A stretch of DNA of 55,816 nucleotides from Bacillota bacterium. Its GTDB lineage: Bacteria; Bacillota; Dethiobacteria; DTU022. How positions within the stretch are numbered: the stretch's first letter is position 1; each line of letters begins with the position of its first letter. The notes beneath the pieces were generated by a model, which worked only from the letters and a program-made list of their open reading frames with translations, did no database searches and had not been told where the DNA came from. The stretch spans positions 1 through 55,816 of the forward strand of contig JAAZPS010000055.1 of NCBI GenBank assembly GCA_012797095.1, given 5' to 3'. Made by a program: the position numbers and the translations under genes. Below are positions 1-55,816 of the stretch, in pieces.

Positions 1-822
1 GAAGTGATCGGCAACCAGTATGCCCCCTTGACCGAAAAAGTGTTTTGCGGTTTACCACGGCTCAGATGCGCCGTCAGATACGGAGTGGGGGTGGACAACG
101 TTGATCTGGAAGCTGCAACCAGGCACGGGGTCAAGATCTGCAATGTGCCTGATTACGGGGTCCAGGAGGTTGCCGCCCATGCGGCTGCATTCATGTTGGC
201 GTTATGCCGCAAGATCATCCCGATGGACAGGGATGTAAAAAGGGGCCGCTGGAACTACAAAGCGAGCATCCCGATCAACAGATTCAATCGGATGACCATC
301 GGCATAATCGGTCTTGGAAGGATCGGGAAATGTTTTGCCCGCATTGTTCAGGGGCTTGATTGTCGAATCATCGCTTACGATCCCAGATACGGGCGCTGCA
401 GCGGTGCGGAGATCGGTGAGCATATCGCGCTGGTTCCCTTCCCCGAGCTTCTTGAAACTGCCGATATCGTCTCCATTCACACACCGCTAGAGAGCTCGCG
501 GGGTATGATCGGCGAAAAAGAGCTGCGCTTGATGAAAACAACCGCATACCTGATCAACGTATCCCGCGGAGGGATAATCGATGAGGAAGCCCTTGACAGG
601 GCTCTGGAGAACAGGTGGATTGCCGGAGCGGCCTGTGATGTTTTTGAAAAGGAACCTCCCGGCGGCACCCCCCTTCTCCGGCATGAAAATTTCATCGCCA
701 CGCCTCATATGGCCTGGTATTCGGAGCAGGCTTCAAGGGAGCTGAAAACAAAACTGGCGGAGGAGATGACCCGTGCCTGTTACGGGTTGCCCCTGAAATA
801 CCAGTTGAACCGGTCTGTCTAG
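1..822 (+). CDS. D-isomer-specific 2-hydroxyacid dehydrogenase (NAD-binding), 5' end truncated by the window edge
   Basis: Rossmann motif GLGRIGKCFA, downstream RIIAYDP, and the C-terminal catalytic region (NVSRGGIIDE...TPHMAW) are typical of the family. At about 272 aa it is short for the family, so the N-terminus probably lies off-window. Confidence 0.85.
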   Translation, partial: EVIGNQYAPLTEKVFCGLPRLRCAVRYGVGVDNVDLEAATRHGVKICNVPDYGVQEVAAHAAAFMLALCRKIIPMDRDVKRGRWNYKASIPINRFNRMTIGIIGLGRIGKCFARIVQGLDCRIIAYDPRYGRCSGAEIGEHIALVPFPELLETADIVSIHTPLESSRGMIGEKELRLMKTTAYLINVSRGGIIDEEALDRALENRWIAGAACDVFEKEPPGGTPLLRHENFIATPHMAWYSEQASRELKTKLAEEMTRACYGLPLKYQLNRSV

Positions 823-914
823 AAGCCGCCGCAGCGGCTGCGGGCTGCCGGGTCTTGCCCTGGGCTCTGCGGGGCGGCGGCAGGACGGCTGAAGAAAGGA
901 AAGGATGATCCCGG

Positions 915-1826
915 ATGGCTGGAATACTTGAAAGAATAGGTGATTCAGGGGTAATTCCCGTGGCAACAATTGATCATGCGGTGAATTCAATACCCCTGGC
1001 AGCGGCTTTGCTGAAGGGCGGCCTGCCTGTTGTGGAGGTAACTTTCCGCACCGGGGCAGCGGCAGAAGCGATCAGCGGTCTGGCGGCCAAGTTTCCGGAA
1101 ATGTTGGTCGGAGCTGGAACGGTGTTGAACGTTCCGCAGGCGGAGCAGGCGGTTGCCGCGGGCGCACAATTCATCGTCAGTGCTGGATTCAGCTCCGGAG
1201 TGGTGCAGTACTGCCTGAACAAAGGGGTCCTTGTCATCCCCGGCTGCAGCACCCCCACGGAGATCACTGCCGCTCTTGAGTTTGGCCTGAAAGTGGTCAA
1301 GTTTTTCCCGGCAGAGATTTTTGGCGGTGTCGGCGCACTCAGAGCGTTGGGCAAACCCTTTGGCCAGATCAGCTTTATCCCCACAGGCGGGATCGGGTTC
1401 CATAATTTGATCGATTACCTTGCGCTGGATAATGTGTGGGCCTGCGGCGGCAGCTGGATGATCAAACCGGATCGCCGAGCCGTCACCCGCTTGGCCAGAA
1501 CAACAATGTCTGAAGTGCTCGGCTTAAGCCTGGATCGAGAAATAGAGGGCGCTCTTCTGGATGAGATCGAGGCGATATTCAATCTTTCGATCAGGGAAAG
1601 AAGCGCCCCTGCCGGAGCGCTTGCGAGGACAAAACCTGACGCGGCAGTTGGTGCTGAAGCGTACCTGATTGTAAAAACAAGGAGCATGGCCAGGGCGAAA
1701 GCCTATTTGCAGCGCGAAGGGATCGCGTTTTTTCCTGAGACAGGGGCTACTTCGGCCCTGACCCCTGCTTCAATACGGCTCAAGAGGAAAGCAGGCGATC
1801 TTTGTATCCGCGTGGTTGAGGAATAA
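915..1826 (+). CDS. eda: 2-dehydro-3-deoxyphosphogluconate / 4-hydroxy-2-oxoglutarate aldolase with a ~95 aa C-terminal extension
   Basis: Eda-like sequence VIPV...LKGGLPVVEVTFRT...GAGTVL...GCSTPTEI...KFFPAE...IPTGGI over the first ~205 aa. It sits next to kdgK. The tail after about nt 1536 is not recognised. Confidence 0.85.
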   Translation: MAGILERIGDSGVIPVATIDHAVNSIPLAAALLKGGLPVVEVTFRTGAAAEAISGLAAKFPEMLVGAGTVLNVPQAEQAVAAGAQFIVSAGFSSGVVQYCLNKGVLVIPGCSTPTEITAALEFGLKVVKFFPAEIFGGVGALRALGKPFGQISFIPTGGIGFHNLIDYLALDNVWACGGSWMIKPDRRAVTRLARTTMSEVLGLSLDREIEGALLDEIEAIFNLSIRERSAPAGALARTKPDAAVGAEAYLIVKTRSMARAKAYLQREGIAFFPETGATSALTPASIRLKRKAGDLCIRVVEE

Positions 1827-1847
1827 GATCTGCGAGAGGAGACTGTG

Positions 1848-2879
1848 ATGATGGGTAAAATAGTGACATTCGGTGAGATCCTGCTCAGGCTGAAAGCACC
1901 CCGTTTTGAAAGGCTGCTGCAATCGCCGTCCCTGGAAGCAACATTCGGGGGAGGAGAGGCCAACGTGGCAGTATCGCTGGCCAATTACGGCAAAGAGGTC
2001 GCCTTTGTTACGGTGCTGCCGGAAAATGATCTGTCGCTCCATTGTATTGGCGAACTGAGAAGGTTTGCTGTCGATACGTCGGCGATCAGATTCGGGGCGG
2101 GACGCCTGGGGATCTATTTCCTGGAAAGCGGAGCAGCGCAAAGGCCCTCCCGGGTGATCTACGATCGGGAGCACTCGGCCATAGCGCTGGCCGAAAGCGG
2201 GGCTCTTGACTGGGAAAATATTTTCGAAGGGGCGGCATGGTTTCATCTCACCGGAATTACCCCCGCACTCAGCCCCTCGGCAGCAGCCCTTTCCCTGGAA
2301 GCGGTCAAGACGGCAAAAAAAATGGGCCTGGTGGTCTCCTGCGATCTCAATTACCGGAGCAAACTGTGGAGATACGGTAAAAGTGCGGTGGAGGTGATGA
2401 CCGGGCTGGTCCAGTACGTCGATGTGGGGATCGGCAACGAGGAGGATTGCCAGAGGTCCCTCGGTATAACTGCGGAAACAGATGTGGACAGGGGCCAGCT
2501 CGATCCGGAGCAATATCAACTGCTGACCGGAAAGGTGCTGGCAACGTTTCCCCGGATGAAGCTATTGGCCGTAACCCTGCGGGAAAGTATCAGCGCAAGC
2601 CACAATGTTTGGTCGGCCTGCATCAACGATCGGGTTGATTTCTACCACAGCCGCAAATATGATCTGACCCATATTGTCGATCGGGTTGGCGGAGGAGATT
2701 CTTTTGCCGCTGCTCTGATCTACGGGTTGACCACTTACGAAAGTAAAAAGAAGGCTCTGGATTTTGCCGCAGCTGCCAGCTGTCTGAAGCATTCGATCAG
2801 CGGCGATTTTAACCGGGTCAAGGTCAGTGAAGTGGAACGGTTGATCGGCGGGCCCGGTTCCGGCAGGGTGGAAAGATAG
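1848..2879 (+). CDS. kdgK: 2-dehydro-3-deoxygluconokinase (PfkB/ribokinase-family sugar kinase)
   Basis: N-terminus [12 protein letters not shown]...[12 protein letters not shown] and C-terminal [16 protein letters not shown] fit the PfkB signature. GAGGAG lies upstream of ATG 1848; GTG 1845 and ATG 1851 are alternative starts. Confidence 0.8.
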
Positions 2880-2917
2880 TTTTTGGATCATCAGCATACA
2901 GCCGTTAAAGGAGAGAT

Positions 2918-3778
2918 ATGGTCATGGCCACCAAAAAAGGGATCACCGATTTTGTCAGGATGAAAGAAGAAAAGAAGCAGGTTACCTGGATAACCGCCTA
3001 TGATTATCCCGTCGCCTCCTTTGCCGAGCAGGCCGGTATCGATATGATTCTGGTAGGCGACTCCCTGGGAATGGTCGTGCTCGGTTATGACAAGACCAAC
3101 CCGGTCACGATGCGGGACTGTCTGTCCCACTGCCAGGCGGTGCGCCGCGGTGCGCCCGACACCTGGATCGTGGGCGATATGCCGTTCATGTCTTACCAGG
3201 TCTCCGATGAAAAGGCGGTTCACAATGCCGGTCGTTTGATCAAGGAGGCGGACATGGACTGCATCAAGCTGGAAGGCGGGGTCAGGGTGGCGCCGCGGAT
3301 CAGGGCGATCGTCGCTGCCGGGATCCCGGTGATCGGCCATATCGGGCTGACCCCGCAGAGCTCCGGTCAGCTGGGCGGTTTCAAGGCCCAGGGCCGCGAT
3401 GTTAAAAACGCCCGTGCTCTGATCAAGGATGCTCTGGCGGTGCAGGAAGCGGGCGCTTACTCGATCCTTGTGGAAGCGATCCCCCCCGAGCTCACGGCCT
3501 TTATCTGCGAGCTGCTGAGCATACCGGTATACAGCATCGGAGCGGGCCCGGCGGACGGCCAGCTGGTCATCTGCAGTGATATGCTCGGCCTTTTCCAGGC
3601 CTTCACCCCCAGATTTGTCAAGCAGTATGCCAATGTGGCCGAGATCGAGACCGAGGCGATCAGGACCTATGTTCGCGAGGTCAGGGCGGGGCTCTTCCCT
3701 ACGGACGCCCATGTCTACCATATCATCGAGCCGCTGGAGCAATTTGAAAAGATGTTTCAGGAATTCAGGGAATTGTAA
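2918..3778 (+). CDS. panB: 3-methyl-2-oxobutanoate hydroxymethyltransferase
   Basis: ITAYDYP...ILVGDSLGMVVLGYD.T.PVTM...VGDMPFMSYQ...KLEGG...GHIGLTPQ are hallmark PanB motifs. Confidence 0.95.
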   Translation: MVMATKKGITDFVRMKEEKKQVTWITAYDYPVASFAEQAGIDMILVGDSLGMVVLGYDKTNPVTMRDCLSHCQAVRRGAPDTWIVGDMPFMSYQVSDEKAVHNAGRLIKEADMDCIKLEGGVRVAPRIRAIVAAGIPVIGHIGLTPQSSGQLGGFKAQGRDVKNARALIKDALAVQEAGAYSILVEAIPPELTAFICELLSIPVYSIGAGPADGQLVICSDMLGLFQAFTPRFVKQYANVAEIETEAIRTYVREVRAGLFPTDAHVYHIIEPLEQFEKMFQEFREL

Positions 3779-3797
3779 AAAAAAGGGGTGGCGGGGT

Positions 3798-4259
3798 ATG
3801 GGAAAATATTTTGATGATTGGACTGTCGGTGAAAGGTTCATCACCGCAGGGAGGACTATCACCGAAACAGATGTGGTTATCTTCGCTGCGATGAGCGGCG
3901 ACTACAACGAGTTGCATACCAACAAGGCTTATATGGAAAAGGATAAGCACTTTGGTGAACGGATCGCCCACGGGCTTCTGGGATTGGCGATCTCGCACGG
4001 CCTTTTTTCAAGAACGGGATATCTGGAGCGCACGCCGATAGCGTTTCTCGGTCTGGAATCATGGCAGTTCAAGGCTCCGATATTCCTGGGCGACACAGTT
4101 CATGTCGCCATTGAGGTGCTCGAAAAGAAGGCCAGCAGCAGCAAGCCCGATCGCGGGGTGGTCAAGTTTGCGCTGCAGCTGCTCGATCAGGATGATACCG
4201 TGGTCCAGGAAGGGATCAAGGCGATCCTGTTCAAACGAAAAATCCAGCAGCAGCAGTAA
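3798..4259 (+). CDS. MaoC-like (R)-specific enoyl-CoA hydratase / hot-dog fold dehydratase
   Basis: GERFITAGRTITETDVVIFAAMSGDYNELHTN...FGERIAHGLLGLA is a MaoC dehydratase pattern. I place the start at ATG 3798 (MGKYF). The track ORF start at 3576 would overlap panB. Confidence 0.85.
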   Translation: MGKYFDDWTVGERFITAGRTITETDVVIFAAMSGDYNELHTNKAYMEKDKHFGERIAHGLLGLAISHGLFSRTGYLERTPIAFLGLESWQFKAPIFLGDTVHVAIEVLEKKASSSKPDRGVVKFALQLLDQDDTVVQEGIKAILFKRKIQQQQ

Positions 4260-4386
4260 ACAGGAGCCGGCCGTTTTGCTTGTTCCGGTCCCGCTCCACG
4301 ATGACTCCGCCCGCTCCGGAAACTGTTTTCATTCCTGCAGGTGGGCGCCTTCACCGCAGGGGCTGCGGGGATGGGGCGGGCTCTGT

Positions 4387-4415
4387 TTGACAAAGGCGGC
4401 GGTGCGTGCTAAAAT
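4387..4415 (+). promoter_or_regulatory. sigma-A type promoter for the rplU-rpmA operon
   Basis: TTGACA (4387-4392), a 17 nt spacer, then TAAAAT (4410-4415), about 95 nt upstream of rplU. Confidence 0.55.
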
Positions 4416-4508
4416 CTGCCTGGATGGTTACCGCTCGAAGAGGGCTGCAAAAGCCGGTAATGCTGGGCTGCCTGCTTCGGCGAGTCCCGATGGAAGGGGT
4501 TTGGTATC
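4416..4508 (+). promoter_or_regulatory. candidate L21 (rplU) leader RNA
   Basis: A GC-rich, self-complementary ~90 nt 5' UTR lies between the promoter and the rplU GTG. Firmicutes are known to carry an L21 leader here. Its fit to the Rfam model was not checked. Confidence 0.3.
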
Positions 4509-4820
4509 GTGTATGCAATCGTCGAGACCGGCGGCAAGCAGTACCGTGTCGAGAAAGGTCGGCCCGTTCGTGTGGAGAAACTGCCGCTGGAAAAGGGAGA
4601 AGAGATTGTTTTTGACCGTGTTTTGCTTTACAGTGACGGCTCCGGCACCATGATAGGGCAGCCCTATCTGGATAATTGTCGAGTCAAGGGTACGGTAACC
4701 GTGCAGGGGCGCGGTCCGAAGATCGTTGTTTTCAAGTATAAGCCGAAGAAAAACTACCGCCGCAAGATGGGTCACCGGCAGCCTTTTACCGAGATCATGA
4801 TCCGGGAAATTGAAATTTAA
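4509..4820 (+). CDS. rplU: 50S ribosomal protein L21
   Basis: MYAIVETGGKQYRVEKG... is the canonical L21 N-terminus. The start is GTG. Confidence 0.97.
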   Translation: MYAIVETGGKQYRVEKGRPVRVEKLPLEKGEEIVFDRVLLYSDGSGTMIGQPYLDNCRVKGTVTVQGRGPKIVVFKYKPKKNYRRKMGHRQPFTEIMIREIEI

Positions 4821-4855
4821 GCAGCGGTACCGTGCAGTCCAGGGGAGGTGTCTAG

Positions 4856-5128
4856 ATGGCGCATAAAAAAGGTGGAGGCAGTTCACGAAACGGTCGTGAC
4901 AGCAAGGCCAAAAGGTTGGGCGTCAAGCGTTACGGCGGCCAGGTGGTCAAAGCAGGCAGTATCCTTGTCCGTCAGCGGGGCAGCCGTATTCACCCCGGAG
5001 CCAATGTCGGCAAGGGCAGGGATGACACCCTTTTTGCCACCGCAGACGGCCGGGTGGTCTACGAGTACGATCACCGGGCCAAGAAACAGGTCAGTGTTTT
5101 GCCGCTGGAAGGTGAAGCGGTCAGCTAA
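4856..5128 (+). CDS. rpmA: 50S ribosomal protein L27 (no N-terminal propeptide)
   Basis: [23 protein letters not shown] is the canonical mature L27 N-terminus. Confidence 0.97.
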
Positions 5129-5130
5129 TG

Positions 5131-5156
5131 CCCGGGGCGTGCCCCGGGTTTTTTTT
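5131..5156 (+). terminator. intrinsic terminator after rpmA
   Basis: A 7 bp GC stem CCCGGGG/CCCCGGG with a CGTG loop, followed by T8 (5149-5156). Confidence 0.8.
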
Positions 5157-5209
5157 AATACCGGATCGGATCCAGCGGGATCAGCAGAAGCACCGGGGGT
5201 GAGCGGAAA

Positions 5210-6490
5210 ATTTTTGTCGATGAGATCTGGCTCGAGGTTGAAGGCGGCCGGGGCGGCCCTGGGGCGGTCTCCTTCCGCCGTGAAAAATTTGTGCCCCGGG
5301 GCGGCCCTGATGGCGGCGATGGTGGCGACGGCGGGAGCGTCGTTCTCATCGCCGATCCGGCCAAACATAGTTTTCTGGACCTGCGTTACCGGCGGCACGA
5401 GCGGGCTGCACCCGGAGCGGCGGGGGGGCCCAAGAACCGGCACGGCCGGCGGGGTTCGGATCTGCTGATCCCGGTCCCTCTGGGCACTCTCGTCCGGGAT
5501 GAAGGGGGCGCTTTGCTGGCCGATCTAACTGCTGCCGGACAGAGGGCCCGGGTCGCTGCCGGCGGAAGCGGCGGCAGGGGTAACCGCCGCTTCACCAGCT
5601 CCAGGCATCAGACACCCCGGCATGCCGAGAAGGGCCTGCCCGGAGAGCAGCGCAAGATCTTTCTGGAGCTGAAGCTGCTGGCCCAGGTCGGGCTGGTCGG
5701 TTTTCCGAATGCCGGCAAATCGACGCTTCTTTCGCGAATAACCGCGGCTCGCCCCAGGGTGGCCGATTTTCCCTTTACCACATTGCAGCCGCAGCTGGGC
5801 CTCGCCGAGACGGGGGGTGGCAGCTTTGTGGTCGCCGATCTGCCCGGATTGATCGAGGGAGCCCACCGCGGAGCCGGTCTGGGCCACCGTTTTTTGAGGC
5901 ATGTCGAGCGCAATCTGCTCCTGCTGCTGGTGATCGATCTTTCTCCCGAAGCGCAGCCCGACCCGGTTGAAGCTTACCGGCAGCTGCTCGCGGAGCTCGA
6001 ACTTTACAGTAAAAAGCTGGCCGGGTTTCCCCGTGTCGTCGCCGGTAACAAGAGGGATCTTCCCGGAACCAGGGAGAATCTGGATCGGCTGCAGCGGCTT
6101 GTTGGGCAGGAAAAGGGAACCCCGGTAAAGGTTTTCGGGGTCTCCGCAGCTACCGGCGCCGGGATCGAGGAACTGCTTCAGCACCTCGCTGCGGAGGTGG
6201 TCCGGCAATCATCTCTCCCGGCAGCGGAGCCGGAGGAGAGGATCATCAAGGTTGAACCGGAGAAAGAAGAAGCGCCCTTTGCGATCGAGAAAGAGGAGGG
6301 GGCTTACCGGGTCCGCGGGCACCGGATCGAGCGGATCACCGCGCAAACTGACTTTGAAAATGACGAATCGCTGCGCCGGTTTCAACACTACTGCCGTCGC
6401 TGTGGGCTGGAAAGAGCGCTAAAAAGAATGGGCGTTAAAGAAGGAGATACGGTTTGTATCGGCGAAGAAGAATTTTATTATGGTGAATAA
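5210..6490 (+). CDS. obg: GTPase Obg/CgtA (with C-terminal OCT domain); apparent ATT initiation codon
   Basis: The frame reads (I/M)FVDEIWLEVEGGRGGPGAVSFRREKFVPRGGPDGGDGG, the conserved Obg fold N-terminus. G-domain motifs GFPNAGKST, DLPG and NKRD follow, and a TGS-like OCT tail. There is no ATG, GTG or TTG in frame between the stop at 5156-5158 and the conserved FVDE. ATT at 5210 sits about 7 nt after GGGGGTGAG. Confidence 0.85.
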   Translation: MFVDEIWLEVEGGRGGPGAVSFRREKFVPRGGPDGGDGGDGGSVVLIADPAKHSFLDLRYRRHERAAPGAAGGPKNRHGRRGSDLLIPVPLGTLVRDEGGALLADLTAAGQRARVAAGGSGGRGNRRFTSSRHQTPRHAEKGLPGEQRKIFLELKLLAQVGLVGFPNAGKSTLLSRITAARPRVADFPFTTLQPQLGLAETGGGSFVVADLPGLIEGAHRGAGLGHRFLRHVERNLLLLLVIDLSPEAQPDPVEAYRQLLAELELYSKKLAGFPRVVAGNKRDLPGTRENLDRLQRLVGQEKGTPVKVFGVSAATGAGIEELLQHLAAEVVRQSSLPAAEPEERIIKVEPEKEEAPFAIEKEEGAYRVRGHRIERITAQTDFENDESLRRFQHYCRRCGLERALKRMGVKEGDTVCIGEEEFYYGE

Positions 6491-6507
6491 ACTATTTCGA
6501 GGAGCCT

Positions 6508-7152
6508 GTGCCTTTGTCGCTACCACCCAATTGTAAACCCGATCAGTTGAATATCGGTTTGATGGGCGGCACCTTTGATCCCATTCATATCGGTCATCTG
6601 GTGACAGCCGAAGAAGCAAGGCAGCAATTCTCCCTGGATTATGTGATCTTCATCCCGGCGGGGCTACCGCCTCATAAGGAAAGTAAGCAGGTTACACCGG
6701 CCCGGCACCGCTACCTGATGACAACTCTTGCTGTGATGTCCAATCCCTCCTTCATCGTCTCCCGGGTCGAGGTGGATAAAAAAGAACCCACCTATACCAT
6801 CGATACGATCCGCTATTTTGAATCGAGGGGTGCTCCCGGAGCCAATCTTTACTTCATCACCGGGGCCGATGCGATCATGGAGATACTGACCTGGAAGGAT
6901 TATAGCGCCCTGATCGGATTGTGCACCTTTATCGCCGTTTCACGTCCCGAATATCCGCTGGATAGACTCGGTGAGATTACCGCGAACCTTTACCCGGAGC
7001 TCACCTCGAAGATACACCTGCTCGAGATACCGGCCCTGGCAATATCGTCCACCTTTATCCGCAAACGGGTCGCTTTGGGCAAAACAATCAAATATCTTAC
7101 TCCGGAACCGGTCGAACAGTATATCAAAAAACACGGCCTTTATAAAAAATAG
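6508..7152 (+). CDS. nadD: nicotinate-nucleotide adenylyltransferase
   Basis: GLMGGTFDPIHIGHL (the HxGH nucleotidyltransferase motif) plus ISSTFIR near the C-terminus. The start is GTG 6508 or TTG 6514. Confidence 0.93.
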   Translation: MPLSLPPNCKPDQLNIGLMGGTFDPIHIGHLVTAEEARQQFSLDYVIFIPAGLPPHKESKQVTPARHRYLMTTLAVMSNPSFIVSRVEVDKKEPTYTIDTIRYFESRGAPGANLYFITGADAIMEILTWKDYSALIGLCTFIAVSRPEYPLDRLGEITANLYPELTSKIHLLEIPALAISSTFIRKRVALGKTIKYLTPEPVEQYIKKHGLYKK

Positions 7153-7202
7153 TTTGTTCCCTGTGGAAATAGGTTATAATACTTTATGGAGGTGACAGCT
7201 TA

Positions 7203-7457
7203 ATGGTAAAAACATTATATGTGGGGAATATCCCCTGGAGCACCACGGAAAGCCAGTTGGAAGAATTTTTTGGGCAGTACGGCCAGGTGCTGGGCTGCCG
7301 GATAATCACGGAAAGATCAACTGGCCGTTCTAGGGGGTACGGGTTTGTTGAGGTTAACGAAGACGAGATGGAAGAGATCATGGAGAAGACCAATGGGGCC
7401 GAACTCGATGGAAGAAAGATAGTAGTCAACGAGGCAAAGCCCCGGGAACAGTTCTAG
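7203..7457 (+). CDS. small RRM-domain RNA-binding protein (84 aa)
   Basis: RNP2 LYVGNI and RNP1 RGYGFVEV are present in one RRM with no Gly-rich tail. SD GGAGGTGA precedes the ATG. Confidence 0.9.
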   Translation: MVKTLYVGNIPWSTTESQLEEFFGQYGQVLGCRIITERSTGRSRGYGFVEVNEDEMEEIMEKTNGAELDGRKIVVNEAKPREQF

Positions 7458-7523
7458 AGACGGCTGTTGTTTGCAGATCAAAAGACGCAATCTTCCGGAG
7501 ATTCCTGACGGGGATCGGCCGGG

Positions 7524-8120
7524 ATGTGGAAAAATGCCCATATGGATATAGAGAATTATCGGAAGCGATTACAGGAGCACCTTGGAGCGGAACTTTACCG
7601 GCATTCTCTGGAGGTGGCGGAGACGGCGGCCGCTCTCGCTGTTCGCTACCGGGGGGACAGGCGCCGGGCCTATCTGGCCGGGCTGCTTCACGACTTTGGA
7701 AAAGGTTACAGCCAGATCGAGCTCGGCCGGATCGCTGGTCAGATGGGGTTATGTCTCGACCGGGTTAGCCTGGAGGAGAAGGGGCTGCTGCATGCCCCGG
7801 TCGGGGCCGCCCTGCTGCAGCGCGAGCTGGGGGTAACCGATGCTGCAGTGCTCAAGGCGGTCGCTGATCATACCACCGGGCGGGCGCGGCTGCCCCTTCT
7901 GGGTAAAATACTGTACCTGGCCGATATGATCGAACCGGGACGGGATTTTGAAGGGGTGGTGCAGCTCCGGGAACTCGCCTTCACCGATCTGGATAAAGCT
8001 CTCCTGGCGGCCGTGGATCGCACCATCCAGGCAGTAATTCAAAGGGGCCGGCTGCTTCATCCCCGCTCAGTGCATTTTCGGAACAGTTTGCTCGGCAGCT
8101 CCAGAAAGAACGGAGGCTGA
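7524..8120 (+). CDS. yqeK: HD-domain phosphohydrolase YqeK (bis(5'-nucleosyl)-tetraphosphatase family)
   Basis: H..EVAETA...AGLLHDFGK and HTTG motifs are present, and the gene lies next to nadD and rsfS. ATG 7542 is an alternative start. Confidence 0.85.
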   Translation: MWKNAHMDIENYRKRLQEHLGAELYRHSLEVAETAAALAVRYRGDRRRAYLAGLLHDFGKGYSQIELGRIAGQMGLCLDRVSLEEKGLLHAPVGAALLQRELGVTDAAVLKAVADHTTGRARLPLLGKILYLADMIEPGRDFEGVVQLRELAFTDLDKALLAAVDRTIQAVIQRGRLLHPRSVHFRNSLLGSSRKNGG

Positions 8121-8123
8121 AGG

Positions 8124-9338
8124 ATGAATTACAGCAGGTCTTACCTGCTGCAGAAGCCGAAGAAGACGGTGCGCCGCAAAAGTAAAAGAGTTGTTGTCCT
8201 GGCAGCGTTGATGCTCCTGATCCTGGCTGTAGTTTTCTCGGCCAATCTTATCTCGACCTTTCGTTCTATTCACAACAGCGCCGATTGGGCCGGGGCTCTG
8301 CGTCTGCAGAAGCGCGGCGACGAGCAGATCTACCTTCTCTACGGGGTTGATTACCGGGGCGCCAGCCCCTATATCGATCGGTTGCTGCTTCTACATCATG
8401 ATCCCGTCAATGCAGCCGTCAGTCTGCTGTACATCCCCGGGAACACCCTGATCGAGACAGAGGATGGTTCCTCGGAACCGCTGGGAAGACTATACCGTCA
8501 TCTGGAGGAACCTGCCTTCATCGAGCTGGTTCAGGAACTGACCGGCATACCGGTGCACCATTATCTCACCCTGGATTATCAGGTGATCGCGGTCCTGGGG
8601 GATTACCTGGGCGGGGTGGAAAATGCGGGGCTGGAGGGCGAAACAGGTGCCGGAATCCAGCCACCGAGGGAGAAAGAGCGGTTAAACGGGTTTGAGCTGT
8701 ACCGCTTTTTTTTAACGGCCGACCATCCGGGGCCGCCCTGGGAACAGCTCTGCCGGCAGCAGCAGATCATGGCGGCACTCTGGAGCAAAATGGAGCGGAA
8801 AAGATTCTGGCAGTGGCCGAAGGTGGTCCGGCTGCTCTCACCGTACCTCGAGACCGATCTTTCCTGGAAAGAACTGACCGCCCTGAAAGAGCAATTTGCC
8901 GGATACAGCTTTGCGGAGATGAAGCAGCTGACCCTCCCGGGGGAAGAAAAGACCATCGGAGGGTATCTCTGCTGGGTTCCCGATGCCGCCGCGATCAGGG
9001 ATATGGCCAATTTGCTCGGTGATGTTTGCCCGGTGAAGTCCTCCGAGGTGCGGGTGGAGGTGCTTAACGGCAGCGGCGTCGAGGGACTCGCTGCCGCTGT
9101 TGCCGCTTTGCTGAAAGAGGAGGGGTTCCAGATCGTCGGAACGGGCAATGCCGATCATTTTAACTATACGGCAACACAGGTGATCGCCCTGGGCGAGGAC
9201 GTGGAGAAGGCCAGAGCAGCGGCTCTCTATATACCGGGCGCTGATCTTTCCATGCTCCACCAGCACGATCCGGAGGCTCGGGTCGATGTGAGGGTAATCG
9301 TCGGCAGCAGCTATGCTGAACATAAAAAAAATCCCTGA
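8124..9338 (+). CDS. LytR-CpsA-Psr (LCP) family protein with C-terminal LytR_C domain
   Basis: There is an N-terminal TM anchor. The LCP core reads YLLYGVD...DRLLLLHHDP...LLYIPGNT. The C-terminal segment VEVLNGSGVEGLAA...L...GF.IVGTGNA fits LytR_C. Confidence 0.85.
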   Translation: MNYSRSYLLQKPKKTVRRKSKRVVVLAALMLLILAVVFSANLISTFRSIHNSADWAGALRLQKRGDEQIYLLYGVDYRGASPYIDRLLLLHHDPVNAAVSLLYIPGNTLIETEDGSSEPLGRLYRHLEEPAFIELVQELTGIPVHHYLTLDYQVIAVLGDYLGGVENAGLEGETGAGIQPPREKERLNGFELYRFFLTADHPGPPWEQLCRQQQIMAALWSKMERKRFWQWPKVVRLLSPYLETDLSWKELTALKEQFAGYSFAEMKQLTLPGEEKTIGGYLCWVPDAAAIRDMANLLGDVCPVKSSEVRVEVLNGSGVEGLAAAVAALLKEEGFQIVGTGNADHFNYTATQVIALGEDVEKARAAALYIPGADLSMLHQHDPEARVDVRVIVGSSYAEHKKNP

Positions 9339-9360
9339 GCAATCCAAGGAGGTGAACTGC

Positions 9361-9714
9361 TTGTCGGGATCGGCAAGCGGCTCCCGGAAGTTGGCGTTAT
9401 GGGCGGCCGAGCTGGCCGCCGAGAAGATGGCAGAAGATCTGACCCTGCTGGAAATAGGCCGGGTTTCGATCATTGCCGATTACTTTTTGATCGCTACGGG
9501 CGCAACGCGGATCCGGGTGCAGACCATCGGCGATCACCTGATCGAGAGGATTAAAAGAGCAGGTTTTACCCTGCAGCGGATGGAAGGTTACCGCGAAGGA
9601 TGGTGGATCATCCTCGATTTCGGTGATCTGGTGGTGCATCTGTTACAGCCTGAAGCGAGAGAGTTTTACAATCTGGAGCGGCTCTGGAGCAGGGCCCCCC
9701 TGGTCAACCTTTGA
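9361..9714 (+). CDS. rsfS: ribosome silencing factor RsfS
   Basis: AEDLTLLEIGRVSIIADYFLIATG......I.D.L.......G....MEGY.EGWWIILDFGDLVVHL...EAREFYNLERLW fits RsfS. I place the start at TTG 9361, 5 nt after AAGGAGGTGA. The track start 9313 overlaps the LCP gene. Confidence 0.9.
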   Translation: MSGSASGSRKLALWAAELAAEKMAEDLTLLEIGRVSIIADYFLIATGATRIRVQTIGDHLIERIKRAGFTLQRMEGYREGWWIILDFGDLVVHLLQPEAREFYNLERLWSRAPLVNL

Positions 9715-9833
9715 CGGAGTTTCGGAAAGGCCGCGGCGCGCTTTTGGACCCTGCCCCGGGGGCAAGCGCTGTTTAAAGGATCGGCCGGAAGGTTCTGCTC
9801 GTGTTACTGTCGCCGCCTTTTTGGGGGATAAGG

Positions 9834-10697
9834 ATGATCGCCGATAAGGCCAAAGAGATGATCAAGCGGGCTGCCCGGCGGGAGACTGCTCCTACCGGTG
9901 TGAGCTGCTGCCTGCTCCCGTTCGGCGATCTTCTTCTGTTGTCCCGCAAACTGAAACTGTCCCGCCGTGATCTGGAGATTGCCGCCCTGGAGGTTGGGGT
10001 AATTCCGGAAAGATACCACCGCCACATCGGCCTGATCGGCATCGCCGGGCAGCTGAAGCTGCTCCGCTCGAGGGTCGGCCTGGCCGGTGCTGGCGGGCTG
10101 GGCGGTTACGCCGTGGAGCTGCTTGCCCGGAGCGGTATCGGCTCCCTGATCGTGATCGACGACGACTGTTTCACCGCGGGGAACCTTAACCGCCAGCTCC
10201 AGGCCTCCGAGAGCACCCTGGGGATGAGCAAGGCTGAAGAGGCAGTCCGGCGGGTGCGGGAGATCAATGGTGCTGTCGAGGCGGCAGCACACCGCTGCCG
10301 CGGCAGCGCTTCAAATTGGCCCCGACTGCTGCGGGGCTGCAATCTGGTGCTGGACTGCCTTGATAATCTGCCTTCACGTTTTGCCCTGGAAGAGGCCTGC
10401 CAGGAGCTGGCGATACCGCTGGTGCACGGCGCTATCGATGGATTCATGGGCCAGGTGGCGGTGATCCGGCCGGGTCAGCCGCTCCTGGCGACGATCTACG
10501 GTCAGCGGGGTGGGCAGCGCACTGATCGCGGCGGGGCTGCGGAGACCCTTTCCTTTACTCCCTCCCTGGTGGCAGCGCAGCAGACTGCTGAAGCGGTGAA
10601 GCTGCTGGCCGGTTTTGATCGAACTGACGAGACCGTTCTTCTGCTGATCGATCTATTTTCCGGCGAAGTGGCCCGGATAGCGTTGACCCCCGGCTGA
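9834..10697 (+). CDS. ThiF/MoeB/HesA-family E1-like adenylyltransferase
   Basis: ERYHRHIGLIGIAGQLKL...VGLAGAGGLGGYAVELLARSGIG.L.VIDDD.....NLNRQ fits the family. No ThiS/MoaD-like gene lies next to it. The start is ATG 9834 or GTG 9801. Confidence 0.8.
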   Translation: MIADKAKEMIKRAARRETAPTGVSCCLLPFGDLLLLSRKLKLSRRDLEIAALEVGVIPERYHRHIGLIGIAGQLKLLRSRVGLAGAGGLGGYAVELLARSGIGSLIVIDDDCFTAGNLNRQLQASESTLGMSKAEEAVRRVREINGAVEAAAHRCRGSASNWPRLLRGCNLVLDCLDNLPSRFALEEACQELAIPLVHGAIDGFMGQVAVIRPGQPLLATIYGQRGGQRTDRGGAAETLSFTPSLVAAQQTAEAVKLLAGFDRTDETVLLLIDLFSGEVARIALTPG

Positions 10698-10807
10698 ACT
10701 GTCTCCGATCTGCTGAGCGAGCGGCCTCTTTGGCGGCGGCAGCCCCGGGGAAAAGATGCGGAGGCCCGGATGATCCCCTTCCAGGGCCGGTTTTGAGCGG
10801 CGATCAC

Positions 10808-10836
10808 TTGACAAGGCTGCTTGGGGTGCGTATAAT
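10808..10836 (+). promoter_or_regulatory. consensus sigma-A promoter driving the leuS T-box leader
   Basis: Perfect TTGACA (10808-10813), a 17 nt spacer, then perfect TATAAT (10831-10836). Confidence 0.75.
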
Positions 10837-11054
10837 CAATCATGAATTCAGGACAGCTTTTAGAAAACCTGGCTTGAAAACGATTCGGTGAAGGGGAGCA
10901 GTAAGCAGCCGAACCGGCACCCTAGAGAGCCTGCGGACGGTGTGAGCCGGCAGGCCGGCGGTTGCGGAACTCGCCCCGGAGAAGCGGCGGTAAACTTTGC
11001 CGGTAGCCGCTGCCGCGCGGCCGCGTTAAAGGCTTGAAGAGGGCAGCAATTCAT

Positions 11055-11130
11055 GGGGCTGTAGCGCAGGTGGGAGCGCGCTTCCTTGGCATGGAAGAGG
11101 CCGCGGGTTCGACTCCCGCCAGCTCCACCA
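11055..11130 (+). tRNA. tRNA-Ala (anticodon GGC), CCA encoded
   Basis: The manual fold is: acceptor GGGGCTG/CAGCTCC with G3:U70; U8; D arm GCGC-AGGTGGGA-GCGC; anticodon arm CTTCC-TTGGCAT-GGAAG; 5 nt variable loop; T arm GCGGG-TTCGACT-CCCGC; A73; CCA. The total is 76 nt. Confidence 0.9.
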
Positions 11131-11165
11131 AATTGTTCGCCAAAAAGGGTGGTACCGCGGGAAAA

Positions 11166-11192
11166 CCCGCCCCTTGCCGGGCGGGTATTTTT
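11166..11192 (+). terminator. T-box attenuator terminator
   Basis: CCCGCCC (11166-11172) pairs with GGGCGGG (11179-11185) around a 6 nt loop, followed by TATTTTT. The 5' arm is shared with the antiterminator. Confidence 0.85.
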
Positions 11193-11236
11193 CTGTATTT
11201 CCATCGTTTAACTTGAAATGGGGGGCAGTTATCAAG

Positions 11237-13726
11237 ATGAAGGGTTACAAACCCCAAACCATTGAACCCAAATGGCAGCGGAGGTGGGCTGCGGAGCGCT
11301 CCTATCATGCTCCGGTAGATCCCTCCCGTCAGAAGTACTACGTGCTGGAGATGTTTCCCTATCCCTCGGGAAAACTGCATATGGGCCATATGCGTGTCTA
11401 CTCCATCGGCGATGTCTTGGCCCGATTTTTACGGATGCGCGGCTTCAATGTTGTTCATCCCATGGGCTGGGATGCTTTCGGGCTGCCTGCGGAGAATGCG
11501 GCCATAGAGAACCGGGTCAGCCCCGATCGATGGACGGCGCAGAGCATAGCCCAGATGAAGCAGCAGCAGCAGCGCCTGGGGGTCAGTTACGACTGGGAAA
11601 GGGAAGTGAACACCAGCTCGCCGGATTACTATCGCTGGACCCAATGGCTTTTTCTGCTGCTTTACCGGCGCGGACTGGCTTACCGGAGGAAGGCAGCGGT
11701 CAACTGGTGCCCGTACTGTCAGACCGTCCTGGCGAACGAGCAGGTTGAAGCCGGTCTTTGCTGGCGTTGCGAGAGCGTGGTCGAGCATCAGGAGCGGGAG
11801 CAGTGGTTCTTGCGGATCACCGATTATGCCGATCGCCTGCTGAGCGATCTGGATCTGCTCGAAGACTGGCCCGAACGGGTCAAGGTGATGCAGCGGAACT
11901 GGATCGGGCGCAGCGAGGGCGCCGAGATAGTTTTCCGGATCAAGGATTTCCCCGGGGAAAATCTGCCTGTCTTTACGACCCGCCCCGACACCCTTTTCGG
12001 GGTGACCTATATGGTTATCGCCCCGGAGCATCCCCTGGTTCACCGCCTGGTGGCGGGGACGGAAAAAGAGAAAGAAGTGATGGATTTTGTGGCCCGGGTG
12101 AGGCGGGAAAGCGAAATAGAAAGGACCTCGGAGGACTCACCGAAAATAGGGCTTTTCACCGGCAGGTATGCCCTCAACCCCCTCAGCGGTGCAGCCGTGC
12201 CCATCCTCGTGGGCAACTATGTGATCATGAGCTACGGCACCGGCGCGGTGATGGGGGTGCCGGCGCATGACGAGCGCGACTTTCAGTTTGCCCGTAGCTA
12301 TGATCTTCCGGTCAGGGCGGTGATCCGTCCGCCGGAGGCGGAAAAAGGTGAAGGTGCCCCCGAATTTAACCTGCCCTATACCGGTGAAGGGGTCATGATC
12401 AATTCGGATCAATTCAACGGCCTCCACAGTGCTGACGGGGTCGGACGGATCACCGAAAAATTGCGGGAGCAGGGATGCGGCCAGTTCAAGATCAGCTACC
12501 GCCTGCGCGACTGGCTCATCTCGCGCCAGCGTTACTGGGGGGCGCCGATACCGGTGATCTACTGCGATCGCTGCGGGATCGTGCCGGTACCCGAGGAGGC
12601 CCTGCCGGTGCTCCTTCCCCCGGCGGCGGATCTATCGGGCGACCGCGTACCGCCGCTTTCGCAGTACCGCAGTTTTGTCGAGACCAGCTGTCCGGAATGC
12701 GGGGGGGCGGCCCGGCGCGAGACCGATACCATGGATACATTCATGTGCTCCTCCTGGTATTTCTTGCGCTATACCAGCCCCCGGCTGGAGAGCTTTCCTT
12801 TTGACCGGGAAGCGGCCGATTACTGGATGCCCGTGGATCAGTATATCGGGGGAATCGAGCACGCCGTGCTGCACCTGCTCTATGCGCGTTTCTTTACCAA
12901 GGTGCTTTACGATGCCGGGCTGGTAGGGGTGGAGGAACCGTTCAGCCGCCTTTTGGCCCAGGGGATGGTCTACAAGGACGGGGCCAAGATGTCCAAGTCC
13001 AAGGGCAATGTGGTCTCTCCCGATGAAATTGTTGAACGTTACGGCGCCGATACCGGCCGGCTTTTTATCCTGTTTGCCTCTCCGCCGGAAAAAGATCTTG
13101 ACTGGAACGATCAGGGGGTCGAAGGATGCCACCGTTTCTTGCGAAGGGTCTGGCGTCTGATCGAGGAATGCAGCGAAATCCGGGAGGGTGGCCCCGGCGG
13201 GGTTGCCGGCGGGCTGGGAGAGGCAGAGGTGGAGCTGCAGCGGGTGCTGCACGGGACGATCAGGAAGGTTACCATTGATATCGAGGAGCGTTTCAATTTC
13301 AATACGGCGATCAGCGCGGTGATGGAGCTGGTTAATGCTGTTTACGACTACCGTCGGGAGATCGCCCTGGACAGACAGAGCCGCTCCCTTTTGCAGGAGC
13401 TCTTGAGAACGCTGACCCTGCTGCTGGCGCCCTTTGCGCCTCATCTGGCCGAGGAAGCCTGGCAGACCCTGGGCTGCGGGGGCAGCGTCCATCAGCAGCC
13501 CTGGCCGGACTTCGATCCGGAGGCCCTGGCGGTAGAGGAAGTGGAAGTGGTTATCCAGATCAACGGTAAGGTGCGGGGCCGGATGCAGGTCCCCGCTGGA
13601 GCTGCCGCAGAGAAGCTGCTGCAGCGGGCCCGGGAGCAGCAGCGGATCGGCGAACTGCTGGAAGGTAAACAGGTGCTGCGTCAGATCATCGTTCCCGATA
13701 AGCTGATCAATATCGTGGTCCGGTGA
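11237..13726 (+). CDS. leuS: leucine--tRNA ligase
   Basis: MKGYKPQTIEPKWQRRW..., the HIGH-type motif PYPSGKLHMGH, the KMSKS motif and editing-domain motifs are all present. The start is ATG 11237, after a G-rich SD. The track start 11174 lies inside the terminator. Confidence 0.97.
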   Translation: MKGYKPQTIEPKWQRRWAAERSYHAPVDPSRQKYYVLEMFPYPSGKLHMGHMRVYSIGDVLARFLRMRGFNVVHPMGWDAFGLPAENAAIENRVSPDRWTAQSIAQMKQQQQRLGVSYDWEREVNTSSPDYYRWTQWLFLLLYRRGLAYRRKAAVNWCPYCQTVLANEQVEAGLCWRCESVVEHQEREQWFLRITDYADRLLSDLDLLEDWPERVKVMQRNWIGRSEGAEIVFRIKDFPGENLPVFTTRPDTLFGVTYMVIAPEHPLVHRLVAGTEKEKEVMDFVARVRRESEIERTSEDSPKIGLFTGRYALNPLSGAAVPILVGNYVIMSYGTGAVMGVPAHDERDFQFARSYDLPVRAVIRPPEAEKGEGAPEFNLPYTGEGVMINSDQFNGLHSADGVGRITEKLREQGCGQFKISYRLRDWLISRQRYWGAPIPVIYCDRCGIVPVPEEALPVLLPPAADLSGDRVPPLSQYRSFVETSCPECGGAARRETDTMDTFMCSSWYFLRYTSPRLESFPFDREAADYWMPVDQYIGGIEHAVLHLLYARFFTKVLYDAGLVGVEEPFSRLLAQGMVYKDGAKMSKSKGNVVSPDEIVERYGADTGRLFILFASPPEKDLDWNDQGVEGCHRFLRRVWRLIEECSEIREGGPGGVAGGLGEAEVELQRVLHGTIRKVTIDIEERFNFNTAISAVMELVNAVYDYRREIALDRQSRSLLQELLRTLTLLLAPFAPHLAEEAWQTLGCGGSVHQQPWPDFDPEALAVEEVEVVIQINGKVRGRMQVPAGAAAEKLLQRAREQQRIGELLEGKQVLRQIIVPDKLINIVVR

Positions 13727-13759
13727 TGGGATCATTTCCGATCAAAGGAGGACAGTGCA

Positions 13760-14191
13760 ATGAGTTCACGAGAAAACGGTCGCGGTAAGGGCTTGCCGGG
13801 TGAAAAAACAGAGGAAAAGGATAGCGTGCGGATCTCGCCCGATGTTATCGGCATCGTTGCCGGCATAGCCGCCCAGGAGGTTGCCGGCATAGCCGGTATG
13901 AGCGGGGGAATTGTTGACGGAATTGCGCAGAGGCTCGGCCGGAAGGATTTCAGCAAGGGGATCAAGGTGACCCTAGAAAAGGAGACGGTCTCGCTCGATC
14001 TGGCCGTGGTGGTCGATTATGGAGTCAAGATCATGGAGACGGCCAGGGATCTGAAGGAGAAGGTTCGCAGCACCGTGGAGGAGGTTACCGGACTGGCAGT
14101 GGCATCGATCAAGGTCAATGTGGTCGGGATCAATCTGGCCAGGGAGCAGGCCGGAGATTCATCATCGCAGGAAGATAACGACGAGCTATGA
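13760..14191 (+). CDS. Asp23/Gls24-family (alkaline shock) protein
   Basis: ISPDVIGIVAGIAAQEVAGIAGM...V.LDL.VVVDYGV.I.E.A..L...V...VE..TGL.V..I.V.V fits the family. Confidence 0.9.
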   Translation: MSSRENGRGKGLPGEKTEEKDSVRISPDVIGIVAGIAAQEVAGIAGMSGGIVDGIAQRLGRKDFSKGIKVTLEKETVSLDLAVVVDYGVKIMETARDLKEKVRSTVEEVTGLAVASIKVNVVGINLAREQAGDSSSQEDNDEL

Positions 14192-14201
14192 TCCGGCGGA
14201 G

Positions 14202-14227
14202 CGCCTTTCATCCGAAAGGCGTTTGTT
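14202..14227 (+). terminator. probable intrinsic terminator after the Asp23-family gene
   Basis: An 8 bp stem CGCCTTTC/GAAAGGCG with loop ATCC, followed by TTTGTT. Confidence 0.55.
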
Positions 14228-14365
14228 CCATCCACCCGTAATTTGAATCTGAAACAGGATTCGCACCCGGAATTATACCAGTAGATAGCAGCGATCAGGG
14301 GAATACAGGGGAGGGCGGTAAACGCTCTCCCCGGTGAACCATTCTACTGAAGGGGCTGATTCCGG

Positions 14366-14965
14366 ATGTGGGGTACCTTTACCCTGCGCGAGAAAGTTCT
14401 CCTGTTAATGCTGGTCCTTCTTCTGATCGGCGGCGTTCTCTGGAGGATAGCGCCCTCACTGGTGGCGCCGGCTGGTTCCGATGACCGCTCCGGCAAACTG
14501 GTTGAGGATAACCCTCCGCTCTTCCGGGAAGACAATCCCGAATCTGAACCGGAGATGATCACGGTGCATCTGGTCGGGGCGGTGCAGAACCCCGGGGTCT
14601 ATCAGCTGCCGCTGGGTTCGCGGGTATGCGATCTGGTCGAGGCCGGCGGCGGTCCCTCTGCAGAGGCCGATCTGGAAGCGATCAATCTGGCCCGCCCCCT
14701 TTTTGACGGCGAACAGGTGGCGATCCTTCGGCCCGGTGAGGCTGCCGCAAGCAATCCGGCAGCACCGGGACAAAAGGTCAATATCAACAAAGCATCGCTG
14801 GAAGAGCTGCAAACCCTGCCCTCGATCGGGGCTGTGCGCGCGCAGCGTATTGTGGAGCACCGCGATAAACACGGCCCCTTTAGCGCCATCGAAGAGATCA
14901 TGGATATCAGCGGTATCGGCACCGGTATTTTCAATCAGATCAAGGAGCGGATCACGATCTACTAG
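14366..14965 (+). CDS. comEA: competence protein ComEA (SLBB plus helix-hairpin-helix DNA receptor)
   Basis: There is an N-terminal TM segment. The SLBB-like region reads VHLVGAV.NPGVY.LP.GSRV.D. The C-terminal segment INKAS.EELQTLP.IG...A..IV..R...GPF..IE....I.GIG fits the HhH domain. Confidence 0.9.
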   Translation: MWGTFTLREKVLLLMLVLLLIGGVLWRIAPSLVAPAGSDDRSGKLVEDNPPLFREDNPESEPEMITVHLVGAVQNPGVYQLPLGSRVCDLVEAGGGPSAEADLEAINLARPLFDGEQVAILRPGEAAASNPAAPGQKVNINKASLEELQTLPSIGAVRAQRIVEHRDKHGPFSAIEEIMDISGIGTGIFNQIKERITIY

Positions 14966-14992
14966 TGAGCGGGTTTTCGGATCGGGAGCGGA

Positions 14993-16228
14993 TTAGCTCA
15001 AACCGAGGTAGGTCCGCTGGGGCCCGCTCAGCCGGTCGATGGCGATCCCCATTGACGACAGCTTCAGCCCGGCGACCCTGCGGTCCAGCTCGGCTGGCAC
15101 GGGCAGCACGGCGCGCGGCAGCCCCCTGTTTTTTTGCAGATGATCCATCGCCAGAAACTGCAGGGCAAATGAAAGATCCATGATCTCCGCCGGATGGCCG
15201 TCGCCTGCGGCCAGATTGACCAGTCTTCCTTCTGCAAGCAGGTAGATTCTGCGGCCGTCGGGAAAACGGTACTCCTCGATATTGGCCCGCACCTCACCGG
15301 CGGGCTCGCTGAGCTCGTTCAGAGCAGCCTTATCGATCTCCACGTCAAAATGACCGGCATTGGTCAGAATGGCACCGTCTTTCAGGCGGAGCAGATCTTC
15401 CTCCTTGATCACCCCGCAGCATCCGGTGGTGGTGACAAAGATATCCCCCAGGGGGGCCGCCTCCAGCATCGGCATCACCCGGTAGCCTTCAACGGCCGCC
15501 TCGAGTGCGCGCACCGGTTCGACCTCGGTAACGATCACCTGCGCGCCGAGCCCCTTTGCCCGCAGGGCCACGCCGCGTCCGCACCAGCCGAAACCGGCTA
15601 CCACCACCGTTTTCCCCGCCACCAGCAGATTGGTTGTCCGCATGATCCCGTCCCAGACCGACTGGCCTGTCCCGTAGCGATTGTCAAAAAGATATTTGCA
15701 GAGAGCATCATTTACGGCGATCACCGGAAAGGCCAGCTCACCCGCTGCGGCCAGCGTCCGCAGGCGGGAAAGTCCGGTGGTGGTCTCCTCCGCTCCGCCG
15801 CGTACCCCGGGCAGCAGATCGGCTCTTTCACGATGCAGCATCATGATCAGATCGCCCCCGTCATCGATAACCAGATCGGGGCCGCTCTCCACGGTACGGC
15901 GGATATGTGCTGCATATTCGTTTGCGGTGGCGCCGTGCCAGGCGAAAACGGTGATCCCTTTTTTCACCAGAGCAGCGGCAATATCATCCTGGGTCGAGAG
16001 GGGATTGCTGCCGGTCACGGTTACCGCAGCGCCGCAGCGCTGAAAGACCAGCGCCATATAGGCGGTCTTCGCCTCAAGATGGATGCAGATGGCTATCTTG
16101 AGCCCGGCAAAGGGCCTTTCGCGGGCATACTGTTCAGCCAGATTGCTCAGTACCGGCATATGCTGTCTCACCCAGTCAATCTTTTTCTGTCCTCCCGGAG
16201 CCTTTTCCGGGCTGCGGATCATGCTCAT
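14993..16228 (-). CDS. ahcY: adenosylhomocysteinase
   Basis: Full-length SAHH-like protein of 411 aa. It carries the NAD motif VAGFGWCGRG, GHFDVEID, and the N-terminal segment I.W...HMPVL. Confidence 0.95.
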   Translation of the reverse strand: MSMIRSPEKAPGGQKKIDWVRQHMPVLSNLAEQYARERPFAGLKIAICIHLEAKTAYMALVFQRCGAAVTVTGSNPLSTQDDIAAALVKKGITVFAWHGATANEYAAHIRRTVESGPDLVIDDGGDLIMMLHRERADLLPGVRGGAEETTTGLSRLRTLAAAGELAFPVIAVNDALCKYLFDNRYGTGQSVWDGIMRTTNLLVAGKTVVVAGFGWCGRGVALRAKGLGAQVIVTEVEPVRALEAAVEGYRVMPMLEAAPLGDIFVTTTGCCGVIKEEDLLRLKDGAILTNAGHFDVEIDKAALNELSEPAGEVRANIEEYRFPDGRRIYLLAEGRLVNLAAGDGHPAEIMDLSFALQFLAMDHLQKNRGLPRAVLPVPAELDRRVAGLKLSSMGIAIDRLSGPQRTYLGLS

Positions 16229-16565
16229 CGTCTGTCACCCTCCGTCTCTTTAATTGCTGCTATGATCTATAGTTACCTACGGCGATGAGAAAACCTGCAA
16301 AAGATAATTTTAAATAAAGGGTTTTCAAAAGATATGGGGAATGATGATCACCGGGTAGCACGAATAATAATTATGATAACACCATAAGCATTCATCTGAA
16401 ACTCCATTTAGCGCAATCACGGCGGCCTACCCGGTCCCTTGACGGGTTTGTCGCGATCGCTTGCGGATGCGGTAGGGCGGGAGGGGAACTGGCGGAGGAT
16501 AACAACCGCCGTCAGCTTTGATCGGGCTTTATTCCCCTCCGCTCCTTTATTTCCCTGAAAGAAGA

Positions 16566-16574
16566 TGCTACAAT
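16566..16574 (+). promoter_or_regulatory. candidate extended -10 promoter for pdp-deoC
   Basis: TGCTACAAT (TGn plus TACAAT) lies about 75 nt upstream of the pdp GTG. The -35 (TTTATT) is weak. Confidence 0.35.
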
Positions 16575-16648
16575 TCAGACAGTGAGGGCGGCCGCCATCT
16601 GCCGGAGCGCCGGGCCGGATCCGTTTTCAACCGTAAGGGGGTGGAAAG

Positions 16649-17983
16649 GTGAGGGTATACGATATTATCCTGAAAAAGCGCGGCGGGGGTGAACTCTCGG
16701 GCGAGGAGATCGCTTATCTGATCGCCGGCTATAGCGCCGGAACGATCCCCGATTACCAGCTTTCGGCCTTTGCCATGGCCCTCTATTTCCAGGGGATGAG
16801 CCGCCGGGAGATACTGGATCTAACCCTGGCCCTGGCCAATTCGGGCGAAACGGTATCCTTGAGCGGGATTCCCGGAGTGATCGTGGATAAACACAGCACC
16901 GGCGGGGTTGGCGATAGCACCACCCTGATCCTGGTTCCTCTGGTTGCCTCTGCCGGGGTGCCGGTTGCCAAGATGAGCGGGCGCGGCCTCGGTCATACCG
17001 GGGGAACCCTGGACAAGCTCGCGGCGATCCCCGGTTTTCGCAGTGATCTTTCCCCGGAGGAGCTGGTCGGCGCCGTTCAGAAAACGGGTGCTGCCGTGGT
17101 CGGCCAGACGGAAAACCTTGTCCCTGCCGACAAGAAGCTCTATGCACTGCGCGATCTCACGGCCACCGTTGACAGTATACCCCTGATCGCCTCCAGCATC
17201 ATGAGCAAGAAACTGGCAGCAGGGGCCGCTGCCCTGCTGCTCGATGTAAAGACCGGGGACGGCGCTTTCATGAACGAGCTGGAGGATGCTTTTACCCTTG
17301 CCGAAACGATGGTTCAGATCGGCCTCGGCGCCGGCCGTGAGACAGCTGCGGTGATCACCGGTATGGAGCAGCCCCTGGGCAGAGCTGTTGGCAATGCTCT
17401 GGAGGTGGCCGAGGCGATCCTGACCCTGCAGGGCCAAGGTCCCACCGATCTGACCGCTCTTGCTCTTTATCTGGGCGGCTGGATGCTTTTTCTGGCCGGA
17501 AAGGTATCTCACCCGCAGGAGGGCCGGACGCTGCTCGAAAAGAAGATCGCCGGCGGTGCCGCCCTGGAAAAATTCCGGGAGATGATCCGCACGCAGCATG
17601 GTAATGCCGCCGTTGTTGACGATCCGGGCCTTCTTCCCCGGGCCGCTGTGGTGGTACCGGTGAGAGCCGCCCGAAGCGGTTATATCTGCCGCCTCGGGGC
17701 AGGGCAGGTCGGCCGGGCGGCGATGCTCCTCGGAGCGGGCCGCCTGAACGCCGGCGACAGTATCGATCTGGCTGCCGGGGTGACCCTGGCCAAAAAAATT
17801 GGCGATCCTGTTGAAACCGGGGAGGTTCTGGCGTATCTACACCTGAACGGCACGTCGGAAAAGGAGCCGGCGTTAACTGCCGGGCGGCTCCTTCTGGAGG
17901 CTTACGAGATCGGTGCCGCGCCGGTGGTAGAGCCGGAACTGCTCCGCGGTTATGTTGACCGCGGCGGACGCCATCACATATAA
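16649..17983 (+). CDS. pdp: pyrimidine-nucleoside (thymidine) phosphorylase
   Basis: YDIILKKRGG.ELS.EEI...I.GY..G.IPDYQ.SAF.MA..F.GM...E...LT.A...SG and DKHSTGGVGD are present. The start is GTG. Confidence 0.93.
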   Translation: MRVYDIILKKRGGGELSGEEIAYLIAGYSAGTIPDYQLSAFAMALYFQGMSRREILDLTLALANSGETVSLSGIPGVIVDKHSTGGVGDSTTLILVPLVASAGVPVAKMSGRGLGHTGGTLDKLAAIPGFRSDLSPEELVGAVQKTGAAVVGQTENLVPADKKLYALRDLTATVDSIPLIASSIMSKKLAAGAAALLLDVKTGDGAFMNELEDAFTLAETMVQIGLGAGRETAAVITGMEQPLGRAVGNALEVAEAILTLQGQGPTDLTALALYLGGWMLFLAGKVSHPQEGRTLLEKKIAGGAALEKFREMIRTQHGNAAVVDDPGLLPRAAVVVPVRAARSGYICRLGAGQVGRAAMLLGAGRLNAGDSIDLAAGVTLAKKIGDPVETGEVLAYLHLNGTSEKEPALTAGRLLLEAYEIGAAPVVEPELLRGYVDRGGRHHI

Positions 17984-18005
17984 TTTACCGTGCAGGAGGA
18001 AAACG

Positions 18006-18680
18006 ATGGTACAAAAGATCGATCTGGCTCCGTATATCGAGCAGACCCTGCTGAAGCCCGAGGCGACGGTGCAGGAGATCGCCTCGCTGTGCCGCGAGGC
18101 GCGACGGTACAATTTTGTGGCTGTCTGCGTGAACCCGGTCTATGTTGAAAGCGCCTCTCAATATCTGCGCGGCAGCGGGCTTTGTGTTTGCGCCGTGGTC
18201 GGCTTTCCCCTGGGTGCGGCTACTGCCGCGGTAAAGGCCTTTGAGGCCGGGGAAGCTGTGGCCGATGGAGCCCGGGAGATCGATATGGTCATCCATATCG
18301 GCTCGCTGAAGGCCGGAAAACTGGATCATCTGGAGGCGGAGATCGCCGCGGTGGTCCAGGCAGCCCGCGGCTGCCCGGTTAAAGTGATCCTGGAGACGGG
18401 GCTTTTAACCGACGCCGAGAAGATCGCCGGTTGCCAGGCGGCAAAAAAAGGAGGAGCCCGCTTTGTGAAAACCTCAACCGGGTTCGGCCCGGGCGGGGCA
18501 ACTGCTGCCGATATCCGTCTGCTGAAGAAGGCCGCCGGTACAGGGATGGGTGTGAAAGCTTCCGGGGGCGTGCGCACCCGCGAGATCGCCCTGGAGATGA
18601 TCGCTGCCGGTGCTTCCCGTATCGGGACCAGCTCCGGAGCGGCGCTCATGGAAGGCTGCAGGCCGGGTCCGGCGGACTGA
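18006..18680 (+). CDS. deoC: deoxyribose-phosphate aldolase
   Basis: IEQTLLKPEAT...I..LC.EA....F..VCVNP.YV......L.....V..VVGFPLGA...DMV......VKVILET..L........FVKTSTGF fits DeoC. ATG 18006 follows GCAGGAGGA. Confidence 0.93.
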   Translation: MVQKIDLAPYIEQTLLKPEATVQEIASLCREARRYNFVAVCVNPVYVESASQYLRGSGLCVCAVVGFPLGAATAAVKAFEAGEAVADGAREIDMVIHIGSLKAGKLDHLEAEIAAVVQAARGCPVKVILETGLLTDAEKIAGCQAAKKGGARFVKTSTGFGPGGATAADIRLLKKAAGTGMGVKASGGVRTREIALEMIAAGASRIGTSSGAALMEGCRPGPAD

Positions 18681-18746
18681 TCGCCTTTTTGTGATGCATC
18701 TCTTTTCAAAATAGTGGCAGTATGATAGATTACAGGTGTTGTCAGG

Positions 18747-18781
18747 AAAGTTACCGGCCAGAAGACGGCACCGGTAACTTT
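18747..18781 (+). other. perfect 11 bp hairpin in the deoC-rnhA spacer
   Basis: AAAGTTACCGG (18747-18757) pairs with CCGGTAACTTT (18771-18781) around a 13 nt loop. No U-tract follows, and it ends 20 nt before the rnhA ATG. Confidence 0.4.
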
Positions 18782-18801
18782 GTCTAAACGGGGGAGAGAA
18801 G

Positions 18802-19257
18802 ATGAAACTACCACAGATAACAGTGTACACCGACGGAGCTTGCTCCGGAAATCCCGGCCCCGGGGGCTGGGCTGCCGTGATCATGGAAGATGGTGCTGGT
18901 GCGGTCACCGGGGAGATCTCCGGGGGCGAAGCGCATACCACCAATCAGCGGATGGAGCTGCTGGCGGCGATCAAGGCTCTGCGGGCGCTTCCCGAGGCCA
19001 GCAGGGTCCGCCTGCACAGTGACAGCGCCTATCTGGTCAATGCTTTTCTGCGCCGCTGGATCCCGCGCTGGCAGATGAACGGGTGGCGAACTGCCGCCAA
19101 CAAACCGGTCCAGAACCAGGATCTCTGGCGTGAACTGGTTGATCTTTCCGGAAAACATCGTGTTGAGTGGATCAAGGTAAAGGGACACAGCAACGATCTT
19201 TACAACGATCGCTGTGATGAGCTGGCCCGCCGGGCGATTCCCCGGGAGGACAGTTGA
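18802..19257 (+). CDS. rnhA: ribonuclease HI
   Basis: VYTDGACSGNPGPGGWA......TTNQRMEL.A.I.AL......V...SDS.Y.......W...W..NGW........V.N.DLW..L.......V.W..VKGHS....N..CDELA fits RNase HI. Confidence 0.93.
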   Translation: MKLPQITVYTDGACSGNPGPGGWAAVIMEDGAGAVTGEISGGEAHTTNQRMELLAAIKALRALPEASRVRLHSDSAYLVNAFLRRWIPRWQMNGWRTAANKPVQNQDLWRELVDLSGKHRVEWIKVKGHSNDLYNDRCDELARRAIPREDS

Positions 19258-19347
19258 ACCTGTGTCCGGGTTTACCTGAAAGGGCCGGTCCCTGGAAGTA
19301 AGGGGTTCTGTGGATCAAAGGCACGGTGTGCCCGGGGAGCTGAAAGC

Positions 19348-20457
19348 ATGCGCCGATTGGGTATTCTCACGGGGGGAGGCGATTGTCCGGGAATCAATGC
19401 TGTTATCCGGGCAGTCACCAAAAGTGCTCTTTACCGCTACAATATCGAGATGATCGGTTTCAACAACGGCTTCAAGGGATTGGTGGAAAATGAAGCCTGG
19501 CTGATCGGCGAAGCGGCCGCCTCCGGCATTCTTCACCGTGGCGGCACGATCCTGGGGACAACCAACCGGGATAATCCTTTCAGCTTTCGTGTTACCGGGG
19601 CCGCCGGGGAACTTTCCTACGAGGATCGCTCCGCCGATGCCCTCCGCCATATCGATGAATGGAACCTCGACGGTCTGATCGTTGTCGGCGGCGACGGCAG
19701 CCTGACCCTGGCCCATCGTTTCACCGAAATGGGGTTGCCGGTGATCGGGATACCGAAAACGATCGACAATGATCTCGGGGCTACAGAGGTCACTTTCGGT
19801 TTTGATACGGCGGCGGCGACGGCAACGGAGGCGCTCGACCGCCTGCATACGACCGCCGAATCACACCACCGGATCATGGTTCTGGAGGTGATGGGCAGAA
19901 ATGCCGGCTGGATCGCCCTGCAGGCAGGGATGGCCGGGGGCGCCGATATTGTCCTTATTCCCGAACTTCCGTTCAACTATGAACAGATCATTGCCAAAGT
20001 GCTCCAGCGCCGTTCCCGGGGCAAGAGATTCAGTATCGTGGTCGCCGCCGAGGGCAGTTTCCCCGAGGGTCTGGCCCCGGTTTACCGTTCTTCCGGCGGT
20101 GGGAGGAAAAAGTTGGGCGGGATCGGGGAGATTGTTTCCGCGGAGCTGGAGCGAAGGACGGGGCTGGAGAGCAGGGCAACCGTTCTGGGACACCTGCAGC
20201 GCGGCGGTTCGCCGACACCCTTTGATCGTGTTCTGGCGACCCGTTTTGGCGTTGCCGCCGTGGAGCTGGCTGCAGCCGGTCGCTGGAATGAGATGGTCTG
20301 CCTGCAGAGCGGAACGATCCGGGGAGCGCCCCTGACCGAGGCAATTGCTGAAATAAAACGGATCGATCCCGGAAACGAGCAGCTGAGAGCAGCAGCGGCC
20401 GTGGGGATCTCCTTCGGTTGCCAGCTACCGGTGCCGAGGCAAATCGGATCAAGGTGA
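19348..20457 (+). CDS. pfkA: 6-phosphofructokinase (PfkA family, GGDGS type, likely ATP-dependent)
   Basis: LGILTGGGDCPGINAVIRAV, VVGGDGSLT, IGIPKTIDNDL and MGRNAGWIAL are all present. Confidence 0.9.
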   Translation: MRRLGILTGGGDCPGINAVIRAVTKSALYRYNIEMIGFNNGFKGLVENEAWLIGEAAASGILHRGGTILGTTNRDNPFSFRVTGAAGELSYEDRSADALRHIDEWNLDGLIVVGGDGSLTLAHRFTEMGLPVIGIPKTIDNDLGATEVTFGFDTAAATATEALDRLHTTAESHHRIMVLEVMGRNAGWIALQAGMAGGADIVLIPELPFNYEQIIAKVLQRRSRGKRFSIVVAAEGSFPEGLAPVYRSSGGGRKKLGGIGEIVSAELERRTGLESRATVLGHLQRGGSPTPFDRVLATRFGVAAVELAAAGRWNEMVCLQSGTIRGAPLTEAIAEIKRIDPGNEQLRAAAAVGISFGCQLPVPRQIGSR

Positions 20458-20687
20458 GCGGCAATTGATGGACCAAAGGGTCAAGGTAAAAATGGCTGCA
20501 CCAGGCAATATCGTCTAACTGCAACAGACACTTCTGCAAGATCATCTTACAAGGTCCATAAAAAAAGATAGAGACGATATCCGGACAGTTTATGGGCAAC
20601 CTAGACCGGAAATAACGGTTTCAGCCGGGCTGGTGGGTATGGCTCTGCCTGCGCCGGCGCCACTATTGCCAGAAGGAGTGAGGGGCC

Positions 20688-21956
20688 GTGAAATTACGGG
20701 GGAATGCTGTTGTCGCCCAATCGGGGGGGCCTACCGCCGTGATCAACAACAGTGTTTGCGGGGTGGTCCAGGAATGGTTGAAGGGTGAACCGCCGGGCAA
20801 ACTTTACGGGGCTCTCTTCGGGATCAGGGGGGTTCTGGAAGAGAATCTGCTCGATCTGGGCAAGCAGCCGCCGTACATTATCGAGGGCCTCCGTTACACG
20901 CCCGGCGCTGCCCTCGGATCGAGCCGTTACAAGCTGGCGAGGGAAGAAGATTTCGCCCGGCTGCTCGATGCGTTCAGAAAGCATGATATCCGCTATTTTT
21001 TCTATATCGGCGGCAATGATTCCATGGATACGGCCGATCGGATCAATCGTTTTGCCGATCGGGTCAACTACGAGATCCGGGTGATCGGCATTCCCAAAAC
21101 GATCGACAATGATCTACCCTGTACCGATCATACCCCGGGCTACGGCAGCGCCGCCAAATTTCTGGCGGCAACAGTGAGCGAGACCGGCCTTGATCTGAAG
21201 GGTCTTGTGACCAGCAATCGTATTGTTGTTCTCGAGGCCATGGGCCGGAATGCGGGTTGGCTTACCGCTGCCGCCGCCCTGGCTAAAAGAGAGGAGTGCG
21301 ATGCGCCTCATCTGATCTATTTGCCGGAAGTCCCTTTCAGCAAGGAACGTTTTCTCGAAGAGGTCGCCGAGAACTATCGCGAGTACCGCTACGTTTATAT
21401 TGCCGCTTCCGAGGGCATCCGTTTCGACAACGGCAGCTATGTCTATGCGGGGGGAGAAAAAGATCCTTTCGGGCATGCCCGTCTCGGCGGATTGGCCGAT
21501 ACCCTGAAGGAGATGATCGAGGAGCAGCTGGGGGTCAATGTCCGGGGCATCTCCCTGGGGACGCTGCAGCGGGCGGCGGCACATTTTGCTTCCCGAACCG
21601 ATGCCGATGAAGCATACCTGGTCGGGGCTGCTGCAGTGAAGGCGGCGTTCAGGGGTGAAACCGATATCATGATCACCCTGCTCCGGGAAGAAAGCGGCGG
21701 CCTGTACCGCTGTACCAGCGGAACAGCGGTTCTTTCCGCCGTGGCAAACGTTGAAAAAAAGGTGCCTGCTGGCTGGATCTCTCCCTCGGGAAGCTATATC
21801 CAGGATATCTTCTTGCAGTATGCCCATCCCCTGATCGAGGGTGAAGTCAATCCGGTATTCAGAAATGGGCTGCCGGATTTCGTTCACCTGCAAAATTTTG
21901 ATCTCCCTGAATTGAGAAGGAGGCTCGACCGCGATGTCGCTGGTGTCACTGAATGA
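20688..21956 (+). CDS. second PfkA-family phosphofructokinase, long form with GGNDS motif (possibly PPi-dependent)
   Basis: AQSGGPTAVINNS, IGGNDSMDTA, IGIPKTIDNDL and EAMGRNAGWL are present. It starts with GTG and its 3' end overlaps fba by 23 nt. Confidence 0.85.
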   Translation: MKLRGNAVVAQSGGPTAVINNSVCGVVQEWLKGEPPGKLYGALFGIRGVLEENLLDLGKQPPYIIEGLRYTPGAALGSSRYKLAREEDFARLLDAFRKHDIRYFFYIGGNDSMDTADRINRFADRVNYEIRVIGIPKTIDNDLPCTDHTPGYGSAAKFLAATVSETGLDLKGLVTSNRIVVLEAMGRNAGWLTAAAALAKREECDAPHLIYLPEVPFSKERFLEEVAENYREYRYVYIAASEGIRFDNGSYVYAGGEKDPFGHARLGGLADTLKEMIEEQLGVNVRGISLGTLQRAAAHFASRTDADEAYLVGAAAVKAAFRGETDIMITLLREESGGLYRCTSGTAVLSAVANVEKKVPAGWISPSGSYIQDIFLQYAHPLIEGEVNPVFRNGLPDFVHLQNFDLPELRRRLDRDVAGVTE

Positions 21957-22788
21957 TATTCTAGGCAAGGCCGAGAAGGAAGGTTATGCTGTCGGAGCGT
22001 TTAACTGCAACAATATGGAGATCGTGCAAGCCATCGCCCGGGCGGCCGAGGAGGAGAGAGCGCCGGTTATCATCCAGGCCAGCCAGGGCGCGATTCGCTA
22101 TGCCGGGCTGCAGTATATTGTGGCCCTGGTAAAGCAGGCTGCTGCGGAGGTGTCCGTGCCGGTGGTGCTGCACCTTGACCACGGAACCAGCTTTGAGCAG
22201 GCGATTCAATGCATCCGCTACGGTTTTTCCTCGATCATGATCGACGGTTCGCAGTATCCCCTGGAAGAAAATATCGAGCTGACTGCAAAGGTGGTTGAGG
22301 TTGCTCATGCGGCGGGTGTTTCCGTGGAGGGAGAGCTGGGCCGGATCGGCGGGACCGAGGATGATATCAGCGTCAGCGACGCTGAGGCCTTCTTTACCGA
22401 TCCCGCGGAGGCAAATTACTTTGTGAAGCAGACCGGGGTCGATGCGCTGGCCATCTCCATCGGGACGGCCCACGGCCGTTACAAGGGGGTGCCCAGACTC
22501 GATTTTCCCAGACTGAAGCAGATCAAGGAAGCGATCCCCTGCCCGATCGTGCTGCACGGTTCTTCCGGGGTGGCTGATGGTGATATCAAAAAAGCGGTGA
22601 AACTCGGGGTCAGCAAGTTCAATATCGATACCAATATTCGCGAGGCCTTCACCGGGGCGATATATGATTATCTGGCGGCACAGCCGCATGAAATAGACCC
22701 GCGCAGTGTTCTGAAGCCGGCTCGCGATGCCGCAACTGCCATTATCAGGGGGAAGATCCGCCTTTTCGGTTCCTCCAACAGGGCCTGA
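21934..22788 (+). CDS. fba: class II fructose-1,6-bisphosphate aldolase
   Basis: MSLVSLNDIL..A.KEGYAVGAFN.NN.E..QAI..AAEE..APVI.Q.S, LHLDHG, MIDGS and HG(S)SG are present. Confidence 0.93.
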   Translation: MSLVSLNDILGKAEKEGYAVGAFNCNNMEIVQAIARAAEEERAPVIIQASQGAIRYAGLQYIVALVKQAAAEVSVPVVLHLDHGTSFEQAIQCIRYGFSSIMIDGSQYPLEENIELTAKVVEVAHAAGVSVEGELGRIGGTEDDISVSDAEAFFTDPAEANYFVKQTGVDALAISIGTAHGRYKGVPRLDFPRLKQIKEAIPCPIVLHGSSGVADGDIKKAVKLGVSKFNIDTNIREAFTGAIYDYLAAQPHEIDPRSVLKPARDAATAIIRGKIRLFGSSNRA

Positions 22789-22819
22789 AAGACTGCCGGG
22801 GGCCGCCGGGTTTTCTGCG

Positions 22820-23647
22820 CTAGTAAGGGGGCGCTATCTTGGCCACCAGCACGATCTGCATCACAGCAAAGGCCAGGAGAACAGCCCAGGAGTAGTAATC
22901 GTTTTTACTCATCCGCAGCACCTTCATCTTTGTTCGCCCGGCTCCACCGGTGTAGCAGCGCGATTCCATGGCGGTGATCATCTCTTCGGCCCGCCTGAAC
23001 GCATTGATAAACAGGGGCAGCAAGACCGGGAAAAGGTGCGTGATCTTTTGAATAAAATTACCGCGTCCGAAGTCGACACCCCGGGCAGTTTGCGCTTTGA
23101 TAATCTTCTCGGCTTCCTCGGCCAGCGTGGGTACAAAGCGCAGGGCGATCACCATCGTCAGGGCCAGCTCCTGGGCGGGGACCCTGATCCGCTGCAGCGG
23201 CCGGAGCAGGGCTTCGGTGCCGTCGGTCAGTTCAACCATGGAGGTGGTCAGGGTCAGGATGGTGGTCAGAAGAAAAAGCAGAAGGACCCGGATAGACATC
23301 AACGTGCCGATATGCAGTCCGGCATCGGTGGCTTTGAGCAGCCACCAGGAGAAGATAACCTTCGAACCCGGCGGTTTCTGGAAAAAGATCTGAAACAGCC
23401 ACATCATCGCCAGAAAGGGCAGCATCGGTCGCAGCCCCCGCAAGGCGTATCCGAGCGGAATCTTTGCCGCCAGGATCAGGGCGAGAGCAAAGGCGGCAAA
23501 AAAAGCGTAAGCAGTGTAGTTGTTGGTGAACAGGAGCAGGGTGATCAGGCCGGTGGTGCCGGCGATCTTGGTCCGCGGATCGAGACAGTGCAGCGTTGTA
23601 TCTCCGGGAAAGTAGATCCCTAGGGTCAGGTTTTTGGTTAGTTCCAA
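22820..23647 (-). CDS. ecfT: ECF transporter transmembrane (T) component
   Basis: It is polytopic, with ...LHCLDPRTKI... and the conserved ARG..F (AQTARGVDF) coupling motif. It lies directly downstream of two ECF ATPase genes. Confidence 0.9.
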   Translation of the reverse strand: MELTKNLTLGIYFPGDTTLHCLDPRTKIAGTTGLITLLLFTNNYTAYAFFAAFALALILAAKIPLGYALRGLRPMLPFLAMMWLFQIFFQKPPGSKVIFSWWLLKATDAGLHIGTLMSIRVLLLFLLTTILTLTTSMVELTDGTEALLRPLQRIRVPAQELALTMVIALRFVPTLAEEAEKIIKAQTARGVDFGRGNFIQKITHLFPVLLPLFINAFRRAEEMITAMESRCYTGGAGRTKMKVLRMSKNDYYSWAVLLAFAVMQIVLVAKIAPPY

Positions 23648-24513
23648 CTTTGCTCTCCCCCCGGTGGATTCAGAAATTTAATGATTTCGGTAACTGCTTC
23701 ACCAATATTGAGCACTCCCGTCGGCACGGCAAACCCCTTCTCCCGCAAAAGCTGCATGATCTCGATCACCTGCGGCGGCTCCAGACCGATCTGCTGCAGC
23801 CGGTCGATCCTGCTCAGCACCTCCCGGGCAGGACCGTCGTCGATAATTTTACCCTGATCCATGGTGATGATCCGATCCACCAGGCGGGCAACATCGTCCA
23901 TGCTGTGAGAGATCAAGATCACGGTGATCTTTTTTTCCCGGTGCAGCGCTTTGACCACATCGAGGATCTCCTTACGGCCCCGTGGGTCCAGCCCTGCAGT
24001 AATCCCGTCAAGAATCAGAACCTTGGGCCGGCAGGCCAACACCCCGGCGATGGCCGCCCTTTTCTTCTGCCCCCCGCTTAAAGAGAAGATATCCCGGTGG
24101 AAAAAGGTGTCGAAATCGAGCCCGACCAGCTGCATCGTCTCCCTGATTCTCTGCTGAACCTCCGCCGGCGAGCATCTCTGGCGGGTCGGCCCGAAGGCGA
24201 TATCCTCTCCAACCGTGGTTTTAAAGAGCTGATGTTCGGGGTTTTGAAAAACATAGCCCACCTTGAATCTGATCTGGACCAGATCGGTCTTGCGGTTGGC
24301 GGTATCTTTTCCGTCAATCAGCACCCGGCCGCTTTTGGGGATAAACAGGGCGTTGAAATACTGGCCCAGGGTCGATTTGCCGGACTGGGATGGACCGATT
24401 AGACCGACAAATTCCCCATCATCAATATGCAGGCTGATGTTGAACAGAGCCTGCCGGGCAAAGGGGGTCCCTTCCTTGTATGTATGGTTCAGACTTTCGA
24501 TTTCAATTGGCAT
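23638..24513 (-). CDS. ecfA2: ECF transporter ATPase component A2
   Basis: Walker A GPSQSGKST, signature LSGGQKKR and Walker B LILDGITAGLD are present. It sits in the position typical of EcfA'. Confidence 0.9.
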   Translation of the reverse strand: MPIEIESLNHTYKEGTPFARQALFNISLHIDDGEFVGLIGPSQSGKSTLGQYFNALFIPKSGRVLIDGKDTANRKTDLVQIRFKVGYVFQNPEHQLFKTTVGEDIAFGPTRQRCSPAEVQQRIRETMQLVGLDFDTFFHRDIFSLSGGQKKRAAIAGVLACRPKVLILDGITAGLDPRGRKEILDVVKALHREKKITVILISHSMDDVARLVDRIITMDQGKIIDDGPAREVLSRIDRLQQIGLEPPQVIEIMQLLREKGFAVPTGVLNIGEAVTEIIKFLNPPGGEQSWN

Positions 24514-25343
24514 AGACTGCTGACAAGCTCCTCTGCATGCAAAATACCCGGGTCTACCGGAAACCCTCTTTTTTTAAGCTCACCAGCCAGCTGCGCGGAG
24601 ACCGGTATATCGAGACCGGCAGCTTCGAGCAGGGCGGTCCGGTTGAAGATATCCTCCGGGGGGCCGTCCCTCTTGATCGCTCCATGATCCATGACTGCAA
24701 CCCGTTTGAAGTGAACCGCTTCGCTCATGAAATGAGTGATGAAGACAATGGCGATCCCTTCCTCGCGATTCAGTTTTTTCAAACTCTCGAGGACCTGTCT
24801 TCGCCCGAATGGATCCAGCAGCGCCGTCGGTTCATCGAGAACGATGCAATCGGGTTTCATCGCCAGAACACCGGCGATGGCGACGAGCTGTTTTTGCCCT
24901 TCCGACAGATGGCAGATCGATTCGCGGCGGTACTTGAATATATTCAGGGCAGAAAGCGCATGATTGACCCGTCTCCTGATCTCTGCAGGGGGAACCCCCA
25001 GATTCTCGGGGCCAAAGGCGACATCCTCCTCCACGATGGAGCTGATCAGCTGATTATCGGGATTCTGAAAGACCATCCCGACCCTTTTGCGGATCTCTTT
25101 GATCTTTTCCGGATCGCTGTTAGCGGTGGAGATACCGCGGATGAGCACCTTGCCGGTGGTTGGAACAAGCAGCCCGTTGAAGTGGCGGGCCAGTGTCGAT
25201 TTCCCCGATCCATTCGGACCGATAATGGCCAAAAACTCGCCCCTGTTGATCTGCAGATCGATCTTCTTTAACGCCCGGACGGGATCTGCAAAACCGGATT
25301 CGTAGGTAAAGGTTGCCTCTTTGAATTCAATAAGGTATTCCAC
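24489..25343 (-). CDS. ecfA1: ECF transporter ATPase component A1
   Basis: Walker A GPNGSGKST, signature LSEGQKQ and Walker B IVLDEPTALLD are present. The start is GTG. Confidence 0.9.
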   Translation of the reverse strand: MEYLIEFKEATFTYESGFADPVRALKKIDLQINRGEFLAIIGPNGSGKSTLARHFNGLLVPTTGKVLIRGISTANSDPEKIKEIRKRVGMVFQNPDNQLISSIVEEDVAFGPENLGVPPAEIRRRVNHALSALNIFKYRRESICHLSEGQKQLVAIAGVLAMKPDCIVLDEPTALLDPFGRRQVLESLKKLNREEGIAIVFITHFMSEAVHFKRVAVMDHGAIKRDGPPEDIFNRTALLEAAGLDIPVSAQLAGELKKRGFPVDPGILHAEELVSSLCQLKSKV

Positions 25344-25629
25344 GGTTAACCTCCGGTACGCCTGGGTTGCAATGATCTCTGGGGCTGAATATGGGGTAAG
25401 CAGGGAACCAATGTTTTACTTCTACATGAAGCGGCTTATTCCTGTCATCTTCTGAAATGTCATTATTGATACATTTTGCCCATTTAATCAAATTATTATA
25501 AAAATAATAATAATAGATCTCTTGAGCCGAGTCATCGATAATCCTGGGGAAAATTCTACAGACTGGCAGTGCCGCACGGGTAGCCCTCCAGACCGGAAAA
25601 TGATGAGCTGGAAGGTGCCTTATCCGGAA

Positions 25630-26460
25630 CTAGCGGCTGGCACCGCCCCCGCCGGAAGAGCCGCCGCCAAAGCCGCCTCCCCCGAAACCTCCCCCTCCGA
25701 AACCGCCGCCACCGAAGGTGCCCCCGCCGAAGCCGCCGCTGCCAAAGGGGCCCTGGCCGGAACTCCCGAAACCGCCGGGCGGAAATCCGCGCCAGTGACG
25801 CCGGCCAAATAGTATGGAGATGAGCGGAATGATCAGAATAAGAATCAACAGAGGGATAAAGATAAAGCCCGCCGGACCAAACCCGCCTTTCGATCGATCG
25901 CGGTACTCTTCCAGCGGCGCAAGGACTCCCTCCGGATCGACGCCGTATTCAGCAGCAACCTCTGCTGCCAGGGCCAAGTAGCCCTGCCGGATCCCGGCCG
26001 CATAATCCTTGCTGTGCCACTCGGGAAGCACATATTGATCGAGGATATAGCCTGCTTTACCATCGGGGATGGCCCCCTCGAGGCCGTAGCCCACCTCGAT
26101 GCGCACCTTGCCGCCCTGATCGGCGAGCAGCCTTTCCCGGTCCACCAGAAGCAGGAGCCCGTTATCTTTATCCTTCTTGCCCAAACCCCAGCTGCGAAAG
26201 AGCGACAGGGCGTACTCCTCGATCGGTTTTCCCTCCAGGCCTTCCACCGTAACCAGAACCAGCTCCGCTCCTGTTTTACGCTCCAGCGCATCTCCGATGG
26301 CGGAAAGCTCTGCTACTGTAGCCGCATCTATCAGGTTGCCGAAATCATTCACGTACGCAGCGCTCTCCGGGGGCGGCATGATCGCCTCGACAGGGACTGT
26401 TCCCCAGAAGGAGGCAAAAAAAATGATCACGGCTACACTTATCCGCAGCGCTTGTTTCAC
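25630..26460 (-). CDS. TPM-domain protein (YgcG-like) with TM segment and Gly-rich C-terminal tail
   Basis: A signal peptide is followed by the TPM core VNDFGNLI.......L......LE..TGAELVLVTV..L.G..IE.YA..LF..WGLG....DNG.LLLV. The tail is made of GGFGGG repeats. Confidence 0.85.
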   Translation of the reverse strand: MKQALRISVAVIIFFASFWGTVPVEAIMPPPESAAYVNDFGNLIDAATVAELSAIGDALERKTGAELVLVTVEGLEGKPIEEYALSLFRSWGLGKKDKDNGLLLLVDRERLLADQGGKVRIEVGYGLEGAIPDGKAGYILDQYVLPEWHSKDYAAGIRQGYLALAAEVAAEYGVDPEGVLAPLEEYRDRSKGGFGPAGFIFIPLLILILIIPLISILFGRRHWRGFPPGGFGSSGQGPFGSGGFGGGTFGGGGFGGGGFGGGGFGGGSSGGGGASR

Positions 26461-26521
26461 CAGATTCTCCCCTTAAAAAGATCTGTCAGATAGGGCAAAG
26501 AAAGCGATTCCCGCTTGCCGC

Positions 26522-27094
26522 TTACTCGTTGAACTCAACCTCGGGGACAGTATGGGCTCCTTCATCGGCCTCAAAGTAAGCCCTGCTGCCAAAACCGAAC
26601 AACCGGGCGATGAGCAGGGTCGGGAAGCGGCGAACAGCGGCATTGATCTCGTTTACCGAACCGTTGTAATCCCGCCGGGCCACGGCGATACGGTTTTCGG
26701 TGCCGGCCAGTTCGTCCTGCAGCTGGCGGAAATTGGCATCGGCTTTCAATTCGGGATAATTTTCGACAATTGCCAGCAGCCGGGACAGGGCGCCGGACAG
26801 CTCCAGATCGGCGGCGGCAGCGGATTCGGGGTCGCCCACCGCTCCGGCCAGTCTCGCCCGGGCGGAGCTGACGCTGTCGATGACCTCTCTTTCATGAGCG
26901 GCATAGCCCTTGACCGTGGCGACCAGGTTGGGGATCAGATCGAGGCGCCGCTGCAGCTGGTTTTCAACCTGGCTCCAGTTGTTGTTGACCTGTTCATCCA
27001 GGTTGACCAGGCGGTTATAACTTCCGGCCAGCGGTAGGGCCAGGATCAGCACCAGAACGACCACTCCAAGCAAGATCTTCAATCCGGTTTTCAT
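26522..27094 (-). CDS. LemA family protein
   Basis: An N-terminal TM segment is followed by YN.LV.L.E.V...W.QVENQLQRR.DLIPNLV..VKGYA.HE......V..AR. Confidence 0.9.
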   Translation of the reverse strand: MKTGLKILLGVVVLVLILALPLAGSYNRLVNLDEQVNNNWSQVENQLQRRLDLIPNLVATVKGYAAHEREVIDSVSSARARLAGAVGDPESAAAADLELSGALSRLLAIVENYPELKADANFRQLQDELAGTENRIAVARRDYNGSVNEINAAVRRFPTLLIARLFGFGSRAYFEADEGAHTVPEVEFNE

Positions 27095-27341
27095 TGCACT
27101 GCCTCCTTCTGTAGCCAGCTCCAGGGTATTGATCTATATTCAATTTGCACCACTATTTTAACTTAAAAATAAGGGAACGTAAAGAGTGTCCGGGGAATTG
27201 AACCGGTACACAGCAACTTGAACCCTTATTTTTATCAGGGAAAAAGATCCGGTCGGGGTTGAAGCCCCTGCAGTGATGCAGATCTGGGATGATGGGGCGG
27301 TTGTCTATTCAAACTTTCTCGGGCGGGTTGCCGGGCGAACT

Positions 27342-27890
27342 TTACGCCTGGCGGGGCCGGCTGTCAGCCTCAAAACCTCTGATCCGCTGCAGCCCCAAAA
27401 CAAGAATAACCGTGATGATGGTTCCGATGATCAGCTCGATAATACCGTGTGAAACAGCGACGAAAAGAGCGCCGGCAAAGGGCAGATATCCCCGTAGAAC
27501 GACCATCCCCAGAACAAGTACGGTGTTGGTGGCGCTGCCGACAGCCCCGCCCAACGCTATGGCAAAAACCCGGTTAATTCTTCTGGTGGCGGCGTAAGCG
27601 AAATAGGCGAAAACACCGATAAACAGCCGTGGCAGGATCGCTACCAGGGGATCGGCAAACAAAGGGCTGTCCGCTCTTAAAAAGCTGATGATCCCGAAAA
27701 TCAGTCCGATCAGGAAGCCGACTACGGGCCCTTCAAGGATCCCCCCCAAAATGGCCGGTATATGCATGATCGTCATATTCCCTGCCGGGGTGGGGGCGGG
27801 GATAAAACCGAGAAAGGGGATATAACCCATTAAAATAGCGATCCCCCCCAGTATACCGGATATAACGATCTTGCGGGTTGTAAGTTTCAA
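27342..27890 (-). CDS. ECF transporter substrate-specific (S) component, substrate unknown
   Basis: A small ~6-TM protein whose N-terminal LTTRKIV..GILGGIA... is typical of ECF S components. I place the start at TTG 27890, 8 nt after AAGGAGGAG. The track start 27914 would place that SD inside the ORF. Confidence 0.7.
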   Translation of the reverse strand: MKLTTRKIVISGILGGIAILMGYIPFLGFIPAPTPAGNMTIMHIPAILGGILEGPVVGFLIGLIFGIISFLRADSPLFADPLVAILPRLFIGVFAYFAYAATRRINRVFAIALGGAVGSATNTVLVLGMVVLRGYLPFAGALFVAVSHGIIELIIGTIITVILVLGLQRIRGFEADSRPRQA

Positions 27891-28219
27891 CAGCAACTCC
27901 TCCTTTATGAGCAAATGTTGAGAAAAGATAACAATCTTTCTTTGAATTCTACGTCAACCCCCGAAATCCTTTATTTAATTTTATTACCAGTTCAGGACCT
28001 AATTTACAAAACGGCGGTGTATTCACCTCAGTCTATTTGCCAGTGTTGCAGTCTCTATCAAAAACAGATCGGTGATCAAAGGAGCTGGTAAAACAAATAT
28101 TTGGAAGGGCAGTCTGTTTCAAAATGCTGAAGAAGATCTTTTGAAGCCGGCGCGGGGCAAAGAAGTTACCGAAAAACATCCCAACATTAATCACCGGGAA
28201 CAGGCCAAAGAACCAGCTG

Positions 28220-28687
28220 TTAACCCCTGAGCACGGAAAGAAGCCTTTTTTCATCCAGCAGCAGATCAAGGGCCTCCTCGCTGGATCTAACCAGCACGTT
28301 GGCGGTAGCAAGCAGCGGCGCGTACAAGCCCTCTGATTCGAGTACAGCGATCGACAGCGCTGCCGCGTTGAACATGAGCAGGTCGTTTCTCCCGTTGCCG
28401 ATGCAGGCGCAGAAAGGCCCGCCCAGCCTATCGGCAAACCGATATTTGCTCTCTCCGGCATGAGCGGTACTGTAAATCTCGAGCGTGACCGGCAGCCCCG
28501 CCAGCTCCCTGGCTGCGGTTTTCTGCGTGTCGGAGGTGAGAACATAGAGACGGTAATTTTCCGCCAAGCGGGCGATGCGCTGCTTCACGCCTTCCTTGAT
28601 CAATCCATCCACGGCAATGGTGCCGTTGAAGTCCATGAGCACATTTTCCAGCGTTAAGATTCCATATCCGGGGATCTCAAATCTCAT
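28220..28687 (-). CDS. HAD-superfamily protein of the 'soluble P-type ATPase' type (COG4087-like)
   Basis: LMDFNGTIAVDG (motif I) and IGNGRNDLLM (GDGxND-like motif) are present. ATG 28687 follows AGGAGAG. Confidence 0.75.
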   Translation of the reverse strand: MRFEIPGYGILTLENVLMDFNGTIAVDGLIKEGVKQRIARLAENYRLYVLTSDTQKTAARELAGLPVTLEIYSTAHAGESKYRFADRLGGPFCACIGNGRNDLLMFNAAALSIAVLESEGLYAPLLATANVLVRSSEEALDLLLDEKRLLSVLRG

Positions 28688-28750
28688 TGTCATCTCTCCT
28701 ACCAGCAAAAACTTTTTTCTTCTTTACCCCACCCCCCAATAACTGATCAC

Positions 28751-28907
28751 GGGGACGGTGACTTTTGAGTCAAGGGGACGGTGACTTTGACTCACCACAT
28801 CAGGGTCAGCTTTGAGTCAAGGGGACGGTGACTTTGACTCACCACATCAGGGTCAGCTTTGAGTCAAGGGGACGGTGACTTTGACTCACCACATCAGGGT
28901 CAGCTTT
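28751..28907. repeat. tandem array: three perfect 47 nt units plus a leading partial unit
   Basis: The unit is GAGTCAAGGGGACGGTGACTTTGACTCACCACATCAGGGTCAGCTTT. It occurs at 28767-28813, 28814-28860 and 28861-28907, preceded by the partial GGGGACGGTGACTTTT (28751-28766). Each unit contains the inverted repeat TGAGTCAA-N13-TTGACTCA. Confidence 0.95.
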
Positions 28908-29493
28908 GGCCTTTACTGCCTGAAAGCAGTCTCCGGGCCAAACCCGAATACCGGGATGCGGTCACAGCAGGAAAAGCGGCGTACGGCAGCGTTGATCTTT
29001 TCGCCATGGTGTTGCTAAATCTATCTGCGCCCAGTCCAGGCCGGTTCGCCCGACAGTCGAAAAAAGTTGGCGTCGGCCTTCAGCTCAGGATACTATAACG
29101 ATCGCCTCCCAGTTCACGTTTGGCGTAACCCTTTACTTCGGGGCAAAGCGGTACTGCAGCTTTGTTTCAGTGGTTATTTATCAGCGCCCTGGCCGGGTTG
29201 ATCAGGTTGTTGCGATTCCCGGCCAGTACCAACAATAAAACAACCCCCACCTGCAATAGTTACGCAATTTTGTTTTGCTCAATAAATTGTATCCCAAACT
29301 GCTGATACGGTAAAGGTACAGGTTAACAGGCAAGTACTTGATATTTCCCGCAGTTTTACCGCGAGCGGCAAAGGAAAGCACAGGTGAATTTCTTTGATGA
29401 ACTATCCAATGCCATGAACAAGTGATATGGTTACTTTGGAACAATTGGATGATTATAAAAGTGATGGCAAAGATATTCCGTGGAGGCGCTTGC

Positions 29494-30057
29494 ATGATCA
29501 ATAAAACTTGGCCTGTGCTTCTTTTGCAGTTGATATTCCTGCTCCATAACTGTACAGCCTGCAGCCCGGACAACCGCTTGCTGTACGATCCCAATTTTGA
29601 TGAGCATGCGCAATGCCTTGATGCTTCTGAAAGTCCCAACTTTGATTACTCTTGCACCATAGAGGTCAACGGACAGCCACCTGAAGGAAGTTGCCTATCC
29701 CTGGTCTATAATGTAAATATTCTTCTCAAGGGCAAAACGGCGTCTTATGAAAATGTATGCGTAACCTGCCTGCTGAACAGTGTCGTTCAGGATTTACTGA
29801 GTAACAGCCGCAAATATTTCGGTACTGATGTCTCCGAACAGATCACCCTTTCAAAAGAGAATTCCGCTTTGGGAGTTGCCTTGAGCACCTGGATTGAAGA
29901 TGCTGTACCCCGGTCCCAACTGCAAAACTGTTTAGAAAAGCCTTTCAAGGTAAAGGTTAAATGGGCTCACGGGGAGGAGTATGTTCTCATAGATGATCAA
30001 GAAATTAAGTTGTACTCTGTCGAAAATGGGCAAACAGGCGGGGAAGAAAGGTGGTGA
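29494..30057 (+). CDS. hypothetical secreted or membrane-anchored protein in the low-GC islet
   Basis: It has an N-terminal hydrophobic signal (MINKTWPVLLLQLIFLLHNCTAC) and GGAGG upstream of ATG 29494. I recognise no family for it. Confidence 0.45.
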   Translation: MINKTWPVLLLQLIFLLHNCTACSPDNRLLYDPNFDEHAQCLDASESPNFDYSCTIEVNGQPPEGSCLSLVYNVNILLKGKTASYENVCVTCLLNSVVQDLLSNSRKYFGTDVSEQITLSKENSALGVALSTWIEDAVPRSQLQNCLEKPFKVKVKWAHGEEYVLIDDQEIKLYSVENGQTGGEERW

Positions 30058-30061
30058 TTCT

Positions 30062-30274
30062 GTGACCACGAAAACTGCGGAACTCATGGTGGAAGGTATC
30101 TCTTGCAACCATTGCGTTGCGTTGGTCAAAAAGGCTTTGGAGCAATTAAGTGGAATCCAGCGGGTCGAGGTGGATCTAAAGGCAAAAAGGGTACACGTTG
30201 AATATGATCCGGCAGCAGTGAATTACGAGTCCATGAAAAAGGCCGTTGAAAATCAGGGCTACCGGTTAGTATGA
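30062..30274 (+). CDS. copZ: heavy-metal-associated (HMA) domain metallochaperone, CopZ-like
   Basis: MVEGISCNHCVALVKKALEQL.G...V.VDL....V.V.YD has the CxxC metal site and the ferredoxin-like HMA pattern. GTG 30062 follows GAAAGGTGGTGA. Confidence 0.75.
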   Translation: MTTKTAELMVEGISCNHCVALVKKALEQLSGIQRVEVDLKAKRVHVEYDPAAVNYESMKKAVENQGYRLV

Positions 30275-30846
30275 AATTCCCAATTCGGCAACCGACAACA
30301 TAGATCTTTATCAGGGCTGCGTAATGTGAGAATTACCTGGAAGGGTAATTGGCAATTTGCTGTTTAGGAAAAATTAATTCAAAGGTACAACTTTTAACCC
30401 CGAGAATTGTAGAAAACAGCTCTAACAACCCCTAAATTATGAAGGAAAGAGCATCCATAAAAGGTCGTTACACGTTTCTAAGTTTCCGGAGCCACGATCG
30501 TAAATTAACTGATGCTTGTGAGTAAAATGTTGGTGGGGGGAGGGGATTGGAAAAACCAGCTTTAAGCAGGAGAAGAGAGACCTCATTCCGGAAGGTAGTG
30601 TTGTGAGAAAAACAACCAACGGAGGAGGCCTCTCAAGTAATAGTGATGTGGTTTAGGACTACTGGCAAACAAGACCCAGCGGTATTTTGAAAAATGTTTT
30701 CTGGAGCGAGGAAATTTACCCGTTAGGTATTGACACAGTGAACTGATGCGATTTCTTGAAGCAGAAAGCTAGGGCATGATATAATTGGATCATTCGGATG
30801 GGTCAGGAGTTGATGGGATGACCGACCAGAGAACCGATGGCCATGA

Positions 30847-31263
30847 TCTGATGTCCCCGAAGAAGTCCATTTCATGGAGCTGCCCAAACTATTTGATGAA
30901 AAGATCTCTCTTGTCTAGGACGCCCCCGTTGTGCAATGGATGACCTTTATCGACGGAAAATAGAAGGGGGTGATGGAAGTGCTGGCTCAAAAAAACAAGG
31001 ATATCAAAAGCGCCTATGACCTGTTGCAGATCATTAGCCAGGATGAAAAAGCGAGAATGATCTATGAAGCCAGACAAGCGGAGATCCACGATCAGTTGAC
31101 CCGCCTTCATTCAGCTCATCAAAAAGGTAGGTTCGAGGGCAAGGCCGGGGGCTTGGAAGAAGCCAAAGTTAACTTTGCCAGACTGATGCTGTCGGAAGGC
31201 GAAGATATAGTCAAGATCGTTAATTACACCGGTCTGTCCAGGGAAGAAATGGGAAAATTGTAG
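30847..31263 (+). pseudogene. C-terminal remnant of an Rpn/YhgA-like (PD-(D/E)XK 'transposase_31') gene, interrupted by in-frame stops
   Basis: One frame reads SDVPEEVHFMELPKLFDEKISLV*DAPVVQWMTFIDGK*KGVMEVLAQKNKDIKSAYDLLQIISQDEKARMIYEARQAEIHD.... The two stops are TAG 30916-30918 and TAG 30961-30963. This resembles the conserved IH.IELPKF ... DE..R..YE.R tail of that family. The N-terminal nuclease domain is absent. Confidence 0.55.
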
Positions 31264-31459
31264 CTGCGCAGAGTAAAAAGCCGTTGCTGCAACTCGCATT
31301 ATTTACGGCAGGCGGAATATAGGAAAGCAGTTGAAACAGACCAATAGGACAGGACTCCGTTAGGTAAACCGCAATGTAAGTATTACCCGCTACCAATAGC
31401 CAGTATTCCACTTATCTGACTTGCACTAAACCCTGTAACCGCCGGGGGGGTGATCACCT

Positions 31460-33949
31460 GTGCTCGAGCTCCGGCCCGTCATGGCTATAAGCCTCTGTTA
31501 TATTGCTGGCATTGCCCTGGGGCGGCTCTGGTTGGAGGCGCCGCTGTGGGCGCTGCTGCTGCCGGTGCTGCTGTTTATTGCCATGGGATGGGCTCTCTGG
31601 AAAAAACGTCTCAGTCTCTTTGCAGCGGTTTTGTTTTTGATAGCGACGGCCGCCGGGGCGGGCGCTTTTTTTGTGGCTTTCTACCCGCAAAGCGCCGGCG
31701 AGGGGCTGCTCGATTATGTTGATCGTCCAATTTATGTCGAGGGGATGATTACAGAAGAACCGCTGTACTACGACGACCACAGCGCCTATGTTCTGCAGGT
31801 GGACAGGGTGGAGCTGCCGGAAGGGCGCCGCCATGTTGCCGGCAAACTTCTGGTCAAGGTCTACGGTGATGAGCAGGAGTTTTACCGCTACGGCGAAAGG
31901 CTGCGCCTGCGCGGCGCCATTGTCGACCCCCCGGGGAGGAGGGTGCCTGGCGGCTTTGACTATGCTTTCTACCTACGTTCGCAGGGTATCGACGGGCTGC
32001 TCTACCCCAAGGCGCTCCAGATCAGCTCCCTGGGCGACGGTGATCCGGGGCGGCTGCCTGCTTCCGCCATCGCCCTGCGCAGCCGCCTGACCGATGTCAT
32101 CGATAGAAACCTACCCTCGCCGGCGGCGGAACTTTTGACGGGCATCCTTTTCGGACAACGCAGCCGTCTGCCGGAAGAGGTGCAGGCCAGTTTCCGAAAT
32201 TCAGGTGTAGGTCACCTTCTTGCAGTTAGTGGTCTTCACGTAGGGTTGGTGGCGGCGCTGATCCTGGGACTGTGGCGCCTGCTGGGCCTGCGGGGGAAAC
32301 TGCCGTTGTTTATGGCCATCATTCTGGTTTTCGGTTATGCTTACCTCACGGGGATGCGCCCCTCGGCGCTGCGAGCAGCGGTGATGATCTCTTTTGCCCT
32401 GGGAGCGCTGCTGCTCGAGCGGGAGCGGGATCTGCCGACAACGGTAGTGCTGGCTGCCCTGGCGACCCTGTTGATAAATCCTCTTTACCTTTTTACCATC
32501 GGTTTCCAGCTCTCCTATACAGCCACTCTGGCGATTATCTACCTGCAGCCGCCGCTGGCTGAAGCGGCCCGGAATTTGAAGTTGCCCGGGTTCATCCGCT
32601 CTCTGCTGACGGTGACCCTGGCGGCGCAGATCGGGGTTTTACCTTTATGCGCCTACTATTTTCAGCATATTCCGGTGGGGGCGCTCTTGTTTAACCTGCT
32701 TTTGCTGCCGCTGATGTCACCGTTGGTGGGCCTGGGATTGGGCGGGGCGCTGCTCGGGCTTATCTTTCAGCCCGCTGCAGCGGTGCTGCTGTTCCCCTGC
32801 CGACTGCTGCTGGAGCTGTCGCTTGCGATCACCGGTTTGGCCCGTTACCCGTTCTTCTACCGGCCGATCTATCCGCCGGGGCCGGCCGGACTGGTACTGA
32901 TCTATGCGCTGTTCGCCGCCGCCCTTACTTTCTACTACCGATACCGCTCCCGGCAGCAAAAGGAAGCGGTCTCAGCGGTTTCCCCGGATAGAACCGATCT
33001 ACAATCGCAAAAGCAACCGGGGATACTCCCGGCGGGTGTAAAAATTACTTTCCCCCGCAAGTGGTTACTGTTTTTTGCTCTCGGGACTGCTGTTATACTG
33101 CTGTGGGGGGCCGGCCCGATCCAGTCCCGTTCTTCTGATCTGGTGATTACCTATCTGGATGTGGGCCAGGGGGCGGCAGCCCTGGTGGAGGCGCCCTGCG
33201 GAACCACGATCCTGATCGACGGGGGAGGGGATCCGCCGCACCGGGGTGATCCGCGAAGAACGGGTGAGATGGTGCTGCTCCCCTTTTTGAGAAGAGAGGG
33301 GATCCGTTTTATCGATCTGGCGGTGATCAGCCATCCTCACGAGGATCATTTCGGCGGTATGCTGCCCCTGGTGGAGGAGATCCCCATCGGAGCTTTGCTG
33401 ATCTCGCCGGTGCCGGGTGAATCGCCGTTCTACGATCAACTTCTGGATGAGGCCTCTTTCCGGGGTATTCCTGTTGAAAAAGGTGCGGCCGGGCGCTGCT
33501 GGAACTCCCCATCCGGCCTGTTTATAGAGACTTTCGGTCCTCCGGAGAAGCTTTTTGAAGGGACCAACAGCGATCTGAACAACAACTCGCTGGTGATGAA
33601 GCTGAGCTACAGGGAGGTGAGCTTTCTTTTCTGCGGCGATATCGAGGAGGCGGCGGCCTGCGATCTATTCAAAAGAAAAGCGGCTCTCAAGGCGGCGGTG
33701 CTTTTGATTCCCCATCACGGTAGTTTCATGGAGTCGCTTCCGAGACTTGTTCGTGCGGTGAGGCCGCAGCAAGCGGTTATTTCGGTGGGTCCGAATTCCT
33801 TCGGCCATCCTCGTCCGGAAACATTGACTTCCCTGGAAGAAGCCGGCGTTATAACCTGGCGCACTGATCTGCACGGCAGTGTCATTTTCCGGACCGATGG
33901 AGTCAGTCTACGGGTGGAAACGATGCAGAAGCCGGCGCTGACCAGGTGA
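31460..33949 (+). CDS. comEC: DNA internalization competence protein ComEC/Rec2 (competence domain plus metallo-beta-lactamase domain)
   Basis: The core is polytopic, with the motif F...GV.HLLAVSGLHVG. The C-terminal segment YLDVGQG.A.L.E...G.TILIDGG....HPH.DH.GG fits the MBL domain. The start is GTG. Confidence 0.93.
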   Translation: MLELRPVMAISLCYIAGIALGRLWLEAPLWALLLPVLLFIAMGWALWKKRLSLFAAVLFLIATAAGAGAFFVAFYPQSAGEGLLDYVDRPIYVEGMITEEPLYYDDHSAYVLQVDRVELPEGRRHVAGKLLVKVYGDEQEFYRYGERLRLRGAIVDPPGRRVPGGFDYAFYLRSQGIDGLLYPKALQISSLGDGDPGRLPASAIALRSRLTDVIDRNLPSPAAELLTGILFGQRSRLPEEVQASFRNSGVGHLLAVSGLHVGLVAALILGLWRLLGLRGKLPLFMAIILVFGYAYLTGMRPSALRAAVMISFALGALLLERERDLPTTVVLAALATLLINPLYLFTIGFQLSYTATLAIIYLQPPLAEAARNLKLPGFIRSLLTVTLAAQIGVLPLCAYYFQHIPVGALLFNLLLLPLMSPLVGLGLGGALLGLIFQPAAAVLLFPCRLLLELSLAITGLARYPFFYRPIYPPGPAGLVLIYALFAAALTFYYRYRSRQQKEAVSAVSPDRTDLQSQKQPGILPAGVKITFPRKWLLFFALGTAVILLWGAGPIQSRSSDLVITYLDVGQGAAALVEAPCGTTILIDGGGDPPHRGDPRRTGEMVLLPFLRREGIRFIDLAVISHPHEDHFGGMLPLVEEIPIGALLISPVPGESPFYDQLLDEASFRGIPVEKGAAGRCWNSPSGLFIETFGPPEKLFEGTNSDLNNNSLVMKLSYREVSFLFCGDIEEAAACDLFKRKAALKAAVLLIPHHGSFMESLPRLVRAVRPQQAVISVGPNSFGHPRPETLTSLEEAGVITWRTDLHGSVIFRTDGVSLRVETMQKPALTR

Positions 33950-34115
33950 TCCAGACCTGAGGACCGGTGTGTAAAAGACGGGACTGCGGCTGGTACCGGG
34001 CGGGGCCAAACTTCTTGGGTGGGGAGAAGGTTCGGAATCCCTTCCTATTTGTATTTTCGGTACAGAGCCATAATCTCCGCATTTACTTCTCGACTAGCGG
34101 TTCCAACGTATTTAC

Positions 34116-34247
34116 GTGAGTCAAAGTCACCGTCCCCTTGACTCAGTCCTCTTGACTCACTATATTTTGTCTCCCCCAACTCATAAGTGAGTCAAAGTCA
34201 CCGTCCCCTTGACTCATTGGTCTTTGACTCACCGTCCCCTTGACTCA
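34116..34247. repeat. cluster of the same motif as 28751-28907, in inverted orientation
   Basis: GTGAGTCAAAGTCACCGTCCCCTTGACTCA occurs at 34116-34145 and 34187-34216. It is the exact reverse complement of the 5' 29 nt of the 47 nt unit plus the preceding T. Partial copies are CTTGACTCAC (34151-34160) and TTTGACTCACCGTCCCCTTGACTCA (34223-34247). Confidence 0.9.
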
Positions 34248-34344
34248 TTCACCGGGATTATCTTCTGTATCGGTCTTTTTTAAAGGGCAAGTTTCTTTGG
34301 ATTCCGGGGATAATAGAGAAAAGCAATGAGACGGAGTGGAATGG

Positions 34345-35613
34345 ATGCGTATCTTGATGCTTAGCTGGGAATATCCGCCCCGGGTGGTCGGGGGGATTGC
34401 CCATGTGGTCAGCGAACTTTCCCGCGCTCTGGCCAGCGAGGGAAATGAGGTTGAAGTGGTTACCGCTCTGGAAGAAAACTTGCCGGAGATGGAAACGGGC
34501 GGCGGGGTGACCGTCCACCGGGTCGCGCCCTATCACGGACGTCCCCTTAATTTTTTTGCCTGGGTTCACCAGCTCAACCTGGCCATGCTCGAGAAAGGGG
34601 TGCGCCTCTGCCGGGAAAAAAGCTTTGATCTGGTGCATGCGCACGACTGGTTGGTCGCCTATGCCGGGCGGGGTCTCAAACATATCTTCCAGATTCCCCT
34701 GATCGCTTCGGTTCATGCCACTGAATTCGGGCGCAACCACGGTCTGCATACCGATGAGCAGCGTTATATCGGCGAGGTGGAGTGGTCCCTGACCTACGAG
34801 GCCTGGAAGGTGATCTGCAACAGCCGTTACATGCGCTCGGAGATTGAAGGGGTCTTCAACCTGCCCCCGGACAAGATCGCCATTATCCCCAACGGGATCC
34901 GTGCGGAGGCTTTTCAGGTCTCCGCTCCCGATCCGGCGGTGCGGCAAAGATTTGCGGCGGCGGAGGAGAAGGTTCTTTTTTTTATCGGCCGATTGGTCCG
35001 GGAGAAGGGGGTGCAGGTGCTGCTGGAGGCCCTCCCGAAGATCAGCGAGAGGATTCCGAACCTGCGTCTGGTCATCGCCGGGGAGGGTCCTTATGCCGAA
35101 GAGCTGCACCGTCATACTTTAAACCTGGGCCTCGATCGCCGGGTTACCTTTGCCGGCTATATCGATGAAGAGACGCGCAATCAGCTTTACGCCCTGGCTG
35201 ATCTTGCTGTTTTTCCCAGTCTGTATGAGCCTTTCGGACTCGTGGCTCTCGAGGCAATGGCTGCCCAGACCCCGGTAGTGGTGAGCGACACCGGGGGCTT
35301 TGCCGAGACAGTTCAGCATGGGGTCAACGGGATCAGGGTTGCCGTGGAAAATGATTTCGAACTGGCGGAGCAGATCGGTATGCTGTTGGCTCATCCGGAT
35401 GCGGCCCGCCGCCTGGCTCGAAAGGCTTTGCAGGATGTTGAGCGGCATTACTCCTGGTTTTCCATCGCCCGGCAGTACGAAGAGATCTACCAGCAGGTTG
35501 TTTTTTCACCCGAGGCCCGGCGTTGGCGCCGCTGCTCCCCGAAGGAACCGTCTCCCGAAAAGCGGGAACCGGTTACTTCCACCGCTGCCTCCCGGCCGTC
35601 TCGCTACAGCTGA
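34345..35613 (+). CDS. GT4-family glycosyltransferase (glycogen/alpha-glucan synthase-like)
   Basis: MRILMLSWEYPPRVVGGIAHVV.ELS.AL...G.EV.VVT and the C-terminal GT-B segment EPFGLV.LEAMA..TPVV.S..GG..E.V are present. ATG 34345 lies 8 nt after GGAG. Confidence 0.85.
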   Translation: MRILMLSWEYPPRVVGGIAHVVSELSRALASEGNEVEVVTALEENLPEMETGGGVTVHRVAPYHGRPLNFFAWVHQLNLAMLEKGVRLCREKSFDLVHAHDWLVAYAGRGLKHIFQIPLIASVHATEFGRNHGLHTDEQRYIGEVEWSLTYEAWKVICNSRYMRSEIEGVFNLPPDKIAIIPNGIRAEAFQVSAPDPAVRQRFAAAEEKVLFFIGRLVREKGVQVLLEALPKISERIPNLRLVIAGEGPYAEELHRHTLNLGLDRRVTFAGYIDEETRNQLYALADLAVFPSLYEPFGLVALEAMAAQTPVVVSDTGGFAETVQHGVNGIRVAVENDFELAEQIGMLLAHPDAARRLARKALQDVERHYSWFSIARQYEEIYQQVVFSPEARRWRRCSPKEPSPEKREPVTSTAASRPSRYS

Positions 35614-35700
35614 TCGCGTTCGGGGAATGAGCTGCGGGTAAGGAATACCAACAGGGCCTGCATCGAGAAGATCTTCCTACATTCATGGGGGTGACCATCC

Positions 35701-38175
35701 TTGAAAGCAGTGATCATGGCGGGGGGTGAAGGTTCGCGGCTGCGCCCGCTCACCTGCGACCGGCCCAAGCCGATGGTGCCGGTGATGAACCGGCCGCTGA
35801 TGGAGTACAGCGTCGAGCTGCTGCAGCAGCACGGTTTTCGCGAGATCGCGGTTACACTGCAGTATCTGCCCGATCAGATCAAGGATCATTTTGGCAGCGG
35901 CAGCCGGTTCGGGGTGAACCTGCATTATTTTGTGGAAGAGGAACCTCTGGGGACAGCGGGTAGCGTCAAGAACGCTGCTGCGATGCTGGATCGAACTTTT
36001 GTCGTTATCAGCGGCGATGCGCTTACCGATTTCAACCTTACCGAGGCGCTCGAGTTTCACCGCGCCCGCGGTGCGGTCGCTACCCTGGTTTTGAAATCGG
36101 TGGAGAATCCGCTGGAATACGGCGTGGTCATGATCGAACCGGACGGGCGGATCAACCGTTTTCTGGAGAAGCCGGGCTGGGGTGAGGTCTTCAGCGATAC
36201 GGTGAATACGGGGATCTATATTCTTGAGCCCGAGGTGCTCTCCCTCATCGAATCGGGAAGGATGTTTGATTTCAGCAAGGATCTATTCCCCCGCCTGCTG
36301 GAGATGAAGGAGCCTCTGTTCGGCTGCGTGCTGAAAGGGTTCTGGTGCGATGTGGGGGATCTGGGGGAATACCTGCGAGCCCACCGGGAGATTCTGGCCG
36401 GTCGGGTCGAGGTGCAGCTGCGGGGACGCGAGCGCCGGAAGGGGATCTGGCTGGAGGAGGGGGTCTCCATCGATTCCCGGGTGCAGCTGTCCGGGCCGCT
36501 CTATCTCGGCGCCGGCTGCCATATCGAGAGCGGAGCCAGGCTTGGCGAAGGCACGGTCCTGGGGCCCCGTACCCGGATTGCGGAAAGGGCTTCGGTAAAG
36601 CGAGGGCTCACCTGGGAGGGAACCTACATTGGCCGGGATGCCGCCCTGAGGGGGGGGATCCTCGGCAGCGCCGTGCAGCTCGGCGATAGAGCTGCCGTCT
36701 ACGAGGAGGCGGTTGTCGGTAACGGCACCCTCATCGAGGAGGGGGCCGTGATCAAGCCCGGAGTCAAGGTCTGGCCGGCCAAGGTGATCGAGAGCGGGGT
36801 AACCCTGCAAGAAAGCCTTATCTGGGGCACCTCTGTCTCCCGGACTCTTTTCGGCCGCCACGGTATCCAGGGGGAGATCAACCGGGAGATAACCCCGGAG
36901 ATGGTGGTCCGGCTGGGTGCGGTCTGCGGGTCGCTCCTGCAGGGGCCGGTTCTGGTCAGCAGCGATGCCGACAAGCCCTCGGTGACGTTGCAAAAAGCGC
37001 TTGTCGCCGGTTTGCTCTCCTCCGGAGCAGCGGTTCTCGACGCCGGCGAGCTGCTCATCCCCATGGCCAGGCGGGCGACAACCTATCTGAAGGGTTCCGG
37101 GGGGATCCATATTGCCTACTCCTCCGGGGATAAGCAGGAGATCCGCCTCTCTTTCTTTGATGCCGACGGGCTGCCCCTTTCGCGGAATATGGAGCGCAAG
37201 ATCGAGCAGCTCTATTACCGGGAGGATTTTCCGCGCGCTTCTGGCAGCGCCCTCGGGGAGATCCTGCGGCTGCCCGATATGGCGGAGATCTACCGGGCCG
37301 AGCTGCTACAAAATATCTCCTTTAGCAAGTTGAACCGGGCGGGCCTGCGGGTGGTGCTGGGCAATCCGACCTCCTATCTGCGCCGTTTCCTGATTCCGCT
37401 GCTGCAGGAGCTTTCCTGCACGGTGATCACGGTAAATACCGCCCCGGGGAATGGGTCAGCCGGTCGGGCGGGTGAGCCGCTGTCAGAGCGGTACAACCTG
37501 GCCGCGGCGGTGCGCAGCAACAGCGCTACTTTGGGGGCAGTGCTCACCCCGGGCGGCGAGAAAGCGTTTCTGTATGACGAAAGGGGAAAGGCGGTGCAGG
37601 GCGATCTCCATACCGCCCTGCTCTCGCTGCTGGTTTTTCGGGAGCAGCGGGGTGGAACGGTGGCTGTTCCGGTGCATGTTTCGCAGGTGATCGAGAAACT
37701 GGCCGAGCGTTACCAGGGCCGGGTCCTGCGAACCAGGGCTGCACCGCGCTACCTGATGGCGCCGGGGGAGCAGGGGGGCTCGCCCGAAAAAGGCTGCCCC
37801 GGCCTGGCAGCAACCCTGGCCTTCGATGGTGTCGCCGCCCTGATCTACCTGCTCGATCTGCTGGCCGGCCAGGATCTGACCCTGACGGGGCTGCTCGAAG
37901 AGATCCCGGCGATCAGGACAACGGAGCGGGAGATCCCCTGCCCCTGGACGATGAAGGGGAGGGTGATGCGTCGCCTGATCCAGGAATCAAGCAACAAAAG
38001 GACCGAGATGATCGACGGCCTGAAGATCTATCATCCCCAGGGATGGGCCCTGGTGCTGCCCGATCCGGAGAAACCCTCCTACCATGTTTACAGCGAAGCC
38101 TTCTCGGAGGAGTTCTCCGACTCATTGACCGATCTTTATGTGAAAAAGATCGATGCCCTGCTGAAAGAGAGCTGA
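35701..38175 (+). CDS. fusion protein: sugar-1-phosphate nucleotidyltransferase (plus left-handed beta-helix) and a phosphohexomutase-like domain
   Basis: The N-terminus is [33 protein letters not shown], followed by hexapeptide repeats. The C-terminal ~450 aa has the PGM/PMM four-domain layout, but the signature motifs are altered (see findings). The start is TTG. Confidence 0.85.
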
Positions 38176-38186
38176 GGGAAAAACGC

Positions 38187-39449
38187 TCAATTGCTGTTTT
38201 TCAAGGGTAAAAAATCATTTTTCTCGGCGGAAAATCCGTACTTCTCCACGATCTCCAGAACGCTCTGGTGCTGGCTGCGAATGGTCTTGACCCGCGCCTC
38301 GCTGTGATGATATTTTTCGGGAGCCGCCTCAAGGATAAAGGACACAGGGATGACGCGGTGGCGCCAGTCGATATGGCAGATGTAGACCTCGTAATCAACA
38401 TCCTCGATCCAGCATTCAGCGCTGTTCATATCCTTGCCCAGCTTGATCCGGGTGAGCAGGCCGTAGCGGGTCAGGTCCGTGGGCACACCGGTGGTCAGGT
38501 GCTGGTTGGTGCAGAAATTACCCAGGGTATAGATCACCAGGGATCTGCGAACAGAGCCATCGGGCAGCTCGACACGGATCCATTCCAGGGGCTGCGGCAC
38601 ATGGGAATGGGTGCCGATGATCATATCGGCCCCCGCGGCGGTGAGCTCGCGGACGATCTCTTTCTGGCGCGGCGTGGGCTCATGAAGATACTCCTCACCC
38701 ATATGCAGGTACAGTGCGATCAGGTCCGCGCCGGCGCTGCGGGTCTTCTCGATGTCGGCCTTGATCGGTTCGATGGTGTGAAAATTTTCGATATGGTTGA
38801 TCGCATATTCATGGCCCGCCGGCACCGTTACCCCGTTGATATTGTAGGTGTAAGAGATCAGACCGAGCTTGATCCCGTTGACCTCGACAATGAACGGTCT
38901 CTCCCGCTCCTCCCAGCTTTTCGCGGTACCGAAAGTCTTTATGCCCAGGGCGCGGACGCTGTCCAGGGTATCCATCAGCCCGTTGTAGCCACGATCCATG
39001 ATATGGTTGTTGGCCGTGTTAAAAATATCTATCCCCGCCTCCTTGAAAGCTTCCGAAAGCTCGATCGGTGAGTTGAACAGGGGATAGCTGGTGTAACCGC
39101 CGTTCGCTGCTCCGGCCTGGGCCGTCTCCAGGGTGGCGATGGCCAGATCCGCTTCCCGGATCAGCGGGGCGATAATCTCGAAACTGGGGCTGAAATCATA
39201 TTTGCCGCCGCCCAGATGCGCCTGCTGCAGCTGCGGTTGGTGGGGGTAGGTTGTTCCCACGGAGAGCAGGGTCGCGGTGCGGATATCGGGCGCCGGGGGC
39301 TCCCCGTTATTCTGCTTGCCAGGCGGGTCGCTGTTCTCGCCGTTTTTTTCGGGGGTGGTGAAATGGATGCCGGCGTAGATCCCCCCAACCAGTGCGGCGA
39401 TGAGCAGCAGGATCAGGCCGATCCAACGGATTCGTTGCATGATGATCAC
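38187..39449 (-). CDS. CapA-family (PGA_cap metallophosphatase-like) membrane-anchored protein
   Basis: An N-terminal TM segment is followed by NNH.MD.G..G...T, ...HMGEEY...P and ..GAD.IIGTHSHV.Q, all typical of CapA. Confidence 0.85.
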   Translation of the reverse strand: MIIMQRIRWIGLILLLIAALVGGIYAGIHFTTPEKNGENSDPPGKQNNGEPPAPDIRTATLLSVGTTYPHQPQLQQAHLGGGKYDFSPSFEIIAPLIREADLAIATLETAQAGAANGGYTSYPLFNSPIELSEAFKEAGIDIFNTANNHIMDRGYNGLMDTLDSVRALGIKTFGTAKSWEERERPFIVEVNGIKLGLISYTYNINGVTVPAGHEYAINHIENFHTIEPIKADIEKTRSAGADLIALYLHMGEEYLHEPTPRQKEIVRELTAAGADMIIGTHSHVPQPLEWIRVELPDGSVRRSLVIYTLGNFCTNQHLTTGVPTDLTRYGLLTRIKLGKDMNSAECWIEDVDYEVYICHIDWRHRVIPVSFILEAAPEKYHHSEARVKTIRSQHQSVLEIVEKYGFSAEKNDFLPLKNSN

Positions 39450-39630
39450 TTCCGATCGAATGTTTTCCCTCTGGGATTATATCATGTTATTGCTCCGCTA
39501 GGGCGGCAGAAGGGGATAGTTTTTTCAAAAAGTGCAATCCGCCGGAGACGGGGCCCGGTAAGGGGTCTGCCCTTTCTTCCGCGCTGTTTCCGGCAGCCTG
39601 CCCGGGCGGGGCCCCGGTTGGGAATGCTCT

Positions 39631-41259
39631 CTAAGGTGCCCCGGCTCCCGCGGTCTGCTCGACGGGCACGGTTGTCTCCAGTTTCTGATAGAGGCGGTAA
39701 TCGAGATGGGGGAAAAGGTTATCCGTCTGCTCCAGTTCCTTCAGCCTGCCGGGGTCGATCTCGCCCGCGTCGATCTGACGGGCCAGTTCCCTGAAGTGAA
39801 GCAGATGTTTCTCGGCCCTGCTGCGGGCGTAGCCGACCATGGTTTCCGAGGTCATGATGAAGGGCCAGTCGCTGCTCTGCGCCAGCATCAGCTCGCGGGC
39901 CGCCTGGGTGAGCGCTCTTCTGGTCAGTCCCTCCGCATCAGGGTGGGCTGTGGCCAGGGCGATCATCTCCCCGGAGGCCCGGTGCAGGTGCCGGTAGAGC
40001 CAGTCATTGGTCCCGTTGAGCCAGAATTCATGATAGCCCTTGTCACCCCAGCTCGAAGGGTTGGGCCTGGAGAGCTGCAGCGGATATCCCAGATCGAGAT
40101 ACTCTCCGGGGGTGATCAGCTTGAAGTTATGCTGGTCGTAGGCGATCTTCCGGCAAAGAAAATCAAGCCACTGCGGGCCCTCGAACCACCAGTGGCCGAA
40201 AAGTTCGGTATCGTAAGGGGCGATTATCACTGGGGGACGCCCCATCGTTGTAGCCAGATATTTGACCTGCTGCTCCCGGTTAAACATGAAGTTCCCGGCA
40301 TGGAGAGCGGCTTTTTCCCGGGCCTTCTCCGGGTGATACGGCTCCTTGTACTCCAGCCCCTCGCCGGTGATCCGGTAGTATTTGATCCCGCTGTCGCTGC
40401 GCATACCGGGGGGATGAAGGTGGGGGCCGATATATTCAAGGGGCAGATCATAGGCGATGTCGCGGTAAAATTCGCGGTAATCGTAATCACCGGGATAGCC
40501 CTCCTGGGAGCTCCAGACCTGTTTGGAGCTCTCCGGGTCCCTGCCGAATGCGGCGACGCCGCTCCTGGTCAGAATGGGGCTGTAGACGCCGTATTTGGGC
40601 CGGGGTGAAGCATAGAGCAGACCATGGGTTGCAGTAATGAAATAGTGCAGCCCCAGCTCGCCGGGGATCTCCTCCAGCCCGTGCTCGTAGGCGCATTCGG
40701 GCAGCCAGATACCCCGCGGCAGTTCGCCAAAGATCGCCTGATGATACTGGACGGCATTGGTGATCTGGGCGTATGCATTTTCCCGCTGCAGCGTAAGGGG
40801 CAGGTAGGCATGGGTCGAGGCGGTGGTGATCAACTCGAGATAACCCCTTTCGGCCAGTTTCCGGAAGGCGCCGGCCAGGCGCCCGTGATAGCGCTCAAAA
40901 TAGGCGGCGGCAGTATCAAAACGATGGCGGTAGAATCCGGCCAGGGGGGCAAAATCAGGGTCGCCCGCGGTCCGCTCCTCTTCCAGACCGGCCAGCTCCT
41001 GGAGGCCCTCCAGATATTTGCGGTAGCGCCCCTGAAGCAGGGGGTCCTCCAGCATCGCAACCAGGGTCGGTGAGAGTGAAAAGGTCAGCCTGTAGTCGAT
41101 TCCGTCGGCGGCCATCTTTTCAAAGATGATCAGCAAGGGAATGTAACACTCGGTGATCGCCTCAAAAAACCATTTTTCTTCAAGGGAATGCCTGTGCTCG
41201 GGGTGGCGAACATAGGGCAGGTGGGCGTGCAAGATCAGAGCAAGAAAACCCTGGGCCAT
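39631..41259 (-). CDS. GH57-family 1,4-alpha-glucan branching enzyme
   Basis: The N-terminus G.LAL.LHAHLPYVRHPE......E.W.FEAI.E.YIPLL matches GH57 branching enzymes. WLPECAY, a ~540 aa length and a C-terminal helical domain also fit. Confidence 0.85.
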   Translation of the reverse strand: MAQGFLALILHAHLPYVRHPEHRHSLEEKWFFEAITECYIPLLIIFEKMAADGIDYRLTFSLSPTLVAMLEDPLLQGRYRKYLEGLQELAGLEEERTAGDPDFAPLAGFYRHRFDTAAAYFERYHGRLAGAFRKLAERGYLELITTASTHAYLPLTLQRENAYAQITNAVQYHQAIFGELPRGIWLPECAYEHGLEEIPGELGLHYFITATHGLLYASPRPKYGVYSPILTRSGVAAFGRDPESSKQVWSSQEGYPGDYDYREFYRDIAYDLPLEYIGPHLHPPGMRSDSGIKYYRITGEGLEYKEPYHPEKAREKAALHAGNFMFNREQQVKYLATTMGRPPVIIAPYDTELFGHWWFEGPQWLDFLCRKIAYDQHNFKLITPGEYLDLGYPLQLSRPNPSSWGDKGYHEFWLNGTNDWLYRHLHRASGEMIALATAHPDAEGLTRRALTQAARELMLAQSSDWPFIMTSETMVGYARSRAEKHLLHFRELARQIDAGEIDPGRLKELEQTDNLFPHLDYRLYQKLETTVPVEQTAGAGAP

Positions 41260-41312
41260 GATCGTGAGAACCTCCTTTTGAAATCTGGATCAGATTGCAG
41301 GCAGCGTTTGGC

Positions 41313-41825
41313 CTATTTTTTGGCCCGCCGCACGAATTCTGCAGAGCTGAGATGATGCAGCGAGATCCGGCGGAACAGCTTCTGTGCTCTCCAGTCGGGG
41401 AGCTGCCACTCATCATCGATCAGATCACTGATGCAGTCGCGGGGTGTGCGGATGCTGTTCGAGCGCAGCAGGGTCTGAAAAGGCTCCGGCGGCAGCACCC
41501 AGCCCAGCTCGGCATGGTAGCACCGATCCGCCTCCTGCACCGCGATGTACCAACGGTTATCGGAGGGGCTGACCTTAAGATCAAAGTGGCCTGCCGGATT
41601 ATTCTTGCCGCTCCGATCATGTTTGAACACCCGCAGGATAAAGCACAGTTCTGGCCACCGCTCGGCGCCGATCCGCCCGGCAAGGGTCTCCCGGGTTGAC
41701 GGGCTCAGCTCCCAGTAAGCGAAGATGCAGTAGGGATCCCGGGGCAATAATACCAAGCGGTCTTCGGCATAGTCTTGCGGTAAAGAGCAGCTGCGGCTCG
41801 GATCATCTATCTCTGTGTGATTCAC
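41313..41825 (-). CDS. DUF4912-like protein
   Basis: LVLLPRDPYCIFAYWELS fits DUF4912. It lies directly upstream of, and co-oriented with, the GH57 branching enzyme, which is the usual partner arrangement. Confidence 0.7.
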   Translation of the reverse strand: MNHTEIDDPSRSCSLPQDYAEDRLVLLPRDPYCIFAYWELSPSTRETLAGRIGAERWPELCFILRVFKHDRSGKNNPAGHFDLKVSPSDNRWYIAVQEADRCYHAELGWVLPPEPFQTLLRSNSIRTPRDCISDLIDDEWQLPDWRAQKLFRRISLHHLSSAEFVRRAKK

Positions 41826-42198
41826 CCGTTTGCCTCCTTCAGGTTATGAAAAGGATCGATGGGGTACGATCCGCTATTCGATCATGATTGCAGGCAGATT
41901 GGCCTCGATTACAACTGCTATTATGCCCCATGCCCGACGATATATATCCGGTAAAGCGCTCAATTCCGGCGGAATAAAAAGGGTTTCCCCGGGCAACCTA
42001 AATTTGCTTTTTGCCGCGGCGGCTAGGCGGGAAGGGCAGCGCAGTCAGGCGCCAAAGGCGGGGCAGCTGTCGCGGTCTGCAGGGCAAAAATCCGTCCCGG
42101 CCCGCAAGGCTCTTTGGCCGGTCGAGCGGAATGAAGATCATTTTGATCCGGATCAAGCCCGGGTTTGCAGCCCGGCCAGATTCCTGGGGGGTGGTCCT

Positions 42199-43227
42199 TT
42201 GTCTGAATTTCGCCGTGATCCCATCTCCGGGCGGCGGGTGATCATCGCCCCGCGGCGCTCCGTCCGGCCCGCTTTTTGCGGCGGCGGCGGTGAAGAGGCA
42301 AGGCGTCCCCGGCCCGCTTATCTCGGGGATTGCCCCTTCTGCGCAGGCAACGAACGGATGACGCCCCCTGAATTGCTGTCACTGGGCCGCAGCGGCACCG
42401 CTCCCGATACAGCGGGATGGAAGGTCCGGGTGGTCCCGAATCTTTACCCGGCCGTATCGCCGGCGGCGGAGCCGTTTTCGGCGGAGGGCTGCTCCTCGGC
42501 CGGCGGTGGTGCTCACGAGGTGCTGATCGAAGCCCCGGAGCATAACCGCCAACCCGGCAATTTCCCCCCGCGGCAGATGGATCTGGTCATCGAGGCCTGT
42601 TACCGGCGCGGGCAAGCGCTGGCTGGCAACCCTTCCCTGCGTTACCTTCAATTTTATCGCAATTACCGCTGCGAGGCGGGCGCCTCGCTGGAGCATCCCC
42701 ATTCCCAGCTCATCGCCCTCCCCTTCGTGCCCACCGAGCTCCGCCGGGAGCTGCAGCGGTCGCAGGAGCTCTATCTTGCCGACGGACACTGTCCATTCTG
42801 CCGCATTGTCGAGCAGGAGAGCCATTTTGCACGGCGGATCATCCTGCAGCACGATCGCTACAGCGCTTTGATCCCTTATGCTGCCCGCAGCCCTTTCGAG
42901 ACCTGGGTTCTGCCCCGGAAGCACCAGGCTTCCTTTCTGGAGACAGATGCTCCGGAGCGGGCTGCCCTGGCTGATATTCTGGAGGAGCTGCTCCGGATGA
43001 TCGCCCGGGCCCTCGGCGATCCCCCCTACAATTACTATCTGCATACGGCGCCGCTACGCAGTGCACCGCTGCCGTACTATCACTGGCATATGGAGCTGCA
43101 CCCCCGGATCAGCATCGCTGCAGGATTCGAGATGGGCAGCGGCGTCTTTATCAATGAAACTGCGCCCGAAGAGGCGGCCCGGTTTATCCGGGAGAAAGGA
43201 AATACCGATCATGAACAATCATGGTGA
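42199..43227 (+). CDS. GalT-family (HIT superfamily) hexose-1-phosphate nucleotidyltransferase / NDP-glucose phosphorylase-like
   Basis: FRRDPISGRRVIIAPRR..RP, the Zn site CPFC.GNE, VRVVPNLYPA and the catalytic EHPHSQL are present. I place the start at TTG 42199, after GGGGGGTGG. The upstream 123 codons of the track ORF look non-coding. Confidence 0.85.
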   Translation: MSEFRRDPISGRRVIIAPRRSVRPAFCGGGGEEARRPRPAYLGDCPFCAGNERMTPPELLSLGRSGTAPDTAGWKVRVVPNLYPAVSPAAEPFSAEGCSSAGGGAHEVLIEAPEHNRQPGNFPPRQMDLVIEACYRRGQALAGNPSLRYLQFYRNYRCEAGASLEHPHSQLIALPFVPTELRRELQRSQELYLADGHCPFCRIVEQESHFARRIILQHDRYSALIPYAARSPFETWVLPRKHQASFLETDAPERAALADILEELLRMIARALGDPPYNYYLHTAPLRSAPLPYYHWHMELHPRISIAAGFEMGSGVFINETAPEEAARFIREKGNTDHEQSW

Positions 43228-45319
43228 AAAGGTCTACTTTATTCTTGCGCTGCATAATCACCAGCCGGTGGGAAATCTGGGCGAGGTTTTCGAAAATAGT
43301 TTTGCGCAGACCTACGAGCCGTTCATCGATGTCCTGGAGCGTTTCCCCGGGATCAGGGTGGTGCTGCATTATTCCGGCAGCCTGCTGGACTGGCTTGTTG
43401 AACAGAGGCCCGAATTTATCGAGAGGCTAAAAAAACTGGCAGCGGACGGGCGGATCGAGCTTCTGGGAGGGGCCTACTATGAACCGATCCTGCCGGTGGT
43501 TCCCGACGGAGACAAGATCGGTCAGATCGAGATGATGACCGCCCGGCTGCGAGAGCTCTTCGACCGGGAACCGCGGGGGATGTGGCTTGCTGAGCGGGTC
43601 TGGGAACCGCACCTGCCCCGCCCGATCCATCAGGCGGGCATTGAGTATCTGGCCCTGGATGATACCCATTTTCACGATGCCGGCTGCACCGATCTGGACC
43701 ATTACTACCGGACCGAGGAAGAGGGCCATCCCCTGGATATATTCCCGATCAACGAGGAGCTGCGCTACCTGATCCCCTTCAAGGAACCCGGTGAGACGAT
43801 CTCGTACCTGCAGGAACGCCGAACGGATGAGCGGCCGCGCCTTTTTGTGCTGGCCGACGACGGTGAAAAGTTTGGCGGCTGGCCGGGAACCTTCGAGGCG
43901 GTCTACGAACAGGGCTGGCTGGAACAATTTTTCACCCTGCTGCAGGAGCACGAAGCGTGGCTCCGGGTGACCACCTTTGAGGAGTACCGTCGCCTTTTCC
44001 CGCCCCGCGGGCCGGTCTACCTGCCGGCGGGCTCCTACCGTGAGATGAAGGAGTGGTCCGGCGGTTTCTGGCGCAATTTTTTGAGCCGTTATCCGGAGAG
44101 CAACCGTCTGCACAAGAAGATGCTGGCGGTGCGCCGGCTCTGGGAAGAACTGCCCGAGGGGGAGAGCCGCGAACAGGCGCAGCGGCTCCTCTGGGCGGGA
44201 CAGTGCAACTGCGCCTACTGGCACGGTGTCTTCGGCGGCCTCTACCTCAATTTTTTGCGGACGGCGCTCTGGGAAAAACTGCTCCGGGCCGAAGAGATGA
44301 TCAACGAGCAGCTCCATGAAGGGCCCTACCTGATGCTGCAGAGAGGCGATCATGCTTACAGCGGGTCAGAGGAGCTCTATCTTTCCACCGACCGTTTTGG
44401 CCTGCTCTTCTCGCCGGAACTGGGCGGCAGCCTCTGGGAATTCTCCTGGCGGCCGGGGGCGGTAAATTTCCTTGACACCATCACCCGCCGCCCCGAACCG
44501 TATCACCAGGAATATCTTGAGCAGAGCGAAGCGCCCCCCGATCCGGAAGAGCAGGCGGCCTCGATCCATCACCGGCGGGCGGTCAAGGAGGAGGGTCTCC
44601 TGGAGCGGCTGTTCTACGATCCCTACCCCCGGGGGGCCCTGATCGAGCATCTGTTCATCGAAGGGACCTCCCTGGATCAATTTGAAAGGGGAGAGGATCC
44701 GGGTAAAGATTATCGATTCATGAAACCCGCTGCAACCGGGGTCGAAAGGCTTCCGGCAAGGGAGGGGGCCTCCGGTGAAGGGGTCCGGCTGTCCTTCCAG
44801 CAGAAAGGGCCTCCCGGGGGAGAGCTGCAGCTGCTCTTGCGGAAAACGGTGACCGTCTACGCCGGGGAGGATCTGCTGCAGGTCGGGTACCTGCTTCAGA
44901 ATCAGGGCCGCGCCGGGGCCTCGTTCTCTTTCGGGGTCGAATTCAATCTTGCATTTCTATCCGGTTCCGACGATGAGCGTTACTATCATATTCCCGGACG
45001 TGAGCTGGAGGATCGGAAACTCGGTTCCCGCGGGGTCGAAGAAGCCGTAACAGAGCTGCACCTGATCGACCGCCGGCGCAATATCGGGCTGGCACTCTCC
45101 TGGAACCGTCCGGCGCTGCTCTGGCGGGTGCCGGTGGAGACGATCTCGAACTCGGAGAGTGGACTGGAGCGCTCCTATCAGCAGTCGCTGCTGCTGCCCC
45201 GCTGGCAGATTCGCCTGGGCGGCGGTGAGAATGTAACGATCAAATTACAGCTGCACCCTTCTGTCGCCCCGGAGAGGGAGCCGCAGCGGGTCAGCGCGGG
45301 GAAGGAGGCGGGATCATGA
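43211..45319 (+). CDS. GH57-family alpha-amylase / 4-alpha-glucanotransferase-like enzyme (702 aa)
   Basis: YFILALHNHQPVGN......Y.PF.DVLE..P.I...LHYSG.LL.WL, ELL.G.YYEPIL and WL.ERVWEP fit GH57. The start is ATG 43211. Confidence 0.85.
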   Translation: MNNHGEKVYFILALHNHQPVGNLGEVFENSFAQTYEPFIDVLERFPGIRVVLHYSGSLLDWLVEQRPEFIERLKKLAADGRIELLGGAYYEPILPVVPDGDKIGQIEMMTARLRELFDREPRGMWLAERVWEPHLPRPIHQAGIEYLALDDTHFHDAGCTDLDHYYRTEEEGHPLDIFPINEELRYLIPFKEPGETISYLQERRTDERPRLFVLADDGEKFGGWPGTFEAVYEQGWLEQFFTLLQEHEAWLRVTTFEEYRRLFPPRGPVYLPAGSYREMKEWSGGFWRNFLSRYPESNRLHKKMLAVRRLWEELPEGESREQAQRLLWAGQCNCAYWHGVFGGLYLNFLRTALWEKLLRAEEMINEQLHEGPYLMLQRGDHAYSGSEELYLSTDRFGLLFSPELGGSLWEFSWRPGAVNFLDTITRRPEPYHQEYLEQSEAPPDPEEQAASIHHRRAVKEEGLLERLFYDPYPRGALIEHLFIEGTSLDQFERGEDPGKDYRFMKPAATGVERLPAREGASGEGVRLSFQQKGPPGGELQLLLRKTVTVYAGEDLLQVGYLLQNQGRAGASFSFGVEFNLAFLSGSDDERYYHIPGRELEDRKLGSRGVEEAVTELHLIDRRRNIGLALSWNRPALLWRVPVETISNSESGLERSYQQSLLLPRWQIRLGGGENVTIKLQLHPSVAPEREPQRVSAGKEAGS

Positions 45320-47031
45320 ACCGGCGCCCTTTGTACGTCGCTTTTGTCTGGAACCAGCATCAGCCCTCCTACCGGGATGCGGGCACCGGAGAGCTGATCA
45401 TGCCATGGGTGAGGCTGCATGGCAGCAAAGACTACTACCAGATGGCGGCGATCCTGGAAGGTTACCCGAAGATCCGGCAGACTTTCAATCTGACCCCCTC
45501 GTTGCTGGAGCAGCTCGAGTGCTACGGGGCCGGGGAAAAAGATCTTTACCAGAAGGTGGATCGACCGGCGGAGGCCCTCGGTGACCCGGAGAAACACTAC
45601 CTGCTCCATCACTATTTTGATATTCATTGGGATCGGGTGATCCGGCAGTATCCCCGCTACCGGGAGCTGCTCGAGCTTCAGGGCTGCAGCCGGGAGCCGG
45701 CAGAGGTCGGCAGCGCCGTGGAACGTTACCGTCCACAGGATTATCGCGATCTGCAGGTCTGGTTCAATCTGGCCTGGATCGATCCGGAGATCCGCAGCAG
45801 CGATCCTCTTTTGCGAGGGCTTGTTGAAAAGGGGGCCGGCTACACGGAGGCAGAGCGGCGCCTGCTCCAGGAACGGCAAAGTGATCTGCTTGGCGGAATA
45901 ATTCCCCTGCACCGCCGCCTGCAGGAGCAGGGGCAGATCGAGATCATGACCACACCCTATTATCACCCGATCATCCCGCTTTTGATCGACAGCTGCAGCG
46001 CCCTGCGAGCCTGCCCGGGCCTGCCGCTGCCGCGGCGCTTTCAGTACCCGCAGGATGCTTGCGAGCAGCTGAAGGCCGCCGCAGCGCAATACCGCAGGCT
46101 TTTCGGGAGCCGCCCCAAAGGGGTCTGGCCGTCGGAGATGGCGGTGAGCCCTGAGATGGTGGCGCTTCTGGAGACCTTCCGGTTTGATTGGTCGATCAGC
46201 GACGAGCAGATCCTCTCCCGCTCGCTTGAAACCGAGATCATCCGTGACGGGTACGGCCATGTTTTAAATGGTGATCTGCTCTACCGCCCCTACCGCGTCC
46301 GCGGGGCCGGTGGCGAGATCACCATGATCTTCCGGGATCACCATCTTTCCAACCGGATCGGATTCGAGTACCAGCATTTTCGTCACGAAGATGCCGCTGC
46401 CGACCTGGTTCACCGCCTGCTCAAGATTAAAGAGAATCTTTCCTGGGCTCCGGAAAATCACCTGGTCACCCTCTCTCTTGACGGGGAGAATGCCTGGGAA
46501 TGGTACCAGGGAGACAAGGGCCCCTTCCTGCACAGTCTTTACCGCCGCCTGAGCGAGGAACCGCTGCTTTGCTGCTGCACGGTCAGTGAATACCTGGCCG
46601 CGAATCCGCCGCAGCGGAGGATCGATCATCTCTTCACCGGGTCGTGGGTTGATCATAACCTGACTCGCTGGATCGGCACGGAGAACAAGAACAGGCTTTG
46701 GGAATATCTTCTCGATGCCCGCGAGGCCATCGAACGATGCCGGGAGTTTTCGCCCGGGCCGGAGCAGATCGAACAGGCCCTGCACTATCTCTATATTGCC
46801 GAGGGCAGCGATTTCCCCTGGTGGATCGACAGCATGTCTTACCACCTGGCCGCTCCCTTTGAAGCGCTTTTCCGCAAGCATCTTGCCGCTGTCTACCGCG
46901 CTGTTGAGCTGGCCGCTCCGGAGAGGCTGGCCCGCCCCCTGATCCAACCCTCGCCGGGCGACAGCTCTCCCCTTGAGGATTCCCCGGTCGGGCCGATCTC
47001 CATGGTATCCACGGATCACGGCCCGGAGTAA
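45316..47031 (+). CDS. GH57-family glycoside hydrolase (571 aa)
   Basis: LYVAFVWNQHQP.Y........MPWVRLHG.KDYY.M, TTPYYHPI.PLL, WPSE..VS and ...L.LDGENAWE fit GH57. Confidence 0.8.
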   Translation: MNRRPLYVAFVWNQHQPSYRDAGTGELIMPWVRLHGSKDYYQMAAILEGYPKIRQTFNLTPSLLEQLECYGAGEKDLYQKVDRPAEALGDPEKHYLLHHYFDIHWDRVIRQYPRYRELLELQGCSREPAEVGSAVERYRPQDYRDLQVWFNLAWIDPEIRSSDPLLRGLVEKGAGYTEAERRLLQERQSDLLGGIIPLHRRLQEQGQIEIMTTPYYHPIIPLLIDSCSALRACPGLPLPRRFQYPQDACEQLKAAAAQYRRLFGSRPKGVWPSEMAVSPEMVALLETFRFDWSISDEQILSRSLETEIIRDGYGHVLNGDLLYRPYRVRGAGGEITMIFRDHHLSNRIGFEYQHFRHEDAAADLVHRLLKIKENLSWAPENHLVTLSLDGENAWEWYQGDKGPFLHSLYRRLSEEPLLCCCTVSEYLAANPPQRRIDHLFTGSWVDHNLTRWIGTENKNRLWEYLLDAREAIERCREFSPGPEQIEQALHYLYIAEGSDFPWWIDSMSYHLAAPFEALFRKHLAAVYRAVELAAPERLARPLIQPSPGDSSPLEDSPVGPISMVSTDHGPE

Positions 47032-47149
47032 TCGGGCTGCTTTTTCTTTTTTTGCGGTGCCTCTTCCAACAAAACACACTTTTATTGATGATTTTGTGGT
47101 AATATCGAGATAATCTATGGCCGGGTGGGAGGGCGATTTTTGAGTGTAC

Positions 47150-48526
47150 ATGATCATAGTCGGCGGCGGTGGAGTGGGCACGGAGCTGGCCCGTAGTTTC
47201 TCGGAAAAAGATTTTGATATCGTTGTCATCGAGAAAAATCCGGAGCAGGCCCGCAGGCTGGGCGAGATCTTCGATGTGATGGTAATCGAGGAGAACGGCG
47301 CCGGTGCGCCGGCCCTGGAGCGGGCCGGGGTCAAAACAGCGGATATGGTGATTGCAGTAACCGAAACTGACGAGATCAATATTATCGCCTGCATGATCGC
47401 CAAAAGATACGGTGTTCCGGTGACCGTGGCCCGGGTGCGCAATGCCGATTACGCCTTCGATTCTGCTGTGCTCACCAGGGAGCAGCTGGGCATTGATCTG
47501 ATGATCAGCCCGGAAAGAAGCGCCGCTTACGAGATCTCGCGGATGCTTCATTTTCCCGAAGCCTGCGAGGTCGAATACTTCAGCAGGGGGCGAGTGATGA
47601 TGCTCAGCCTCATCGCCGGGCCGGAGACGGATATTGTGCGCAAACCTTTCCATAAACTGAACCTGCCCCCCGGCTGCATTATCGTCGGGATCAACGAGGG
47701 TCAGGGTAAATTCACCATCCCCGGGGGGGAGGATACGATCAAACCCGGCTCGCGGATCTACCTGCTGGGCCAATCGCGGGCGCTGAAGGATATCAGCCGG
47801 CTGCTGCTCAACGAGCACACCCTGATCAACCGGGTAACCATTATTGGCGGCGGGAAGATCGGTTTCGAGCTGGCCCGGCTCCTGGAGGAGAGCCGCAGCC
47901 CCTTCCAGGTGAATCTCGTGGAACGGGACGGGGCCCGCTGCGAACGGATCAGCCGTGAGCTCTCGCAGACCCTGATCCTGCAGGGGGACGGCCTCGATCT
48001 CGATCTGTTCAGGCAAGAGGAGATGGAGCAGGTAGACGCCGTTGTTGCCGTCAGCGGGGACGACCGCACCAATGTCATCGCCGGGGTGCTGGCCAGGCAG
48101 GCCGGGATCAAAAAGATCATCTGCGAGGTTGCCGATCCCCAGTTCGCCCCGGTGTACAACGCCCTGGGCCTGAACAGTATTATCAATCCGCGTCTGATCA
48201 CCGCCTCACAGATTCTCCGCTTTGCCCGTCGCGAAGATCTGATCTCCCTTTCCATCCTCAACGACGAACGGGCCGAAGTTCTGGAGCTGGTCCTTTCGGA
48301 TTCGGCACCGGTGCTGAGAAAAAAAGTTGCCGAGGCCGGGTTTCCCCGGGGGATGCTCATCGGGGCGCTCATCCGGGGCCAGGAAGTGCTCATCCCCCGG
48401 GGGCAGACCAGGCTACTGCCGGGCGATCATCTGATCATCTTTACCCTGCCGGAGATCAGCGGGCAGCTGGAGCGTTTTTTTGCTCCCAGGGGAAACCGGA
48501 CCCACAATAGCCGCCCCCGCAAATAG
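47150..48526 (+). CDS. trkA: Trk potassium uptake system NAD-binding subunit TrkA (double RCK)
   Basis: There are two Rossmann motifs, IIVGGGGVG and IIGGGKIG, each followed by an RCK_C-like segment. The start is ATG 47150; GTG 47144 is also in frame. Confidence 0.92.
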   Translation: MIIVGGGGVGTELARSFSEKDFDIVVIEKNPEQARRLGEIFDVMVIEENGAGAPALERAGVKTADMVIAVTETDEINIIACMIAKRYGVPVTVARVRNADYAFDSAVLTREQLGIDLMISPERSAAYEISRMLHFPEACEVEYFSRGRVMMLSLIAGPETDIVRKPFHKLNLPPGCIIVGINEGQGKFTIPGGEDTIKPGSRIYLLGQSRALKDISRLLLNEHTLINRVTIIGGGKIGFELARLLEESRSPFQVNLVERDGARCERISRELSQTLILQGDGLDLDLFRQEEMEQVDAVVAVSGDDRTNVIAGVLARQAGIKKIICEVADPQFAPVYNALGLNSIINPRLITASQILRFARREDLISLSILNDERAEVLELVLSDSAPVLRKKVAEAGFPRGMLIGALIRGQEVLIPRGQTRLLPGDHLIIFTLPEISGQLERFFAPRGNRTHNSRPRK

Positions 48527-48569
48527 GGCAGCAGACGATGAAAAATAACTATCTGGAGAAGGTGAGCCG

Positions 48570-50030
48570 GTGCGCCGGATAAAACTTTTCTACCTTTTGG
48601 GAATCATGCTCCTTTTTTTGGCGCTGACGATGGCGCTGGCTGCACTCTGGTCCATCGGTGAACCGCAGGGCGACCGGGGTTCCTTTCTGAGCGCTATCCT
48701 TATCACCGCCGGCACCGGGGCTTCTTTGTCCGCTCTGGCTTACCGATCGCGCGGGGAGCCGCTCTCTCTGGCGGAGAGCTTCACTCTGGTCTCCCTGGCC
48801 TGGCTGCTGGCAGGCTTTTTTGGCGGACTGCCGTTCTATTTTTTCAAAGAGGCCGGCTGCAGCATCATCGATGCCTTCTTTGAAGCGGTCTCCGGGTTTA
48901 CCACTACCGGCGGTACCGTCATTGTCGATCTGGAAGTCCTCCCCCGGGGACTTCTTTTCTGGCGCTCCCTGACGCAGTGGCTGGGCGGTATGGGGATCAT
49001 CGTTCTCTTTCTCGCCGTATTGCCGCGTTTCGGTTTCAGAAGCACCACCCTCTACCGGGCCGAGCTGCCCGGCCCGGTGGCGGAGCGCTTTGTCCCCCGG
49101 GTTGCCGAAACAGCGCGCTGGCTCTGGATGATCTATACCGTCTTTACCGTACTGCAGACCTTGCTGCTGCTTCTCTGTGGGCTGAGCCCTTTTGATGCCC
49201 TGGCCCATACCTTCACCACCATGCCCACCGGGGGATTCTCCACCTACAATGCCAGCGTGGCCGCTCTTGACAACCCCGCTGCCGAGGTGGTCATGATCAT
49301 CTTCATGTTCCTGGCCGGGGTCAATTTCACGATCTACTTCCGGCTCCTCAAAGGCGACCGGAAAGCGCTCAAAAGTGAAGAGCTCCGTTTCTACAGTATC
49401 GTACTGGCGGTTGCCGCCCTGCTCATCGCCATCAATATCGCCCCTTTTCTGGGCGGGAATATCATTCTCTCCATCCGGCAGAGTCTCTTTCAGGTGGTCT
49501 CGGTGGCGACAACAACCGGTTATGCCAGCACCGATTTTGACGTCTGGCCTCATTTTTCCCGGGTGCTGCTGCTGCTGCTCATGTTTCTCGGCGCCTGCGG
49601 CGGCTCCACCGGGGGAGGGATCAAGCAGATCCGCCTGCTGCTTCTTTTCAGGTATGCTCGCCGGGAGCTGGTGCGCCTGGTCCATCCGTCCGCGGTTGCC
49701 TCGGTCAAGCTCGACGGCCAGGCTGTCAGCGAAGAGACCCTGCGGGGCGTGACCGGGTTTGCCTTTCTCTATATCTTCTTCTTCGCTGTCTCCACCCTGG
49801 CCCTCTGCTGGATGAAACTGGATCTGACCACGGCCGCCTCGGCAGCCGCCTCGGCCCTGGGCAATGTCGGACCGGGGTTGGGGATGCTCGGCCCCCGGTT
49901 CACCTACCACGCCGTTCCCGCCGCCGGGAAGGCGCTGTTGAGCCTGATGATGATCATGGGCCGTCTGGAGATCTACACGGTGCTGGTCCTTTTGCTGCCG
50001 GAGTCGCGCCGTTTTTTGAGAAACAAATAA
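48570..50030 (+). CDS. trkH: TrkH-family potassium transporter
   Basis: The protein is polytopic, with repeated selectivity-filter-like TTTG/STGG segments (SGFTTTGG, MPTGGFST, TTTGYAS, GGSTGGG). Confidence 0.92.
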   Translation: MRRIKLFYLLGIMLLFLALTMALAALWSIGEPQGDRGSFLSAILITAGTGASLSALAYRSRGEPLSLAESFTLVSLAWLLAGFFGGLPFYFFKEAGCSIIDAFFEAVSGFTTTGGTVIVDLEVLPRGLLFWRSLTQWLGGMGIIVLFLAVLPRFGFRSTTLYRAELPGPVAERFVPRVAETARWLWMIYTVFTVLQTLLLLLCGLSPFDALAHTFTTMPTGGFSTYNASVAALDNPAAEVVMIIFMFLAGVNFTIYFRLLKGDRKALKSEELRFYSIVLAVAALLIAINIAPFLGGNIILSIRQSLFQVVSVATTTGYASTDFDVWPHFSRVLLLLLMFLGACGGSTGGGIKQIRLLLLFRYARRELVRLVHPSAVASVKLDGQAVSEETLRGVTGFAFLYIFFFAVSTLALCWMKLDLTTAASAAASALGNVGPGLGMLGPRFTYHAVPAAGKALLSLMMIMGRLEIYTVLVLLLPESRRFLRNK

Positions 50031-50050
50031 TATCTGGAGGTTGTCTTCAA

Positions 50051-51139
50051 TTGTCTACCTACCGTGAAATCGCCAAGGCGATTGCCGCGGGCCGTTTTGC
50101 TCCGGCCTATCTTTTTTACGGAGACGAGCCTTTTTTGATCGAAGAGCTTTCTGCTCTCCTGACCGAAAGCTATCTTGGAGAGGAGGATCCCGGCTTCGGT
50201 CGGGAGAAGATCGAGGGCGCCGGGCTGACCCTGCTGCAGGCTCTCCAGCGTCTCGAGGAGGCCACCCTCTTCTCCAGCCGCAAATTGCTGCTGGTGGAGG
50301 AACCACCATACCTGGTGCCGGCAAAAGGAAAGGGGCGGGGCTCTGCAGAAGAGAAGGAGAAAGAATCCCGCAAGGAGAACGGCGCAGAAGCCGCCGCACA
50401 GCTGGAGAAATTTCTGGTCCGTGAAAAAAAGGAGCCGGTTCCTTCGCGGATCATCCTCTTTCGTGCCGGCGCGGTTGACCGGCGCAGACGCCTCTACAGG
50501 CTGCTGGAAAGGGAGGCCGTGGTGGTACCGTGCGCTCCCCTGAAGGGGGGGGAATTGGCCCGCTGGATCCGGGAACAGGTGGCCCGCCGGGGTAAAAAGA
50601 TCGAGCCCGCTGCCCTGCAGCGGCTCCTCTGGAGCGGCGAAAACGATCTTTACTGCCTCTCCAACGAGCTCGACAAGTACAGCCTCTACCTGGGTGAAGG
50701 CGAGACAACGATCACCGCGGCAGTGGTCGGAGAACTGTTTTCCGGAGATATCAAGAGCAGCATCTTCACCCTTACCGATGGGCTCAGCGAGGGCCGTCTT
50801 GATCGAGCGCTGCGGGCGCTCTCCCTGCTTGACCGGAAGCGCGAGGAGCCGCAGCGGATCTTCTTCATGCTGGTGCGCCACTGCCGCCTCCTTCTCGGAG
50901 CCCGCTCGCTGCGCGACGGGAAGATTCCCCCGGCGGAGCACCCCCGGATCCTCGGGGTAACCCCTTTCGAGGCGCGCAAGGTTTTCGGGCAGGCGGCTGC
51001 CTTCAGCGGCGAGGCCCTGGAGGAGATCATCATCACCTTGCAAGAGATAGATTATCAGATCAAGACCGGGCGGATGCCCCCCCGGCAAGCTCTCGAGGTC
51101 GCCATCGCCCAGATTCACCAGCACTCGCCGCACCGGTAA
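50051..51139 (+). CDS. holA: DNA polymerase III delta subunit
   Basis: YLFYGDEPFLIEE, a ~360 aa length, and the position between comEC and rpsT (as in B. subtilis) all fit. The start is TTG. Confidence 0.85.
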   Translation: MSTYREIAKAIAAGRFAPAYLFYGDEPFLIEELSALLTESYLGEEDPGFGREKIEGAGLTLLQALQRLEEATLFSSRKLLLVEEPPYLVPAKGKGRGSAEEKEKESRKENGAEAAAQLEKFLVREKKEPVPSRIILFRAGAVDRRRRLYRLLEREAVVVPCAPLKGGELARWIREQVARRGKKIEPAALQRLLWSGENDLYCLSNELDKYSLYLGEGETTITAAVVGELFSGDIKSSIFTLTDGLSEGRLDRALRALSLLDRKREEPQRIFFMLVRHCRLLLGARSLRDGKIPPAEHPRILGVTPFEARKVFGQAAAFSGEALEEIIITLQEIDYQIKTGRMPPRQALEVAIAQIHQHSPHR

Positions 51140-51315
51140 AGCGGCGGGCGCGGCCGGGGTCCTTGCCTCCCCATTGACCTTACCGGGGGCTGCAGCGTAT
51201 CCTGGCATTGCCGGACGATGAGGGGTCGAACGGCGCGGACGGGCAAGCGGGCCGTCACTTTCGGCAGAGGATCGACGTTTCCTTTCCGGTAAAAGAAAAC
51301 GATCTGGAGGTAGCG

Positions 51316-52410
51316 GTGAAACGAACTGGTTTGATCCTGTTGAGCATCCTGCTTATCGCGGCTCTGCTGCTGGCTCTGGCCCAGCGGGAGCTGCGGCCCT
51401 TATTTGGTTTTCCGGGCGGCGGTTTTGGCCGGGGTGAAACGGCGCCGGCTGCTCTGGAGGAAGAAAGCCCAGCGGTGGGACCGGTGGAGGGTTTCGACGA
51501 GACCTCCGCGGGGCTGAAACAGCTTGCCCGGCAGATCACCGCCGAGATTCCGGATGACTACGGTAAATTATGCGCCATCTACGACTGGGTCACCGCCAAC
51601 ATCGCTTACGATCTGGAAAAAGCCAAAAAGATGGAGGAGTACGGCTACGGGGCGGAGTACCTGCTTGAAAATCGCAAAGGGGTCTGCCACGATTTTGCCG
51701 AGCTAACCAGGGCGCTGCTGAAGGCCGTCGGGATCAAGGCCACTTATGAACGGGGCGAGGTCCGTCCCGCTCCCGGCAAAACAGAGCAGCATGCCTGGAA
51801 TCATGTCCAGATCGGGGAGAGCTGCTACGGTCTTGATACAACCTGGGGAGCCGGTTTTGTCGACGAGGAAAAGGGACAATTTGTCCAGAGGCCCTCCCGA
51901 CTCTATCTGACGACAGCGGATGAGCTGGCCCGGCTGCACAGCGATCCCGCTCACAAGGAAGCCCGCGAAATCGAATGGAGCAGGGCCCGGGCAGTGGCGG
52001 CGCGAGCGGTCTATCTGCCCGAATATGAATCGGGATTGCTGGTGCTGTTCAACGAAACCCGGCAGGAAGCCGGGCTGGCTCCACTCAAAGAAGAGCCCCG
52101 ACTGTCCAGCGCGGTGAGGCAAAGTGCAGCCGAAGCGGCGGCAAAAGCCAGCCAGGATGAAGAGTACTCCCTCGACAGGTTGAACCGGGAACTCGAACAG
52201 AGTGCTACGCAGCTGCGCCTGGCCAGGGCGGGCCTTTACGCCTTCACGGTGTGGGACTTTCCCACTCCCACGGTGGAGGAGATCCACCGGCTCATCGCCG
52301 CGCAGCAGGATTCCTTTCTGCATGAGGGGCCCTATCAGGGGCTCACCGTGGGGGTAGTCCGCCGGGGCGATCTGCTCACGGTAGTTCTCGCCGGCCTCTC
52401 CTACTACTAA
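51316..52410 (+). CDS. membrane-anchored transglutaminase-like protein with C-terminal CAP/YkwD-like domain
   Basis: There is an N-terminal TM segment. The transglutaminase core is GVCHDFAEL....L.A.GI.A..........HAWN.V.I. The C-terminal N.TR.EAGL.PL is CAP-like. GTG 51316 lies 5 nt after GGAGG. Confidence 0.7.
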   Translation: MKRTGLILLSILLIAALLLALAQRELRPLFGFPGGGFGRGETAPAALEEESPAVGPVEGFDETSAGLKQLARQITAEIPDDYGKLCAIYDWVTANIAYDLEKAKKMEEYGYGAEYLLENRKGVCHDFAELTRALLKAVGIKATYERGEVRPAPGKTEQHAWNHVQIGESCYGLDTTWGAGFVDEEKGQFVQRPSRLYLTTADELARLHSDPAHKEAREIEWSRARAVAARAVYLPEYESGLLVLFNETRQEAGLAPLKEEPRLSSAVRQSAAEAAAKASQDEEYSLDRLNRELEQSATQLRLARAGLYAFTVWDFPTPTVEEIHRLIAAQQDSFLHEGPYQGLTVGVVRRGDLLTVVLAGLSYY

Positions 52411-52547
52411 AAATATGACAGGGTGCGGGGCTCCTGTCATATTCTCCATTGCAGATACCGTGCCTCCGGCACGGGATCTTTATCTCGATCAACCATCGTG
52501 AACTCCGAAAAGCCGTTCTTCGCGCTCGCGAAAACCTGTTGGCGGGT

Positions 52548-52817
52548 TTAGCCGGCCATATTCTGGTTGAACAGGCGGGTTAAGCGCGACTTTTTCCGGG
52601 CGGCGTTGTTTTTATGAAGTACTCCCTTGGCCACGGCCTGGTCAATCTGGCGAACTGCTTTTCTTAAATTGCCCCGGGCGAGTTCGCGGTCGCCGTTCTG
52701 GAGCGCTTCTTCAAAGCGGCGGATGGCGGTTTTGACAACACTTTTTGCATGACGATTGCGGGCGGTCCGTTTGATCGTCTGCCGCATTCTTTTTTCTGCC
52801 GATCTGGTAACTGGCAA
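52548..52817 (-). CDS. rpsT: 30S ribosomal protein S20
   Basis: SAEKRMRQ..KR...N...KS..KT.I.....A fits S20. The start is TTG, preceded by GGAGGAAGGAGG. Confidence 0.95.
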   Translation of the reverse strand: MPVTRSAEKRMRQTIKRTARNRHAKSVVKTAIRRFEEALQNGDRELARGNLRKAVRQIDQAVAKGVLHKNNAARKKSRLTRLFNQNMAG

Positions 52818-52849
52818 ACTAGACTACCTCCTTCCTCCTAAACACCGAA

Positions 52850-52878
52850 ATATTATCATCTATTGTCCTGAAAAGCAA
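52850..52878 (-). promoter_or_regulatory. candidate sigma-A promoter for rpsT
   Basis: On the minus strand: TTGCTT (52878-52873), a 17 nt spacer, then TAATAT (52855-52850). Confidence 0.5.
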
Positions 52879-53003
52879 GTCCCAAAATGGCGGCGCCGGG
52901 CCGGTGCATAGAGCAAAAATAATTTGGTTAAGCTAAATCCGCGGCCGGGACAGTCCCTTTGCCGGCCGCAACAAAGGATCAATCTGCTGAAGGAGGTATT
53001 TCC

Positions 53004-53330
53004 ATGCTGGGTTTAATCGTTCGTCTGGTTGTATCGGCGGTGGTGCTGATGCTGGTCGGCTGGCTGCTGCCGGGATTTGCCACCCTCACCTTCGTTCATG
53101 CTCTCATCGCCGCGGTGGTGATCGCTCTGCTCGGATTCATCGTTGAAAGCCTGTTCGGTCAGAGGATCTCACCGCAAAACCGCGGTCTGGTTGGGTTTAT
53201 CACCGCCACCGTCGTGATCTACGTGGCTCAGTTCATCGTCCCGGGCATGACTGTCACTTTCCTCGGGGCGGCGCTTGCTGCGGTCATTATCGGGATTATC
53301 GACCTGTTTGTTCCCACCGAACTACGCTAG
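53004..53330 (+). CDS. small integral membrane protein (phage holin family IV / YvlD-like)
   Basis: A 108 aa protein with 3-4 TM helices. GAAGGAGG precedes ATG 53004. The longer track ORF start lies upstream of that SD. Confidence 0.65.
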   Translation: MLGLIVRLVVSAVVLMLVGWLLPGFATLTFVHALIAAVVIALLGFIVESLFGQRISPQNRGLVGFITATVVIYVAQFIVPGMTVTFLGAALAAVIIGIIDLFVPTELR

Positions 53331-53347
53331 TTAAAAGGAGCATGTAG

Positions 53348-54367
53348 ATGTCCTCTCAAATGGAACCGCAAGCCGGCTTTGTCCCGCGGTACAGCATCCG
53401 AACCGATCTGGCGCTGGAGGCGCGTGAGATTGTCCAGCAGCAGACAGCGGCGGATATCCCCGGCGTATCCTCGGAGAATTTACAGGAAAACGGCATTGCG
53501 ATCAACCGCCTGGAGATCGAAACGGAGCAGGCCTCCGCCCAGCTGGGTAAGAGCCGGGGGCGCTACCTTACCTTCGAGGTCCCCGGATTGCGGCGCAAGG
53601 ATGCTGCGCTTCAGGATCATCTTTCCGAAGTGATGGCCCGGGAGCTGGTTCATTTTCTGAAGCTGCCGTCCAATCTGACCCAATCTGTTCTCGTCGTCGG
53701 TCTGGGGAACTGGAACGTTACCCCCGATTCGCTGGGTCCGAAGGTGATCGAGGATCTTCTGGTGACGCGCCATGCGGTCACTGCAGGAGATAATATCCTC
53801 GGTGAAGGTTTCCGCTCCATCTGTGCTATCTCCCCGGGCGTCCTCGGGACGACCGGAATCGAGACCGGGGAGATCATTGCCGCCCTGGTCCAGCGGGTGA
53901 AACCGGTTCTGGTGATCGTCGTCGATGCCCTCGCTGCCCGCCGTCTGGAGCGGCTCCATACCACGATCCAGGTAGCCGATTCGGGGATCAGCCCCGGTTC
54001 GGGGGTTGGCAACAATCGCCTCGGGATCAACCGGCAGACAGTCGGTGTGCCCACGGTGGCGATCGGTGTTCCCACGGTTGTTGATGCTTCGACCATCGCT
54101 GGTGAGGCGTTTGATGCACTGAGCGATCATTTCAAAAAGGATGCAAGGGGCCATGCCCTGAGCAACGTGATGAGAGATTTCGATTGGGAGCAGCGCCGCC
54201 AGCTGATCACCGAGGTGCTCGCACCGTACGCCGGGGGCCGGCTCATGGTAACACCGAAGGAGACCGATGCCTTTGTCGAGGATATGGCTTATGTCATCTC
54301 TGGTGCCCTCAATTCGGCCCTGCATCCCCGCGTTCACAGCGAGGGCAGCGAAAAGTACCTCCAGTAA
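53348..54367 (+). CDS. gpr: germination protease (GPR endopeptidase)
   Basis: IRTDLALEA, ..V.GLGN.NVTPD.LGP.V.......TRH, VDALA.R...RL..TIQ..D.GI.PGSGVGN.R and the position after rpsT all fit GPR. Confidence 0.93.
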   Translation: MSSQMEPQAGFVPRYSIRTDLALEAREIVQQQTAADIPGVSSENLQENGIAINRLEIETEQASAQLGKSRGRYLTFEVPGLRRKDAALQDHLSEVMARELVHFLKLPSNLTQSVLVVGLGNWNVTPDSLGPKVIEDLLVTRHAVTAGDNILGEGFRSICAISPGVLGTTGIETGEIIAALVQRVKPVLVIVVDALAARRLERLHTTIQVADSGISPGSGVGNNRLGINRQTVGVPTVAIGVPTVVDASTIAGEAFDALSDHFKKDARGHALSNVMRDFDWEQRRQLITEVLAPYAGGRLMVTPKETDAFVEDMAYVISGALNSALHPRVHSEGSEKYLQ

Positions 54368-54411
54368 GCGCCGGGCCGCACCGGGCATCCGCTGCGGTCA
54401 AGGGGAACCGC

Positions 54412-55497
54412 TCAGTAGGTGAGCAGGCTCTTCCCGTCCAGGCGGCTCTGATCCACCTGCGCGGCGAGCGGCTCCGGAACGGTCACGACGGCGGGGTTGC
54501 CGTCCGAGATGTACCGTCTTTCCGGGTTCTCCCGCAGCCGCTCCAGCCAGTCGTAAAGCCCGACCCCATCGGTCTCCATCTCGCTGGCCCGCACTCGCGG
54601 CAGCGCCGCCGGGTTGAACTTCACACTGAAGGGAGAGGGTGCGGGATTGGCTCCGACCAGCAAGATCCCTTCATTGCGGTAGGTCGTTCCTTCATAGCGT
54701 CCCTCGATAATATGGCTCATCTCATCGGGGCGCTCGCCAAAAGGAAGGGCCAGGCTGCGCACAGGGTAACCGGGCAGGTACTCCTGGGTCCGCTTGACCT
54801 GCAGGGCCAGTTCACGGCGGGCCTGATCCGGAGCCAAACGGCGGAGATTACCGTGCGAGTAACAGTGGTTGCCGATCTCGAAACCCTTTTCGACAAGATG
54901 AGAAAGCTTCTGCTGAACGTGGCGGCTCTGGCCAAAGGGGTTTTCGTAAAAGATATAGAAGGTTGCAGCCAGGCCGAAATCGGGGTGGGCGGCGTAAAAC
55001 TCTTCCAGGATCCCCACGGCACAATCGGGGTCGATCACGGGACGGCCGTCCTCTTCCAGGTAGCGGAACTGGCCGTTTCTTCCATCATCGAAAGTGAGCA
55101 CTACCGGGGAATACCCGGCAGGAAGATCGATCTTTCCGTCAAGAAGATCATTCATCGAGATAAGGCGGTACCCTGCTGCATGGAGTGTCTCCAGATCCTT
55201 GCGAAAATTGGCGGGAGTACGGCACCAGGTGCTCTCCGGTTCCCCGATCTCGTGGTACATCAGGATCATGATCTCTCCCGCTTCGTTTACCCCCAGAGCC
55301 TGATAATCGATCTTCACCTCCGGAGCATCCAGCTGCTCGCCCCCCGGATTTTTACCCTCCTCGCCCTGAACCGGCTCGGGCGGGCTTTCCGGTTTGCTAC
55401 AGGAGACCGGAAGAACCAGCAGAAGTAAAAGGATTGCAGTTGCCAACATTGCTATGATCCGACTTCCGGGCCGCCGGAACTTTGCTACCAGTTTCAT
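54412..55497 (-). CDS. polysaccharide deacetylase family protein (lipoprotein-like signal)
   Basis: The signal peptide ends in ...LPVSCS. ILMYHEI, VVLTFDDG and ...GNHCYSHGNL are NodB-type motifs. Confidence 0.85.
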   Translation of the reverse strand: MKLVAKFRRPGSRIIAMLATAILLLLLVLPVSCSKPESPPEPVQGEEGKNPGGEQLDAPEVKIDYQALGVNEAGEIMILMYHEIGEPESTWCRTPANFRKDLETLHAAGYRLISMNDLLDGKIDLPAGYSPVVLTFDDGRNGQFRYLEEDGRPVIDPDCAVGILEEFYAAHPDFGLAATFYIFYENPFGQSRHVQQKLSHLVEKGFEIGNHCYSHGNLRRLAPDQARRELALQVKRTQEYLPGYPVRSLALPFGERPDEMSHIIEGRYEGTTYRNEGILLVGANPAPSPFSVKFNPAALPRVRASEMETDGVGLYDWLERLRENPERRYISDGNPAVVTVPEPLAAQVDQSRLDGKSLLTY

Positions 55498-55720
55498 TGT
55501 CGAGACACCCCTTCGACTGCGATCTGCTCACAAGACAGATTTCGACAGATTGAGTGCCTGCTCCTGCTTCTTCAGAAGATCCCATCCCGGGGCATAAGAG
55601 GAAAATAAAAGAAAGCGAAGAAATGAGATAAAGCATCTTTTTGCCCGGTCAAAACGGCCCGAGCAGCGCTCCGGCTCATATAGAAAGCGCGGTCTCCTGT
55701 TTTCCTGGGACGCATTTTTT

Positions 55721-55816
55721 GTCATGGTGGGGGTGCAGCCCCTCCTGTCATCGGTGGGATTGTAGTTTTACCGATCATGATGGAGGTGCAGCCCCCCCTG
55801 TCATCGGTGGGATTGC
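55721..55816. repeat. direct repeat of ~41 nt (period ~53 nt), cut by the window end
   Basis: TCATGGTGGGGGTGCAGCCCCTCCTGTCATCGGTGGGATTG is matched by TCATGATGGAGGTGCAGCCCCCCCTGTCATCGGTGGGATTG. An internal ~26 nt sub-period (GTCATGGTGGGG / GTCATCGGTGGGA) is also visible. Confidence 0.6.

Follow-up and report, generated by a model that had tools for sequence, protein, structure and literature searches.

What is a complete tRNA-Ala(GGC) gene doing inside the leader of leuS, within a helix of a T-box riboswitch that would be expected to sense a different tRNA? The locus that raises this question lies in what we call the window, the whole stretch of 55,816 nucleotides that was analysed. Its features, read 5' to 3', are listed here together with the basis for each.

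10808-10836, + strand: sigma-70-type promoter, TTGACA at 10808-10813, a 17-nt spacer and TATAAT at 10831-10836 (12/12 consensus matches)
10879-11177, + strand: T-box leader, a full-length match to Rfam RF00230 with the tRNA inside (covariance-model match)
10885-10981, + strand: Stem I, approximate bounds (Rfam alignment and sequence)
10924-10929, + strand: AG bulge AGAGAG of Stem I (Rfam alignment and sequence)
10939-10946, + strand: distal loop GGTGTGAG of Stem I (Rfam alignment and sequence)
10967-10973, + strand: specifier loop GAA-CUC-G of Stem I (Rfam alignment and sequence)
10970-10972, + strand: specifier codon CUC, Leu (Rfam alignment and sequence)
10984-11030, + strand: Stem II and Stem IIA/B region, approximate bounds (Rfam alignment)
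11024-11029, + strand: F-box-like CGTTAA in the Stem II/IIA/B region (sequence)
11036-11041, + strand: purine run GAAGAG 5' of Stem III, the family 'AGNG'/RRRNG motif (sequence, family comparison)
11042-11051, + strand: Stem III base helix, 5' strand, GGCAGCAATT (MFE and centroid folds, covariation)
11052-11054, + strand: 3-nt spacer CAT, which would act as the pre-tRNA 5' leader, with U at -1 (flank comparison)
11055-11130, + strand: tRNA-Ala(GGC) gene (ARAGORN, Rfam RF00005)
11131-11141, + strand: Stem III base helix, 3' strand, AATTGTTCGCC (folds, covariation)
11142-11159, + strand: AA motif and T-box sequence, AAAAAGGGTGGTACCGCG (sequence, Rfam)
11150-11153, + strand: UGGU bulge of the T-box sequence (sequence, Rfam)
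11146-11174, + strand: antiterminator helix, AGGG/CCCU plus GCGGG/CCCGC around the 7-nt bulge UGGUACC (Rfam structure line)
11165-11196, + strand: intrinsic terminator, stem at 11165-11186 and then ATTTTTCTGT (terminator scan, fold)
11237-13726, + strand: leuS, leucyl-tRNA synthetase of 829 aa, ATG at 11237 (translation)

A leuS leader with a tRNA gene inside it

Every sequence feature named in the preliminary description of this DNA, from the promoter, Stem I motifs and tRNA to the T-box sequence, terminator and leuS, was found where that description had placed it. Both of the central elements are also scored by the appropriate models. The RF00230 match scores 94.2 bits (E 2e-19), just over the gathering score of 93, and runs over model positions 1-219; in the alignment the Stem III position holds an insertion of 94 nt, compared with 13 nt in the Rfam consensus. 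ARAGORN reports tRNA-Ala(ggc) at 11055-11130 on the + strand as the sole tRNA of the 55.8-kb window, and the RF00005 match, covering 11055-11127, scores 65.3 bits (gathering score 29). The tRNA has a G3:U70 pair, A73 at 11127 and an encoded CCA at 11128-11130. G3:U70 and A73 are identity elements for AlaRS.

The remainder of the leader has what a T-box needs. The AG bulge and distal loop, which dock the elbow of the tRNA, the purine and AA flanks of Stem III, the UGGN bulge, a specifier codon followed by a purine, and a downstream gene related to the amino acid are all present, and the CUC specifier is expected to pair with tRNA-Leu(GAG). The terminator stem comprises 8 pairs, 7 of them G-C, followed by the T-run ATTTTTCT, and it shares 11165-11174 with the 3' half of the antiterminator, so that the two form a mutually exclusive pair. 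HMGH and KMSKS motifs are found in the translated leuS product, and the Pfam domains tRNA-synt_1 and Anticodon_1 in an identical product. When the window was shuffled, the expected count of a tRNA T-loop followed after 16-46 nt by a T-box sequence was 0.00. We consider it quite likely, taking the two statements jointly, that the leuS leader is a working, Leu-specific transcription-attenuation T-box with a tRNA-Ala(GGC) gene in the apex of its Stem III, and that this leader serves a second use as the source of the tRNA.

Where precisely does the tRNA sit? The preliminary description put it at the Stem III position of the leuS T-box leader, 5' of the terminator, and took it to stand in place of the Stem III hairpin. 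The position holds; the replacement does not, as comparison of homologous leaders indicates that the tRNA is confined to the apex of Stem III and that the helix at its base, like the purine and AA motifs on either side, has been retained. Among 93 distinct homologues, pairing in the base helix reaches 73.5%, compared with 55.2% in shuffles (0/500), and its covariation score is 0.519, against 0.220 when shuffled and 0.07-0.16 in slid registers. A length of 5-10 bp is kept throughout the family, and the spacers between base helix and tRNA range from 0 to 20 nt on the 5' side and from 0 to 23 nt on the 3' side. A cruder comparison, RNAduplex of cognate versus mismatched flanks, gave a modest contrast (-13.2 vs -9.1 kcal/mol) because unanchored duplexes find other pairings and many of the loci are related, and the anchored helix analysis was substituted for it. 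In the MFE fold of the leader region of the window, which has an unremarkable z-score, the interior of the cloverleaf is not recovered, and from the MFE and centroid folds we take only the base helix, acceptor stem and terminator. The AGNG and AA flanks of the family agree with the RRRNG-Stem III-AA motif, which has been tied to aminoacylation sensing (PMC7778990).

Conservation of the nested arrangement

Is the nesting peculiar to one contig? The preliminary description had treated it as a single curiosity, and that part of it has to be given up: the leuS upstream regions of relatives, which it proposed for comparison, show the same nesting, in a family whose conservation extends across phyla. 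One genome per species was scanned for a generic pattern, in which a tRNA T-loop is followed at a short distance by a T-box sequence, and at least 120 matches were obtained. In 104 of the 120 matches listed, a tRNA-Ala(GGC) precedes the T-box sequence by 9-33 nt, and leuS lies downstream in at least 97 of those 104 loci, encoding a LeuS that is 45-83% identical to that of the window. Carriers among the matches listed belong to the Chloroflexota, Bacillota, Armatimonadota and Coprothermobacterota, that is, about four labelled phyla and more than 100 species, and include the cultured Desulfotruncus alcoholivorax, Desulfofundulus thermosubterraneus, Tengunoibacter tsumagoiensis and Desulfitispora alkaliphila, as well as Thermosyntropha. 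Three further nested cases, on three contigs, came from an unbiased metagenome sample of LeuS loci. The homologous operons consist of leuS alone, or of ilvE-like/GNAT/acyl-CoA-ligase-like genes and then leuS.

Both partners appear to have been maintained. On the T-box side, the CUC specifier is found in the same place in 100/100 homologous leaders; within 230 nt upstream, the AG-bulge-like AGNGA is present in 99/100 and the distal-loop core GGTG in 100/100, and an F-box-like CG(T/A)(T/G/A)A occurs in 97/100. All 17 leaders tested against RF00230 gave full-length matches, with homologue scores of 50-133 bits; 9 of the 17 fall under the gathering score, and the insertion of about 90 nt is a plausible reason for the low scores. 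This conservation indicates that the T-box of the nested leaders is under selection.

The tRNA side is equally uniform. The anticodon is GGC in the window tRNA and at all 104 homologous loci (ARAGORN), G3:U70 and A73 are each present in 105/105 nested tRNAs, and the leaders tested score 57-70 bits against the Rfam tRNA model. Of 105 leaders, 86 encode CCA and 19 do not. RNAalifold folds 26 homologues into a consensus cloverleaf with compensatory changes in 15 of 21 pairs; G3:U70 is kept as G:U in 26/26 and is never 'repaired', though neighbouring pairs vary. The substitution pattern indicates selection on the nested tRNA as tRNA-Ala. No second tRNA-Ala(GGC) was found in any of the homologous loci, each 8 kb in extent. 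LeuS and tRNA distances are correlated (Mantel rho 0.26, 0/999 permutations), a sign of co-inheritance. The nested tRNAs also match the tmRNA model at 39-46 bits (gathering score 47), which reflects the known resemblance between the tRNA-like domain of tmRNA and tRNA-Ala; these are not tmRNA genes.

Among the matches listed, no tRNA species other than Ala(GGC) was found nested in a T-box, and the pattern was able to detect any tRNA with a GGTTCRANTCC T-loop. Matches involving Thr(tgt) (L042) and Leu(cag) (L113) are chance matches with no T-box by Rfam, and one involving Phe(gaa) (L090) was treated likewise, as it has no T-box at the Rfam gathering score, the permissive threshold not having been applied. 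As to pattern matches without a tRNA, L036 is an ordinary T-box with a chance motif, L023 is a tmRNA, and the others are nothing recognizable.

Expression of the leader and alternative explanations

Are the T-box and the tRNA made as one transcript? The TTGACA/TATAAT promoter is the only promoter-like site in a consensus scan of 10300-11600, and the window leader has one terminator. In the family, promoter-like sites lie upstream of Stem I in 51/79 leaders and between Stem I and the tRNA in 3/79, and runs of five or more T's occur after the T-box in 50/85 leaders and internally in 3/85; such scans are consensus matches, sigma-70-like only in the case of promoters, and thus a weak test of co-transcription. 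An internal start is possible in the Ktedonobacteria, since in leaders L006 and L061 a promoter-like site precedes the tRNA by 64-72 nt. With a separate internal promoter or terminator missing from the window and rare in the family, the reading of the preliminary description, that T-box leader and tRNA belong to a single unit, is upheld, and we conclude that they are probably co-transcribed.

How might such a transcript work? We propose that a single promoter initiates every transcript, and that Stem I and Stem II, made first, would capture tRNA-Leu(GAG). Next would come the 5' strand of Stem III, then the self-folding 76-nt tRNA, then the 3' strand that closes the base helix. The T-box sequence and terminator would follow within the next 50-60 nt, and there the charged/uncharged decision would be taken. 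Since the tRNA precedes the terminator, a complete pre-tRNA-Ala would be present in every transcript, whether terminated or read through. To release it, RNase P would cut at the 5' end, and the 3' end would be trimmed back to the encoded CCA; where CCA is absent, RNase Z and CCA addition would take the place of trimming. The pre-tRNA flanks bear on the first of these steps: in 101 distinct flanks, -3 is a pyrimidine in 91%, -2 a purine in 86% and -1 a U in 74%, the last against a T background of 20%. Bacterial RNase P prefers U(-1), so that the frequency of U at this position fits RNase P cleavage. Pairing of leader and trailer beside the acceptor stem could, on the other hand, slow RNase P.

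Once the tRNA was excised, Stem I/II would no longer be joined to the leuS mRNA or to the terminator hairpin. Such severing, like the making of tRNA from each transcript, was put forward in the preliminary description and is plausible. The constitutive, abundant leader would then double as a tRNA expression cassette, and the T-box terminator would be the terminator of the tRNA gene. We infer that the decision comes before processing, that RNase P and 3' processing enzymes act on the leader, and that their action has an effect on leuS mRNA stability. Cutting of a T-box leader has a precedent: in Bacillus subtilis thrS, a cut immediately 5' of the terminator stem makes the mRNA more stable, as cited in PMC7913692.

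One might ask whether less is going on at this locus. The high fragmentation of an assembly (GCA_046128275.1) could suggest an assembly or chimera artefact in the window contig, but recurrence of the arrangement in 104 independent genomes, cultured isolates included, and in 3 metagenome contigs refutes this idea, and we give it practically no weight. It is also very unlikely that the two elements are chance neighbours, the tRNA having its own promoter, or the T-box being in decay and its promoter serving the tRNA alone. The limitation of promoter scans to a sigma-70-like consensus and the internal site in Ktedonobacteria speak for separate units, and the many scores under the Rfam threshold for decay. 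Internal promoter-like sites and T-runs are however rare, as given above; a covarying Stem III helix encloses the tRNA, for which an independent gene would offer no reason; CUC and the other determinants are retained in 97-100% of leaders; and even the low-scoring matches are full-length, their scores plausibly lowered by the insertion itself. Slightly less likely still is the suggestion of the preliminary description that the cis-encoded ACCA, by pairing with the UGGU bulge, mimics an acceptor end from within the leader. In the window the ACCA at 11127-11130 is indeed complementary to the UGGU at 11150-11153 and lies 20 nt upstream of it, and most leaders do encode CCA. Nevertheless, the 19 leaders that lack CCA keep everything else, the bases directly 3' of CCA are engaged in the Stem III base helix, and the ACCA:UGGU pairing is absent from the predicted MFE and centroid folds. 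The match to the bulge U is uninformative, as A73 is typical of tRNA-Ala; tRNA-Leu likewise has A73. An aminoacyl group on the tRNA end blocks antiterminator formation by a steric clash, as summarised in PMC7778990, and an internal ACCA that runs on into RNA would likely be rejected too. With CCA missing from part of the family, its 3' neighbours paired and a clash to be expected, the mimic is not supported.

Or is more going on? The nested tRNA may have acquired a role in cis as a part of Stem III, an explanation that overlaps with a leader in dual use and that we regard as possible, though rather unlikely. The tRNA might be a rigid extension of Stem III, or lengthen the time for capture of tRNA-Leu ahead of the decision by some 90 nt of transcription; it might be a cleavage module for RNase P/Z through which the turnover of the leader would be set, along with the 5' end of leuS mRNA and hence its stability; or the riboswitch might be a 'split' one, joined by the Stem III base helix. 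The constancy of the tRNA and its position, over about four labelled phyla and LeuS identities down to 45%, exceeds what hitch-hiking needs, and the conserved Y-R-U at -3 to -1 and the maintained base helix of 5-10 bp point the same way. Against a cis role, leuS T-boxes with a CUC specifier operate with an ordinary Stem III, as at locus L123, where the hairpin is about 45 nt. The B. subtilis leuS T-box also has an ordinary Stem III. The wide variation of the spacers argues against a precise structural role, and a single ancient insertion, unlosable since the tRNA is needed, would give equal constancy. Cleavage of the thrS leader 5' of its terminator, with stabilisation of the mRNA (PMC7913692), does lend some support to a cleavage module. 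One can go further and imagine, with a similarly small weight, a composite device in which the tRNA is integral and selected as such; its maturation would dismantle the leader, recycle tRNA-Leu and set the 5' end and lifetime of leuS mRNA, and might leave a two-piece riboswitch held on Stem III. The dual-use leader, which we prefer, leaves one regularity unaccounted for, namely that Ala(GGC) is invariably the tRNA nested and leuS invariably a member of the regulated operon.

Relation to known systems

How do the nested leaders compare with RNAs already described? They resemble the canonical class I T-boxes (RF00230; B. subtilis leuS, tyrS and glyQS) in the Stem I motifs, Stem II and IIA/B, the purine-Stem III-AA arrangement, the UGGN bulge, the antiterminator/terminator pair, the CUC specifier and the aminoacyl-tRNA synthetase gene downstream. 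The difference is that the apex of Stem III is a complete tRNA gene of 72-76 nt instead of a short loop, as a result of which the leader would double as a tRNA precursor and is an expected target of tRNA-processing enzymes. T-box leaders belong to the most intensively studied RNA switches. Stem III has been treated so far as a short variable hairpin that aids aminoacylation sensing, and a conserved tRNA gene at that place would surprise specialists. The T-box decision would have to tolerate a folded domain of 76 nt between Stem II and the discriminator, a property of structural and engineering use.

Transfer RNAs within other units are familiar from the tRNA-Ile/tRNA-Ala(UGC) spacer of rRNA operons and from the thrU-tyrU-glyT-thrT-tufB operon of E. 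coli. These, like the nested tRNA-Ala, have no promoter of their own and are excised from a longer transcript, one promoter serving both products. They lie in spacers, however, whereas the nested tRNA-Ala lies in a helix of an RNA expected to sense a different tRNA, 5' of a conditional terminator. A terminated riboswitch leader, usually deemed a discarded by-product, would in this case be used as the precursor of an essential RNA.

The predicted separation of leader and mRNA, with an effect on mRNA stability, has parallels in B. subtilis thrS and in the Staphylococcus aureus met leader, which is cut by RNase III (PMC7913692). In those leaders nucleases of mRNA decay cut ordinary leader sequence, while the nested leader is predicted to be cut by RNase P and then by RNase Z or exonucleases, freeing a functional tRNA. 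If so, tRNA-processing enzymes would be obligatorily coupled to the fate of a synthetase mRNA. The S. aureus met leader also has extra structure, L I-III, between Stem IIA/B and the T-box sequence, but these are plain linker hairpins outside Stem III and not genes (PMC7913692). GOLLD RNA is a further case of a tRNA embedded in structured non-coding RNA (PMC12990946), though GOLLD, large and with a function that is unknown, is associated with tRNA arrays and prophages, and the present case involves a known riboswitch and one defined hairpin; the GOLLD model gave no match in the window, where an Rfam scan at the gathering score returned the T-box and the tRNA only.

No account of a T-box leader with a tRNA in it turned up in a full-text literature search, nor was the arrangement found catalogued as a T-box variant, in accord with the preliminary description, though comparative T-box papers may hold an earlier mention. 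The nested arrangement, carried by more than 100 species, has apparently not been described before. It exposes a gap in annotation: about half of the examples tested fall under the RF00230 gathering score, plausibly owing to the insertion, so that standard pipelines would show a lone tRNA-Ala before leuS. Direct tests are possible in the cultured carriers of Desulfofundulus, Desulfotruncus, Thermosyntropha, Tengunoibacter and Desulfitispora.

In the Anaerolineae and Caldilineae the T-box is flanked on its two sides by genes for tRNA-Ala CGC and tRNA-Ala GGC, with gaps of 16-37 nt. Did the tRNA enter a T-box, or the T-box a tRNA operon? This placement between two tRNA-Ala genes raises the possibility that the T-box lineage was born in, or captured by, a tRNA operon, the terminator of which was turned into a conditional one.

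The leuS leader and its nested tRNA gene

The sole tRNA of the 55.8-kb window is a tRNA-Ala(GGC), placed by ARAGORN at 11055-11130 on the plus strand, and an Rfam scan of the window with gathering thresholds yields two hits, this tRNA and a T-box.

Features of the leuS leader in the window
10808-10836, perfect TTGACA-17-TATAAT promoter (consensus scan)
10879-11177, T-box RF00230 (Rfam, 94.2 bits, model positions 1-219)
10924-10929, AG bulge AGAGAG
10939-10946, distal loop GGTGTGAG
10970-10972, CUC codon of the specifier GAA-CUC-G
11024-11029, CGTTAA (F-box-like)
11055-11127, tRNA RF00005 (Rfam, 65.3 bits)
11150-11153, UGGU
11165-11186, terminator stem, then ATTTTTCT (consensus scan)
11237-13726, leuS open reading frame from its ATG; the product, leucyl-tRNA synthetase, contains HMGH and KMSKS motifs, and its Pfam domains are those expected

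All sequence features listed in the preliminary description are present in the sequence and the Rfam alignment at its coordinates, and both covariance models score, with ARAGORN agreeing. The tRNA had been assigned to the Stem III position. In the RF00230 alignment a 94-nt insertion, made up of the tRNA and short flanks, stands at Stem III against 13 consensus positions, and the region reads GAAGAG, GGCAGCAATT (5' strand), CAT, tRNA, AATTGTTCGCC (3' strand), AAAAAG GGTGG. The tRNA does lie inside Stem III, but only the distal end is replaced and a covarying base helix is kept; RNAfold predicts this helix, together with the acceptor stem, in its MFE structure and again in its centroid. The gene order around the leader (about 8124-14965; locus L121) is LytR_cpsA_psr, RsfS, ThiF-family, leader with tRNA, LeuS, Asp23 and ComEA-like (SLBB/HHH_3). 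A LeuS identical to the window's is on record only in GCA_046128275.1, contig JBJSVX010036919.1.

How widespread is this arrangement? We searched with GGTTCRANTCC-N16-46-GGTGGNACCRCG, a pattern that requires a tRNA T-loop followed by the core of the T-box. The window holds a single copy and shuffled versions of it 0.00; in a set with each bacterial and archaeal species represented by one genome, at least 120 loci matched. Among the 120 matches listed, a tRNA overlaps the match at 104 loci, is always tRNA-Ala(GGC), and ends 9-33 nt 5' of GGTGG. LeuS lies downstream at 97 of these 104, with 45-83% identity to the window LeuS; three of the other seven are too short to judge and four have no LeuS in the available DNA, those examined having an interposed gene and then the end of the locus. 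In three more LeuS-linked matches among those listed the contig ends before the tRNA. The rest of the matches listed were rejected as chance (other tRNAs, one ordinary T-box with a chance motif, a tmRNA, or nothing); among the other-tRNA matches, Rfam found no T-box in the two scanned permissively, nor in L090 at gathering score. The nested-tRNA leader is a family and no one-off curiosity, the same nesting being present at 104 loci among the matches listed, and its recurrence in other genomes excludes an assembly artefact. An independent sample of 80 metagenome LeuS loci, chosen regardless of tRNA, held 70 without a T-box sequence, six too short, three with T-box and nested tRNA-Ala(GGC), and one (L123, 2079-2337) with a leuS T-box of 113.7 bits whose specifier is likewise CUC but whose Stem III is a plain hairpin, about 45 nt long, with no tRNA. 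L123 is a natural tRNA-less comparator for the nested leaders.

By record labels, carriers among the matches listed include many Chloroflexota (Thermomicrobiales, Ktedonobacteria, Anaerolineae, Caldilineae, Limnocylindria), Bacillota (Syntrophomonadaceae, Peptococcaceae, Desulfotomaculia-type genera, Thermacetogeniaceae, Gelria), Armatimonadota and one Coprothermobacterota MAG. Desulfotruncus, Desulfofundulus, Tengunoibacter and Desulfitispora are cultured carriers, and a Ktedonobacter racemifer MAG is another carrier; the Thermosyntropha lipolytica locus (L054) stops before the tRNA. The window's closest relatives among the matches listed are Bacillota- and Syntrophomonadaceae-labelled MAGs (LeuS identity 67-83%). 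Five MAGs (L010, L032, L037, L079, L108) are labelled proteobacterium, Methylocystaceae, Bacteroidales, Proteobacteria and Solirubrobacterales, and their LeuS is Clostridia- or Chloroflexota-like; because T-boxes are not a known trait of these groups, mis-binning or mislabelling is likely.

A full-text literature search found no account of a T-box leader that contains a tRNA, and none had been known to the preliminary description; the arrangement is apparently undescribed, though an earlier remark in comparative T-box papers is possible. The closest published idea is the tRNA embedded in GOLLD RNA (PMC12990946), whereas here the host RNA is a T-box leader.

Conservation of helix, T-box and tRNA

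In all leaders among the matches listed the order is AGNG, 5' strand, short spacer, tRNA, spacer, 3' strand, AA, 3-5 nt and GGTGG. The 93 distinct flank pairs among the matches listed, anchored without reference to pairing, were compared with 500 shuffles. In the enclosing helix 73.5% of cells are paired, versus 55.2% when shuffled (0/500 shuffles reach this value), double-sided changes number 189 (82 when shuffled), and the score for covariation reaches 0.519, compared with 0.220 when shuffled and 0.07-0.16 in slid registers. Pair types alternate at single positions (A-U 43, G-C 19, U-A 4 at one; C-G 48, U-A 24 at another), and by these alignments the helix around the nested tRNA covaries. 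The purine run and AA match the canonical RRRNG-Stem III-AA motif, which is credited with rejecting aminoacylated tRNA (TBDB paper, PMC7778990), and therefore the discriminator-facing part of Stem III is kept.

Leaders from the matches listed also retain the other T-box determinants. Of the 100 that extend far enough upstream, all have the CUC specifier and the distal-loop core GGTG, 99 have AGNGA (resembling the AG bulge) and 97 an F-box-like motif; in 80 of 105 leaders a T-run lies no more than 75 nt from the T-box sequence. The Rfam T-box match was full-length in all 17 leaders tested, though nine (L001, L004, L008, L010, L021, L037, L072, L079, L147; model positions 1-219, E 1e-8 to 1e-18) score 50-91 bits, under the gathering score of 93, plausibly because of the insertion of about 90 nt. 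Such scores would hide the arrangement from routine annotation, which would show a lone tRNA-Ala gene 5' of leuS.

The nested tRNAs among the matches listed comprise 64 distinct sequences with identity as low as 64%, yet every one has anticodon GGC, and G3:U70 and A73 are each present in 105 of 105. Their RNAalifold consensus is a clean cloverleaf with compensatory changes in 15 of 21 pairs, and G3:U70 remains G:U in all 26 aligned tRNAs. AlaRS uses this G:U pair as an identity element and does not read the anticodon. Because the pair is never converted and the unread anticodon never changes, the sequences point to selection for charging by AlaRS and for decoding, against a mere structural mimic; T-box and tRNA both look functional. 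Since 86 of 105 leaders (matches listed) encode CCA and the others do not, 3' maturation would differ among lineages. A tmRNA gene at the nested tRNA was rejected in seven loci (L001, L004, L008, L010, L072, L079, L147), where Rfam tmRNA scores of 39-46 bits, against a gathering score of 47, reflect the tRNA-Ala-like domain of tmRNA.

Transcription, processing and rival readings

Are leader and tRNA one transcription unit, as had been proposed? A consensus scan of 10300-11600 gave one promoter-like site and the T-box terminator, with no second promoter or terminator. By such scans of the matches listed, 51 of 79 leaders have promoter-like sites in the 130 nt preceding Stem I and 3 of 79 have them in the roughly 173 nt from Stem I start to tRNA; of 85 leaders, 3 contain a run of at least five T between Stem I start and tRNA, and 50 contain one in a stretch of the same length 3' of the T-box sequence. 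These consensus scans support co-transcription as one unit. The internal sites belong to L006 (72 and 45 nt 5' of the nested tRNA), L061 (64 nt 5') and L100 (probably mis-delimited); the first two are Ktedonobacteria, whose internal site, TTGTCG-17-TATAAT (10/12 matches), lies between Stem II and Stem III.

The three bases 5' of the tRNA are Y-R-U (11052-11054 in the window): among 101 distinct flanks (matches listed), -3 is a pyrimidine (C/T) in 91%, -2 a purine (G/A) in 86% and -1 U in 74%, background T being 20%. U(-1) is a preferred RNase P context, and its presence fits RNase P processing. The T-box would act co-transcriptionally in the usual way, the tRNA folding alone as polymerase advances and the Stem III base helix closing behind it, with the terminator decision within about 60 nt. 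Each transcript would contain pre-tRNA-Ala whichever way that decision goes; tRNA-maturation enzymes would excise it, leaving Stem I/II on one side of the cut and the antiterminator/terminator hairpin with the leuS mRNA on the other. The sequences themselves show the architecture and that it is conserved; we infer this processing, its timing relative to the terminator decision and any effect on leuS mRNA stability. Passages in PMC7913692 give precedents for a cut leader, a stabilising cut directly 5' of the B. subtilis thrS T-box terminator and a destabilising one in the S. aureus met T-box leader; in nested leaders cleavage is predicted.

Might the tRNA be more than a passenger? A cis role as scaffold, time delay, programmed cleavage module or split riboswitch is possible and would suit the unvarying choice of Ala(GGC), though spacer lengths vary widely and L123 manages without a tRNA. 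The suggestion that the encoded ACCA end mimics the acceptor end for the UGGU bulge is disfavoured, as 18% of leaders (matches listed) lack CCA, the bases adjoining it are taken up by Stem III pairing, and, according to PMC7778990, an aminoacyl group on the end of the tRNA is already enough for the discriminator to reject it. That T-box and tRNA are independent units, or the T-box a relic, is contradicted by the covarying enclosing helix and the conserved determinants.

Inheritance and gene neighbourhoods

LeuS and tRNA distances correlate (Mantel rho 0.26, 0/999 permutations, 87 loci among the matches listed), which fits LeuS and nested tRNA having been passed on as one unit. A single origin is the simplest explanation of the nesting, since the same tRNA is found at the same site everywhere. 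At 14 Chloroflexota-type loci among the matches listed (L006, L024, L037, L038, L041, L058, L061, L062, L070, L074, L083, L085, L092, L104) a tRNA-Ala(CGC) on the same strand lies directly 5' of Stem I, 257-390 nt 5' of the nested tRNA start. In six of them (L041, L104, L058, L070, L083, L062) just 16-37 nt separate it from Stem I, so the T-box there appears to lie between two tRNA-Ala genes in one transcript; in the Ktedonobacteria L006, L024 and L061 this gap is longer and holds a promoter-like TTGCAA...TATAGT.

In some lineages genes are interposed between the nested-tRNA T-box and leuS, with functions judged by eye from sequence: a GNAT-like protein (about 190 aa) in Limnocylindria-type Chloroflexota (L004, L012, L018, L025, others), a branched-chain aminotransferase-like protein (about 310-335 aa) in Armatimonadota and others (L021, L041, L081, L088, L097, L107), and an AMP-binding acyl-CoA-ligase-like protein (about 555 aa) in Desulfotomaculia-type Bacillota (L015, L044, L101). 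Locus L128 also has a c-di-GMP-I riboswitch (1848-1934, 84.4 bits) on the minus strand, opposite to that of the nested-tRNA T-box and some 200 nt upstream of it. In the Ktedonobacter racemifer MAG (L033) a tRNA-Leu(GAG), the predicted ligand of the CUC specifier, lies at 7420-7502 (oriented coordinates), about 5.7 kb 3' of the leader and adjoining a tRNA-Val(TAC).

Follow-up and report, generated by a model that had tools for sequence, protein, structure and literature searches.

A tandem array upstream of a HAD-family gene in a Bacillota genome is probably a cluster of REP-like hairpins of a RAYT/TIRYT-type transposase system

Results

A perfect tandem array of hairpins lies upstream of a HAD-family hydrolase gene

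The window, by which we mean the whole 55,816-nt stretch of DNA analysed here, belongs to a 2.16-Mb metagenome-assembled genome (MAG) of a Bacillota bacterium that consists of 388 contigs and has 58% GC, 94% completeness and 5% contamination. A short tandem array lies in intergenic DNA beside two minus-strand genes, which code for a HAD-family hydrolase and for the S-component of an ECF transporter (Table 1). Tandem Repeats Finder (TRF) reported 3.1 copies of the array unit with a period of 47 nt, 100% matches and a score of 290. Each 47-nt unit is made of a 29-nt hairpin, TGAGTCAA-GGGGACGGTGACT-TTGACTCA on the plus strand, and an 18-nt spacer, CCACATCAGGGTCAGCTT. A sequence-only reading of this DNA had described three identical 47-nt units and a leading partial unit, and direct reading of the sequence together with TRF bore this out; the inverted repeat TGAGTCAA-N13-TTGACTCA that it had placed in every unit is likewise seen in the sequence. 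The first hairpin has an 8-bp stem and a 13-nt loop that carries the conserved motif GGGGACGG, and its DNA fold has an energy of -5.4 to -5.9 kcal/mol (z about -3). The motifs are strongly enriched, with 13 occurrences of TGAGTCAA in the window against 1.06 expected, and seven of GGGGACGGTGAC (at most one mismatch) against 0.44 expected; in both cases none of 100 shuffles gave a count that high.

The leading partial unit contains GGGGACGGTGAC at 28751-28762, 64 nt from the HAD start (28687), and is a 22/23-nt arm-plus-loop extension joined to copy 1. Its ATCACGGGGACGGT recurs without change as the hairpin that precedes RAYT2, a transposase gene on contig C211 of the same genome (see below), and the same arm-plus-loop modules were found on contigs C312, C382, C231, C87 and C326. 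The 18-nt spacer occurs three times in the genome, each time inside the array; it is unique to this locus, which rules it out as a piece of a larger dispersed element.

Table 1. Coordinates of the array, of the second cluster and of associated genes
Feature	Position	Strand	Evidence or remark
Whole tandem array, 3.1 perfect copies	28764..28908	+ (strand with GGGGACGG)	TRF and sequence
Leading partial module: degenerate arm GATCAC, then loop GGGGACGGTGACTTT	28745..28765	+	Sequence
Family-A hairpin, copy 1 (closest to HAD)	28766..28794	+	Exact 29-mer match; R1 covariance model, 39.9 bits
Family-A hairpin, copy 2	28813..28841	+	29-mer match and covariance model
Family-A hairpin, copy 3	28860..28888	+	29-mer match and covariance model
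18-nt spacer CCACATCAGGGTCAGCTT	28795..28812; 28842-28859; 28889-28906	+	Equals the original flank of the repeat
Second family-A cluster, irregular	34117..34247	-	TRF; between comEC and a GT4 glycosyltransferase gene
Second cluster, full copies	34117-34145; 34188-34216	-	
Second cluster, 3'-anchored partial copies	34146-34159; 34217-34231; 34232-34247	-	
HAD-family hydrolase gene	28220..28687	-	PF00702, weak; neighbour downstream of the array, outside the element
ECF transporter S-component gene	27342..27914	-	PF12822, E 7.9e-27; neighbour, outside the element
RAYT1	C325:5846-6849 (L001)		Family B: two copies upstream, one downstream and inverted
RAYT2	C211:9212 (L002/L018)		Upstream family-C hairpin ATATATCAC-GGGGACGGTTCC-GTGATATAT

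We took as conspecific those assemblies with a 100% identical HAD protein, and the exact protein was present in seven other assemblies. The array has one unit in GCA_001577815 and two units in both ERZ940651 and JGI 3300038805. ERZ4239849 has a run of Ns at the array, and in two Logan assemblies the contig ends inside it. Identical copies, a spacer confined to this locus and a unit number that is not constant among conspecific assemblies suggest that the array arose by a recent head-to-tail duplication, in agreement with the recent amplification that the sequence-only reading had suggested. We conclude that the array repeat is real and that its copy number either is polymorphic or was resolved incompletely by the assembly of short reads; part of the variation between assemblies may reflect assembler behaviour or collapse.

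The array adjoins a low-GC islet (29000-31500; 43-49% GC vs 56-61% around it). Inside the islet are an ORF of 187-211 aa that matches no Pfam family, an HMA-domain gene (29993-30274) and another ORF, of 97 aa. The gene order of the islet is the same in the conspecific assemblies; G004, a MAG of the same genus, instead has an aspartate-racemase-like gene opposite HAD, as judged by eye from the reading frame. Elsewhere in the window, a 15/30/45-nt periodic repeat at 25642-25739 lies inside a minus-strand ORF (25630-26460, 276 aa), where it encodes a Gly/Phe-rich C-terminal tail with GGFGGGG repeats.

The hairpin is dispersed through intergenic DNA of the genome and its relatives

We refer to the 29-nt hairpin and its copies as family A. 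The genome of the window contains 47-48 copies (at most 3-4 mismatches), 26 of them exact, at 26 loci, and as many of the copies are found at the ends of contigs, this is an undercount. By a simple codon-usage annotation, 84% of the genome is coding, and each of the 26 clusters falls between genes. The clusters show no preferred orientation with respect to the genes beside them: downstream of genes, 12 have the same orientation and 9 the opposite one, and upstream of genes the numbers are 7 and 9. The sequence-only reading had named, among the findings that would refute it, a generic REP/MITE element at hundreds of positions and an array that varies between close strains. Family A is indeed dispersed in the manner of REP/MITE elements and its array does vary between close strains, but it numbers about 48 copies and not hundreds.

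Copies within a cluster mostly share one direction. Thirteen of the 14 multi-copy clusters are wholly head to tail, and the same holds for adjacent copies in the related genomes G004, G005 and G018. Neighbouring copies have 13-56 nt of flank in common, on one side only, and outside the array of the window their spacing is irregular, from 22 to 348 nt. A CRISPR array, which the sequence-only reading had already set aside, was rejected: the spacers within the array are identical, the spacing elsewhere is irregular and there are 26 loci. Duplicated units stop exactly at ...TTGACTCA, and the duplication ends at that foot in five loci. Appended at the same foot we found shorter pieces anchored at their 3' end (CCCTTGACTCA up to AAGTCACCGTCCCCTTGACTCA) as well as arm-plus-loop modules of 22 nt. 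This anatomy is compatible with hairpin slippage or with a site-specific joining point, and the data favour neither.

The window holds a second, irregular cluster that the sequence-only reading had overlooked (Table 1). It is missing at the orthologous comEC-GT4 junction in G001, G003, G004 and G018, so that the junction of these two genes was not created by the repeat. In the conspecific assembly GCA_046128275 it carries one additional 23-nt arm-plus-loop module.

Among 41 relatives, eight carry the exact 29-mer, and these represent five genera of one family. In public MAGs from anaerobic digesters the 29-mer occurs in at least 104 stretches, and the MAGs that bear it are labelled Syntrophomonadaceae, Syntrophaceticus, Thermacetogenium, Pelotomaculum, Clostridia DTU068 or Bacillota. 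In the variants of G017 and G019 the loop is retained, and the two arms carry changes that compensate for each other (TGAGACA..TGTCTCA and TGAGTAA..TTACTCA). A GT[AG]G sequence stands 5' of the palindrome in only 8 of 47 copies, five of those from two loci. Terminal GTAG or CGTC tags were tried as a defining mark and rejected, being absent from the defining position. Rfam 15 covariance models gave no match at E <=1 in positions 26000-36000. In a long-read MAG (L078, JBMNGL010000001.1, 5988-6037), two family-A copies stand inverted about 12 nt apart, a REPIN-like doublet that is rare for family A.

Hairpins flank single-copy Y1 transposase genes

The genome of the window has two diverged Y1_Tnp genes, RAYT1 (264 aa) and RAYT2 (258 aa), for which the best NCBIfam model is the REP-associated tyrosine transposase, NF047646. 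Against the cut-off of 80 bits for this model, RAYT1 scored 82.6 bits and RAYT2 68.3 bits; RAYT-A, a gene of related genomes described below, scored 73.8 bits, giving a range of 68-83 bits. RAYT1 is flanked by a second hairpin family, family B (GGGACA..GGGACGTAC..TGTCCC, about 38 copies). RAYT2 is intact and is preceded by a third, family C, with about eight copies in the genome. Families A, B and C have a GGGGACG loop in common, and the RAYT2 hairpin loop shares GGGGACGGT with family A. Hybrid copies also occur, and we located them at C147:811 and C387:2685 and on C338 and C53. Perfect stems of at least 7 bp around GGGACG numbered 79, vs 7 for a reversed-motif control.

The cognate gene of family A was recognised in G018 (CAYTXG01) by the family-A copies on both of its sides. 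This gene, RAYT-A (C10:9299-10057, 253 aa), has a family-A hairpin on the gene strand about 145 nt upstream; downstream, from about 8 nt past the stop codon, there is a degenerate and then an exact copy, both inverted. Orthologues with 70-88% identity and the same family-A flanks are present in six further species. Family A stands on both sides of RAYT-A in six of the seven related species, and the seventh contig begins 16 nt before the gene, leaving the downstream copy alone visible. In six of six orthologues examined (L146-L152), the RAYT-A start codon is preceded at about 60-80 nt by an invariant CTATGGTATAATAATCCA box, which is extended -10-like and resembles a promoter. The box stands downstream of the hairpin that precedes the gene, in unconserved surroundings.

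RAYT-A was not found in the assembly of the window, which has just paralogues at 38-46% identity. Besides this assembly, five MAGs hold family A without RAYT-A. No close orthologue was found in the family-A holders G001, G002, G004 and G005, and G004 retains a RAYT-A fragment interrupted by four stop codons, with a family-A copy 12 nt beyond it. We also considered whether family A co-occurs with a close orthologue of RAYT2 and rejected this, as RAYT homologues are present in 31 of 41 relatives at no more than 47% identity, with no correlation. In G004, directly downstream of a RAYT homologue (C95; L025 2352-2505), there are four tandem copies of the family-A-like GGGCCAGGAGATCCGTCCCCGTGGCTCA with a period of 41-42 nt, a further head-to-tail array that adjoins a transposase gene in a genome of the same genus.

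The proteins have the expected catalytic signatures. The HUH motif NHVHLL and the catalytic tyrosine motif RYIHQNP are invariant in 13 sequences, all of which carry a C-terminal extension of about 110 aa. Pfam matches in this extension are weak and all below the gathering score (HTH_23 in two members, HTH_28/Sigma70_r4 in one or two). A RAYT-type protein profile searched against the PDB gave a sole match, E. coli TnpA_REP (4ER8, E 8.9e-6); a phmmer search of the PDB with RAYT-A alone gave no match.

GGGGACG-loop hairpins accompany RAYT homologues across the order

RAYT homologues of other genera and families of the order have upstream hairpins with the same loop and unrelated stems. At 16-17 of 23 RAYT-homologue loci, one hairpin stands upstream on the gene strand and an inverted one downstream. 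In a curated alignment of 15 sequences, compensatory changes affect 8 of 8 stem pairs, with 96.7% paired, a percentage that is biased upward because the sequences were hand-picked and trimmed as hairpins. The covariation score was 0.944, vs 0.226 for shuffles, none of 500 of which reached the observed value, and at most 0.18 for slid controls. A covariance model built from this alignment, with up to 48 candidates scored per genome, has matches in at least 132 of 149 genomes of the class. Family A is one member of this class-wide set of hairpins.

Discussion

The array is very probably a cluster of a REP-like, TIR-type non-autonomous element, family A, that belongs to a RAYT/TIRYT system, and not a control site of the neighbouring genes. 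We place it with REPtrons and TIRtrons because in relatives inverted copies of the hairpin flank a single-copy Y1 (HUH) gene of the RAYT/TIRYT type. The sequence-only reading had offered the end of a mobile element as its alternative, and this came close to the truth, since in relatives a RAYT-type gene has this motif as its flanking inverted repeat.

REP/RAYT systems are defined by a RAYT gene between two inverted REPs that carry a GT(A/G)G head (Nunvar 2010, PMC2817692). Family A resembles these systems (PMC2817692; Bertels and Rainey 2011, PMC3116915; 4ER8) in being a short extragenic palindrome in tens of clustered copies, in the single-copy HUH/Y1 gene between two inverted copies, whose protein profile matches 4ER8, and in the matching of each enzyme to a repeat family of its own, several such families being present in one genome. 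Measured against the description of a REPtron, family A is a dispersed, extragenic palindrome of fitting length (29 nt, where 20-40 nt is expected). Inverted repeats flank the RAYT gene in relatives and, in the genome of the window, flank RAYT1 in the form of family B; the HUH motif, the catalytic tyrosine and the RAYT-specific motifs are present. The GT(A/G)G head at the foot of the palindrome is absent, and the conserved motif is instead the GGGGACG of the loop. Other differences are the 13-nt conserved loop where REPs have a short variable one, the direct head-to-tail clusters where REPINs and BIMEs form inverted doublets or alternate, proteins that are about 90 aa longer, and a copy number below the usual >100. 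As it lacks the GTAG head and is not organised in inverted doublets, family A ought to be kept apart from classical REPs and REPINs.

Family A also bears a likeness to the repeats of TIRYT genes, which are RAYT-like and flanked by inverted repeats with a common GGGGWSAS (Di Nocera et al. 2013, PMC3733652). Some of these TIRs are described as self-complementary and moderately abundant, in dimers or clusters, and head-to-tail dimers as rare for tagged REPs (PMC3733652). TIRYTs correspond to subclass 2.1 of TnpA_Y1, whose proteins are long and have an HTH at the C-terminus (Quentin et al. 2018, PMC6006769). Like TIRtrons, the genes studied here have a RAYT-like Y1 product of about 250-270 aa, with a C-terminal extension that may be HTH-like (its Pfam matches are weak), and inverted flanks with a G-rich motif, which is GGGGACGG or GGGGACGT in place of the published GGGGWSAS. 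Set against the published consensus alone, GGGGACGG and GGGGACGT match seven of its eight positions, with G and not A at position 7. Three features are unlike TIRtrons: the motif stands in the loop of a hairpin with a covarying stem and not in a long linear TIR, head-to-tail arrays dominate, and the hosts are uncultured Bacillota of anaerobic digesters, which are not named in the portions of PMC3733652 and PMC6006769 that were available. In the available portion of PMC6006769, moreover, REP-like sequences were reported as not found near subclass 2.1 genes, whereas hairpins flank the genes here. Family A appears to fit in the TIRYT-like corner of these systems.

Two other kinds of element share part of this architecture. 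IS200/IS605 elements and their miniature PATEs likewise have a Y1 HUH enzyme, subterminal single-stranded hairpins and no classical terminal inverted repeats. The enzyme here, however, reaches 22.5 bits on the IS200 model vs 74-83 on the RAYT model, the genes are single and put at 38-46% diverged rather than identical IS copies, and the hairpins are lone 29-nt structures rather than LE/RE-bounded units. MIRU-type VNTRs are similar as intergenic tandem arrays of 40-100 nt units whose number varies between close strains, but the unit here is a dispersed, transposase-associated hairpin together with a locus-specific spacer. DNA uptake sequences and integron attC sites are improbable candidates, as copy number and architecture do not suit them.

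By analogy with E. coli TnpA_REP and IS200/IS605 TnpA (PMC3479197, PMC8266576 and PMC6006769, for single-strand recognition, cleavage and joining), we propose that the Y1 enzyme would bind single-stranded DNA that has folded into the hairpin, probably at replication forks, and would cut and rejoin beside it, through which the repeats would spread and be maintained. Transposition, cleavage and binding by any member of the family are put forward on this analogy. At the locus in the window, one hairpin copy with its 18-nt upstream flank would have been duplicated head to tail, very recently. The duplication could have proceeded by replication slippage or by unequal exchange between hairpins, or alternatively by enzyme-mediated re-insertion at the 3' hairpin foot (...TTGACTCA|). 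Since the assembly lacks RAYT-A, its copies may be orphaned or served in trans by RAYT2, or the gene may not have been binned. We count against the REP-like assignment this missing RAYT-A, the missing GT(A/G)G head, the head-to-tail clusters and the modest copy number (about 50).

The first of these points leads to a reading in which the repeats are decaying orphans: they would have been seeded by a RAYT-A that has since been lost, and the clusters would now change through host slippage alone, with no enzyme. RAYT-A was indeed not found in G000, G001, G002 and G005, and the same-genus G004 has a pseudogene fragment. The truncation points of the partial copies also vary (GGG, GGGGAC, GGGGACG and GGGGACGG), as slippage predicts. 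Yet 26 of 48 copies still equal a master sequence that is common to several genera, RAYT2 is intact, with the same GGGGACGGT loop in its hairpin, and hybrid copies are present. RAYT-A may, in addition, be unbinned or unassembled in a MAG of 388 contigs, given that repeat-flanked genes are often on short contigs; the RAYT-A orthologue of one related MAG sits on a contig of 1.6 kb. We regard loss of the enzyme followed by slippage alone as a doubtful account, though one that deserves weight beside a REP-like element that is still served by a transposase.

A role at the RNA level is far less probable. Here the hairpins, once transcribed, would be terminators, mRNA stabilisers or leader structures that are kept by host selection and not by a transposase. 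REPs of other bacteria can stabilise mRNA or attenuate transcription (PMC3733652), and in both clusters of the window the CCGTCCCC-orientation core is on the sense strand of the immediately downstream gene. A sigma-70 promoter and terminator scan of 28600-29500 gave a single promoter-like match (29314-29286), and its position upstream of the array may place the array in a HAD leader. If this promoter serves HAD, the leader is about 600 nt long with the repeats inside it. Rfam gave no match on the minus strand in the roughly 500 nt of non-coding DNA (28909-29420) that separate the array from the divergent ORF. Against a selected RNA function, the orientation relative to flanking genes is unbiased genome-wide, the stem has little stability, about -5 to -6 kcal/mol as DNA, and is not followed by a U-tract, and Rfam gave no match. 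A generic hairpin role would also leave unexplained the exact conservation of the 13-nt loop and the flanking of transposase genes. Any effect of the REP-like element on the HAD and ECF-S genes would be incidental, for example through hairpins in a long leader.

The sequence-only reading had favoured an operator or iteron array, in which the TGA(G/C)TCA palindromes in 47-bp phase would bind a dimeric regulator of HAD/ECF-S or serve as replication iterons. Palindromic half-sites are regularly spaced at 57-64 nt upstream of the HAD start codon, and the C-terminal HTH-like tail predicted for the RAYT-like proteins may be able to bind double-stranded DNA. This proposal nevertheless gave way on several counts. 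The 29-mer, including its loop, is present at 26 functionally unrelated intergenic sites, in both orientations and both upstream and downstream of genes, and neither the HAD orthologue of G004 (76% identity, same genus) nor that of JAPXLS01 (71%) has the motif upstream. The unit number ranges from 1 to 3 across conspecific assemblies, and a plasmid or replication-gene context is absent. The stems covary around a constant loop, a pattern that speaks for a folded single strand and against a duplex half-site. The TTGACT hexamers of the array, which had been taken as -35-like, gave no sigma-70-like promoter match in the scan described above. We therefore consider an operator or iteron function highly improbable.

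It is equally improbable that the assembler made or enlarged the array, for although two Logan contigs break within it and one scaffold has Ns there, the entire array is short (145 nt) and the repeat and its flanks recur in at least five independent assemblies, with one, two or three clean units and the same junctions.

Beyond family A itself, we put forward one tentative possibility, which at present seems to us less likely than its negation. The GGGGACG-loop hairpins might be a structurally distinct third kind of REP, with the recognition motif in the loop and not at the foot, where GTAG- and CGTC-tagged REPs carry it. They might be the partners of the HTH-bearing subclass 2.1 and class-wide in syntrophic Bacillota, in which hypervariable head-to-tail arrays grow by enzyme-catalysed re-insertion at the 3' hairpin foot. 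If this were true, the hairpins would be the long-missing DNA partners of the TnpA_Y1 subclass 2.1 enzymes.

Group 1 RAYTs with few flanking repeats have been described in Clostridia (Bertels et al., 10.1101/119735), and our literature search found no link of RAYTs to Syntrophomonadaceae or relatives. For the window, a false lead has been removed, as the array is not a regulatory site of HAD/ECF-S. The repeat family also explains the assembly of this genome into 388 pieces, and arrays that vary between conspecific populations are possible strain markers in digester metagenomes. The DNA targets of HTH-bearing Y1 enzymes are ill defined, and the conserved loop with its covarying stem provides a clean substrate on which these enzymes can be tested. 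Family A documents REP-like repeats together with a cognate RAYT-type enzyme in uncultured Bacillota of anaerobic digesters.
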